64,000 nucleotides of DNA from the human T2T-CHM13v2.0 reference genome, Homo sapiens. The notes beneath the pieces are model-generated. The model did no database searches. It worked only from the letters and a program-made list of their open reading frames with translations, and had not been told where the DNA came from. Location: assembly GCF_009914755.1 (NCBI RefSeq), contig NC_060926.1. One strand, written 5' to 3'. Positions 1-64,000 of this stretch are shown here, one piece after another (the stretch's first letter is position 1; each line of letters opens with the position of its first letter). Position numbers and translations under genes: made by a program.

Positions 1-215
1 TTAAGTGGAATTACACAGTATTTATCCTTTTGTGTTGGCTTATTTCACTCAGCACAGTGTCCTCTAGGCTCATTCATGCTGCAGTGTGTGTCAGATCTCC
101 TTCCTCTTTAAGGCTAAATCCTATTCCATCGTACGGTCATCCACATCTTGTTTATTCATTCGTCTGCTCATGGACACTTGGGGTTGTTTTCTGTAGACAA
201 TATTCTGGGAGCAAT
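1..215 (-). mobile_element. L1 3' region fragment (L1MA/MB-like), continues beyond window start
   Basis: Typical antisense L1 3' text (ggcttatttcactcagca...catggacacttgggttg). Confidence 0.7.
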
Positions 216-2404
216 CACTCTTTTAATAAAATTCTGTCTTCCATTGAACCTTTTGGGTATCTTTTATTATGGTTTTTCAAATACAGAGTCCTTGGAGAAC
301 CTTGGTTGTTCTCTTTGTAGATACGTATTTGGAACTGCACTTACCATATCGTGAATGAGGCTACAGGTCAAATTCCCATCTGAACATCACCCTGATCTTG
401 ACCTTAGTCTGCTCACCAGATGGTTTGTCTCAGCTCCAGGTTTATGGCCACGATTGGTAAATAGACTCACTCCACATCTTAGTAATAGGAAGAAGTCATC
501 CCGGGCTTCCCCAGACTTCAAGTATCTTTAGAATGTTGAGCTTCCGGCAGATTTTTCTCTACCAGGACCTACCACATCCTGCATGTGTTATAAACAGAAT
601 CAGTCCACCAGAATGAGAACAACCTGCCAGTGATGGGAATGAGATGAGGAAGCTCTCTCACCGGCTAGAAGACCAGATGTCCGAAGACCTTTTTGGGGGA
701 GGGTGGGGTGTTGCCTAACACCAAATAACTATGGCCACTCAACTAATAGATCATTCTTCTCCCGCCTGCATCTGATTGCTGGCCTGGCTGTGGTGCTGGG
801 CAGGCTGGACACCACCAGCTTCCCCCAGGCAGGGGAGCCCCCATCTCCCCCATACAGGGGATCTCTGTTGTGGCCTGGCACAAGGGAGCTGGCCCGGCTG
901 TGGGTGGCCTTGCAAGACAGCTCAGCCAGGACCTTTCCCTCGAGGGCTCTGCCTTGCTCCTGCCGGTTGCCTTCCCACAGGTGTGCGGACTCGAGTTTGC
1001 TTGGATGGAACCAGGTGCCACAAGTGAAGCAAGTGGCAGACAGCTGCGGGGAGGGGTGCTGTGTTGTGGTAAGAGTAGTCAATAGAGGTTTTTGGAAACT
1101 GAGTAGAGACAGAAAACCATTGTCCTCTCCTTTTCTGTTCTATTAAAAAAAAAAAATCCTGCCTGGCCTCACCAGTTTCTGAGGCACGTGACAAAATTTA
1201 GTTTTCATCAGGGTCCTTCATGTGGCATGGCACAAAAAAAGACATTTCAGTATTTATTTGAAACTTTCTTGGCTCTCTTGCCCCCGTTTTTGTGGCTTAG
1301 AGGAAGGTGTGGATTTCTTCTACTTCACCAGAATTGTCCTTTCAATTCAAAATATGGGCTTCTGAGTTGCTGGATGAAATGTTCTAGAAACAGTCTTTGA
1401 GTGAAAATGTTATGCTTAACAAAACGAGCTTCAGTTTCCACTTCCTTTCTGCTATACAAACCTATGTGGTGCTGCTTATTAGGCAGAAATAGAAGAGCAG
1501 ATGGAAGGGTGTGTGGTACGGATGCCTTCTGACCACAAAATCAAACAATAGACCTTTTCATCTCTCGGTCAAAATACAGCCTCATCACCTCTCCTCTCAG
1601 CCAAAAAGCAACACAGAAATGCACAGTTTGGGCATAGGAGCAGGCCCTGCCGGCCAGCAGGAGTGAGGGAGGGTGGTGTTTTCTTGCCCTTTCATCATGG
1701 CTGGACTTTGGCACTTTGTTCTCTAAGTGAAAACAAAAATAGCCACTGACTTGGGCTCTGACTATATTTGCTGTTTCTTTAATGCTTCTCTTCCTTGCTA
1801 AAAATACATTAGAGGTGATTAATCAAACACACACACAAACACACAAACCCACAATCAATGCAATTAAAAATATATAGGTGGAGAAAGACAAGAACCAGGT
1901 GAGAGCCCTGCCTTCCCTGCACGGACCAGGCTTGTAGAGGGGTGTGTCTCTCTTCCTCACTGTTTCTGTTCTGGGATTATGCCTGTTATGGGCACTGACC
2001 TCTCTTTCTTGGCTGCAGTGCCATTTGGGGGCTCAGTCCTCATTTAGCTGACCTTAATTTGGATGGTTCCCAACTTTCCATCAACTGGCATTGCACATGA
2101 CTGGCTTTGTGGAGTTCCACCTCTCTCGCTCACACCCCATTCACAATGAGGATAGAGGGGCTACCGCCTGGAGCATGGGAGGATCCTGAACTTGGGAGCT
2201 TCCATGAGAGAATGTATTTGAGTTGTTCTCAGACTACCGTTTTTGCTCAGCACTTTTTTGGGGGGCTCAGTATTATTTCCAAAACATTTTGTGTAATTAC
2301 ATAAGGTTTCTACTTCTTTAATTTGCCAAGTAAAATGTTAAAAAATTTTCACCATCACTTAATAAAACAAGGAACATTTTAGTATTGCAAAAGGAGGAAG
2401 AACA

Positions 2405-4135
2405 GCCATTTTTATCCGACATAGAATTGGAAGCTCTAGACAGAGAAATTAGGGAAGGAAAATAAATTATTGGCTTCCAAATTGGAAAAAAAAAAGTAAA
2501 ATTATCTCTGTTTGCAGATGATACGATCTTATGCATAGAAAACTCTAAGGAGTTCTCAGAGTTTTCAGAGCTAGTAAATGAATTCGGCAAAGTTGCAAAA
2601 TATAAAATTAAAGCTCACAGTTCAGTTGTATTTCTATAGACTTGAACAATCCGAAAAGGAAATAAAAAATTCAATTTGCAATCTCATCAAAAAGAATAAA
2701 ATACTTGGGAATAAACTTGACCAAAGAGGTGAAAGATTGGCACACTGAAAACTACAACATGTTTTTGATACAAATAAGTGGAAATGCATCTCTTGTTCAT
2801 GGATTGGAAGACTTAATATTGTTGAGATGACACTACTACTCAAAGTGATCTACAGATTCAGGGCAATCTCTATCAAAACCCCAATGGCGTTTTTTAGAGA
2901 AATAGTAAAAAAGCACTCTAAAATTTATATGGAATCTCAAGGGACCCCAAATAACCAAAACAATCTTGAAAAGGAGGAGCAAAGTTGGAAGACTCACACT
3001 TCCTGATTTCAAAATGTACTATAAGCAATAGTAATCAAAACTATGTTATTAGCATAAGGGATAGATATATAAACCAATGGAATACAACAGAGATCCCAGA
3101 AACAAACTGTCACATGTATGGTCCATTGGTTTTTCAACAAAGAAGCCAAGATCAGTCAATGAGGAATGGGCAGCCTTTTTAACAAATGGTGCTGGGAAAA
3201 CTGGATATTCTTATGCAAAACAATGAAGTCAGACCTTTATCTAACATGGTCTAGAAAATTAACTCAAAATGGGTTAAAGATCTCAACATAAGAGCTAAAA
3301 TTATAAAACTGTTATAAGAATACACAGGTAAAAACCTTCATGGCCTGGAATTAGGCAATGATTTCTTGAGTGTGACACCAAAAGCACAGGCAATACAAGA
3401 AAAAAATACATAATTTGGATTTCATCAAAACGCAAAAGTTTTGTGCTTCAAAGGATACCATCAAGAGAGTGAAAAGATAACCTAAAGAATGGGAGAAAAT
3501 ATTTGCAAATCATTGTTTAGTAAATAATGAATATCTGGAATATATAAAGAACTTCTATAACTCAATAATTTAAAAAACCCAATTCAAAAATGGGTCAAGG
3601 TTTTCAGTAAACATTTTCCCAAAGATATACAAATGGCCAGTAAGCACATGAAAAGATGCTTCATGTCATTTGTTACTAGAGGAATGCAAATCAGAACCAC
3701 AGTGAGAAACCATTCCCACCTGTTAGAAGGGGCATTTTCCAAAAAGTAGAAGATAATAAGGGTTAGGATGTGGAGAAATTGTTATGCTAGTGGGCATATA
3801 AAATGGTACAGCTGCTGTGCAAAACAGTGTGAAAGGAGTTTGAACATGCAATTACTGTATAATTTGAACACAGAATTAACTATATAATCCAGCAGTTCTA
3901 TTCCTAGGCTTATACCCAAATGAATTGTGAACCGGGACTGAAACAGATATGTGTACACCAATGTTCATAATTGCATTATTCATAATAGCCAAATGTCCAC
4001 TGACAGATGACAGGGTAAACAAAATGTGGTATGTATACACAGTTGAGGAATATTCAGCCTTAGAAAGAAATGAAGTTATGACACGTGCTGCATGGATGAA
4101 CTTTGAAGTCATTATGCTGAGTGAAATAAGTGAGG
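2405..4135 (+). mobile_element. Degenerate L1M (L1MA/MB-like): 3' half of ORF2 into 3'UTR
   Basis: RT motif L-F-A-D-D encoded at 2508-2522 (ctgtttgcagatgat), followed by A-rich ORF2 sequence with many stops and frameshifts. Confidence 0.85.
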
Positions 4136-4189
4136 TGCATACAAGTCATGCACAGAGGAACCATGGACCTGGAATAAAAAGTCAGTCTT

Positions 4190-4707
4190 CCACATCCTAG
4201 TCAGCCTCTCTTAATTTTTTTCTTTTCAATAACAGCCATTCTAACTGGGTGGAGGTGATATTTTATTGTGGTTTTAATGTGCATCTTCCTGGCTGGGCCA
4301 GGTGACTCACGGCTGTAATCCCAGCATTTTGGGAGGCTGAGACAGGCAGATCACTTGAGCTCAGGCGTTTGAGACCAGCCTGGCCAATATGGCAAAACCC
4401 TGTCTCTACTAAAAATACAAAAATTAGCCAAGTGTGGTGGTGCACGCCTGTAATCCCAGCTACTCGGGAGGCTGAGGCAGAGAATTGCTTGAACCTGGGA
4501 GGCAGAGGCTGCGGTAAGCCGCGATCGCGCCAGTGCACTCCAGCCTGGGTGACAGGGTGAGACTCCATCTCAAAAAAAAAAAAAAAAAAAAAGTGTGCAT
4601 CTTCCTGATGGTTAGTAATGTTGAGCATTTTTTCATAAACCTGTTGGCCATTTCTGTGTCTTTTGAGAAATGTCTCTTCCTTTCCTTCCCCAATTTTTAA
4701 TGGGATT
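4190..4707 (-). mobile_element. Inverted 5' segment of a twin-primed L1 (interrupted by an Alu)
   Basis: Its reverse complement reads as the L1 ORF2 sequence lying just upstream of the sense segment that starts at 4708. Confidence 0.75.
4291..4592 (+). mobile_element. Full-length Alu (AluS-like)
   Basis: Dimeric Alu with poly-A tail; TSD tgtgcatcttcct at 4278-4290 and 4594-4606. Confidence 0.95.
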
Positions 4708-5490
4708 AAGGACGTGGAGAAAAGGGAACTCACATATACTATTGGTGGGAACATAAATAAGGCAGCCACTATGGAAACCAGTAGGAAAGTTTCTCAGAAA
4801 ACGAAAACTAGAACTATCATATGATCCAACAATCCCACTGCTGGGTATTTATCCAAAGGAAAAGAAATCAGTGTATCAAAGGGATACCTGCACCCCTGCA
4901 TTTATTGCAGCACTAGTCACAATAGCAAAGATGTGAATCAGCCCAAGTGTCCATCAACTGATGAATGGATTAAAAAAAAAAAACACAGGGGATACTATTC
5001 AGCCTTTCAAAAGAATGAAATCATGTCATTTGCAGCAACATGGATGAAACTGCAGGTGGTTATGGTAAATGAAACAAGCCAGGCACAGAAAGGCAAATAT
5101 TGGACGATCTCACTCATATGTGGAAGCTAAAAAAGGTGCTCGCATGAAGACAGAGTAGAGTGCCAGATGCCAGTGTCTGGAAAGGATGTGTTGGTGGTAG
5201 GGAGGTAAAGAAAGGTTGGTTAAGGGTATAAACATACAGTCAGAAGGAATGAATTCTCGTGTTTGATAGTACAGCAGGGTGATTAGTTAACAACAATTTA
5301 TTGTATATTTTACAATAGCTAAAAGAGATTTGAATATGTCCCAACACAAAGAAATGATAAAGATTTGAGGTGATGGATATGCTAGTTACCCTGATTTGAT
5401 CATTACACATTGTATGTATCAAAATATTATATGTACCCCATAAATATGTACAATTATTATGTATCAGTAAAAGTTCCTCCAAAAAAATAA
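4708..5490 (+). mobile_element. L1 (L1MA-like): end of ORF2 and 3'UTR, sense segment
   Basis: aggacgtggagaaaagggaactc...gcaacatggatgaaactg... ending in an A-rich tail. Confidence 0.85.
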
Positions 5491-6689
5491 AAAGAGTCCA
5501 TCCTTCAGCAGAGGGAGTGCATTGTTGGAGGGGCAAGGGTGAGAGGCCAGGAGAGCAGGCCCTGGGCTTAGCCTCCAGCATCCACAGCACGCGTGTGCCC
5601 TGGACTGGGCCTAGGAAGGGTGGTGCCCTGGTGGCCTATGCTGGCCCTGTGGAGCCTGGCCAGGCCTTCCCTGTACCTCCTCCCTAAAACCCTGGGATGG
5701 CGTGGGCTCCTTTCTTCTACCACTGACATCCAGTGTTTCTGTTAAATTAGGTGGTCTGCCTAAGGACTTTTTGGTTTGCTAAAAGACAAAACAAAACACA
5801 GGAAATAAAGCACATTTTCCAGTTCTCAGCCAGCAGCGCAGGTCCTCTGTGACCACATGGCATCCCCAAGGTGTCCGCGTGTATCCCACATGGGGACTCA
5901 GCCAGCTGTGAGAGGGATGGACCTGCCCCTGCCTGGGGCTACGGTCCCCATACTCTCCCATCAACAGGGTCTGTACTCACTGCACCCTTCAGGGTGAAGA
6001 GGGCACTGTCCGCCCCTGTGGCCATCAGATGGTGTGATCCCACCTCTTGGCAGAGGCTGGCACCACGCCCTGATGCTTCTCCATCCCAGACAGGGGGAAG
6101 CAGGTGGTTGGAGAGAGGTGGGAGGATGAGGTTGCCACCTTCTCCTGAAACCAGCATGGGTGCTGCTGCCACAGATCATGAATGCTTTGTCCCCCTTTGC
6201 TGCCGTCCCATGCAGTCAAGTGCCCTGATAACCAGGAGTTGGCTGTTACCAGATCCAGAGCCCTCAGAGGCTGCGTGAGCACCAGCCACGTGAGCAGCCT
6301 ACCTGGTGTGTTTCCCAGAGCCGACAGAGCCAAGAGGGGCGTTCTGAAGCCCGAAGAAGCAGGAGTGGCCACTAGGAGCTGCCGTGTGCTCGCTGTGATG
6401 GAGTTGCCGAAGTGCTTTGATTCCTCGGTTATTTCAGGCATTGTCCCCCTTTGGGAGTGGGCATGGCCTGCCCATGTCAGTCCTAGGTCAGTGGCTGGAA
6501 ATGAGCAGAATGGAAGCGTAGGAAGGGCTTGAGGGGTGTGGGCACATGCTTCAGCTGCGGGCTCCATTCAAGCATCGGTGGAGGGCAGTAGCACCATGCA
6601 GACAACTGGAGCTCCTTAGTGCTCCCTGGGTAGCCCTGCACCTCTCCATGGCTCTCCCCTGAATTCTGCCCCCCACGTGATGCTGCCCC

Positions 6690-6818
6690 AACGTGGAGAT
6701 CCGGGATGTGTCGTTGTCTTTCCTTGCAGAGCCGTGGAGGACAGCCTCTGAGCCATCCCTGCTAGTCTCTGCTCCTGGCACATGAAAGTGTTCAATACAT
6801 GTTTGTGCAGAAAGTGAA
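6690..6818 (+). mobile_element. L2 3' end fragment
   Basis: cctggcacatgaaagtgttcaatacatgtttgtg resembles the L2 3' terminus. Confidence 0.4.
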
Positions 6819-6838
6819 ATTAAAATCTGTCCACTTGG

Positions 6839-7009
6839 TAGCTGGATGTGGTGGCACATGTCTGTTGTCCCAGCTACTCCGGAGGCTGAGGTAGGAGGAT
6901 CAGATCACTTGAGCCTGGGGGGTGTGGGTTGCAGTGAGCCATGATTGTGCCACTGCACTCCAGCCTAGGTGACAGAGTGAGACTCCGTCTCAAAAACAAA
7001 TTCAATCAA
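6839..7009 (+). mobile_element. Alu right arm only (5'-truncated AluJ or FRAM)
   Basis: Right monomer plus A-rich tail; TSD taaaatctgtccac(t/a)tgg at 6821-6838 and 7010-7027. Confidence 0.9.
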
Positions 7010-7039
7010 TAAAATCTGTCCACATGGCTCATTAATGGA

Positions 7040-7118
7040 TAGAATGTTAAGAGCTGGAATAGCTTCAGGGTTTACCTAGCCTCGCCCCTTGTTTTACACA
7101 AAAAGAAACTGAGGCCTG
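7040..7118 (-). mobile_element. MIR fragment
   Basis: MIR core in antisense (gttttacacaaaaagaaactgaggc). Confidence 0.45.
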
Positions 7119-7444
7119 GTCTCCCACTTCTGCCCCTGCTTGGCAGGCCTAGAGAGTGTGTGTGCATGTGCAAATGGAGGGGGTGTGGGCATTGGGAGTT
7201 TAAACTTGGCTTGAATAGCTAATCAGATCTATCAAAATTAGGTTTTTACCAAGCATAGTAAAATAAGACTTGTTTGGTATTATTAGTGATGCTAAAACTA
7301 TATGTCACATATTGGACAAATAAGCACATTTTCAGATACGCATGTGGGATTTTGATTGCATGCTGGGTTTAGTCCAAGATTAAATCTGCATTTTGTTCTG
7401 ATGTAAAAGGGACTTGAAGCAGTTTTTGAGGTCATGTGCATAGC

Positions 7445-7934
<490 letters not shown>

Positions 7935-8074
7935 AGAGAACTGCAGCATAACCTTATCTTTTTAAAAATCTTATTTTAAAAAGAATTTTGTGGGTTTGAA
8001 GGAAAGATTGTCTGGAAGAAGGAAGTGACTGAGACATAGCTTTTTGACACCTGGCCTGGAGCCTTTTCGTTTAG

Positions 8075-8183
8075 ACCAACCAACTAAGCTGGATGACACC
8101 AGCACAGTCCCTTAAATTCCCTGGCCTCAGTTTCCTCTTGTGTAAAATGAGGTTCTATGGCTTCTGCTAGTTCTGAGATTCTA
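8075..8183 (+). mobile_element. MIR fragment
   Basis: MIR core ggcctcagtttcctcttgtgtaaaatgagg. Confidence 0.55.
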
Positions 8184-8278
8184 TCTTGCCCCATTCTTGG
8201 CAACTGGGATATGAAGAGCTCTATTTTAATAACGATAATAATAAAGAAGGCTTATTAAACACTGGGGATCCGGCTGAA

Positions 8279-8430
8279 TAGTCCTCAAACCATTGTACTC
8301 AGCTGGGTGGAGAGACCTGCAAGTAACCAAGGGAAGTTTCAAAATGTGGGTTTCCGGGCTCCGCTTGGACCCATTTCACAGGGACCCGAAATCTGCACGT
8401 TAACAGGTTTCACAACGATTCTCACACAAA
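8279..8430. mobile_element. MER5-like hAT relic
   Basis: Weak resemblance (gtcctcaaac...gaaatctgcacgttaacagg). Confidence 0.35.
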
Positions 8431-8757
8431 CAACTCCCTTTAAAGATACAGGCCAGGCCGACTCCCCACTGGGGACTGGGTGGGCTGACCCACCTGGCCC
8501 ACTCACACTCACCATGTGGAGTTTTCTCCTGAGAGTTAGGCCAGGGAATGATTTTTAATGTGGGATGCTCCACGTTCCTCTCTGGGACTTCCCATTTGCA
8601 ATGTCTTAAGTCACTTTCATGTTTGAATTTAGAAAATCAAAAGATGACCGTCTTGTTTCCTGTAAATATCAGGAACAGAGAGGAGAGCAGGTGGTGTGTT
8701 TGTCCTAGACTTAAATTTTAAGATTTATTTTTATAAGTTAGTTTCAAGTTTGCTTTC

Positions 8758-8921
8758 TTTCGTTCTTAAAATTGAGATAGGGTCTCGCTCTGTTGCCCGG
8801 GCTGCACTGCAGAAGTGCGATCCCGGCTCACTGTAGCCTTGACCTCCTGGGATGAAGTGATCCTCCCCTCTCAGCCTCCCGAGTAGCTGGGACTATAGTC
8901 GCTTTCCACCATGCCAGCTAA
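8758..8921 (-). mobile_element. Alu right arm only (AluJ/FRAM-like)
   Basis: Antisense right monomer; TSD aagtttgctttc at 8746-8757 and 8922-8933. Confidence 0.9.
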
Positions 8922-9824
8922 AAGTTTGCTTTCAAAGAGTCCCTATTCTAATCTGTTGTTGGAGCTCTCCACAATGAATCACCAAAATACCATTTTAATA
9001 TTAGAGTAGTATTTTGTCAGGAAAAAATAGGCCTGACCCTGAACAACTTATCTGCATAGCTGTAATATTGTCATTTTTGACTCAGGCTAAATCACTTGTT
9101 AATTTTAGGAGGAAATGTCAGAGGAGGTTGTCCCCAAATAGCAGTTATTATCTGTTTCCCAGGTTTATGAACCCAGCTCACAGCTCTGCTTGTCAACATC
9201 TGCAGAAGGAACTTAGAGAAAGACTGGCTCCTTTTACATTTTTTTTGTTACAATAGTTAATGTAAGAGTAGTTATGTAAACAGATCAATAAGCTCATTTT
9301 GAACATGACCCTGCCAACTGTTTCAAAGCTAAAGTCACATTGACTCAGGAAGGTCAGCTGTTTCATCTACAGTGTCTGTGGCCCATGGAGGAACTGGAGC
9401 CATGTGAGGTCTAATGACACACGTGGCCCATGTGCAGTCCTCATCGTTAAGTAAGTACCCTGCTGACCTCTTAAGACATAAACCAAAAATAAACTGTAGC
9501 AACCACTTCTTTTTAAGTCCCTTTAAAGTTTAGATTTTTACTGTTCTTAGGGTGACTTTGTGGCTCATCACTCTTAGCTTTTTCTCATTGCTTCTTGAAT
9601 CGCTCCCCTTTCCTGAGTGTTTCTTGGTCTGCCATCTTGACTTCTCCCGGGGCCATGCATCTGCTCCCTTTGTGGCTCCGTTTGCTCCTAAGTCTTTGCA
9701 GGATCTCCACGCAGAAGGCGTGGTGCTGGATCTTTAGGGGACATTCAGATATAGACATGCTTTGTGCCATTAAGGAACTTGTGGCTTAGTAAGAAGAACA
9801 GCTGGTTACAGAAATGAACCAGGA

Positions 9825-10310
9825 CCCCTACAGCTGCAGGAGAGAAACTAACTGGAATCAGTCAAAACACAGAGAGAAGCAAAGCCGTGTGGTGGCCCAG
9901 ATAACCAAGGGTCCTGAGGTAGATGCATCCACCATGGCCGGGTTCATGGCTCAGATGATGCCATCAGGACTTGGTCTCTTTCTAGCTCTGGGTCCCACCA
10001 AGCTTTTCCATGGTGGCCTAGCAGCTCCACTGTCCTCTTCATAGGTGCAAGAGGGCTTTAGGGGTCTTTGTCATGTTTCTGGGGTCTTTGCTGGAACATC
10101 TGCAGAACTCACGAGATTCACTCCGGCTGAGTGAACTGATGGCAGTGGCAGTGGTTGGCTCAGACTTAGGGTGTGTGTTTTCTCCTGAAATTGAGAGGAT
10201 CCCACCCAGGCCTCAGGGGCTGAAAGTTGGGGGAAGGAGCTAAGAGAAAATTGGTGCCTGTAGCTAGAAGAAGCTCTGTGAATGTCAGGCACACAAAGCT
10301 ACACGTCCAT
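9825..10310 (-). mobile_element. Possible old MaLR (MLT1-type) LTR remnant
   Basis: Weak resemblance only (ggctcagatgatgccatcaggac...). Confidence 0.3.
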
Positions 10311-11371
10311 GCCAGAAAGTCACAATACTAAGGGACTTCTCAAGTCCTGGTTCTCAGGTCCTTAGGGGTCCTGGTTCATTTCTGTAACCAGCTGTTCTTC
10401 TTACTAAGCCACAAGTTCTCACAGTCAAGTAAAAACCAAATGCGACTGGAGTTATGAGGATGGTGACATTGAAGCTATCAGGGACTGCTTCATGTTGGGT
10501 GCTTTGTGTGGGCTCCCGGGTCTGCCTGGGCCCTGCCCTTCATCCCTGTCTGCTTCTCTGGGAGATCCCTGGCTCTTGGGATTGTCTGTGTGTGGGAGAT
10601 TCCCCTGGATCTGGCCTGGCCATGCCCACTGGCTTCATGGGGTACACGGCAGCTCCCCTGCTTCTGTGCTGTGCTCCCTGCAGGTCACAGGATCCACTTC
10701 TCTGCAAGTGCCAGAATCTTGTGCAGTCCTTTCGGGTCCAACGCAAGTTCTTTTTCTGGGTAGGTCACCCCCCAGCCAACTGGAGTCAACACTTCCTTTC
10801 CCGAATTCCCGCTCACTCTGGCAATCTCCCTTGGCCCTTCGGTCGCTCCGCCTTTCATCGGTTTGTCTGCAACTGCAGTTCCCTGTAGGCTTCATGATGG
10901 TGACCGTCATTCCTGATGTTTCCCAAACAAACGTGCATTGGTGCTTTTCTGGCTCAAGGGGCATGGGATTTACATTTGCTGTGGGTAGGAAAGAGTGGGG
11001 AATAGTTCAGTGTTTTCCTTTATTTGTAGGAAAGTGATGCCCAGACACAGGTACGAGTGTCTGGTTTGGTACTTTTACTCTCTCTTGACACATACAGGCA
11101 ATCTCTAATGGCTGTGTTTTCATGCTGCAAATGATGTACTTGCAACGTTTGGCAAACATGGTGCTACTTGCTTATAATACTGTCAGAAATTCAATCGGCA
11201 GCCCTCCTAGTCCCCAGGAATGTGCTTGGTGGCAGGTGTTAGCAGTGCGTGTCTATCCCCCAAAGGCTTTTATTGTCTCATTAATGAGCAGGTGCAATAA
11301 ATGTGTTGTAGACAGCATCTCTGTTAGTCTGAAGATGTTTGGGATGTGTGTTCTATTTCCACATGTCACCC

Positions 11372-12203
11372 TGTAGAGGAAAACCAACTGTTTTCCTTGA
11401 TACCCACAATGCACCCAGAACACTTCTGATACCAGATGTGTGTGGGGTTTTGCCACACCAAGCAATTCTCCAGTTGTTTGCAGATGCCAACTGGGTATTC
11501 AGTTCAGTTCTGACCCCTTCCATGTGGAGCTAGTATGGACCCTGCAGGTTAAGGGCTCAATCTCATCAGGCTGCCTTCACTTCAGAGGCCAGTTGCAAGA
11601 GGTGTCTTCAGGTTACCTGGAACTTCTGTGTGGCGTGGCTGCAAATCTGGTTTATTATATTAGTGGAGGGCATGATAAAAGATACAGGCAAGCAGCCAGA
11701 TGGAGAGGTACATAGGGCGAGGTCTGGAAGGGTCCTGAGCACAGGGGCTTCCGTCTCTGTGGAGTTAGATGTACCCTCTCCAGGTGGGTGGATGCATCCA
11801 CCAGCCAGAATCTCCCCAAACTCCAACTTGTAGGGATTTTTATGGAGGCTTCTTCACACAGGCATGATTGGTTATCAACACAATATCCAGCCCCTCTGCC
11901 CTCTTTGGAGGATGGGGTATGGAGCTGAAAACTCCAAGTTTCTGGTCATGGCTAGGTCTTTCTGGTGACCAGCCTTCATCCAGGAGCCACCAGAGTCACT
12001 TCATCAGCACAGAAAAAAGGTTTCCATCACCCAGCAAATACCAAGGGATTAGGAGCTCTGTGTTGGGAACCTCAATCAAAGACCAAATATCAGAACAAAA
12101 GATACTCCTAGCCCCGCTATCACTCAGAAAATTACCAGGGATTTAGGAGCTCTGTGCCAGGAACCAGGGACAAAGACCAAATATGTATTTTTATTATGTC
12201 ACA
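11372..12203 (-). mobile_element. MER21-family solo LTR (ERVL)
   Basis: TG...CA termini; right end is the reverse complement of the MER21 start (ccaggaaccagggacaaagaccaaatatgtatttttattatgtcaca); internal repeated taggagctctgtg block. Confidence 0.75.
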
Positions 12204-12239
12204 CAGCTGTTCCCTTCCCCCTTTTTAGTACACTTCTTA

Positions 12240-12470
12240 TTTGGAGCAGTGGTGAGTAGAGTATGAGGAATTCTGACATACCCACACCCCACTTCCTCTG
12301 TTGTTAACACCTTACATTAGCATGGTACTTTTCATACATTAACATGATAGTTCTCCATTTGCAAAGCTGTAGTTTTTTCCTGCCATCCTTTTTCTGTCCC
12401 AGGATCCCATACTGCCTCACAGCTGTCATGTCTCCATGGACTCCTCTGGCTATGACAGCTTCTCAGACTG
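12240..12470 (-). mobile_element. L1MC/MD-like 3'UTR fragment
   Basis: ttaacaccttacattagcatggtac...tctgtcccaggatccc...gtcatgtctcc motifs. Confidence 0.5.
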
Positions 12471-12689
12471 GTCCTGGGGTGGTCACGGCAGGTGGATAGT
12501 GGCCTGGAGCTTGAGAGCCCGATACGGGAGGGATTTGGGATGTGGGCTCTGAATTGGTGGGTTTGCATTAAAAAGGCACACTCATGAGCAAGTTGTTCAC
12601 TATCTCTAGGAATTGGCAGCCCCTCCAGGGTCAGGAAGGCCCCAGATGTGAAAGCATCAGCATACAGAAAATAAGACATGGTGACTACA
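12471..12689 (-). mobile_element. MER74-like LTR 5' part (ERVL)
   Basis: Reverse complement tgtagtcaccatgtcttattttctgtatgctgatgctttcacatctggggccttcctgaccctggagggg... matches recalled MER74 start. Confidence 0.6.
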
Positions 12690-13185
<496 letters not shown>

Positions 13186-13189
13186 AATA

Positions 13190-13791
<602 letters not shown>

Positions 13792-14844
13792 TGTTTGTTT
13801 CTAGAGAAGATAAAAAATTCCACTTCATTTCTAAATCCCCTAGGAGTTCACTGGCCAATAGGACTCCCTTTGGGGGCTTTGGGGGCTTCTCCCATCTCGG
13901 CTAAGGGACAGCTCAAACAGGAAGGCAGGATAGGTCAAACTCATTTGCAGTAGGAGTTGGGTTGAATTGTGTAAGACAAAAGTACACTTTGTTATGTGTG
14001 ATTAATTGTCACAGTTCCTGAATGTCAGCACGGACAGAGCAGCAGAGTTGGCTTCTGGGACACAGTTTCCATCTGCTGTCCCTGCCTGGAAGGAGGCTTA
14101 GGTGGCTTGCCTAGCATGGACTTAGTGACCCCATCTCCTCTCCTCCCGGAGCCAGGCCAGAGCGGCTTTGCCGAAGTCTCGGATGAACTGTCAGGCTGGA
14201 GCAGTTCTTCATCCAGGGGCTGTTTCCTGCTCTAATTACTGCTCTTTCTTCTACAGCTGAGAGGAATTGGTGGGTGGATGTGGGAGAGGTGAGCTAATGC
14301 GATGACATTTTGACAAGTGTGTTACAATAAAAAATAACTCCCCTGGGAGAAGGTTAATGCAGTTATCACCACGTTCATGTTGGCAGCCTTAGATCTGTGC
14401 CTGGTTGGGGCAGGATGCTTTGCTTTTCTCGTGCAGACCAAGTCTCACCCACATTCTAATGGCTAGTGCTTAAATTTTTTTCCAGAAACATCTATGAAGA
14501 ATAAATATCGTGCTCTGTTCATAGATTTTTCCACTTGGGCTTTTTGCTGTATTTCTTTATTCCATGATAAGCTACTTCTTTCCACCTACTAGTTAAGTAG
14601 GCTGCTTCCCTCTGCTCTCAGATGACATGTGGCTGAGGACTTCATACTAACATTAGCCTAAGTAAAAATATAATTAGTATTTTTAGTCTGCTTCCAAATT
14701 AAATCTTACCGTGCATGCTAAAAGAGACTACAGAGCATTTGGGATTTATTTGTTGTGTTGGATCTTCTATTCCTTGTTCTCCTCTTATTCATTTTTAGTA
14801 ATGTAGAATTTACTCTAGCTGGATTAGATATTTGCCATTAAGAA

Positions 14845-15300
14845 AAACAGCTTTATTGAGATGTAATTCACATGCCATGTAATTTGCCCTTTTAAAGTGT
14901 TCAACCTAGAGGCTTGCAGTATATTCACAGAGTTGTGTCCATCACCACAATACATTGTAGAATATTTTATCCTTTTTAGTACTGATGTGTATGAATCTGC
15001 CACGTTTTATTTATCCGTTCATTAGATGATGGACATTTGGGTTGTTTTCACTTTGGGGCTATTATGAACAATGCCGCTACAAGTATTTATGTGTAAGTGT
15101 CTGTTTGGTCTTAAGTTACGTTTCTCTTGTAGTGGAATGACCAGATCATGTGGTAACTCTGTTTAACCATTTAAGGAACTTCCAGGCTATTTACTAAAGT
15201 GGCTGCATCACTACCACCCAACAACATAGGAGAATTACAGTTCCCCATATCCTTGCCAACACATACTATGAACTGTCTTTTTGACTGTAGTCATCCTAGA
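14845..15300 (-). mobile_element. L1MB/ME-like 3' fragment
   Basis: cagctttattgagatgtaattcacat...gatggacatttgggttgttttca. Confidence 0.75.
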
Positions 15301-15329
15301 AGGATCATTTTTTCAGAGTTGGAAAATGG

Positions 15330-15548
15330 TAGAGAGTAGTTGCTAAAAGTATAAATATGGCTCAGGTTAGTACTTATCACTAACTGTGTTACCTGGCTGA
15401 GTCACTTAATTTCTCTGAGCCCTGGTCTGCCTATCTATCTGTAAATAGGAGATGGTTACACCTGTCCCGTAGGGTGCTTGTGAACACTGACTGAGGGGGA
15501 AATGAAACAGCACAGCGTCTCCCATGCTGTAATGTTCAATAAGCGTGG
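15330..15548 (+). mobile_element. MIR
   Basis: actaactgtgttacctggctgagtcacttaatttctctgagcc...tctgtaaatagg...gttcaataa. Confidence 0.6.
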
Positions 15549-15814
15549 ACCTTTCTCATCATGCCTAAAAGGAGACCAACTGTGAGTCTCTGCCCCTCCT
15601 TCTACCCTGTCCATCCCTTCTTTCTGGAAAGGGGTGATTGATTAACAATGTTTTAGAGAAATGTGGGATCATCCAAAGCAAAGATGAGTGGATAGGAAGC
15701 ATCATGGTGATGGAACCAGGAGCTCTATGAGCTGTTTCTGGATATTCCCTGATGATAATTAAAGGGTCCCCTAAACACAGCTGAGACTTCCATTTTATAC
15801 TTGAAAACTAAATT

Positions 15815-17150
15815 TTAATGCAAAATTTTATCGAGGTTCAATTTATACACAGTAGAATTCACACTTTTTGGTTTACAGTTCTGTGAGTTTTGACAAACAA
15901 CTGCAGTTGAGTGAGCACCACTGAGACAGGAGAGTTCCCTTACCCCTTTGTGAGACTTGCGATAGGGGTGTGGCTTGCTTACTTGGCCACCATGTGCTCA
16001 AACCCCTTGCAGGATGGGAAGCACGCAGATGAGTGGGTGCTGGGGCCGGAGCTAGTGCTTTTGGGCTCCATCCCACAGCAGTGGCGAGGGGTGTGTTACA
16101 ATTAATGCTCCTTTAGCAGTTGCTGTCCATGGATGGCTAGGTGTTAACCAGCTCAGTGGACAGTCAGGGTGACAGCTTCTTACACCTTGTCCTCTTGGTA
16201 CCCAGGTTCTTGTCCAGCACCCTGGAAGAATCAGGTCTCATGGACTTGAAGGATGGTGAATGCAGAGGTTGTATTGAGTGATGGAGGTGGCTCTCAGTGG
16301 GTTGGGGACCTGGAAAGGGGAGAGAGTGGGAAGATAATCTTCCCCTGGAGTTTGGCTGTCCCCAGCTGAACTCCTCTCTGACCATCCCCAGCTGAATTCC
16401 TTTCAATGTTCAGACACTTCGTGTCTTCCCTCCTCTGCTGCACTGCTCTACTTCTCTGCCAGTGCAGTTTGGGGGTTTTATAGGTACAGGATGGGGGTGT
16501 GGTGGGCCAGGGTGGTTTTGGAAAAAGCAACATTTGAGTGGGAAAACAGGGATAACTGTTCTCATTTAGGGCCATGGTGTCCAGGCTTGAGGGTGGGGCC
16601 TTTGCCGGGGAACCACCCTCTTCTACCCAGTATTTCCCTGCCTCCTGTTCGTATCACCACCACACTCAAGATGCAGAGCTCTATCCTTTTGGCTCGGAAT
16701 ATTCATCAGCTGTGGCCACCCTGGCAGTCCCACATCAGCTTTCTGTTCCTGCCGTTTTGCATTTCCAGAATGCCATATAAATAGGATCACAGAGTATGTA
16801 GCTCTTGAGTCTGGCTTCTCTCACTTATGTAGCACATTTGCGATTGGTCTGCATTGTTTTGTCTATCAGTAGGGTGTTCCTCTTTATTGCTGCATAATAT
16901 TCCATCATATGGAGGTACCACAGTTTGCATATCCATTTAACACTGAAGGATATTTGAATTGTTTCCAGTTTTTGGCAGTCATTGATAAAGCCACAGTAAA
17001 CATTGACATGAAGGTTTTTGTGTTAATATGTTTCCATTTCTCTTGGATAAATATTAACATTTAGGAGTAGAATTGCTGGATCATAAGGTGAATGTGTGTT
17101 TAATTTCCTTATAGGAAATGCCAGATTGTTTTTCAAAATAGCTATACCAT
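15815..17150 (-). mobile_element. L1ME/MD-like 3' fragment interrupted by an LTR
   Basis: L1 text stops at ...gagcaccac (15921) and resumes ccaccacactcaagat (16657). Confidence 0.7.
15922..16656 (-). mobile_element. LTR1-family solo LTR (ERV1, HUERS-P2 type)
   Basis: TG...CA ends; 4-bp TSD ccac at 15918-15921 and 16657-16660; reverse complement starts tgatacgaacaggaggcagggaaatactgggtagaagagg. Confidence 0.8.
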
Positions 17151-17519
17151 GAAGTTAATAGTATTTTAATCAATAATAGGCCATTGGAATCTCTGAATTT
17201 GTTATTAGTCAGTTACTTTTCTGAATGGACTAGATTCTGAAACTGTTACTAAGGATGCCAGTAAATGCACCTTTCATGGACAGTTCATATAGGAAAACTT
17301 TAGGTTAGATGAAGTGAAACTGTTTCTTTATTGCAGGATTCTTAGTGCCTAAAACATAAGGCCCTTAAGGGGACAGATGAAACAGGCAATTTCTCTAAAT
17401 TTTTTTGACCACGAATGTCTCATGGAGCTAGTGTTCTTTGGAACCAATTTTGGGGAACACTGGGCTAGAGAACACACATTCTTCTCAGCGAGTAGCTTGT
17501 ATTTTATCTGAAACATTTC

Positions 17520-17858
17520 TGTATTGGTCAGGATAGGCTCTGTTGTGCTGCAGTAACAGGCTGCCCTCGTTGACAGCTGTTTAAAACAATAAATGTTTGT
17601 TTCTCATTCACGCTGTTAGATTATCTCAGCAGGCACAGGGCTCTGCTTCTTGTTGATCTCACAGGGGTGTGGGCTGATGAGAAGAGAGTGAGGCTGATAG
17701 CACACAGGCTCTTGGAGTCTTCTGTGTGGGAGCAGCACACACCACGTTTATTTGCTGAAACAAATTACATCTTCACACCTGACTTCCTGGGGAAATTCAA
17801 CCATGATATGTTCCTGAGAAAAAGAGAGATGGAATATTGAACAGTTCTAGTTGCCACC
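17520..17858 (-). mobile_element. MLT1-type MaLR LTR remnant
   Basis: tgtattggtcaggataggctctgttgtgctgcagtaaca...tttaaaacaataaatgtttgtttctc. Confidence 0.55.
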
Positions 17859-18891
17859 TCAGATTCTAAAGGATTCAGGGCAAACTAGTTTGTTCCATTT
17901 TGTGTTTCTGTGTATCTGAGTTGTTGTATGAGTGTCCTAACCTCAGCACCTGTTGTCACCAGATCCCAACGTTTGACTATGGCATATCTTTATCTGATAT
18001 CTTTAGAAGCTGCCCTGGTCCCTTCAGCCCAGTAGGCCATCATGTTCTCCTTTATGGTGAGGCAGAGCTTTAGAACCAGACCACAGAGCAATAAGCAGTA
18101 CGGTTTTAGAGTTGGGAGGGGGGCCCTGGGAAGACTGTCTGGCCCATGGTTTCTAAACACTTCAGAGCGGGAGGAACCTGTCTTCTAATGAAGGTTTAAG
18201 GACAGCGAGCATGTAAAATAGATCAACCCTGAATAGTTCTGGGAGGACTGGTTGGTGGGCCAAGAATTCTCACTGCAAGGTCTTTCTTCTCCCCTCCCCC
18301 TTCCTACCTCCTCTTCATCCACCCTAGGGATCTCTAAGGGCCACTAAAGAGACCAGTTTGAGAGACCCTAATCTTTTCAAAGCCTTTGTGTGTGTTAGCT
18401 GAGGAGAGTGACTAGGTACCATACAAATCAGGTTACTTTTGAGAGCAAGGGGCCCTATTAACCCTCATGCCAGGACAACAGGTGTGGGTGGCACATGGGG
18501 CCATCTGGTCACCTGGAGAGCAAGAAGCAGGTGCTGCTGGAAGTGACTGGTAAGATGGTTCTCCTGGGTTTGAGAGATGCCATGGCATGGGCCTCGAAGG
18601 CTGTTGTTTGTTTGTTTTGCTTTTGCTGTTTTTTGGTGTCATTAGAGGGAGAGAGGGAGAGTGTACGTGTCTACCAACATAAAGATTGAAGGTGTGCAGT
18701 CGAGGCATCCCTGTGGGAAGTGTGAGCTCTGATGACAACACTTGTTAGACTCTCTACTGAGCCCCTCTCTCCCTGTTCTTATTTCATCTTCACGTGCACT
18801 CGGCACCAGGGTGGGCCTCCTCTCCTACATGCTTGACTGATAAAACCTCTTAACCCTGCCAAGCCAGATTGCACAGGAGAGGGCCTTCTAA

Positions 18892-19084
18892 GCTCACTGC
18901 CCTTACTTTAAGAGGCTGTGGGGTTGGTTTCACCTTGACCTATTATAATATGCATGCTCACTGCCTTTACTTTAAGAGGCTGTGGGGTTGGTTTCACCTT
19001 GACCTATTATAATATGCATGCTCACTGCCCTTACTTTAAGAGGCTGTGGGGTTGGTTTCGCCTTGACCTATTATAATATGCATG
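18892..19084. repeat. Tandem triplication of a 64-bp unit
   Basis: Units at 18892-18955, 18956-19019, 19020-19083; copies 2 and 3 each differ from copy 1 by one substitution. Confidence 0.98.
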
Positions 19085-20480
19085 AAGCTATTCACATTTT
19101 GAACCTCTCCAAGATCAATAGTTTATTTCTGGGGGACATTTTTAGAACTCTTAATCACTGCCAAAAGAAAGAAAACTTTCTGGAAGTGAAAACTGCCTCC
19201 CAATTACAATGTAATATACTTGCCTTTGGACCTCTTATTAATGACCAAATTCCCCTCGGTCCTAAAGTCCAGGTTGTTTCTGCATGCAGTGTCGGGGCAG
19301 GGGAATAATGAGCAATGCCCAGCAGTGCCTCCAGAGTGTGCGAGCATCCCAGTGAAGCACTCTGGAAGAGCTCCCATGTCATTGGAGTAAGCTGTGCATC
19401 ACTTCCATTCTCTTTCTCCTCAAACTTCACCTTGAGCACACAGCTGTGAGCCGTGTTTTTTAGGAATCAGAAAAGGTGGTCTTCTTGGGTCAGTGCATTG
19501 TAGGAAATAAATGGTATATTTTGTTTTGGTTATTTCTTTGCATACACTTGGTTGAAGATGACAATGAATGAGGGCTTTATTTTGTTGAGAAACAGGGACA
19601 GTACCATTAACATTACCACGAGAAGATGCTGCCCAAATGGGGAGATTAAAGACGCCTAAAGGTCAAGGTCGAAGAAAGGAAATCCCAGGTGACACTGCCC
19701 CTTATTTTATTCTTACAGCATGGACTGTTTCCTGTTTGCAAACTGGTGCTGCCCTGAAGTGAGGGGTGAGCCTTCTTAGCCAGGAAACAGCCTATACATT
19801 TAAGAGGACTCTCCTCAGAGATCAAAATTGCAGGTACAGTCTCCGGCTGTGAAACGCTGCAGTGACCTGTACTTACAGCTCAGGGGACAAGGCATAAGTA
19901 TAGTTCTAGGGCAGGGAGAGGCAGTCCCCAGAGAAATTTCAACTGGCCTAAGGGTTTAATATTAAAGACCCTGGACACAGAAAGATCAGGGGAAGCTAAA
20001 CTTAGAAGGTAGAGAAGCCAACACAAATGAAAGCAGTGACATCATCTCACTGCAAACAATGTTAAAATAAGAAATAAACAAGAATGTCAGGCCAAAAGAC
20101 AAAATACACATGGAGGAAAGATGTTCACGGAATAGATTTTAAAGAGTTAATATTTGTAATATATGAACACTCTGTTAAAAGTGGTTGTTTAAAACTACTA
20201 AAACCAGACCACCAGCAAAGAATGTATAGAAATAAGTCAGTAGAGGAACTGACAATAATTAATGTTGGAAGACATTTATCTTTATCAGAAAACATGGAGA
20301 AATGTTTGATCTTGGTAATCAAAGAGGTACACATTGAAAAAAAATGTTGTTTCTCAGCTTTCAAAGTAACAAAGAGTATAAAAAAGTGCACAGTCTTAAC
20401 AAGTCTATGGAGAAGGTTGGTGGAAGGCTGGTGAAATAATGCTTTTGGGAACCAGCATGATGGATTGGAAGTCTTTAAAA

Positions 20481-20705
20481 CAAGCTTGTCCAACCCGCGG
20501 CCTGCAGGCTGCATGTGGCCCAGGGAATGGCTTTGAATGTGACCCAACACAAATTCGCAAACTTTCTTAAAACATTATGAGATTTTTGTGTGTGTGAATT
20601 TTTTTTAAAGCTCATCGGCTATTGTTAGTGTTAGTATATTTTATGTGAGGCCCAAGACGGTTCTTCCAGTGTGGCCCAGGGAAGACAAAAGATTGGACAC
20701 TCCTA
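20481..20705 (-). mobile_element. MER30 (hAT-Charlie MITE)
   Basis: caagcttgtccaacccgcggcc...aaaagattggacactcct; 8-bp TSD ctttaaaa / cttttaaa at 20473-20480 and 20706-20713. Confidence 0.85.
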
Positions 20706-20944
20706 CTTTTAAATGCCCGTGTCTTTGATTTAGCGATGACATCTGGGGATCTTCCAAAAGAAAATCATCCTGAAAACAAACACAAAAAACAAATACTTTC
20801 TACACAAAGTTTCCATTTTAGTATAAAATAAAGCAAAAAATGAAGAACAACTTGGATATTATTAATAGTGTGGAGATTGCTAAATAAGCTATGGTATATA
20901 AATTAACTTAGTGTTATGCCACCAAATTAAAATGGTTTTTATGA

Positions 20945-21207
20945 CCACGCAATGGCTCATGCTTGTAATCCTAGCACTTGAGGTCAGGAGTTCAAAATCA
21001 GCCTGGGAAACATGATGAGGCCCCATCTCTACAAAATATTAAAAAATTAGCCAAGCATGGTGGCATCTGCCTGTAATCCCAGGTGGAGCTGAGGCAGGAG
21101 CATTTCTTGAGCCTTGGAGTTGGAGGCTGCAGTGAACCATGATCATGCGGGTGCACTCTAGCTTGGGTGACAGAGTGAAGCCTGTCTCTTAAAAAAAAAT
21201 AATAAAA
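20945..21207 (+). mobile_element. AluJ-like element with internal deletions
   Basis: TSD taaaatggtttttatga at 20928-20944 and 21208-21224; left arm deleted between cactt microhomologies. Confidence 0.9.
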
Positions 21208-21437
21208 TAAAATGGTTTTTATGAAGACTAATTCAATAGAAAAGTGTTGGCTCTAAAAATGAAGCAGGATACCAGATGGCAAGTACACTAATATCACTGT
21301 ATTTTTAAAAATCTTATAAATCTATGCACAGAGACAAGGCTGGAAGACAACTACCAGAGCATGACAGCTAGATTGTGGGTGCTTTAAAAAATTTTCTCTT
21401 TTTCTTTAATTTATACATTTCTTGTTTGTTATGTATA

Positions 21438-21439
<2 letters not shown>

Positions 21440-21485
<46 letters not shown>
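21440..21485. repeat. (TG)23 microsatellite
   Basis: Uninterrupted TG run in the tail position of the adjacent antisense Alu stub. Confidence 0.97.
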
Positions 21486-21487
<2 letters not shown>

Positions 21488-21543
21488 AGTGAGACAGAGC
21501 CTCACCTTGTTGCCCAGGCTGGAGTGCAGTGGTGCGATCTCTG
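21488..21543 (-). mobile_element. Alu 3' stub (~55 bp)
   Basis: gagacagagcctcaccttgttgcccaggctggagtgcagtggtgcgatctc. Confidence 0.85.
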
Positions 21544-23094
21544 CTGGAAACTGGAAACTTTGGAGGGGACATTTTTTCAGGAATTCTTTTTCGCATTATG
21601 GATGCCACTGTTTCAGAGTTTCTTAAACCCAGAGTGTGATGAATGGAGGAGGAGAGTGCTCACAGGATGGCCTCACTCCACAGAGGACCGGATGCCCTTG
21701 TTGCTCAAGACTTCCTTCCCCCAGGCAGCTGCTACATGCTTGCATCCTCTGTGGCTCTTGCAATACAGAGGCAAGGCCCCTGATGAAACCCGGCGAGGTG
21801 TGGTCTGCCCTGGAGGACAGCAGCCAGTGTGGGGGGCAGTCCCTTCTCTCTGTCCCAAGGGAGGATACAGCTCCACTGTGGTCACTGGCTCTATGTGAGG
21901 GGGTGCATGCATCAGAGACAACAGATGAGAGGGCCCTTCAGTTGGCTTTTCTGCCTCCAGTTCTTTCTGTTCATGAGAGGAAAAGCTACTGGTAGACAGA
22001 ACAATGTTAAATGTAATAAAAATAAGCAAGTTCCCTGGGTTTATGCAGTGCCAAATGTCAAGATGGTTGTATACAGGAGAAGACGTCCAAGACACGTCTT
22101 TTCCGAGTGTCCCAGAGCTCAGAACTCTGTGAGCACTTTGAGCTTCCCCAGACCTCTTTCTTCCCTGGGTGTGAGCCCTGCACAGTGCTCCGAAAAGAGC
22201 TGGGGTCCGTAAATACGGATGGCAAACAGCTCACCTGGGTTTCTCACATGGATTTGTTTTCTTGGGGGTCTCTGTATGGAAGCTTTTATCCCTTCCTAGG
22301 GGGCTATAGGAGTATTTTTGTTAAGATTCAATGGGTCATTTCCAAAGTAGTCATTTCTTTCTCCTCACACAAAAATGAACTGAATAAGAATAAGGATACA
22401 GTTTTCTAGTGAAAATTGGGGTCTTCCCTGCTCCTTGCCTCCAATCAAGTAAAAGCTTTTTAGAACAAACGGACTACAATATTCTGAAGTGATTTTGAAT
22501 TTGGCCCCATATTTGACTCTGCGGTCCGATGAGGGACACGGGGTTAGTGGGCAGACACCATTGTTTGCACACACGAGACTGGGTACAGAGCCAGGCGTGA
22601 TCATCCAGGATAACAGGGAGGAAAGAGAGGCCGATGAAGCCACTGATTTTTAAGAGCTTTCTTGGTGGAGTAATAGATTTTAGGGAGGGAGTTGCTCTGC
22701 CAAGTGCTCCAGCTTAAATGGAGCCACCTGTGGAAAGGAGCTGGCGGCACTGCTGTGGGAGTCCCTTGTCTTTGGGAGGGGTGTTTCACGGCCACCTGCC
22801 TTTCATCCCCACAGCTCACAGCAACTTACAGAATTTCCGACCGTCTCCTTGGAGACTTAGAGAAATGTGTGCTGAAGGTGAGGAGTCACTCAATCACTGG
22901 CAGCCAGGCGGAGGTGACTGATAGCAAAATGTGCTCTAGTTGTAGTGGGGCTTGCAGCTGGGTATCCTCTGTGGAATGCTTGCTGGCTCATGATAGATGA
23001 GTCACTTGTCTGTAGTGGTGGCCGGGGCTCTGGCCCAGACCCTTCTCTGTTTTCTTATGTGAGTGAAGGCTGTTGTATTGCATAGTGGGTGAAC

Positions 23095-23202
23095 CACACC
23101 TGGGGATTCTAGACTTGGCACTGCCCTCTCTTCTTGTGGAACCATGGATCACCCATTTATCACCTCTGGGCCTCAGTTTTCTCACATGCAAAATCAGGGT
23201 TG
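23095..23202 (+). mobile_element. MIR fragment
   Basis: cctctgggcctcagttttctcacatgcaaaatcaggg. Confidence 0.6.
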
Positions 23203-23203
23203 A

Positions 23204-23598
<395 letters not shown>

Positions 23599-24575
23599 TC
23601 AAACCTTCAGCTTCTCTAATATCCCCTGCCACTGACGGATTATTTCACACGAACCAGAGAGGCCATTAGGTGAGAATGCCTTCATCTTCCCTCCCTCCCA
23701 CCTCTGAGCACCCTTCTGTTTCCTTCTGAGCTTCTTCCTATTTCCTCCTGTCGTCCTTCTCCTCTCTAGACCCTGAGGGGTTTCTCTTCTCTTCTAAGGT
23801 TACTTCTTCCTACTGGACTCCTGACACCCCCACCCCCACCCCTGCCCTTGGGAACTTGATTCCATCTCTCTCTCTCTGTCTCTCTGTCTTGCTCCCCGCT
23901 TCTTTTCTCATGTTCCATCTTCTTTCTCCCTCACCTCCTTATAATCCACATCCAAACAAGTCCACATCTCCCCAAAAACTCCATGCCTCCCTTTTGGCCA
24001 AAAAGAACTCTATAGAGCATCAGAAGAATAATTACTAAAAATATATGTTTAAAATAAGTGGCCTTAGTAGTAAGCTCTGAGAATGAGAAGCTTCATTGTC
24101 TAGTAAGTTAATACAAATTAGTCGACAGTCAATGATGACAAGAAGAGAGCGAAATAAGTTTGTACTTACATACCTCAAAACAAAAACTCTCTGAAAAAGC
24201 AGTTTGTTTGTCTCTTGACCTAACAATTCCAGCCTAAGAATATAACAACAACAACAGAAAAGACAAATTCATTTGTAGTAATGGCCATTATAAAAGATGG
24301 ACGGATATTGGAGCATTTGAAGTGGAAAAAAAGTATACAAAATTCATCTTGCTGTGGGACCCTCTCCCCTTTTCTAGGGCCATATGGGTATAGATGCATT
24401 GGGGGAAAAAATGGCTGGAAGAAATACTTTAGGAATGTCCTTTTTTTTTCTTTATATCTTTTGAAATTTCCTACATAAGCTCGTATTACATTTTGTTGGC
24501 AGAAAATCAGATTTATAACCATCCGTCCTCCCTCCCACACAACCTTCTTCCCTCCCACTTGGCCTCAGGCATTGA

Positions 24576-24968
<393 letters not shown>

Positions 24969-25189
24969 TGACACCTGTGAGTGATCAGACTGGGAAAGAG
25001 GATTCCCTTTCCCAGTCCTTCGTCCTGCAAGTGGCTGGCTCTGGTGTAGACGGGGGTGTCATAGGTAGCCTGCCACACAGGGTGGCTCCTCTGTTCGCCT
25101 CCTGTTTTCCCTGGTCATGGTGGGCTCCCTGAGGAATCACTTCCCCTCTTGTCTGTGTTGGTGTCCTAGCTTAGGTGGCCCCTTTTCCT

Positions 25190-25332
25190 GCTGTTCTCAA
25201 CTTTGGTAGCACCTTGGCACCATCTGGGGAGCTTTGTAGTCCTGAGGCATGGGTTCCCCCTAGCAGTTTTAATGTCACCAATTGGGTGGAAGCCAGGCCT
25301 GGGAGTCTAGAAGCTCCCAGCTGAGTCTGCTG
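25190..25332. mobile_element. MER5A-like relic
   Basis: ctgttctcaactttggtagcaccttggcaccatctggggagcttt...aagctcccagctgagtct. Confidence 0.5.
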
Positions 25333-26489
25333 GCTGCTACACTGAGGACCTTGTCTCCTGTCTGTGTCGTGCCTCGTTGCAGATGGTCACACCCATAGAG
25401 CAGCCCGTGCCTAGAGTCCTGGGCCTTGGGGCTCAGAATGGGGCCAGGCCTTCCTGCTGAGCCGCCCCAGTGACACAGGCACTGATTGGCCACTGGAGAA
25501 GCGGGAGTGAATGGCAACAAGGCCAAGTGGGAAGCCTGTGTCTGCACTGACCACCGTGCCCCAGGCCGGCCTAGCCCAAAGAGACCTCCTGCTTTGACTT
25601 TTCCTTACTGGGCTGTGCCTACCTTGTGAAAACTCCAGTAAAATTAATCCAATGGCTGCTTGGCCAGACAGTCAGGACACATTTCGTGAGCCCTGGTCTG
25701 GGCTCAGAGGTTTGGAGTCCACAGCTGGGCCTTGATCTTCTTTCCCCAGTGACGTCCTCAGGCTGGGGTGTGGCAAGTTTGGAGAGGATGGGGACCCTCA
25801 CTCTGTGGCCCAAATAGAGCAATAGGGCCTTTTTCTTCTGCTTCAGATTATCTATTCTCACAAAGGGAACAGGCATCCAAAAACCTCACAGAACAGCATT
25901 AGGAAATCAGGAATTGCAGCCAAAGGACTCTTGTCCTCTGTGTGAGGCTGAGTCGGACTTCCGTGACTCATGGTTCTGTTATTCTGAGTGTTTGAGACTA
26001 TTAAGGAAATTGAATTTAGAGTGTCGTGATTTGTGAGAACAATGAAATCGGCTGTTCATATTCCTGTAGCGTCAGCAGCAGATGAGATGGGAGGTGTTGT
26101 CTTTCAGGCAGACAATTGGGAGCAGGCTATTGCCTTGTGCAGGTGTCTTGTAAGGGCTGAGGAAAGCTTCTTGAGGTCTGAGCAGTAGCTGAGAGGTCTG
26201 CAGATCCCCTGCCTCAGTAGAGGGACCCATCAGCAACTGCCAGTCCTGGGCCAGAGCCGGCGTCAGCCGTACACCGCATGGATCCTGAGACTCCCGTGTG
26301 CTTTTGCAGCCCTGAGATTCCATGTGCTTAGTCTCCTTCTGTTCACCCCTTACCAGATATTCCCGGGGCACATGCTGGAGTGCCTGTCCTTTCTTCTTGC
26401 ATCAAGTGTGTGGTGGCAAATGAGGAAGGGATTTTCGTATTCTCCTCGTGTGCATTCCAGCCAGGGAGGCCAATGAACAGGAAATGCTC

Positions 26490-26860
26490 ATGAAAAAAGT
26501 CAGATGGGGCAGGTGACATACAGGTAATTAACACCATGGGAACCTATAATGGAGAATGACAGAGAATGACTTTTATATTTGGTGGCTGGGGAACATTTTT
26601 AAAGAGATGGTGTCTAAACTGAGAGCTGAAGATATGAGTGGTGAGAAGGGGCCAGGGAGGCAAAGGTCGGGGACAATCGCCTGGTACAGGGAGACTAAGG
26701 AGAGATTGAGCATGGTGTTTTCAGAGAACCTCGGGGTGGCCCGAGTGGTTTTGCAATCCAGGAAAGGAGTTTGGGACATGTTCTCTGTGCGTTGGGAAGC
26801 CATTGAAAGGCTGTAATCAGGACAATACGTGATCTGGTTTGCTTTAGAAAGATCTTGAGT
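26490..26860 (-). mobile_element. L2 fragment
   Basis: aaactgagagctgaag...ttgggaagccattgaaagg...tgatctggtttgctttagaaagatc. Confidence 0.6.
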
Positions 26861-28832
26861 GAGTAAATAGATGAGTGAGTAGTGAGTGAGAGAGGCTTAG
26901 ACACCAGAAGAGCTCATGCCACCGACATGCAGCCATGGGCACTTGGTGGTTCTGTTTGCCCTGCCCAGCTCATGTGCTCATAGGTGAAGTTTTTGCCATC
27001 AGCAGTGATCATTAAACAGTGAGATGGGTAATTGTAGCGAGGGTATTTTCTCTGTTGGTCCTAGATTGCCTAGAATCCTGATAGAAAGAATAGTTTTCCT
27101 TGAACTTACAATTCAGCAAATCCTCTGTAGCTATTTTTTTTGTACTGTTTGAAGGATGTACTATTTATGGACTGCAAAACAATGGATTCTAATCCGAGCT
27201 GGAGATAAAACATGACGGGGGCATAAAACATTTAAGAAGCACACAGGAGGTACAACAAAGCATTATGCAACAGCTTCTTCAGGCAAATGTGCACATTTTG
27301 CATCTAGGAGCAGGTGAGAAAAGTGACACAGAGCAGAATTGTCCTAATATATAAACCTCAGGTGGTATTATGAAAGTAAATACTATATTCAGTCTTTAGG
27401 CAAAACCATCAGTACTGATTTTTGCCCATGAATGCAATTCTGTCTTCCTGATGTGTTGGAACTACCCCCAAACAAATGCCAAATGTGAGATTGAAAATTA
27501 AATTTATAGGGCCCTAAGCTGTTTGGAACTGTTTTTAAGATGAGAGCTGTTCCACCTAATAGTTGCTATAGGAATAAGCTGGCAGGATGAGGAAAACCCA
27601 AGAATGCCAGTTAGCAGGAGAAGATATCGGAGTTTCTGTTAGGCAAACACAGGGAGGAAATATGGAGATGGTATTATCTGCAGCACTGAGAATCACAGCC
27701 TCTAGAGACAGGAGTCAAAGTCACTCAGAACCTCAATGCCCGGGCCCTTGAGGCAGCCTGTGGCCCAGGGCAGGTGCCCCTCCTGCTGCTGGCCTTGGAG
27801 GGGTGGCCTGAGAACAGGGGAGGTTTTACACACCTTTCCCACTGCAGCCTGTGCCATCGTCATATTCTGCAGGGTGTGGACACAAGTTAGAAGCAAGACA
27901 AAGTTGGCTGGCCCTGAGCTTGCCCTTGGGTTTGAGACTTGATCAGGTGCCAGTATCTCTATGGAGAACTGTGAGTACAGTTCTTGCTGTCTTTGTTGTT
28001 GGATGGCGTCCCCTTTAAGTGTTTAGTCCTGTTGTCTGGGCAGCCTTGTGCTGAGGGACCCATTGCTGAGCAGAGTGTGCCCAGTTCTCAGCAGATAGAA
28101 TGAGAGCCCCTCCACCATCTCACGGGAAGCTCCCCTGCTGGAGCCCACTTGGGTTCTTGCCATGTGGCTTCTGTGCTCCTGGTGAATGTATAGCTCCTGT
28201 CTCTCTAGGGTCATCTTACTGGCTGCTCTGAGGTTTTCAGACCACAGAGACAGGAGTAGAGCTGTCTGCTGCCATGGTCAAGGTGAGGCCCATGCCTGTG
28301 GTCATTCCCTCTGTCCCCAACTTGGGGACAGTGTCAACCTCTGCTGTAACTGGAATTCCCTCTTGGTGCTTTCATGTAATTTTTGTTTCTTTGTGGTTTT
28401 TGTCTGGATATTCAGACCCTCAGAGTCTGGCAAAATAATTTGCACATTAGTGCTTCCTATGTGAGTTGATTATTTTCCTTTCTAAGAGTCAACTAGAAAT
28501 AAAAAGTAAATTAAGTTTTTATTTTTATTGGACAAACTGCACCTCTAGCCTGACATGTTATTATAGGAACTTGGGCTTTGAGGAGACAAATTTAAGTCTA
28601 TATATAAAATAACTTTACGAGTTTTCATATTTGCTTCTTATCCCTTGAACTGAGACCATATTTGTTAAGATTTCTCTCTGAAATTGGCCACAATAAATAT
28701 CTTAACAAATTCAGGAAATTCATTCTAAGTCATCATTTTTGCTATAATTCCTGGACCTTCAGATTTTCTGGTTAAAGTTGCCTCAGGGGGACCCTCAGAT
28801 CTTTATGGAGTTTGTAAATCCATCATGAGAGA

Positions 28833-28877
28833 TTGAATCTAGAGTACTTAACACTTGAAATCTAGAGTACTTAACAC
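28833..28877. repeat. 22-23 bp tandem microduplication
   Basis: ttga(a)atctagagtacttaacac twice. Confidence 0.9.
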
Positions 28878-28979
28878 AATCCCGGGCATCATTTACTGGT
28901 CTCAGGAAATCCTTTGAGGGAACAAAAAAAAATTACTGCTATAATGAAAGTCTCTAAGCTGGCTTATTCACAAAAAACC

Positions 28980-29150
28980 AGTGTGGTGAAACAAAAAAAG
29001 AGCATGGATTTTTGAAATCAAGACACCTGGATTCATACTTCAATTTTACACCTAGGACTGTGATAACATTGGGCAAGTTACTTAGCTTCTGTTTCTTCAT
29101 TTGTGAAGTGGGAGGATACCTGCTTTGCAGGGTGGTTGTGAGGTTGACAG
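28980..29150 (+). mobile_element. MIR
   Basis: tgtgataacattgggcaagttacttagcttctgtttcttcatttgtgaagtggg. Confidence 0.7.
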
Positions 29151-29152
29151 AG

Positions 29153-29518
29153 GCTGCCTTAGGCTTTTCAAGCTGCTGTAACAAAATACCGTAAACGCAG
29201 TGGTTTAAAAGCGGCAGCAATTTATTTCCCACAGTTCTAGACGCTGGTCGTCCAAGATCAAGGCACTGGCAGATTCGATGTCTGGTAAAGACTGGCCTCC
29301 AGGTTCACAGACGGTGCCTTCTCACTGTGTCCTCCCATGGTAGAGGGGGCAAGGCAACTCTCCGAGGCCTCTTTAGTAAGACACTAATCCCATTCATGAG
29401 GGCTCCACCCTCACGATCCGGTCACCTCCCCAAAGGCCTCAGCTCCTAATAGCATTACCTTGGAGGTTAGGATTTAACATATGACTTTTAGGATGACACA
29501 TACATTCAGTCCATTGCA
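29153..29518 (-). mobile_element. MLT1A-like MaLR solo LTR
   Basis: gctgctgtaacaaaatacc...gtccaagatcaagg...cactaatcccattcatgagggctcc...cattcagtccattgca. Confidence 0.85.
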
Positions 29519-30700
29519 TACTCCAAGGAATATCATGCCTAACAGGATGGCTGGAGAGTGTAGATGTTTCACCACTGTAGTACCCTCCAGCCTTCCTTTC
29601 CACACACAGCCAGTGTATCTCCCTGCACGTGTCTTATTTGACCTGTGGACTTAACGTGCCTGGTGGAATTGCCCTGGCTCGTCCTAAGGCTGGATGTCTC
29701 TGCTCAGATGGACTGGGAGGCAGTGGGGATGCCGGGGTGGAGATGATACCTGAGCCTGGAGAGCCTCGCTTGCTCTGAGTTGAACTGCAGTCGGATGCCC
29801 TAGCTCATCCACGTGCTTCTGTTGTGACAGCGATGCTGGGGGTGTCTTCCTTCCATTCGGTGGCACAGGTTTGATGCTAGGACCCCTCTGACTCAGGGCT
29901 CCAGGCCAATGCTGCAGCTCAGCCTTGAGGAGGCGTTCCCAGAGCATGAGGAGGACTCATGGTGGAGGATGCTGGTTAGTCTCTTTCTGGTCGGACCCTC
30001 ACTTTTTGAGATGATGTGACATCTTTCCTGTAGTCACAACTACATTCAACTCTAAAACCATTTTAATTTTTCATTTTCCCCTGTTTGGGGAATTGTAATC
30101 CCATGGGTGTATGGATATTATCCAGAGACATGAAACATGGAGTTTGGGTTTGCAGAGGACAAGGAAGCTATGAGATAAGGGAGAACAGAATGAAGTCACA
30201 CCCCACACAGATGCCCACAGATTATGTGCTGCAGTGAGTCCTTAATGTCCTGGAATCGGTGACACACCAAGGATGGCTTTCAAGAGCTTTCTTGAGCCCT
30301 TTATCCAAATCTCTGCAGCCCCTCCCTGAACTTCGTTAGTTTCTAGATCAGTTTACTTCCTAAGTAACCTAGCACACTTGTGTAAGACCAGCTGAGCTTC
30401 CCAGATGATCCCTGAACGTCACGGCTCCTGACCGTTCCTCTGAGGACACTTCCTGGAAGTTTTTGTGCAAAACCATTATTCTTCCCACCTTAAGGCAGGC
30501 ATGGGTGGTCACGTGTCAGTCCAGCCTGCTGTGCTCTTCCTGTGCAGAAACTCTTGCCTGGTTACACTTGGCGACTTCTCTTTGTAAACAAAGGTGTGAG
30601 TGTCCTTAACACCTCACAGTTGACGGACTGGCTGCGTTAGCTCTTCCTTTGTTAGTTTCTGATTGCCAGTGAAGGAGAACATCTTCTATATGTTTTTCCC

Positions 30701-31097
30701 TGTATCAGTTAGGATTTGCTGTATAACAGAAACCCAAAACTTAGAGGCTTAAAATAATACCTTTTTATTTAACTCACCGTTGTGTGTGTTGGCTGGGGTT
30801 ACTGGGGCAGCAAGGATGGCCTGGGTTCCTCTCCACATGGTCTCTTATATCCCCCAAAGGCTAGCCTGGGCGTCTTCATGTGGTGGACTGAAGGTCCCAG
30901 TAAGCAACAAGAAAAGGCAGACTCCAACGTGCAAGCGCTTTTTAAACCTCCATCTGCATCATAATTGTTGTTGTCTCATTAGCCAAAGGAAGTCACAGGG
31001 CTGCCAAATCTAGAGGCAACCTTGGATGGAATATTCCAAGGGCCTGGATCCAGGGAACATGAATCAATTGGAGGCTGTTACTCTACAATCCACCACA
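30701..31097 (-). mobile_element. Older MLT1 (H/I-like) MaLR LTR
   Basis: tgtatcagttaggatttgctgtataacagaaacccaaaacttagaggcttaaaa...caatccaccaca. Confidence 0.65.
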
Positions 31098-31676
31098 AAG
31101 TCCACTGCCTGTTTTCTTTTGATTGTTGATCTTTTATATTAGGAGGAGTTTTTAAAATATATTCTGGATATTAATTCTTTCATTGCTATATATGTTGATT
31201 CAGATGAATAGGAGTTCTTACTTTTAATAAACAAGGTCACTTCTCTCAATCTTTTTCTTTTCTGATGTGCTCATTTTGGCTATTGTTTTAAAAATCTTCC
31301 CCACCCTTGAAGCCATACAGATATTCTTCTTATTGTTTCCTGAAAGTTTTATGGTTTTGCCTCTCATGATTATGTGTTATCGCTCTCATTTTTTTCCTTT
31401 TGGTAGGATAATTAAGAAGTGTTTTTATTAGGTAAGCTCCATTTTCTCACTGCATCAAAGTCATTTATGCAGGCCTGCTCTGCAAGTGGCATTTTCCAAG
31501 TGGAATTAAATGGATGTTACTACCCTGTAGTTAATTCCAGTCTAAGACAATTGCAATGCAGACAGAAACCTTGAGACATTAATTGACCAAACATGTATAT
31601 TAAATAGGTTTGAATATTCAAGTGCAAGCAAATAATTAGTACACTTGGTGAGTGAAGAGAAAAATGAAGTACTGCA

Positions 31677-31914
31677 TTTCTTTCCTTTCCTTCTTTCCTT
31701 GCCTCCTTCTTTTCTTTCTTCCTTTCCTTCTTTCCTTCCTTCTCTCTCTCTCTCTTTCTCTTCTTTCTGTCTTTCTCTTTCTGTCTCTCTTTCTCTTTCG
31801 TTTTCTCTCTTTCTCTCTTTTCTCCTTTTCGTTTTCCTTTTTCCTTTCCTTTTTCCTTTCCTTTCCTGTCCTTTCCTGTCCTGTCCTGTCCTGTCCTGTC
31901 CTGTCCTGTCCTGT
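31677..31914. repeat. Pyrimidine-rich expanded Alu tail ending in (CCTGT)n
   Basis: About 240 bp nearly pure C/T, then CCTGT pentamers abutting the antisense AluJ. Confidence 0.9.
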
Positions 31915-32162
31915 CTTGCTCTGTCACCCAGGCTGGGATGCAGCCTCCAACTCCTGGGCCTAAGTGATCCTCCCACCTCAGCCTCCTGAGTAGCTGGGAC
32001 TATAGGTGCATGCCACCATGCCCAGCTAATTTGTAATTTTGTGTAGAGACCACAGCTCACTATGTTGCCTAGGCTGGTCTTAAACTCCTGGCTTCAAGCA
32101 ATTTCCCTGTCTTGGCCTCTCAAAAAAGGATTGATTACAGGTGTGGGCCACCACACCTGGCC
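31912..32162 (-). mobile_element. AluJ-like element
   Basis: gtcttgctctgtcacccaggctgg...caccacacctggcc with J-type ctcactatgttgcctagg. Confidence 0.92.
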
Positions 32163-32431
32163 AAGAACTACACTCGTTAACTTCAGCTAAGCAACTCCCC
32201 CCCGACTCCTACCCTGTTCTTTCTTCAGGTTTCTGTTGAAAAGTTATTTGGTAAAAGAAGAGGGCCTGAGCAGTGATTCTTAAGATGGAGGGAAGGAAAC
32301 CTAACACATAATCTTTGCAAAAAATCCCCGAGCAAGTTGGTATTATTGCCATGACTACATGAGGAAACCAAAGCTCAGAGGATCTGGAGAATTGTTGAGC
32401 AAGGAACCCTTCCCTCCTGCACCAGATCTCT

Positions 32432-32448
32432 CTCTCTTTCTCTCTTTC

Positions 32449-32504
<56 letters not shown>

Positions 32505-32651
32505 TTTCTTTCTTTCTTTCCTTCCTTCCTTCCTTCCTTCCTTCCTTCCTTCCTTCCTTCCTTCCTTCCTTTCCTTTCTTTCTTTTTCTTTCTTTCTTTC
32601 TCTTTCTTTCTCTCTCTCTTTCTCTGTTTCTCTCTTTCTTTCTTTCTTTCT
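32432..32651. repeat. Compound STR (CTTT)n(CTTC)n(CT)n in AluY tail
   Basis: Long perfect CTTT and CTTC runs lying inside the Alu TSDs. Confidence 0.95.
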
Positions 32652-32968
32652 TGACAGAGTCTTGCTGTGTCATCAAGGCTGGAGTACAGTGGTGCGATCT
32701 CAGCTCACTGCAAGCTCCGCAAGCTCCGCCTTCCAGGTTCACGCCATTCTCCTGCCTCAGCCTCCTGAGTAGCTGGGACTACAGGCGCCCGCCACCGCGC
32801 CCGGCTAATTTTTTGTTTTATTTATTTATTTTTTAATTTTTTTATTTTTTAGTAGAGACGGGGTTTCACTGTGTTAGCCAGGATGGTCTCGATCTCCTGA
32901 CCTCATGATCCACCTGCCTTGGCCTCCCAAAGTGCTGGGATTACAGGCGTGAGCCACCGCGCCCGGCC
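32652..32968 (-). mobile_element. AluY-like element
   Basis: CpG-rich; TSD tgcaccagatctct at 32418-32431 and 32969-32982; internal gcaagctcc duplication. Confidence 0.95.
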
Positions 32969-33982
32969 TGCACCAGATCTCTACCAAATTTTAAGTCAGT
33001 GAAATATAAATGAAAACTTGTTATTTTTACCATGACTGACATCAGTGTTTTTGAGGGCAAAACAGTAGGTGTTCCTTTTTTTTTTTTTTTGTCTAATTAG
33101 AATTCTTGTTTTTATCTGTCCTTAAGGTTTTTCTCTGTCTTTAAGGTTTTTCTCCACTCCTAGGAATGTTCCCTAAGGTTTTGATATAATTCAGGAATTT
33201 GTATTTAGGGAAAGGCAACTGAACCAAGTTACGAGAATGTTTAGAACTTTGGAAGCCCTGGGGAAGACATCTCGCCCATTGCTGGTTGGACAGAGCCAAC
33301 GTGGGGGTTTCTAAACATGCACAAGCTAACAGTCTCCATCAGCTCTGAATTCACTTCTGAGCTTAGCAATGTAAGCTTGTATTATATACAACTTCGTTTC
33401 TTCATGAAACAATCATCATAATAAATTTTGATATACTCGGAAAACTTACCAGGTTTAAATATTTATTATTATTATTAAAATAAATGGAATAATAATGGAC
33501 TGGATTTTAAAGGATCTAGAATTTGACCGTTTTTCTTTTTCAAAACATGATAAATACAGAAAAACCTTTAACAAAATAATAACAGTAATAATAATAATAA
33601 TAGTGGTATGTTTCCTGGGCTAAATTTAGAAAACTATTGAGTATGAGGCAAATATGGAAAACATATTTATATCAAAGGAGGACCTAGAAGCAAACTACCA
33701 TAACTTGCCAAATTCAACTTCTATGTTTGTTATAATTTAGTAATTAGCTATTTTAGAAAAAAAAAGTGCTTCAATAGGGAATTAGGATTTTCAGAATTTT
33801 GAAGCCCTGGGAAATAATTATATCCAGTGCTGTTTAGGTAGAACAAAAAATCAAATCACTTACCTGGAGTAAATCCAAAAAAGTGAAACCATTTTAAAAA
33901 TTATCTTTTTAAATTTCTAAATTAACGTTGTTTAGGCATATACATTGCATTCTGTATAGCTTTTTTTTTCAAATTATTAATA

Positions 33983-34291
33983 TTTTTATTTATTTATTTT
34001 TTTTGAGATTGAGTCTCACTCTGTCGCCCAGGCTGGAGTGCAGTGGCATGATCTCGGCTCATGGCAACCTCTGCCTCCTAGGTTCAAGTGATTCCCCTGC
34101 CTCAGCCTCCCACAGTAGCTGGGATTACAGGCATCTGCCACCATGCCTGGCTAATTTTTTTATTTTTAGTAGAGATGGGGTTTCACCATGTTGGCCAGGC
34201 TGGTCTCGAACTCCTTACCTTGGGTTATCCACCCGCCTCAGCCTCCCAAAGTGCTGGGATTAATTACAGGCGTGAGCCACCATGCCCGGCC
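33983..34291 (-). mobile_element. Alu (AluS-like)
   Basis: Dimeric antisense Alu; TSD caaattat. Confidence 0.95.
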
Positions 34292-34317
34292 CAAATTATC
34301 TTTAACAAAGAATTAGA

Positions 34318-34763
<446 letters not shown>

Positions 34764-34946
34764 AAAGAATTAGATAATACTAAAAAATACCAAATATTTA
34801 ATATTTTTAATACCAATTTTCTAATCCCTTTAAAGTACATAATGAGTTTTAAGAGGATGGGTTCCAGGGTTCTAGACTTTGAGTTCTCAACCTTATGTTC
34901 TTAAATCGGCAAAAGTACCCCCCAAATAAAACAAGATAAAACTTTT

Positions 34947-35253
34947 ACTGAACACAATGGCTCACGACTATAATCCCACCACTTTGGGAGGCCAAGGTAG
35001 GAGGATGGATCACTTGAGCTAAGGAGTTAGAGATCAGCCTGGGCAACATATAGAGATGCCATCTCTACAAAAAATACAAATAGCTGAGTGGGGTGTCACA
35101 GGCCTATAGTCTCAGCTACTCAGGAGGCTGAGGTTGGAGGATGGATTGCTTAAGCCTGGGAGGCAGAGGTTGCAGTGAACCAAGATTGCACCACTGCGCT
35201 CCAGCCCAGGTGACACAGTGAGACCCTGTCTCAGAGGAGAAAAAAAAAAAAAA
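34947..35253 (+). mobile_element. AluJ-like element
   Basis: Dimeric with poly-A tail; TSD aaaacttt. Confidence 0.93.
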
Positions 35254-35458
35254 CTTTCAACATTATAATTTAAAAAGATGTTTTAGGCTTAATTTAGAAA
35301 GTTTACATTGTTCAACAGAAGCCGGGTTTATTTTTAGAGGAATAGTTGGATGCAAACTCTCAAAATTTTCTGAACTTAATGTTTACTTCTGAAACTGCTT
35401 CCTCAGGCTTGTTTTATAAGCTTTGTCTTTTTACAGGCCTTCAGTTTTAGCTTTATCA

Positions 35459-35939
35459 TGGGTTGATCAGCCGTCCTGGTGTTCCTGGGACTGAGGAGTT
35501 TCTTGGGATGTGGGACTCTCAGTGCTAAAACCAGGGATATTTCAGGCAAACTAGAATGACAGAATGAGTTAAGATGGATTATGTCCTGATAAACCCATCA
35601 ATAGTTGGAAGTATCATAAGTTGAAAACGCATGTAATACACCAAACCTACAGAACCTCATAGCTCAGCCTAGCCTACTTTAAATGTACTCAGAACAATAT
35701 ACATTAGGCTGGCTAATGTAATCAGCCTACAGTTGGGCTGAATCATGTAACACAAAGCCTGTTGTATAATAAAGTGTTGAATATCTGTGTCATTTACCTA
35801 ATACTGTCTTGAAAGTGAAAAACACTGGTTATATAGGTATGTGAAGTACAGTTTGGGTATTGTATTGTACCATCATAAAGTAGAAAAATCCTAAGTCAGC
35901 CCATCGTAAGTAGGGGACTGACTGTAGTCAATCACCCTA
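35459..35939 (-). mobile_element. MER81-like (hAT-Blackjack) MITE split by MER47A
   Basis: gggttgatcagccgtcctggtgttcctgggactgagg...gtgctaaaaccaggga...[MER47A]...gtcaatcacccta. Confidence 0.65.
35560..35924 (+). mobile_element. MER47A-like (Tigger-derived) element
   Basis: atgtcctgataaacccatc...catagctcagcctagcctac...ggggactgactg followed by TA. Confidence 0.8.
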
Positions 35940-35984
35940 TTCTTCTTGAACCTCAAAAAGCAAAATCCATCAGTTTAAATGTAG

Positions 35985-36303
<319 letters not shown>

Positions 36304-37261
36304 TAGCCTTTAAATTTGATTAAGGTGCTTTGATTAGTTTATTTCCTTGGGAGGCAGAAGTGTTTACAAAGAAGAGGCCCCAGGATAGGCTGTGTCCATG
36401 TGGTTTCAGGACGTGGGCGCTGCTTTCCGGGTGGGCTGGTGAGGGCATTTTTTGCTGCCCAGCTCTCATGTTTCCCAGGCTTGCTATTTGTTTTCTAATC
36501 CAGGCAACAGAAATACCACTTGTGTCCATGATTTTCATGCTGGATCTAAGATGTTGAGGCAGCAAATTCTTATTCTGACTAATTTAACAGTCTTTCGGTT
36601 TAGCCTGTGCTTGGGGCTGTGCTTAGAATTTTGATAAAAATGGTTGTATCTGGGTCATTTGGAAAGGAATTTGGCTGTCTGGAAAATAGAACATATAATA
36701 GAACAGGTGGTTATTAAAGCACCAGGCCAAGTGGAGACCATGATTTCTCTTTGATTTAGATGCAAAGATTGCTATATAGGTTGACACACAAAGATTTATA
36801 ATTTGTAATTTAAGAAAATAATTGTTCAGGGAGCAGAAACCAGAAAGTAATGTATGAGTATTTTTTCTTGAACTGCATTTTCTTCTTTCTAAAAGCATGG
36901 AAGTCTTTAATTCCCCTTCCACAGCTCTTAAGGCTGTCAAATGTATTGGGAATGGGGCCTGGCCCCTGAGATGTGTAGGTTATACATCATACAACTCAGG
37001 GGCCAGGCACCATTCACATCACATTTATCCTAGATTTGTCTTGAAGGGGTGCTTTTTCTGACCCACATGAGAATTTCCCTGGGCTAGTGGCAGCCAGCAT
37101 GACTGCCTCACCAACCCCTCTAGCAAGGACTCTTAGAGGAAAACATGAAGAAAATCACATTTTTCTTCTGTTAGCATTTTATAGACTTCTTCACTCCACT
37201 CCAGACCTTTGGATGTCTGACCTGAGGACAATCAATATGTTTTTCTAGAGTTTTTAGCACG

Positions 37262-37472
37262 CAGCAGCATAGTGGCTTAGAGTGCAGACCAAGGAGTCAG
37301 TGCCATAATTTTCTACCTGTATAATCCTGTGCAAGTTGGCCTCTCTGTGCCTCAGTTTCCCCATCTGTAAAATGGGGGCAGCACATTCCTCATTGGACTG
37401 TTGGGGAGGTTAAATGGATTAATGCTGTAAAGTACTTAGAATAGGGCCTGACACATTGCATGTAAATGTTAC
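37262..37472 (+). mobile_element. MIR
   Basis: ctctctgtgcctcagtttccccatctgtaaaatgggg...aaagtacttagaatagggcctgacacat. Confidence 0.8.
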
Positions 37473-40294
37473 CAGCCTCGTTCAGCTTTGCCTCTGACAC
37501 TGAGCTGATGTACCTGGGTCTGGCAATACAACATTGTAGATGCTGATTAAAACTTGAGGCACATGTGAAGAAACCATGACTATTCCCATGACCCCGTGAG
37601 AAGGTTGGTCAAATAGTTTCTTTGTCTTCTGCTGGGTTTCACTTCCTGCTGTCTCAGCTGTACCCCCTAATGTTGGTGTGTGGTTGTCTCTTTCTGTGCC
37701 AGCCGCTCCCATGAGAGGAGCCTCTCATTGCCGGGACTTTAGTGGCTCGGGACAGTGCCCCATGAGCGCTCCAGTTAAGCCAACAGATGGGTACTTCTAG
37801 GCTGGAGGCACTGCCTCGCCAGGGCAGTATCTGCTCTCTGTGGATGTCCGAATTCTCACGGGTGGGCTCAGCGAGACAGTACGCTCCATGTGACCCACTC
37901 TGGTCTCAAAAGCTAGAAAAATGCTCTGGAAGGATATTGAACACCTATGTGGGGCTCTGTGGTTCAGGTTAGGTTACTCCATTAGATCATTTGTATCTGG
38001 AAAGAACAGGGATGGCTCCAACACTGTACAAGCCTGCAGTCCTCCTAAGGCTAAAAGACACAAGGTGGTACCCGTGTCATGGTGGTGGGAGGTTAAAGAT
38101 TAGTGTTTGTGTGTGTGTGTCTGTGTGTGTACATGTGCACGTGTGCAACTCTTGCTTTGTGTGTGTGGCATTTCACTTTCCTAATCAATTTAGGCAACCT
38201 GTTGGGGCTTCGGAATAGTGCATCTAGGTTGGAAGTATCTCCCAGTGAATGGGTCACACTGTCACACTGGGCTTCCAGCAGACCCCATACCACCCACCGG
38301 TGAAACTTGAGTAAAGCTACTCTAAGAATACAGAGCATTGGAGAAGTGCTTTATTCGGTTAACTTTACCACCACCAGGGAATGTCTGGGTTGTTCTCAAT
38401 GATCAGTATGAAGGTCTGTGGGGTTGTGGACACATTCAGGGTTGGACTGGGGTTCGTATTAGTCAGCCGACTGGGTATCTTTATTCACAGAAGAGGCAAA
38501 ATTAGCAAATAACCCCATCAAAATCATCTTGATAGTTGTTCTCACCAAGGTTGCTATCACCTCTATAATTATGAAAATGTTTTATGAGGTAGGCTTGGGA
38601 ATTTGAACACCTTTTGAGAACTGTTGGGAACAACCTTCTCAGTTAAGTAAAGAAACTACTTACCAGAAAACATGTGGAGGACACTGGGGTGATAATTCAT
38701 GGTCATTTCCGATAAGCTACTTCTAGGGCCAGAATCTCTGCTGAATCTCAGCTTCCTGATTTAATGAAGACAAGGAAATGAAACCGCCCTGCCGACTGTT
38801 TGTGCTTTTAATAGGCCGAGTTTTCAGAAAGAGAAGACAGTTAAATTAGTTTTCCTTTTTGCCCTTTTCATTCTCCCTGCTTCTGTCCTGCAGATCAAGG
38901 CCTTTGAAAGGAAGGGGAAGAGGAAGTGTTTTCTTGCTTAGTGAATAGGATGCACCTGTCCCCTGAGGAAGATTCCCTGTGTGTGCTTGTATGTAAATGT
39001 ACATACTCTCTTACTGTCCTCTTTTTCCTCCTCACAAATGTAAGCCTGTATGTGCTTCATATTAATACTTGGCATTCCCATGAGCCTGCAAAGTCTGGAG
39101 GGAGAGGCCAGGCCCGTGCTTCTGGCCGCTGTGACCCAGCACCTGGCGGAGGCCCTCACTGAGTCCTGTCCCCTGAGTGGAGGTGAAAGGTAGACAAGGA
39201 AGACCCCACAGTTGGAGAGCCTGCCATGGACAGGTCGCGCATTGTTTCACTTGGGCCTGGTTGAGCGTATTACTGGGAGTGGGGGAAGTTGACGCTGTGA
39301 CGTAGTCCTGGGGCGAGCTTGGAAGGTGCTCTGGGCTTGTCAGTTGACAGTGTGTCATTAGGGATATGAGCGGCAATGCGATGTCCTCCCCTGCAAGGAA
39401 GGAGATGTTTCAGACTTACCATTGACTGAAACAGGGAGACGAGTGCTCTCTCATGGAAACAGGGGAGATTTGAGATCAGTCACAAACACTTACCAAGGCC
39501 CAGGTTCAGTCCACTCCTGGAGCTTTGAGGGGCTAGTGTGTAAAGGGCACAGAAGCCCTTTTGCTAGGTGCACTGGCCTGAGAGCTTCGAGGGGATTTGC
39601 CAATGGGATTGTGCCACAATTTTTATTACTTTTTCCCTAGTCTTCGTGGTCTAAGTTTTGTTTTCTCAATCTTTCTTTTCTCATCTTCCTTGTGTGGAGT
39701 TAACTTTTAATCAGGGAAAGGGAATACATCGAGCTATTGATGAATGAATCACTGGAGAAAACAGTGAAGTGGGATTTTTATTTCAGGGTCTCTTAGGTGG
39801 CAGTGCCGGGTGACAGGTGGGGGTGTCCCTTGTCTTCCATTGTCCCGGAGACTAACCATCAGCCTCTACCTAATTGAATGGCATTTTTATGTGTTTTTCA
39901 TGAACGGTGGTGGATGGAGATGTGTGGAGGACTAGCAGCTCTTCATGCTGGAGGGAGTTATTCCGCCTCTGCTCTCAGACAGCCTGTGACCAGGCACGGG
40001 TCACATTGCTGCCCTGGACTTGCACTGTATGGCATTTGAATGTCATGTAGGGGCACCGTGTATTTCAGTGGCTGTGTCTAGGCAGCCCGAAAGCCACTGA
40101 ATCCCTCATGTCCACTCTGCAGCCGACATTCACTCAGCATCCTGGAAAAGTGCCCACTGGGGCAGGAGCTTCTCTTGCTCATGTGGACATGACGGTAAGT
40201 CCTTCTTGGAGAGGCAGCATCAAGTCATGTTGTTCGTTCTGTGGCCAGGAGGTACAAAGTCAGCTGTTTCTGCTTTTAAGTGATGTGGGCTTAA

Positions 40295-40440
40295 GGAAGA
40301 GGGAAGGAGGAATGAAGGAAAGAAAGGAATTGAGGAGGGAATGAAAGAAGGAGAGGGAGGGAGGGAGAGGAAGGGAAGGAGGGAGAGGAAGGGAAGGAGG
40401 GAAGGAAGGGAGGAAGGGACGGAGGGAGGGAGGAAGAAGC
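40295..40440. repeat. Purine-rich (GA) low-complexity tract
   Basis: Almost pure G/A run including gagggagaggaagggaag repeats. Confidence 0.9.
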
Positions 40441-43400
40441 CCCATGGCTTTCTTGTAAATAGCAGCTGCCCTGAAGTCTGTGAAGGGCACACCAAGAGTC
40501 TGGCTGGGAGGTTGTCAGCTAGGAAACTGTGGCCCAAGTTCGTGGTGAGTGAGGAGTTACTTTCTTCCCTTGACCACTGGAGCAGGATAGACTCTGCCTG
40601 CCACCCATCCCATGAAGAAGACTTTCCTTCTGAGTGCCTTGGTTTGCGCTTCAGGGAAGCCACTGACACGTTCATTACCTGTTTCCTGAAGTAGACAGTT
40701 AGAGCTCCCTGTCTCAGTGTCCAAAAAAACCAAGGGGCCCCAAGTGCAGAAACAAGGGCTGAAAATGTATGTTTTACGGACAGGAGACAGCCAGCCTGTT
40801 TAAGTGGAGGCTTTTTTGGAAACCCCACTTTCCCAGTGAGTCACAGTAAACACAGACAGAGCACACTGCTTCTCTGACACCAGGGCCAGGGCTGTCCTGG
40901 GCTCAGAATGAATTAGACCAGCTTGCCTTTTGTGTTCACCATTCTAGCATTTCTTTCCCTGCTTGATTGTCACCACATGTGCACACACATACCCACATAC
41001 CTGTGCACACATGTACACTTTCTTATTTGCTGACCCTCACAGCCCTGCCATCCCTGGGCTACCAGGCAGACTTTCTGATCTGGAGCTTAACCGGCCCAGA
41101 CATTGGAAACACCAAGCAACTGGTAGCTGGTAAGACTTTTACCCCATCAACGAGGCTTACGAAAGAGTAAACTTACCTTAATAATGCCTAGTGGCCAGGT
41201 TTCCAGGAGTGGGGGACAGCCTGGCGCTGTTTGTAGGGGCTGAAGGGAATGTTTACTGAGGGGATCCTGATGCAGTGGCCGCTGTGACAGCCAGTCAGGA
41301 GGTCTTGTCCCCATTCTAAAGAGCGAGAAACTGCAGAGTTGAGAGGACCACAAACCCTAGTGCAGCCGGGTTTTCTGCAGGGGTCTCTACAGCTCAGAGC
41401 CTCTAGGCTTTGTCACCTCCTGGGTATTGGAGGCTTCCTCGGGCCCTCAGCACAGCCCACACCTACCAGGGCCAATCCAATCATGTAGGCTGGCCAGGGC
41501 GGTGAGCCTCCGAACAATGTATGGGTGGTGCCACCAATCCTTGTCCTCACTAGGAATCCAGTCAGTCATCCCGCAATTCCCCAGGCCGGGCCACAGCTGG
41601 CTGTGCTCCTAACATCCCTGCACTGACCAGCAGGTCACCGGTACCTCTAGGAGCCTGACTGTGTGGCAGCCGTGTCTGAGTGATGACTGCCAGAAAGTTC
41701 TGGTTTGTTATTCAGACATATAATACGTGCTGCTTTGAAGACAGTGGCCTGCACTGCTGTTGTCCTTCCTAATAGGGGTAGGGTCTTGCCAGGTCAGAGC
41801 AGGACCCATCCAGGGGCAGTGACCTGTGCTGATGTCCTTGGCTGTGCTGGATTTGACGAGAACACTCTGTGGTCAGGGGTTTTGCCTTTCAGCTCGAGCT
41901 GCAGAGAGACCCTCTCTGTCCTGCTGCTTCCCCAGATTCTGCCCACGGGGCATCCGCATGCCCTCTCTAGCTGGGTGAACTATGTGGGGTCAGCTCACTG
42001 TGTAGGCTGCCTCGGGAAGGAGGGAGAGCCTTGTGCTGCCAGGGCCCTAGTTTCCATTTGGCTTCATCAGAGAGTTTCTGACACATACCTACTGCCAGAT
42101 CACATGTAATAGCTGCAACATGCCACGCGGCTTGTGGCTGAAGTTACTTACAAAAGCCGGGTTGAGGAATCCATAAAGTGTAGGCTTCTCTGGCCTTCAT
42201 GGGTCGGATTAAAGGGTGTCCTGGCCCTGAGGAGCACCCAGACCTGCAGCTGCTGCTGGCTCCTGAACAACTGGCTCTGAGTGTGCAGAGGCCTGGCTCT
42301 GACAGTTGAGCCTACCTGAAGCCCTCTGAGACCACCATCCAGAGCCGGAGGCATCCTACATACCTGCATGCAAGGGGAGGCTGGGCCTCCAGGTCTACTC
42401 TGTTGTGATTTCTGCTGGGTTGTGTGACGGTGGTGCATTGGCTATTGTGGGCCTGTTGGTGGACTAGAGTCCTTGATTTTCCTTCTGTGCAAAGTCAGGA
42501 CTCTCCGGGGCCCTTCATGCCTTAACATCCCAAGAGGCTTGTTTTGTTATTTTCTTCCACAATGCCCTGGAGTTACCATGTTTGGGCGGCATGTTATTTA
42601 TGGAGAAGTTGGTGACAGGGAGACCCTGATGTAACTTGAATTGTGATAATGTCTATACTTGCTCTCACGGCCTACGGAAGAAGAATTTGTTTTTCTTGAT
42701 TTGGTTCTTTTCACTTCTTTTTCTTCATGGAGGCTTCACGTAGGTGCATGTGGAGGGAGCTTTATTCAGACAAGTTTCCTTGACATCTCTGGGAGGTCTC
42801 TGTTTGTCTGGCTCTGAGAGCATCTGGTGTTTGGACAGCCTCTGGGCCGGGCGCTGTGGGGATGGCTCTGGAAACTGTCAGTCATGTGTGTGCTACACCG
42901 TGCACAACAGGGGCTCTGCAGATGATATCCATGTTCTCAGACGCCCAGGGGTTTTCTTTGCTTAGGTTCTCTTTTCTTCTCCGGCCAGAGATATCTTTTC
43001 CAAGTAGTAATTGTAATTTTTTTGGTGGAGGGTTATTTGTGATGTTTATCTCAACCCTGGGAATACCTTTTTGAGAGTAGAGAGGCTCTCTGGGATCTTT
43101 TCATTTTCTAAATTCTCAGTGTATTTAGGGAATAAATGCATTCCCGAGACTTTCCTGGCGGCTGTTGATAAGCCTGCAGTGCACTACTGATGGTTGGCAG
43201 CCCTGTGATTTACCGTCCTCTCCCTAGTGGAAAACCATGCAAACTGACGCCTAAACCCAAGGCGCCATGCACAGTCACTGCTGATCCCAAGTGCTAGGCA
43301 AGGCCCAGGTGAGGTGAGTGAGGGAGACCTGTGACCCGAGGTCAGGGAGCTGCATGTGCCCTTCCAGGAACCACCAAAGCAGGAGAGCAGGTGCAGTTGG

Positions 43401-45519
43401 CTTGGATGGGTTCAGGGCCAGAGAAAGGTGGAGAAAGCATCTGCCTCCCAGTGGCTGTATCTGGGTTTTAATTCCAGTTCCATACTTACCCTCTGTGGAG
43501 CTTAGCACTTTCACTTGTAGCGTGGGCACAGGGACACCTTGGTCATAGGCAAGAGGGCTCCCGATCTTGTATGTGGAGTGCCTGATGCAGGATCTGACTG
43601 GTGAGGTGGCCCATGGCTGAGAGCTGACAGGCTGTCCAGGGCCAATGGAGGCCCATGGGAGAAGCGGCCTGCAGAGGGTGAAGAGAAGACTTGCAATCTT
43701 ATGGCCTGATACTGTCCATGGGCAATCCAGGGACAGAAGGCACGGAAACTTCAGGTGACCCTAGCGTGTGTCTGAACCAAGTTCCTAAGTGCATGGTTTC
43801 AGGGGAGGGACTTCTTCCTCCCCTACAGAGAGTAATGGAAGGTAAATGGTTGAAGCCAGGCAGGCAGGTGACTTCAGAACCCCATCCTGCCTCTGCTGTG
43901 AGAGGAAGGCCACTCTGTTTACAAGCAGTGAGGCTGGACTGTTTGAGGTGTTCTCAGCCCCATGTGCCCTTCTCTGGATGGAGAGCCTTTCCCTCCCTTT
44001 AGAGGGCACTGTGTCTGCAGGAAGGAGGTCAGTAGCATGAGCACTTGGCCTGAAGTGTCTTACACGGGTCCATTTCTGCCAAGACGCCCAATGGGGGCCC
44101 AACAGCCAGGCCCGTGAGCTAGCCTTCTGTTGTGTGGACACATCAACATTTCTGGCTCTGTCACACAGGTATGGTCAGGGCCCTTTGTAGTTGCATAGGT
44201 GTAAAGCGAGGGCCCTGGCTGATGGCTCTTCCTGTCAAGCAGAACAAAGCAATGATGTGGAGGTGATTGTCCCCTCCCCAGGGCTCCAGGAAGCCTTGAT
44301 CCGCACACTGTGCTGAACAGCACACAGCAAGAGCTCTAGTTAATCATGAGGATTAAATTGTGTTTGTTTTCATTGTAATTACAGCAGAGCAGTAAAATGT
44401 GCAGTCTGTGGAGCTGGACAGGCAGAGGTCAAGGATGTTTGCTTCTTGGCTTTGGAGGTGTCAGACGTGTGTGAAATATGCTCAGCCTCCCACCTGTGTG
44501 TGCAGCAGCCAGGCACCTCCCATCTCCCAGGGACAAACACAAACAAGTGCATTCGAAGGGAAGGGTGTGCCCAGAAAGAAGTGGCATGGGGCTGCAGGTG
44601 GTGTTCAGTGTTCATTGAGACTCTGATGGCTGTGTGCTGGCCAGGCCCCATGACGACAGGTAAAGCTTAGGACTCTTATTGAATTGGGTGTGTATTTAAA
44701 ATTTGGCTCATTGAGAATCAGTGTAATCGGCAGGCATTTCAAGCCTTTGTCATGGATTTATACAGTGTTTGGGAGGTGGGTCACCCTACTGGTCAGCCTC
44801 CCCACCCCTTCACTTATAGTAGGGAAACTGAGGCTTGCCTTTTTTTTTTAAATTTATTAATTGGGCTCTCTGCTGATACGAGACATGTTGATGCATTCAG
44901 TGTGGTGTGTATTAAGATCTTTACTGGATGTGTAGCATTCCACTTCATTACATCAGAGGAAGGGCCACAAAGCTCTATAAAACCAGGTCCCCTAAGAGTG
45001 GCTAGAGCAGGAGACAGGTCGGTGGCCCGGCTGCTGATGCACCAGCCCCAACGGTGCCAGCAAGCATGAGCAAGCCCACAGGTGCCCTCGGCCTCAGGGC
45101 AGGAAAGCCCTGGGAAATGCTTATTATTACAGTGCTGGGGTCTTTCCTGTTATGGTTACAGTTGTATTTGTCTAACAGTCTTATTTAAAGAAGACCAACA
45201 TCATGATTCTGCATTTAACCATCTGAGGCTTGAAAGCTTGGAGAGAAACCAGTTGTCTAAGTGGTTTGTAAATGGGAGAGATAAATGTCTCGAGTAACCA
45301 CGGTGGAAAAGCACCAGGAGGGTGGTGCTTTCACTGTACCTGGGGGCAGCCATGCTGATTGCAGGAGCTTTGGGGTTACTGCCTTCAAACTCTGCTTTCG
45401 ATGCCCTGGGAACCTCTCATGGTGCCTGTGGGGTACCCAAGAGCCCATAGGACAGTGTCCGGAGGCCCCACTCTCTGCAGCCAGGTAAACCTACCCAGGC
45501 CCTTTCCTTGCGGCCTCAT

Positions 45520-46420
<901 letters not shown>

Positions 46421-46669
46421 TTCAATCAAATAAGTAATGAAATAGTAGCTAGAATATGGAGACTTTAAAATGTCCTCTGTGGATTAGGGGGCTGATGCAT
46501 ACATAGAAAGATTGATTCTCTCAGTTTTATTCCTGGGGAGCCAGGTAGAGAATTTGCTTTTAGGAGGTGGATTTTCATTCCTTGAGCAAAGCTAATAGAT
46601 GAACTTAGCTCATTCTGCCAGGACAGTCTGTCAGTGGAGAGACTGTACTATTAATAGAAAGGAATGTGA

Positions 46670-46961
46670 GGCCGGGTGCGGTGGCTCACGCCTGTAATCC
46701 CAGCACTTTGGGAGGCCGAGGTGGGCAGATCATGAGGTCAGGAGATTGAGATAGACCTGGCTAACACTGTGAAATGCCGTCTCTACTAAAAAAATACAAA
46801 AAATTAGCTGGGCATGGTGGCGGGAGCCTGTAGTCCCCAGCTGCTCGGGAGGCTGAGGCAGGAGAATGGTGTGAACCCAGGAGACGGAGCTTGCAGTGAG
46901 CCAAGATCGTGCCACTGCACTCCAGCCTGGGCAACAGAACGAGTCTCCATCTCAAAAAGAA
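46670..46961 (+). mobile_element. AluY-like element
   Basis: ggagaatggtgtgaacc and ggagcttgcagtg diagnostics; TSD agaaaggaatg(t/a)ga at 46656-46669 and 46962-46975. Confidence 0.95.
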
Positions 46962-47080
46962 AGAAAGGAATGAGAGCTGGACAAGTCATTCCCTGGTCAG
47001 GACACTCCAGAAGCCCTACATGGTTTGCAAAACCATCTGGGCTGTTCCAGCTCCTCCCTGTCTTTAAGCTACAGATCTCA

Positions 47081-47452
47081 GTCTGTGGGTGCTACCTGTC
47101 CACCTCCCCAGGATCCACCTCGAGTCTGTGGGTGCCCCCCATCCACCTCCCCAGGATCCACCCCAAGTCTGTGTGTGCTCCCCGTTCACCTCCCCAGGAT
47201 CCACTCCGAGTCTGTGGGTGCTCCCTGTCCACCTCCCCAGGATCCACCTCGAGTCTGTGGGTGCCCCCATCCACCTCCACAGGATCCACCCCAAGTCTGT
47301 GTGTGCTCCCCGTTCACCTCCCCAGGATCCACTCCGAGTCTGTGGGTGCTCCCCGTCCACCTCCCCAGGATCCACCTCGAGTCTGTGGGTGCCCCCCATC
47401 CACCTCCCCACGATCCACCCCAAGTCTGTGTGTGCTCCCCATCTACCTCCCT
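47081..47452. repeat. GC-rich minisatellite, 43-bp unit, about 8.7 copies, 129-bp higher-order period
   Basis: Units start 47081, 47124, 47167, 47210, 47253, 47295, 47338, 47381, 47424; consensus gtctgtgkgtgcyccyyrtycacctccccaggatccacyycra. Confidence 0.97.
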
Positions 47453-48967
47453 ATATGTCCTGCTGGGCTTCTTACCCTTAGAGGTGCTCGATAGATAGAA
47501 GATGGCAAAGTGAATCAAGTCTCAGGGCCAAAGCCAGGCTTTTTGTAAGATCTCAAGGCACGATTTAAAACCATGTGCATGAGCTGACAGTTGGATGTCA
47601 GGAGGTCAGGAGTCTAGGTGGTGGTGAATTTTACAACAGAGATGATAACAGCCCCTCCCACTGAGCCCAGTGGATGCTAGATGTTTCCGTAAGGGCTTTC
47701 TGTGTATCCTTAGCCAGTGCCCTTCCCAGGCCCACTGGGCGGGCATCTCATTCTTCTGAGGGCCGTGGAGTCTGGCCATCACCTACCGTGCATGCCGCAC
47801 CCTCCTGAGGCTTTCTGGAGTGTGCTATTTTCCACTTCCTGTTGGACAGACATCTTAAACATCCTTATGTTTCCCAGACATCTCAGTCTGCCTTCCTAGC
47901 ATAATTCTTCTTGTAAGAAATGTAGGATTTTGTGGGTGGCAGGGGGACTAGGGAACATGCATCAGAGATAGCCGCATGCTCTGTCTTAGAGGCATCATCA
48001 GCCTGGGGAACCTGGCCAGCTCTTGTGGACCGCAGTCTAATTGGCCTGCTCCCTGCAGAGTGAGTGGGCTGCTTAGACTTTGCCCACTTGAGGCGTTGCG
48101 AAATAGGATGGTGTGTGTTTTATTTTTTTTTCCTTGTTATTTAAGAAGGAACATTGAAGAGAGCCAGGAGGGTTCCTAGTGGAAAGGAAGGCAGGGAGAA
48201 CAGCTGCACATTAGGATTAAAGGGCCAAGGCAGGACAAGGCCAGGGGAGCTCTGAGGGCAGCTCGTGGGCTGTGTTCGCCAACTGCTGGAGATGGGTGAG
48301 ATGCGGAAAACAAGCAAAATACTGCAAAATGGAAGAAAAATTGACCTTTCCTGTTATCCATTCTCCTCACAGTTTATCAGATGGTGGAAGGAAACACTGT
48401 AATTCTAGAAATAAGCCCCACCCTGACAGTGAGCCCCCACCTCCCAGCGTGGAAATAACCCATTCAGGGCAGTGGCACCCTGCTGCCCACCCTTAGGCTG
48501 CTATAGGCCAGTATAGGCTGGGGTCCCTGCAAGCCCAGGTCTCCTTCAGGGCAGGTGTGGCTCTTCCTCTCCCAGATGACTCAGAAAGCCCCCCAGGGGC
48601 CTGCATGGGTCCTGCCAGGTGGCCAACGCTGAAACAGAATGTGTCTTTGATTTGGGTTGAATTTATAGCCACAGGTCATCTGATTATAGTCAGAAACTCT
48701 GAAGGGAAGTTGCAGGGTTTTTATCAATAAAAAATGTTTAATTTAAAAAAAGAGATTGGCACATAAAAGCTTTTAATATGCAGGGTTGCAAGGGCAGAGA
48801 GAAATAATGAGAGGTCCTGGGTGGGTCAAGGGGGTGGACACCACTGAGCTGGGGCATTGAGACCCTGCCAGCACCAGCTGTGCCCAGTCTGAAGTTTCAG
48901 AGATTGAAGGAAACTTGAAATTACCCACCGAGCCCTGGAGAAATCCTTGGGAGCCCAGACATTTGCT

Positions 48968-49335
48968 TATGTGCGCATGTGTGTCATGTGCATGTGTGTG
49001 TATTGTGTATATATGTGTATTCGGTGTGTTGTATGTGCATGTGTGCTGTGTGTGTTGTGTATGGTATGTGTGTTGTGCGTGCATGTGTGTGTTGTGTGTA
49101 TGTGTATTCAGTGTGTTGTAGGTGCATGTGTGCTGTGTGTGTTGTGTATGGTGTGTGTTGTGCGTGCATGTGTGTGTTGTGTGTTGTGTGCATATGTATG
49201 TTGTGTGTATGTGTATTCAGTGTGTTGTGTGTGCTGTGTGTGTTGTGCGTGCATGTGTTATTTGCATGTTTGTGTTGTGTGTATGTGTTGTGTGTGTGTT
49301 GTATGGTGTGTGTGTTGTGTGTGTATGTATGTATA
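48968..49335. repeat. Degenerate (TG)-rich repeat with internal block duplications
   Basis: Recurring tgtgtattc(a/g)gtgtgttgt and gtgcgtgcatgtgt blocks. Confidence 0.9.
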
Positions 49336-50758
49336 CACAGGATCCACTCTGCATCTGACAAGAGGCTGCCCCAAGCAGGAGTGTCCTCCGATACAACAAG
49401 ACTCGCAGGAACAAGTCTGAGGACTTGACAAGGGACACCTATGTTTGGGAGTGGTCCCAGAACGGTATCCTTAATCTGCCCCTTCACTGCCTTCAACTCT
49501 CATTGTTCTCCTCAATACAGTGAAGTCCTTAAACCACTGGTGACACCAGGGACGTTTTGTGCCTGATGCCCGTCACCGAGACCTTGGAGTGCAGAGCAGG
49601 GCTCCCCTCAGGGCTTAGCTCAGCAGAGTCCTCAGCACAAAGGGCAGCTCAGGAGCCAGTGCTCAGCCACAGATTGGGAAGGCTTCTAAGCCGTAGTCAG
49701 TGGGCAGTGACACGGCCCACGCTTGCTTCATTAACAGCCTAACAAGAGACAGGGGTGAGCGTGTGCCCACTCGCACATGCATGAGAGAGCCAGGGAGGGA
49801 GTCACCTCATGTTATTTAATCACCCTCCAAATATTCAGAGCTGGAGACCACTGCTGCAGACCGCCTCCCACTAAGGACAAGCTGATGTATGTCCCTGAGC
49901 AGGAGAGGATGTCTGTGAGCTGGCTTATTTACAAATACGTGTAAGTGGCAGTTCTTAATTTGCAAATCTGTGTCTTTATAAGACTTGAAGAACAAACAAT
50001 AATACCTGCAGACAGAGGTGGATAAAAGCATTGCTCAGTACTGAGATACATTATCAGTGAAGGCACCCTGAATGCCTCTGGTCTCTGATGGGTATCGCTC
50101 AGTAATCAGCCAGGGAGGTGGTCAAACAGGATGGGAGTTGCTTCCGATCGGTGATTTCCCCATGTGTGCTTAGGTTTCGTCATATTTTTTAGGAATCTCC
50201 CTTCCTCTGAATAGGAAGTGCATGTAAAGGCACACAATGGAACCAGACATAGCTTCCTGTTAGGTCTGTGGGAGGTCATGGCTGGTGAAAGGGCAGGATC
50301 CAAACACAAGCATACCAGGGGAAGAAAACCCAAAAAGACCCCAAAGGTGATCACTGTGCGCTTTGTACAAGTGCTGAGCTTGCCCGAAGAAAGAAAGAGA
50401 CGCAAAAGAGAAGCAGCACTGAGGAAGCCTGGCTCCCGGGCTGCTTTTCATAAAGACAGAGTCAGTGTTGCTGAGACACAGGTGGAAAGTCTTTGTGCTT
50501 GCTTCTTTGATCAGCCCCACTCCCTTCCAACAGAGCCTATCAAGTTTGCTTCCTAATGAGGGCCCCCGAGTGCCGGCTGTGATGGGTGGACCAGGCTGAG
50601 GGAGGGCCGGGAGCCAGGGGAGCCACTCCCAGCTGCCACCCCTGAGGTCTGGGAGGCAGGAGCCCCACCCGTGATCCCCTTTCCCTTCTTTTACTCTCCC
50701 TTCCCTGTTTCTCAGTGCATGTCAGGGAAGCATCAGACAGAACACAGTTCTGCGTCTG

Positions 50759-51082
50759 TCCCTGGAGCGAGGCCGAGTCAAGCCCTGTTGGGGAGGGAGA
50801 GGCCCTGTGGTCGGGCAATGGGGCCAGGCTCCTGCTGGACAGAGGTTGCTTGGGAGGCCACTGAGGGGAGAAAGGAGCTGCTGCAGCACAGCCACACTCC
50901 TGGGCCCCTGGACAGGACAGGATGGGAGAGGACAGAGCACCCCAGCTCTCAGCCCTGCTGCAGTTGTGCGGGTGAAACGGACATCCCCACTAAGGGTCCT
51001 TGGACTCTGTGTCCAGTCCTTGTGGGTGAGGGGGTCTTCCAGACTGTCCCCTAATCCCACCTGGAGCCCAGAGAAGGGGCCG
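50759..51082 (+). repeat. Left arm of long inverted repeat (324 bp)
   Basis: Reverse complement equals 51255-51573 except 2 substitutions and one 5-nt indel (manual base-by-base comparison). Confidence 0.98.
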
Positions 51083-51254
51083 ATGGGGAGGAAGGGGCTG
51101 GGTGGCTCCACTCACCTCCTTTGGTCGTCACTTTTGCTGATGTTTGTGATGTTAAAAGAGATGGAGGGGATGGGCAGGCTAGAATAGGTTTATCTTCCCC
51201 AGTGGTTTCTGTGTGGAATGGAAAACCCTGAGCCCTGCCTGCTGAAGTGAGGTG

Positions 51255-51573
51255 CGGCCCCTTCTCTGGGCTCCAGGTGGGATTGGGGGACAGTCTGGAA
51301 GACCCCCTCACCCACAAGGACTGGACACAGAGTCCAAGGACCCTTAGTGGGGATGTCCGTTTCACCCGCACAACTGCAGCAGGGCTGAGAGCTGGGGTGC
51401 TCTGTCCTCTCCCATCCTGTCCTGTCCAGGGGCCCAGGAGTGTGGCTGCAGCAGCTCCTTTCTCCCCTCAGTGGCCTCCCAAGCAACCTCTGTCCAGCAG
51501 GAGCCTGGCCCCATTGCCCGACCACAGGGCCTCTCCCTCCCCAACAGGGCTTGACTGGGCCTCGCTCCAGGGA
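51255..51573 (-). repeat. Right arm of long inverted repeat (319 bp)
   Basis: See left arm; the ORF track shows identical peptides on opposite strands here. Confidence 0.98.
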
Positions 51574-51926
51574 GAGGTCCCCCACTGAACAATTTTTAAC
51601 TTCAAGATGGTGCAGAAGCGATACACATTCAGTAGAATCTTTACTTTGAGTTCCTACACAATCACTCTATTTTTCACTTTCAGGGCAGTGTTCAATAAAC
51701 TGCATAAGTTATTTAATACTTTATTATAAAAAAAAAAAGGCTTTGAGTCTGATGATGTCGCCTACTATAGGCTAATGTGCGTGTTCTGAGCATGTTTAAG
51801 GTGAGCCAGGCTATGCTATGAGGTTTGCCAGGTTGGGTGTATTCAATGAATTTCAGACCTAATGATATTTTCAATTTATGTTGGGTTTATCAAAATGTAA
51901 CCCCATTATAAGTCAGGAAGCATCTG
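51574..51926 (-). mobile_element. MER47A-like (Tigger-derived) element
   Basis: Inverted homolog of 35560-35924; ends ggaagcatctg then TA at 51927-51928; left terminus lacks TA-CAG. Confidence 0.8.
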
Positions 51927-52413
51927 TATCTTTTTCCGTTTTCTGGGGGACACAAATGTCTGAGGAGGACCTTCTGAGCCCTAAGACATGCCCAGGTGAT
52001 GAGGCTTGAGGACAGCTCCTCCCAGGCACAGCCCTTTCTCTTGTCCCGCACTGTGCTCTGTCCATGGAGCCACGAGGCACAAGGGCCGCACGTGGATTTT
52101 GTGCTGAGTGGCATTGGAAGCGTGGGCATCATAGGCAGTTTCCCTGGGGGAGAGGGACCACAGGCTGAGATTCCTCTCCAACCTTCGCCCTGGGAGCAGC
52201 TACTGTGATAGAGCCAGATTCCCAAGTTCTCATTCATGGTATTTTGAAATGACATAAAGGGACTGCCACCAAACAAGGCAGGATAGCAGCAGCCAAGATG
52301 GGAAAACCTTGCCTTCCCCCCGGGAGAACAGAGGGAGCCTCCCCACACACCGTGTAATTTCCAGAAAACACTGGTGCTTCTCCATGGCTCTGCTGGCCGA
52401 CCACATCCTCCTA

Positions 52414-52781
<368 letters not shown>

Positions 52782-55700
52782 TTACCAAGATACTTGTGCA
52801 TTTTAGGAATTGGGACCAAGACTCCAGAATGTTCGTGTGCTCAGGCATTTGTTCATTACATCATCCTCAGTCCCAGTGTCCCCTCATCCCCTCCCAGGAA
52901 AGCAAAACGTAACTACTACTAATAAGCTGGTTGTACAGAGAATTCCTAGCTGTACAGAAATTAATGAAGCCCTAGGAAAGAGAATGTGATGAAATACTTA
53001 ATAGATTGCGATTGAAGCCACTGTCTGAAGCTGAAGGAAGCAGGATGCCGTGAGCTTGGCTGCCGTGGGGCAGGGGCACCAGTCCCTCTTCTCTACCCAA
53101 CCACCCTCCTCCCAGCAGTCTCAGCCCCCACCTGGGGGTGTTGGAGGAGTGTTTGGATTGATGATCAGCAAATTGGGGCAGCATGTGGCCTGTCACAAGG
53201 AAGATCTGGGGGGTGAGGATGCTGGTTAGGCTGGAACACCTGAAGCGTAACCTTAAGGCGAGTCTGTGGTTGCCTGAGGTGGCAAGCAGCCCTGTTGGAG
53301 TGCCGGGCATGGGGAGGATTGCCATTCAGAGTCAGAAAGCTGCCTAGCGGGATAGGCAGGCTCATAGAGTGGCTGTGATTCCTGCTGTAGGACTGGCTGA
53401 GGGTGCCTGCAGCTGCCACAGGGAAGGAAACATTTCTTCTTGTTTCCACTGCCTGAGCTGGGGCTCTGAGCCACTGGACTTAATGTGGACAGGAGGGTGA
53501 GTAGAACCCATCCATTCCTCTGTGATCAGCAGTGACAGCCCGGGGCAGTGTGGCCGTTTCAGGTCAAAGCGGACTTCATCCCAGGAGGCCACGGGTGCAG
53601 GGCATGACCCAGAGATACTGGGTGCTAAGCAGAGGTATGACATAGGTGTCTTGGCCCCGTATCTGGGCCACGCAGGTGGTGTCTGGAGCATCCTTTGGAG
53701 ACCGTTCCTGGACTGTTACTCCTCTTATGTAGATTGACCTTTCTCTAGCTGGGGATGTTGGGCCAGGCATACCTGCCCATGGAAAACCAAAACTGTTACA
53801 GACAGAAGTCACAGTGACAGAGCGTTGGTAGGATGGAGTGGCCAGGGAACCTGTGAGAGGAGCCTGTACCGACACTGCCTGCCTCACACAGCATCAGGAG
53901 GGAGACACCAGCGGGGCCCTCCATGGCTAAGTGGGTTCTGCTTCTGAATTGCAATTTCTTTTATATGTTTATTCCATTTTCTGGGTCACCCCTCATTGAA
54001 CATTTACTATGTGCCTGGTGATGTCCTGAGTATACATTAGTCTAAGGCGGAGTCAGTGTTGATCCATTCCACCCCAGCTCAAGCACCCAGCCAGCGAACG
54101 GGGCGAAGTGCAGGCAGAGAGCCAGAAGCAGTGAGGGTGTGTGCTTGGCTTCCTGGAGTATTTGCTAATGAGCAAAACAAGGTTTGCCGGCTTGAAATGG
54201 AAAAGCAACAGGGAACCAGGAATGAATTGCTCCAGAAAAGCCCTGGCCCTGCACCCAGGAGTCTCCTACCTTGTTTGGTGTGAAATCTGTAAACATCTCC
54301 TTCCTCAGAGACACAGCTCCTCCCAGGAGGAACCTAGAGGGATGTGCAAAGAAAATCTCAACCCAAAAGCTCAAAACTGTAGAGTAAAAACATTTCACAT
54401 TTGGCTTTTGGAGTAAGAGTTTTTCAACAATGGATACAGACCATATTGCTGTTCACTTTCCCGTAAATCAACGTGAGACTTTGCTGTCAGCCAACATGAC
54501 AGCAGTGAACAGAGCCCAGGGAACCCCTCAAACTCAAGATAGTCAAGTTGTAACTATGGCATCCCAGCCAGGACCTTCTGGAGTGGGGACCAACAATGGG
54601 GTGAGGCCCCGTGTGGTTCCCAGGATGCCAGAAGCCCCATATCCAGATACGTGGTGGGTGCTGCATTGTCATTTAGGACGAAGGGCCCCCCTCTGCCAAT
54701 TCACTGCCTGTTTGCACAGAAAGTCGTGTGTCCTCAGTATTGGACTTTTGTGGTATCAGTATTGAGGCCCACAATGTATCTGACTATCTTTAAAATGCTG
54801 TACAAATCTGAATTGAATATAAGTATCCTATAACTGGAGTATTGAATGCGGCTAGAATCATCCCAAGGCAGAATTGAGATTCTAACCGCTACGCACACAC
54901 ACTCACAGCCCTGGATCCTCCTTTGTGTGTGTTCTTTCAACATGGTGATGGATAATTTTCAGAATGGGGTCTTTGGGTACATCTGGTATGGGTGAACCAT
55001 ATCTTGACACTGAGTGACATTGGGGTGCTGCCCTGTCCCATCCCTGTGTCATGGCCGGGCCTCCTGCCCCCACCACTCAGGGCAGCCCGTCTGCCTCTGG
55101 CCAGCTGTCGGAGCTGGACTTATCCCTCCCTGGTCTGAGGAATAAGATGTACCCTTGGGTCAGAACCCCCCACAGCCCTCTGCAATGACTGTCTGACAGC
55201 CTTTTTCCTAGTAAGCTGCTTCTTGCTTGTCTAGGTGAAATCTCTAGCAATTGCCCAACCAAAAACTGGGTCTTGGAGCTGATGGCTACACATCCCCTGA
55301 GGGTACCTCTGAAAAGCAAGACCTTTTGAAGGATGGAACCCTGAAGAGCTGGTGCAGAAGCAGGACTGTGCAGGCACCATGAGGGCAAGCACGAAGCCAG
55401 CTGTCTGCACAGACCCACCAGCATCCCGCAGCTCCACACTGCTTTCCTGGTGTGTGGGACGCAGGGAGCCCCCTTCGCCTCTAACTGTGTGCTGCACTCA
55501 CAGGGGCCGAGTAGGGTGTGTTTCTTTTGGTGATGATGTCTACTTGGGCTGAAGGCTCAGAGCGCTCGTTCCTTTGGAGACCCTGCTGCAGGCGAGTGGT
55601 GAGCACATGCTTCCGCACAGACACAGCTGCCAACGGTCCTCCTCCACACCAGCGCTGAGTTGTCATGGAGACAATACAGGCTGGGCTGTGTGTGGTCAGC

Positions 55701-56519
55701 AGAGGGGCACTGGCCCAGCTGGGTGGGTATGTGAGAGGATTTATGAACCAGCATCAATGCATCTCAGTTAAACAGCCCCCGGTACTGCCGCACACGCAGG
55801 ACGTCAGGCTTGGTGTGTGTGGGTTCCCGGACTGGTGTTCTGTCGGCAAACGTTCTCTAACATCCCTGACCCGGTTCCCTTGTCATGCCAAGACAGTTTC
55901 CTAGCAGCCTTAATCATGAAAGGAATCACAAAGGACCCGTATTTTTTCCCTATTAAGCTACTGGAAGAAATTAAAACAGGGAAAGAAAATGGTTACCTTT
56001 AAAAAGTTGGTTTTAATTTTACCAGTGGGAGAAAGACCAGTAGTCAAATAGAAGTTGTTTACTGAGTATTTCGGGTTGAAGAGATACTGGTTCTTGATGA
56101 CCATCTGGATGATTTAGGATGAATTTTAAAATCCGCTGTACAGGAAATTAAGGCAGTGCTCATTAACTAGGAAGATCCTAGGCCTGTCCTGAGAATAATT
56201 GCACAGTCGTCTGTTCAGTGCTGCCTGCCAGGCTGGGAAGGCACATGTGTTTCTGTGGATGTATCTGTGGGGCACTCAGGGCCCTGGAGGCAGAGTCTTC
56301 CTGAGCTTGTCTGGAAGGAGTGCTTCCCTTGGTCATCCCAAGCTCCATTGAGCCTTAACGCATGGATGAGGGGGGAGGCAGGTCTCCAAGGGGACCCTGA
56401 GACCCATGCCTGCCCCCAGGAGGTGTGCGGGGCTGGGCGGAGGAGGGGAGAAGGGAGAACTGAGAGCCTGCAGCATGTGCCAGTGGAGGACCAGGTGAAT
56501 GCAGACCCCACTCACTGGG

Positions 56520-56750
56520 CACGTGTTTAGTGAATGCATGTGAGGTGCCAGGTGTCTTGTACAGATGGGGAGTTTTGTGGTGGGACAGGCTTAGAGTCCT
56601 CCTCTGCTAGAGCTTATGGCTTCATATGATGATAGACATTAAACATGCGCAACTGCTGATGGGGACACACGTTGTCAGGGACGCATGAGATCTATCACGT
56701 TGCAGGGTAGGAGTCACATTTAGAAGGTCATAGATGTCCCTTTCATATGG
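56520..56750 (-). mobile_element. L2 fragment
   Basis: tgtttagtgaatgcatgtgaggtgccagg...tagagcttatgg...gatagacattaaaca. Confidence 0.45.
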
Positions 56751-56859
56751 TGACAGGGTATGCAGGTTGTGACTGAAATCCAGATATGCTGCTTGAGACC
56801 AGGCTCAGCATACATGCTGATTGCTTATAAAGGGGTTGCTTGAAGTGAAAGGAAACAAG

Positions 56860-57050
56860 TAGGCTGCTAGATGAAGAATATGGGCTCTGGTGTGGTAGGA
56901 CTGGGTTTGGTGCTTGCTTTAGGGCTATGTGACTTTCTGTATGGAAAATGGAATACTAATTATGCTGGCAAGGATAATACTTACCATAGTTCTGGGCTTA
57001 TAAAAGAGTGCCAGTAATATTACCTCCTATGTGTGATTATTATTAACATT
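56860..57050 (+). mobile_element. MIR fragment
   Basis: aagaatatgggctctgg...actgggttt...gctatgtgacttt...gaaaatggaatactaat. Confidence 0.45.
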
Positions 57051-57254
57051 ACTGCTATTTTATTATCTTTATTGTCATGTCAAGGAAAATCATTTGTGGT
57101 AGTATGTCAAAGGCAACTTGTAGTTCTGGAAATCTTCTAGGATCTGGATTTCTTAGAAAGTTAAAAAGTCATTATTCCTTGGAACAAACATTATGGAGAT
57201 TTGAGATTTCAAGTTCATTGGTCCTAAACATGTTATCATTTTTTTTGTATATCA

Positions 57255-57790
57255 AAAGTGAATTCCTAGGTGTGTGCCCAAAAGAATTAAAAAACAGGTG
57301 GTCAAACAAGTATACAAATGTTCATAGCAGCCCTATTTACACAGTAGCGAAAAGGTGGGACCAGCCCAAGTGTCTATCAGTGGATGAGTGGATAAACAAA
57401 ATGTGGCCTGTGCCTGCAATGGACTTTTATTCAGCCATCAAAGGAAATGAAATTGTCATATATGCTGCATCTTGTGTGAACCTCAAAAACATTATGCTCA
57501 AAAAAAGCCAGCCACAAAAGGTCACATATTGTATGATTTCATTGGTATGAAGTATCCAGAATAGGTAAATCCATGGAAACAGAAAGCAGATTGGTGGTTG
57601 CCATGGGCTGAGAAGAGGCGGCAATGGAGCAGAATTACTTCACGGGGGTAGGGCTTTATTTTGGGGTGATACAAATGTTCTGATAGATAGAGGTCGTGGC
57701 TGCATAACATTGTGAATGTAGTAAATGCCATTAAATTGTTCACTTTAAAATGGTTAATTTCATGTTATATGAATTTTGCATCAATAAAAG
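57255..57790 (+). mobile_element. L1MB-like 3' end
   Basis: aattcctaggtgtgtgcccaaaagaatt...atccagaataggtaaatccatggaaacagaaagcagattggtggttgcc...tcaataaaa. Confidence 0.85.
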
Positions 57791-58042
57791 AGCTAGTTCT
57801 AAGCACCATTTATACTGTAATATTTGTAGATTACCATAATGTAAAATTGTCCCCACCATATAAAAATGTTCTAGATAGAGGTAGTGGCTGCACAACATTG
57901 TGAATGTAGTAAATGCCATTGAATTGTTCACTTTAAAATGGTTAATTTCCTGTTATATGAATTTTGCATCAATAAAAGAGCTAGTTCTAAGCACCATTTA
58001 TACTGTAATATTTATAGATTACCATAATGTAAAATTGTCCCC
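57673..58042. repeat. ~180-bp tandem duplication
   Basis: Copies 57673-57854 and 57864-58042; 5 substitutions and a 3-nt indel. Confidence 0.96.
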
Positions 58043-58559
58043 TTAGAACATCTCAGAACAGCTTCCACCATTAAAAAAAAAGAAAATGTGTTCCACGCTT
58101 GTCTGCCTTATTATCACCACAGCAAGAGCCTGAGGTTGACCTTTCATGAAGCTTTGCACAATCATCATGAAATGTGGTTTCTCGTACTTTGCTGCATACA
58201 GTGAGGCCCCGCAGAGGCTGCCACGTGAGACTGATATTCACCCTACCCTCTCTTGTGATCCAGAGAAGTAGGAGAGCCTAGAGGCACACCAGGGGAAATC
58301 AGATCACCAGGCTTCAGTTTATATTTGTGATAACGTTGATAAGTTGCTCAGAGCCCTGCCTGTTGGTTAGTGTGATGTGGCCTGAGGAGGGTTCCGTGAC
58401 CCTCCATTCAGTTGGACCGACACCGGAAGTCTGCTGTAGGCCAAGGCAGCAGCTTAATCAGGGCCTTATTTATTGATTCTGGGTTGTAGATTGTTCCCGA
58501 TGACCTAGTTGACTAGAAAGCGTCACAGGAAATGTGCAAGTTGGCTGATGAGCACTCAA

Positions 58560-58940
58560 AAGAGTGCCCCGCACCCGCCGTGCTTCTGCCCTTTTCCTGC
58601 CCTGCCTGGGGAACGGTTGCACTTCCAAGTTCAAGGATTAGCTGAGGTTGTCTGGATGCTTGATTAGCGCGTCCTTTTAAAAGGTTCATTCCTCATCTCG
58701 CTGTTTGCCGGGTACCCTTCCTCTCCCGGACAGCCGCACCTGCTTCCCTGTGCTAATGACAGTTTATGAAGCGAGGCACAGTGAGAGGGATCTGAAGCGT
58801 TCGCGGGGAGCTGGTAATAGGATCTAGGATTTTCCCTTCAAGGTCGGTTGGTTTTTTGAGTCCACTCTAGGTTTATGGAGAGGAAAATTCATTATAATCT
58901 GACATTATTTGGCTATGACCATGGAATGGATTTATAGCCC
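58560..58940. promoter_or_regulatory. Candidate enhancer (CpG-retaining, homeodomain/MEIS motifs)
   Basis: About 15 CpGs in ~290 bp of non-repeat DNA; TAATGACAGTTTATGA at 58754-58769. Motif inference only. Confidence 0.3.
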
Positions 58941-60877
58941 ACGTCATGTGCAGCTGGGTGAGGGGAGACGAACATGCCCCCATTTGGTCTCCAATCCTGG
59001 AGAGGATTTCATGGTTCAGTTGGCAGAGAGGAACCCAGCAACCCTTCATTCAGGAGGCAGTGCTCTTCCCAGGAAGGGGGATCTCGGACCCAGTGATGGT
59101 AGAAGGCATTCTTTGGCTGAACCCACGAGGGTTCGAGTTAGGAGCAGGCATTCAACTTAAGACCTGAGAAAACACCAGCGTTCTCCCACATCACCATATG
59201 TGTGAGTCTGAACGTCCCTGGAGGTGGCATACGCTCATGTCTTAGAAGAAGAAAAAGTTATTTGCTCTAGAAAAGGGTCACGATTAGATGGATATGGGAT
59301 TTGTCCTTTGAGCTAGGAATGGCATTGATGGCAAATATGTGTCCCGTAGTAGATGTAGCAGCTGTCACTGGGTGATGGCCTGAGAGTGACTGTCAGTCCA
59401 GGCCCGTCTGAAGGCTGTGACTGTCCTCCGGGACCCAGGGAGGGCAAGAAGCTTTAGCCCAGGTGTCGCTGCATGGAAGGCCTTGTTCAAGCCACTTAGT
59501 GATGTATTTTCTCACCTGGAAAGTAGATGTAATAGTAACTGGAGAAAACTTGTGTTTCATTTGTATATTGTGAAACTAAATGGCATGCTTATTATTGTTT
59601 TGCCATGGTGCTTTGGGCTAAGGCGCTGGACAAATCTGAACTGTTACCAGACAAATATTCTAAGTCAGATAGAGACCCTTTTTGGCTTGTTTTAAATCAC
59701 ATTATTCCAGCTTTTGTGATACCTCAGCCTTCTCTGTTGTTTTGTTTCTAGAGAAAACAGTTTTGACTTACATATATATATACTACCTTTTTCCTAAAAG
59801 GATCTAAGGGGCCTTATACAAACAATATAGTTAAGCAAGATAAAATAATCTAAATTCACATGGAAAAAAAAATGAGATTAAGAGAGTAGAGATGACCAAG
59901 GTTCATGTTTCGGGGAGGGTGTAAGAAGGGGAGTCCTGAGCTGGGGGACTCGGCTTCTCCCTGAAAGGAGCAGTGGGCAAATGGACAGAATCAACAGACT
60001 TCCCTCGAGCACCTGTCAAATGGCAGGCACCATGCTCTGTGCTGGGATAAAGCTGAAGTCAGCCCCACGCCGGCGGTCCCTCAACTGTCCAGAGCCCTCA
60101 GGACTGTAGGAGGGGGCATGGGGTGGCAGGTCAGCCTTCTGTATCTTCATTACGTAGTTAGAAACAGTTCCCAGAATTTCAGTCGCATCTGTGCCTGGTG
60201 TGCCCTGCATTTCGGATGTGTCACACTTGGCCTCTCCCTCACTGTACAGGAACCTGGATGTGACTCTGGAATCAGGATCACTGAGGTTTGCAGATGATGG
60301 TTTGATTGGATTTTGAAATGATTATTTTCTCAGTGTCATTTCATTTACTGCTCTTTATGTGACCCCGGCCTCGGTGATGGAAATCAACTTTGTGTTCTCA
60401 ATTACTACGACTGTATAATTTCATAAGATTTAGTATCTCCCGTGAAGAGTCCTACTTCTGCTAGGACATTGGGCAGCTGCTGCATCTCCGAGCAGTCCGT
60501 GGAATACCAAGTGACAGGCGCTGGTCCGTTGAAAGTGCCTCCCTGAGACTTACGTGTACACTGTCGTTATCTATCACCCTGCACTCCTCCGCGTGCGTAG
60601 CTCAGAACTGACTCTGAATTAAACAGGCAGTGCTTGGGTTTGGATGTCCTCTCCCACTCAGGGTGCCTCCCATTCATGAGGAGCCCCAGGTGTATTGTGA
60701 CAACAAGATCATTACCACAAGCGTGGCTGTGGGTGGATGTGTAGGTTTTGGGAAATGATTACTTGGAAAATTAAGTTCTTATACCTGGCAGTCTTACCTC
60801 TTAAAAGTGGAGAAACAGTGGCCAGGTAGACTTTGCTGTGAATTACAAGGGCATTTCTTCTGCTGAAAGGCATTTCA

Positions 60878-61188
<311 letters not shown>

Positions 61189-63782
61189 TCACCAGGACTA
61201 TTTTCTCTGCACTCCTTTGTGGAGGATGTTTCCCTGAGCCCACGGTAGGCACTTTATCGGCAGGGCCCCGTGCTTCAGCCACCCTGGTGCACACATAGCA
61301 GCAGGCTGGTGCCCGTAATGGGGGTGGGCCCAGGGGCATCCCAGTGGGGCTTGCCAGTCTGCAGTGGTGATGACACTTCTGAAGGAATGGGATAATTTCA
61401 TCTAACTTGGTGTTCAGTGTTGTCTGTTCAGCTAAAATAAATGTGCCCGATGAACAAAGACTCATGGTTGATGATGAGGCACAAGGATTCAGCAGAAGGG
61501 ACAGCCAACCCTGGGGTTACTGGAATGTCGGGCCCCAATGTCACTGCATAGCAATGTATCCCAGGAGTCAGCGGCATATAGGATAAGCACCTGCTATTCA
61601 CAGTCACTTGTGAACATCTGCCTGGCTTGGCTTCAAGCTTTGATTAGGTCCAGGTCTGCTGAATTTTACCTTCTTTGGACCAGCAGCTTCCAGAGCCATG
61701 TCTTCATGGTGAAAGGCAAGTCCCTAGGGATGCAAGCCCATCTGTACCCAACTGAAACCCATGTTACCCTTCACCTGTATCTTGTTTGTGGGTATTGCAT
61801 CGGCCAAGGCAAATCGTGGGGCTAAGCCCAGGGTCAAGTGTGGGGACGTGCACTCTGCAGAAGTGGAGGGTGGGGATGAGTGTTTGCTGGGCAGTAGTAC
61901 ACCCGAGGCTCCGTGAGAATGTCTACTTTGAGCAGTCAAGAGAAGACACAGATTTTAGACTTGTAGGTTTCCTCATTCCAAAGTTGGTGTGCTTGTACTT
62001 GATTTTGAAGTTATCTTTCTTCCAGGGTGATGGGGGAGCATGAAAGTAAGAGGATCTTGGGAACTGCTGTGCCCATTAATTTTATGGCAAATCCACGTAT
62101 CACCTGGAAAACCATCCATGGGATATTGAGTAGTGGACCAAGAGCTGTGGTCCGGATTCCATGCATACGTTTTGGGAAGAGGCTGACATGAAGCGTGCTA
62201 TTAGCTTGTCGAGAGCCCTGCTGACTTCTGAATGTGGCTTAGCTCCTGCCACGTCCTTTGTTCTTCCAAGGTTAACTGCTGCAAAGGGATTGCAGTGGCC
62301 AGTGGAGGGCTAGTGAAGGTTCAAGCACACTGACAATTAGGCTAAATCGGCAGTGGCAGGTTCTTGCATGGAAGTTGCATCACCTGCTGGAGTGACTGTC
62401 CCTTGACCTCCTCCTGTCTACTGGGTCTTCCTCCACCTCACTTTAATGCTGCTATGCTGCTAATGTGAACTCTGAGGCTTTAACTGGGGAAGTCGCCACC
62501 GCCCCCTCCATCACCCTTGTCCTACAGGTCAGGGCTGGAATGAGGAGCACTTGCAGTTGCCTAGTGGGTGGGATTTCAAGGAAACGGGATACCTTTCTTC
62601 CCCACCCCTTCACCTTTTCCCAGAAATGGTCTCATCACTGTTTCCTTTTGGAATTCTGTCATTGGAATTTCCTGCTTTTGCAGCTCTTGCCAGCTTGCGT
62701 TTCTTTTGAAATTCAGTACGCTTGGGAGCAGTGACGCGAAACTTCGCAGACGCTGACCTCGCTGACAGAGCCAGGCCGGGCAAGAAGAGGTCCGGGAGGA
62801 TCTATCAGGAGTGTGGGGGCTGGTGGGGCCTGCCCTGTAGCGAGGCTTAGGGTATGGGCCCCTGGGGGGTGAGAGAGGACAAGGGATGAGAGTTGGGAGG
62901 TAATTGGGGGGCGGTAAGAGGTGGAGGGTGAGGGGTGAGAGGGCCCCAAAAACACACCCCCTGGGCCACGGTTTCTCTTAGGCTGTGCTGCCCCAGGGTG
63001 GGAGTAGAGGAGATTCTGGACTTCAGAATGCCAGCCAGGCTCCCCTCCTATTTTTTTCGATCCCAGAGACAACAGAGTTCTTTTTTTCTGCATGTTTTTT
63101 GGGGGCTCCTCTTTTCTTGCTGCAATGCTGTCAGAATCATAAAGAGCTGACATCTATAATTAATGTCAGTGGCCTGCACTAGTGAATGCCCGTGGCACAC
63201 AGAACACCTGGCTGTGGAGAAGCAGCAGCAGGACCTAGCGTGTTGGCACTGGAAGGAAACGCAGAGGCCTTTCCCCTCATTTTACATGCAAGGAAACTGA
63301 GGCCCAGAGAGGGGGCCCCACAGCCAGCCAGTGGCAGTGGGCTCTGAGGGGCTCTGGACAGCAGCATCCCACCTGAGTGCGCTCTTGGCTAGGCAGGGTG
63401 ATGGGGCCCCAGTCTGGTGGACGCTCAGCAATAGGAAGGGGAGCGGTGGGGAATCCCTTCTCGTTCCCGGGTGCTGGTCTACCAGACTGGGGCTCCACTG
63501 GGGCCATGGTCCAATACCAGTCCTAGCAGTCATTGAAATATGGGGTTTCAGGCTCCTGATCCTTAAAAACCCTGTGTAAGTAGTCTCCAAGCTAAAAACA
63601 ATCTACACTAATAGATCTGCTCATCAAAAGATTATTTTGAGAGCATTCGGGTAATGTAAACAACCTTTCTGCTTTGTAGCACCCAGCAGTGAGTATCTGG
63701 AGACGTTGGAAATGGGGCTCACCCGATGAGGGCTGTGAGCATGAGCCTCGAGGGCGCTGCAGGGTTCATCTCATTTCTCTCT

Positions 63783-64000
63783 TCATTTATTGAGCACCTG
63801 CTGGATAACAGTGGTCGGCTGTTTTATGTCCGTTGCACATTATTGCATACCGTGTCTAATAAGCCTGCAGAAGTGGGTGCATTATCCTCACTGCAAATGT
63901 GGAAACTAAAGCTTGGTACTAGGAACTTGCATCAGGTTCCCTAGGTGGCAGTGGTGATGCAGAACACACACAGATCTGCAGACCTTAAAGCCTCACGCTC
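63783..64000 (-). mobile_element. MIR
   Basis: catttattgagcacct...attatcctcactgcaaatgtggaaactaaagctt. Confidence 0.6.

What the first reader, a model, noticed from the sequence alone, without database searches (positions are those of the whole stretch)
50759..51573. Near-perfect 320-bp inverted duplication of non-TE sequence with a 172-bp spacer
Seen: arms 50759-51082 and 51255-51573 are reverse complements with only 2 substitutions and one 5-nt indel; nearly all CpGs are shared; I recognise no transposon in the arms. Established: long, near-identical inverted repeats with short spacers are rare and unstable, can flip their spacer by arm-to-arm recombination and homogenise by gene conversion, and when transcribed give dsRNA far more perfect than Alu pairs (ADAR hyper-editing, Dicer, PKR/MDA5 substrates). 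Inference: either a very recent fold-back/template-switch duplication or an older repeat kept identical by conversion; it could be a polymorphic micro-inversion and an unannotated intronic hairpin-RNA/endo-siRNA source. This is the best candidate for something undescribed in the window.
Basis: partly seen in the sequence, partly recalled or inferred. Interest (0 to 1): 0.8.

Follow-up and report, generated by a model that had tools for sequence, protein, structure and literature searches.

The report
Unique intronic inverted duplication in SH3RF3
A 0.32-kb stretch inside an intron of the human SH3RF3 gene has been copied once, backwards, 172 bases downstream, most likely by a DNA-copying slip; the repeat is real and unique but of a known kind, and no function is shown.

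Summary
The arms are 50756-51082 and 51255-51576, or 50759-51573 if the last mismatch is excluded, with a unique 172-nt spacer. They differ by 2-3 substitutions and one 5-nt indel. A search of the whole T2T genome finds the arm only at these two places. The spacer and the left flank are single-copy.

The right arm abuts an old, TA-flanked, multi-copy DNA transposon. This copy lacks its 5' TA and about 26 terminal bases exactly at the junction, while all 11 compared copies keep them. So that junction is a rearrangement breakpoint. The simplest reading is that the left arm and spacer are parental and the right arm is a reverse-complement copy. A replication template switch or fold-back repair would have made it, removing some sequence in the process.

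Naive age is 6-9 My (CI 0.8-27). Gene conversion would make it older, and error-prone copying would make it younger.

As sense pre-mRNA the locus folds into a roughly 320-bp near-perfect hairpin. That is a rare class, but one already catalogued genome-wide.

Ape genomes, human haplotypes and RNA data could not be consulted. I rate it a new member of a known kind, of modest interest.

The parts
50200..50755 (.). Left flank: single-copy DNA, compositionally continuous with the left arm
   Evidence: One search finds 1 place in the genome, which is itself. GC is 0.54-0.63 over 50400-50799, running into the arm at 0.62-0.65. No hit of the transposon profile in 50300-51300, even at E <= 1000.
50756..51082 (.). 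Left arm (327 nt), inferred to be the parental copy
   Evidence: GC 0.64, 6 CpG, CpG observed/expected 0.18. It carries the extra 5 nt at about 50884-50892.
51083..51254 (.). Spacer (172 nt), single-copy; forms the loop of the hairpin
   Evidence: One search finds 1 place in the genome, which is itself. GC 0.52. In the RNA fold it forms only small local stems.
51255..51576 (.). Right arm (322 nt), reverse complement of the left arm, inferred to be the derived copy
   Evidence: 98% over 327 query bases, minus strand. Its outer end meets the truncated transposon.
51574..51581 (.). Junction zone between the last sure arm base (51573) and the first transposon base aligned by the profile (51581/51582)
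   Evidence: One search puts the mismatch at 51574. One search starts the local alignment at 51581, which is model position 28. (glocal alignment) deletes model positions 1-28, with the first aligned base at 51582. By eye these 8 nt resemble part of the transposon's terminal repeat, so the exact breakpoint is uncertain by 0-8 nt.
51582..51928 (+). Old non-autonomous DNA transposon copy (TA target duplication, CAG...CTG termini, about 366 nt when complete), lacking its 5' TA and about 26 terminal bases
   Evidence: 1549 first-look candidates, of which 40 were scored; 39 lie elsewhere in the genome at 74-79% identity. One search aligns it with 12 copies; nhmmer E = 6.6e-87, model positions 28-370 of 370. 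The 3' end is CTG at 51926, followed by TA at 51927-51928. The family name was not determined.

Best explanation
This is a one-off local inverted duplication, not a mobile element and not an assembly error. The ancestral sequence ran: left flank, left arm, spacer, some further sequence, then an old DNA transposon. In one event a growing DNA strand that had reached the end of the spacer switched template. It either copied the complementary strand or folded back on itself. It copied the left arm backwards from 51082 to about 50759, then returned to the original template about 26 bases inside the transposon. This skipped the transposon's end, its TA and whatever lay before it. In the four-point template-switch model the order of switch points is 3-2-1-4, the type that creates an inverted repeat. 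A double-strand break repaired by fold-back synthesis and end joining would give the same product. What is shown: the arms are unique to this locus, the spacer is unique, and the right-arm/transposon junction is a breakpoint. What is inferred: which arm is the copy, the replicative mechanism, and the age. The locus lies in an intron of SH3RF3 on the sense strand. Its main expected consequence is therefore a roughly 320-bp near-perfect hairpin in the pre-mRNA, removed with the intron. I take it to be a neutral by-product with no function of its own.
For: The arm occurs at 2 places in the whole genome, which are the two arms. The spacer and left flank are single-copy. The arms differ at 3 substitutions and one 5-nt indel, and the spacer is non-palindromic. 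The transposon next to the right arm is aligned only from model position 28/29 of 370, whereas 11 of 11 compared copies carry the 5' terminal part. The end of arm homology and the truncation of the transposon thus coincide within 0-8 nt. One event explains both if the right arm is the copy. If the left arm were the copy, the coincidence would be chance. The left arm is compositionally continuous with its unique left flank, while the right arm abuts AT-rich transposon DNA at GC 0.35. There is no direct repeat of 6 nt or more at the outer borders, and no trace of the missing transposon end left of the unit. [quoted passage not shown]
Against: No outgroup or second human haplotype could be examined, so polarity and age are inferred from one sequence. 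Microhomology at the switch points cannot be read without the ancestral sequence, since it would now be hidden inside the arms. By eye, the 8 nt at 51574-51581 can also be read as the transposon's first sub-repeat with an internal 15-nt deletion. In that reading the junction sits at the very end of the element, which is an odd coincidence for a random breakpoint. The transposon copy could have lost its end in a separate, earlier deletion. The published template-switch events are tens of bases long; PMC5453318 filtered its events at a copied fragment of at least 14 bp and describes them as short. A 324-nt copied fragment is much longer than those.
Confidence: 0.65

Rival explanations
1. The repeat is an old inverted repeat, tens of millions of years old, whose arms are kept about 99% alike by arm-to-arm gene conversion. 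This does not conflict with a template-switch origin; it changes only the age.
For: The naive age interval reaches 27 My. Conversion between closely spaced inverted arms is well established for large palindromes (my own knowledge, not checked in a paper here). The neighbouring transposon is old, since its copies are 74-79% alike, so an old event is not excluded.
Against: The arms are only 0.32 kb. The longest uninterrupted identity is about 160 bp, a short substrate for conversion. The other inverted pairs in the window have drifted to 72-83%, though those started as diverged repeat copies and so are a weak control.
Confidence: 0.15
2. This is the mirror event: the right arm is the original flank of the transposon, and the left arm is the copy, inserted between the left flank and the spacer.
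For: The structure is symmetrical, and nothing in the arms themselves polarises the differences.
Against: The duplicated segment would have to end, by chance, within 0-8 nt of the point where the transposon had been truncated earlier. The transposon's TA and end are missing here, unlike in 11 of 11 compared copies. The left arm matches its left flank in composition.
Confidence: 0.15
3. The repeat derives from transposable elements: either a foldback or miniature element with long terminal inverted repeats, or two inverted insertions of one repeat family, like an inverted Alu pair.
For: [quoted passage not shown] In the dsRNAscan preprint most long, highly paired dsRNAs form between inverted LINEs (PMC11838218). 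NCBI's mask is incomplete: the neighbouring transposon is unmasked, so an unmasked arm proves little.
Against: There are only 2 genomic places for the arm, against 1549 candidates for the true transposon next door under the same tool. There is no target-site duplication of 6 nt or more. Even if the arm held a very old repeat fragment too diverged for this search, 99% identity between the arms would still require a recent local copy.
Confidence: 0.02
4. The repeat is an assembly or sequencing artefact, that is, a fold-back chimera.
For: Palindromic chimeric reads are a known artefact of long-read libraries (my own knowledge).
Against: Such artefacts give identical arms joined head to head. Here the arms differ at 4 sites and are separated by 172 nt of unique sequence.
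Confidence: 0.02
5. The locus is a functional hairpin-RNA gene: a source of endo-siRNA or microRNA-like RNAs, or a selected ADAR / innate-immune dsRNA element.
For: The sense-strand RNA folds into a stem of about 320 bp with 3 mismatches and one 5-nt bulge. That length and pairing meet the >300 bp, >96% paired criterion used for putative MDA5 substrates (PMC11838218).
Against: No Rfam family matches in the arms at E <= 1, apart from an 11-bit chance-level hit. The locus is deep in an intron, so the hairpin is removed from the mRNA. Barak et al. (PMC7006430, abstract) find such structures nearly absent from mRNAs but not from pre-mRNAs, meaning they are tolerated there without need of a function. 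No paper links SH3RF3 to such an RNA.
Confidence: 0.06

Closest known systems
Template-switch mutations of the four-point model, type 3-2-1-4 / 1-4-3-2 (Loytynoja & Goldman 2017, PMC5453318)
   Same: [quoted passage not shown] This creates a new inverted repeat able to form a hairpin, and it can delete the sequence that was skipped (passages read).
   Different: Published events are short, tens of bases, with a filter at a copied fragment of at least 14 bp. Here the copied fragment is about 324 nt with a 172-nt spacer. The ancestral state is not observed here.
Fold-back / MMBIR inverted duplications of genomic disorders and cancer (e.g. DUP-TRP/INV-DUP; PMC4352052, PMC2621351)
   Same: They share replicative template switching to the opposite strand, and the copying is error-prone, leaving point mutations and small indels near junctions (passage). 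Here the 3 substitutions lie 3, 20 and 31 nt from the arm ends.
   Different: Those events span kilobases to megabases and usually use pre-existing inverted repeats. This one is sub-kilobase, with no pre-existing repeat visible.
Long, highly paired predicted dsRNAs of the human genome (dsRNAscan, Andrews & Bass preprint, PMC11838218)
   Same: The stem is over 300 bp and over 96% paired. The preprint counts 2,018 such structures in the genome (section read).
   Different: Most of those form between inverted LINEs and 88% are intergenic. This one is non-repetitive and intronic. Whether their catalogue lists it could not be checked: the one supplementary file held does not name SH3RF3, and the web resource is out of reach.
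Inverted Alu pairs in introns
   Same: They have similar arm length (about 300 nt) and an intronic hairpin that ADAR would be expected to edit.
   Different: Alu pairs in this window are 72-83% complementary and come from independent insertions. Here the arms are 99% complementary and come from one local copying event.
Large X/Y-chromosome palindromes kept alike by gene conversion
   Same: They share the inverted arm - spacer - arm layout with arm identity of about 99% or more.
   Different: Their arms are many kilobases long and carry genes. Here the arms are 0.32 kb of non-coding intron. Conversion was not tested.

Membership tests
Template-switch / fold-back inverted duplication | A reverse-complement copy of sequence lying close by on the same chromosome | tested here: met
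   The arms are 172 nt apart and 99% complementary.
Template-switch / fold-back inverted duplication | The copied sequence is native to the locus, single-copy apart from the new copy | tested here: met
   There are 2 genomic places only. The flank and spacer are unique.
Template-switch / fold-back inverted duplication | A junction that breaks pre-existing sequence, as a breakpoint does | tested here: met
   The transposon copy lacks model positions 1-28 at the junction, while 11 of 11 other copies have them.
Template-switch / fold-back inverted duplication | Ancestral state without the copy seen in an outgroup or another haplotype | not testable with these tools
   No primate genomes or human haplotypes are held.
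Template-switch / fold-back inverted duplication | Microhomology at the switch points | tested here: inconclusive
   The outer junction allows 0-3 matching bases. The inner junction cannot be read without the ancestor.
Transposon with long terminal inverted repeats, or an inverted pair of one repeat family | Arms belong to a multi-copy family | tested here: not met
   One search finds 2 places, against 1549 candidates for the neighbouring transposon.
Transposon with long terminal inverted repeats, or an inverted pair of one repeat family | Target-site duplication flanking the unit | tested here: not met
   There is no shared direct word of 6 nt or more at the borders, only two 5-mers.
Palindrome maintained by gene conversion | Arm-to-arm identity higher than identity of each arm to its ortholog | not testable with these tools
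   No ape sequence is available.
Long highly paired dsRNA (>300 bp, >96% paired; PMC11838218) | Stem length and pairing | tested here: met
   319 matched positions of 322 aligned, plus one 5-nt bulge. The minimum-free-energy structure pairs the arms end to end.
Long highly paired dsRNA (>300 bp, >96% paired; PMC11838218) | Both arms transcribed in one RNA | not testable with these tools
   This is inferred only from the hub's table: the window lies inside SH3RF3 on the + strand and holds no exon.
microRNA / known structured RNA family | Match to a curated covariance model | tested here: not met
   Rfam at E <= 1 over 49500-52800 gives nothing in the arms but an 11.2-bit hit, against a gathering score of 70.

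The most novel reading that the evidence does not exclude
The repeat is a young (human- or great-ape-specific), non-repetitive, near-perfect 320-bp intronic hairpin in SH3RF3. It would be heavily edited by ADAR or diced into small RNAs in tissues expressing the gene. Its 172-nt spacer would flip between haplotypes by arm-to-arm recombination. That would make it a natural, single-copy model of how a brand-new perfect dsRNA is tolerated, and possibly a cis-modifier of SH3RF3 expression.
Probability: 0.1. Interest if true: 0.55.

Novelty: new member of a known kind. Interest (0 to 1): 0.3.

Why it matters
If the polarity inferred here is right, the locus is a clean, unusually long example of a one-step template-switch duplication. 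Its copied fragment is about 324 nt, against tens of bases in the published surveys, and one breakpoint is fixed by a truncated transposon.

Such events are one way in which new hairpin RNAs arise. Non-repetitive stems over 300 bp with about 98% pairing inside genes are rare. [quoted passage not shown] The locus could therefore serve as a test case for ADAR editing and for tolerance of perfect intronic dsRNA.

Nothing found here suggests a new kind of element or a function.

Tried and rejected
- **Rfam.** No family matches in the arms. The hits at 52485-52743 are Alu-type: SRP-like, with mir-1268 and mir-3135 below their gathering scores.
- **Open frames.** Twelve stop-free stretches of at least 70 aa overlap the region. 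That is expected for GC-rich DNA read on both strands of an inverted repeat. I did not follow them up, and no protein search was made.
- **CTCF-like core motif, recalled from memory.** There are 8 matches in the window at up to 2 mismatches, against 9.4 expected, and none falls in the arms. The idea of a pair of mirrored insulator sites was dropped.
- **Bacterial promoter/terminator scan.** It found 0 sites. The tool is irrelevant to a human intron, so the call was wasted.
- **Whole-unit insertion into the transposon.** There is no profile hit for the missing transposon end left of the unit, even at E <= 1000, and no target duplication. Rejected.
- **Lenient self-BLAST.** One 841-column alignment runs across the spacer at 84.7%. 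This is only the two arms bridged through an unrelated spacer, not a palindromic spacer.
- **Literature.** SH3RF3 with 'inverted repeat' gave 1 paper. I read its passages; it is unrelated and concerns SH3RF3-AS1. SH3RF3 with 'dsRNA' gave 8 papers, 7 of them listed; I saw the listing only, and none is about this locus. SH3RF3 with 'A-to-I' gave 1 paper, unrelated.
- **Supplementary files searched for SH3RF3, and some for approximate coordinates.**
  - PMC11838218: 1 file, nothing.
  - PMC7006430: 3 files, nothing.
  - PMC4057610: 6 files, nothing.
  - PMC8755829: the file is a picture-only PDF and could not be read. That paper's microinversions are 17-33 nt in any case (abstract).

Full report

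Yes. The repeat finder on 50000-52400 returns two collinear inverted pairs: 50889-51082/51255-51448 (194 nt, 99%) and 50756-50887/51445-51576 (132 nt, 98%). A gapped alignment joins them into one pair, 50756-51082 against the reverse complement of 51255-51576, with 3 substitutions and one 5-nt gap.

The differences are at 50758/51574, 50775/51557 and 51052/51285, and the left arm has 5 extra bases within about 50884-50892. The first mismatch is the third base from the outer end.

The spacer is 51083-51254 (172 nt). The left arm has 6 CpGs and the right arm 5. CpG observed/expected is 0.15-0.18, which is ordinary CpG-depleted DNA and not an island.

The five other inverted pairs of at least 100 nt within 3 kb in the whole window are 72-83% complementary. 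They lie in stretches the hub lists as masked repeats. As RNA, 50730-51600 folds at -843.9 kcal/mol, against -393.8 +/- 8.7 for 20 shuffles (z = -51.9).

**2. Is the arm a repeat family?**

No, as far as this search can see. A search of the window's own genome (3.1 Gb, 24 contigs) with the left arm finds 2 candidates, and both are the arms themselves. The spacer and the left flank 50200-50755 each find only themselves at E <= 10.

The same tool readily finds a true repeat next door, so it can detect families whose copies are about 75% alike. Fragments of much older repeats could be missed. That would not change the conclusion, because 99% identity between the arms still requires a local copy.

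The hub's mask covers only 11% of the window and does not include the neighbouring transposon. An unmasked arm is therefore not evidence by itself.

**3. What lies next to it?**

The right flank 51577-52100 hits 1549 first-look candidates. Of these, 40 were scored and 39 lie elsewhere in the genome, at 74-79% identity over query positions about 5-17 to about 334-360.

I fetched 12 of them with flanks and aligned them with the window. The family is about 365 nt long, is flanked by TA, and has CAG...CTG termini within terminal inverted repeats. From my own knowledge that is the signature of a Tc1/mariner-pogo type non-autonomous DNA transposon. I did not establish a family name.

I built a profile from 11 of the 12 copies; one was dropped because its 5' end looked different. 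The profile aligns the window copy from model position 28 (window 51581) to the last position, 370 (window 51928), with E = 6.6e-87. A glocal alignment deletes model positions 1-28 and starts at 51582.

The 3' end is complete: CTG at 51926, then TA. The 5' TA and about 26 terminal bases are absent, while 11 of 11 compared copies carry that part. The last sure arm base is 51573. So the end of arm homology and the start of recognisable transposon lie 0-8 nt apart.

**4. What this implies.**

The transposon family is old and the arms are young-looking, so the right-arm/transposon junction is a secondary breakpoint.

If the right arm is the copy, one event explains both the new arm and the loss of the transposon's end. 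If the left arm were the copy, the duplicated segment would have to stop by chance at a pre-existing truncation. I put the odds at roughly 4 or 5 to 1 for 'right arm = copy'.

Composition agrees. GC of 0.58-0.64 runs from the unique left flank into the left arm, whereas the right arm meets DNA at GC 0.35.

A rival in which the whole arm-spacer-arm unit was inserted is not supported. No trace of the missing transposon end lies left of the unit, even at E <= 1000. There is also no direct repeat of 6 nt or more at the borders, and no donor copy exists elsewhere.

**5. Mechanism (inferred).**

The layout fits the four-point template-switch model of Loytynoja & Goldman (PMC5453318, passages read).

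- Replication proceeds to point 1, the end of the spacer at 51254.
- It switches to point 2 (51082) and copies in reverse complement to point 3 (about 50759).
- It returns at point 4, inside the transposon.

The order along the reference is 3-2-1-4. The paper says this type creates an inverted repeat; together with its mirror it made up 31% of their high-confidence human-chimp events. A break repaired by fold-back synthesis and joining gives the same product, and I cannot tell the two apart.

Those published events are short. A copied fragment of about 324 nt is long for the class and closer in spirit to MMBIR-type rearrangements (PMC2621351, listing only; PMC4352052, passages).

**6. Age.**

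Two or three substitutions in 319-322 aligned bases give K = 0.006-0.009. I used a rate of 0.5e-9 per site per year, recalled from memory and not taken from a call. That gives 6-9 My, with Poisson limits of 0.8-27 My.

Two effects pull in opposite directions.

- Gene conversion between the arms would make the repeat older than it looks.
- Error-prone copying would make it younger. BIR/MMBIR synthesis is reported to induce point mutations and small indels (PMC4352052, citing Carvalho et al. 2013, which I did not read). Here the three substitutions lie 3, 20 and 31 nt from the arm ends. For a uniform spread that has a post-hoc probability of about 0.005-0.04 (my arithmetic); with only three events it is suggestive at most.

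Whether the repeat is human-specific, ape-wide or polymorphic therefore stays open.

**7. Consequences.**

The review PMC7999016 (passages) states that risk rises with longer, more similar arms and shorter spacers. It also states that fork stalling in yeast and primate cells was seen at inverted Alus with a 12-bp spacer but not with a 52-bp spacer. With 172 nt between the arms I expect this locus to be fairly stable. The longest uninterrupted identity is about 160 bp, so spacer flipping by recombination is possible, but the substrate is short.

*RNA.* The hub's table puts the window inside SH3RF3 on the + strand with no exon in it. The sense pre-mRNA should therefore carry a stem of about 320 bp with 3 mismatches and a 5-nt bulge.

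This meets the >300 bp, >96% paired criterion of the dsRNAscan preprint. That preprint counts 2,018 such structures genome-wide, most between inverted LINEs and 88% intergenic. It counts about 2 non-repetitive dsRNAs per Mb (PMC11838218, sections 9 and 10 read).

[quoted passage not shown] An intronic one is thus tolerated, and editing by ADAR is the expected fate if it is transcribed. None of this was testable here.

**8. Known or new?**

I found no paper on this locus. SH3RF3 does not appear in the supplementary files I could search, and one supplement could not be read. The dsRNAscan web catalogue may well list the locus, but I could not look.

Both the kind of structure and the kind of mutation are well described. 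I therefore file it as a new member of a known kind. It is notable only for the length of the copied fragment, for the non-repetitive arms, and for the transposon that marks one breakpoint.

**9. Verdict.**

| Question | Assessment |
|---|---|
| Observation | Confirmed |
| Interest | 0.3 |

Noticed in passing
window 51582-51928: This old, TA-flanked DNA transposon copy has 1549 first-look candidates in the genome and copies about 75% alike. It is not among the stretches the hub lists as masked, although shorter stretches are listed. NCBI's soft mask therefore misses old repeats in this window.
   Followed up: yes
window 48960-49334: This G/T-rich stretch has strong strand skews (GC skew up to 0.74, AT skew down to -0.70). 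It also shows many staggered self-matches at 72-77%. It looks like a degenerate tandem repeat.
   Followed up: no
window 52485-52743: An Alu-type element lies here. Rfam gives SRP-like hits (47.6 and 30.6 bits, below the gathering score of 70) and sub-threshold mir-1268 and mir-3135 hits. It coincides with the masked stretch 52480-52754.
   Followed up: no
window 12842-13560, 23348-24895, 33960-36114, 45819-46970: Five further inverted pairs of 105-145 nt are 72-83% complementary. All lie in stretches listed as masked, so they are presumably inverted Alu or other repeat pairs. They served as the background against which the 99% pair stands out.
   Followed up: partly
hub gene table (whole window): RANBP2 is listed with a span of more than 1.1 Mb (-497916..625989) covering the window, with no exon in it. 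That looks like an oddity of the T2T annotation rather than biology.
   Followed up: no
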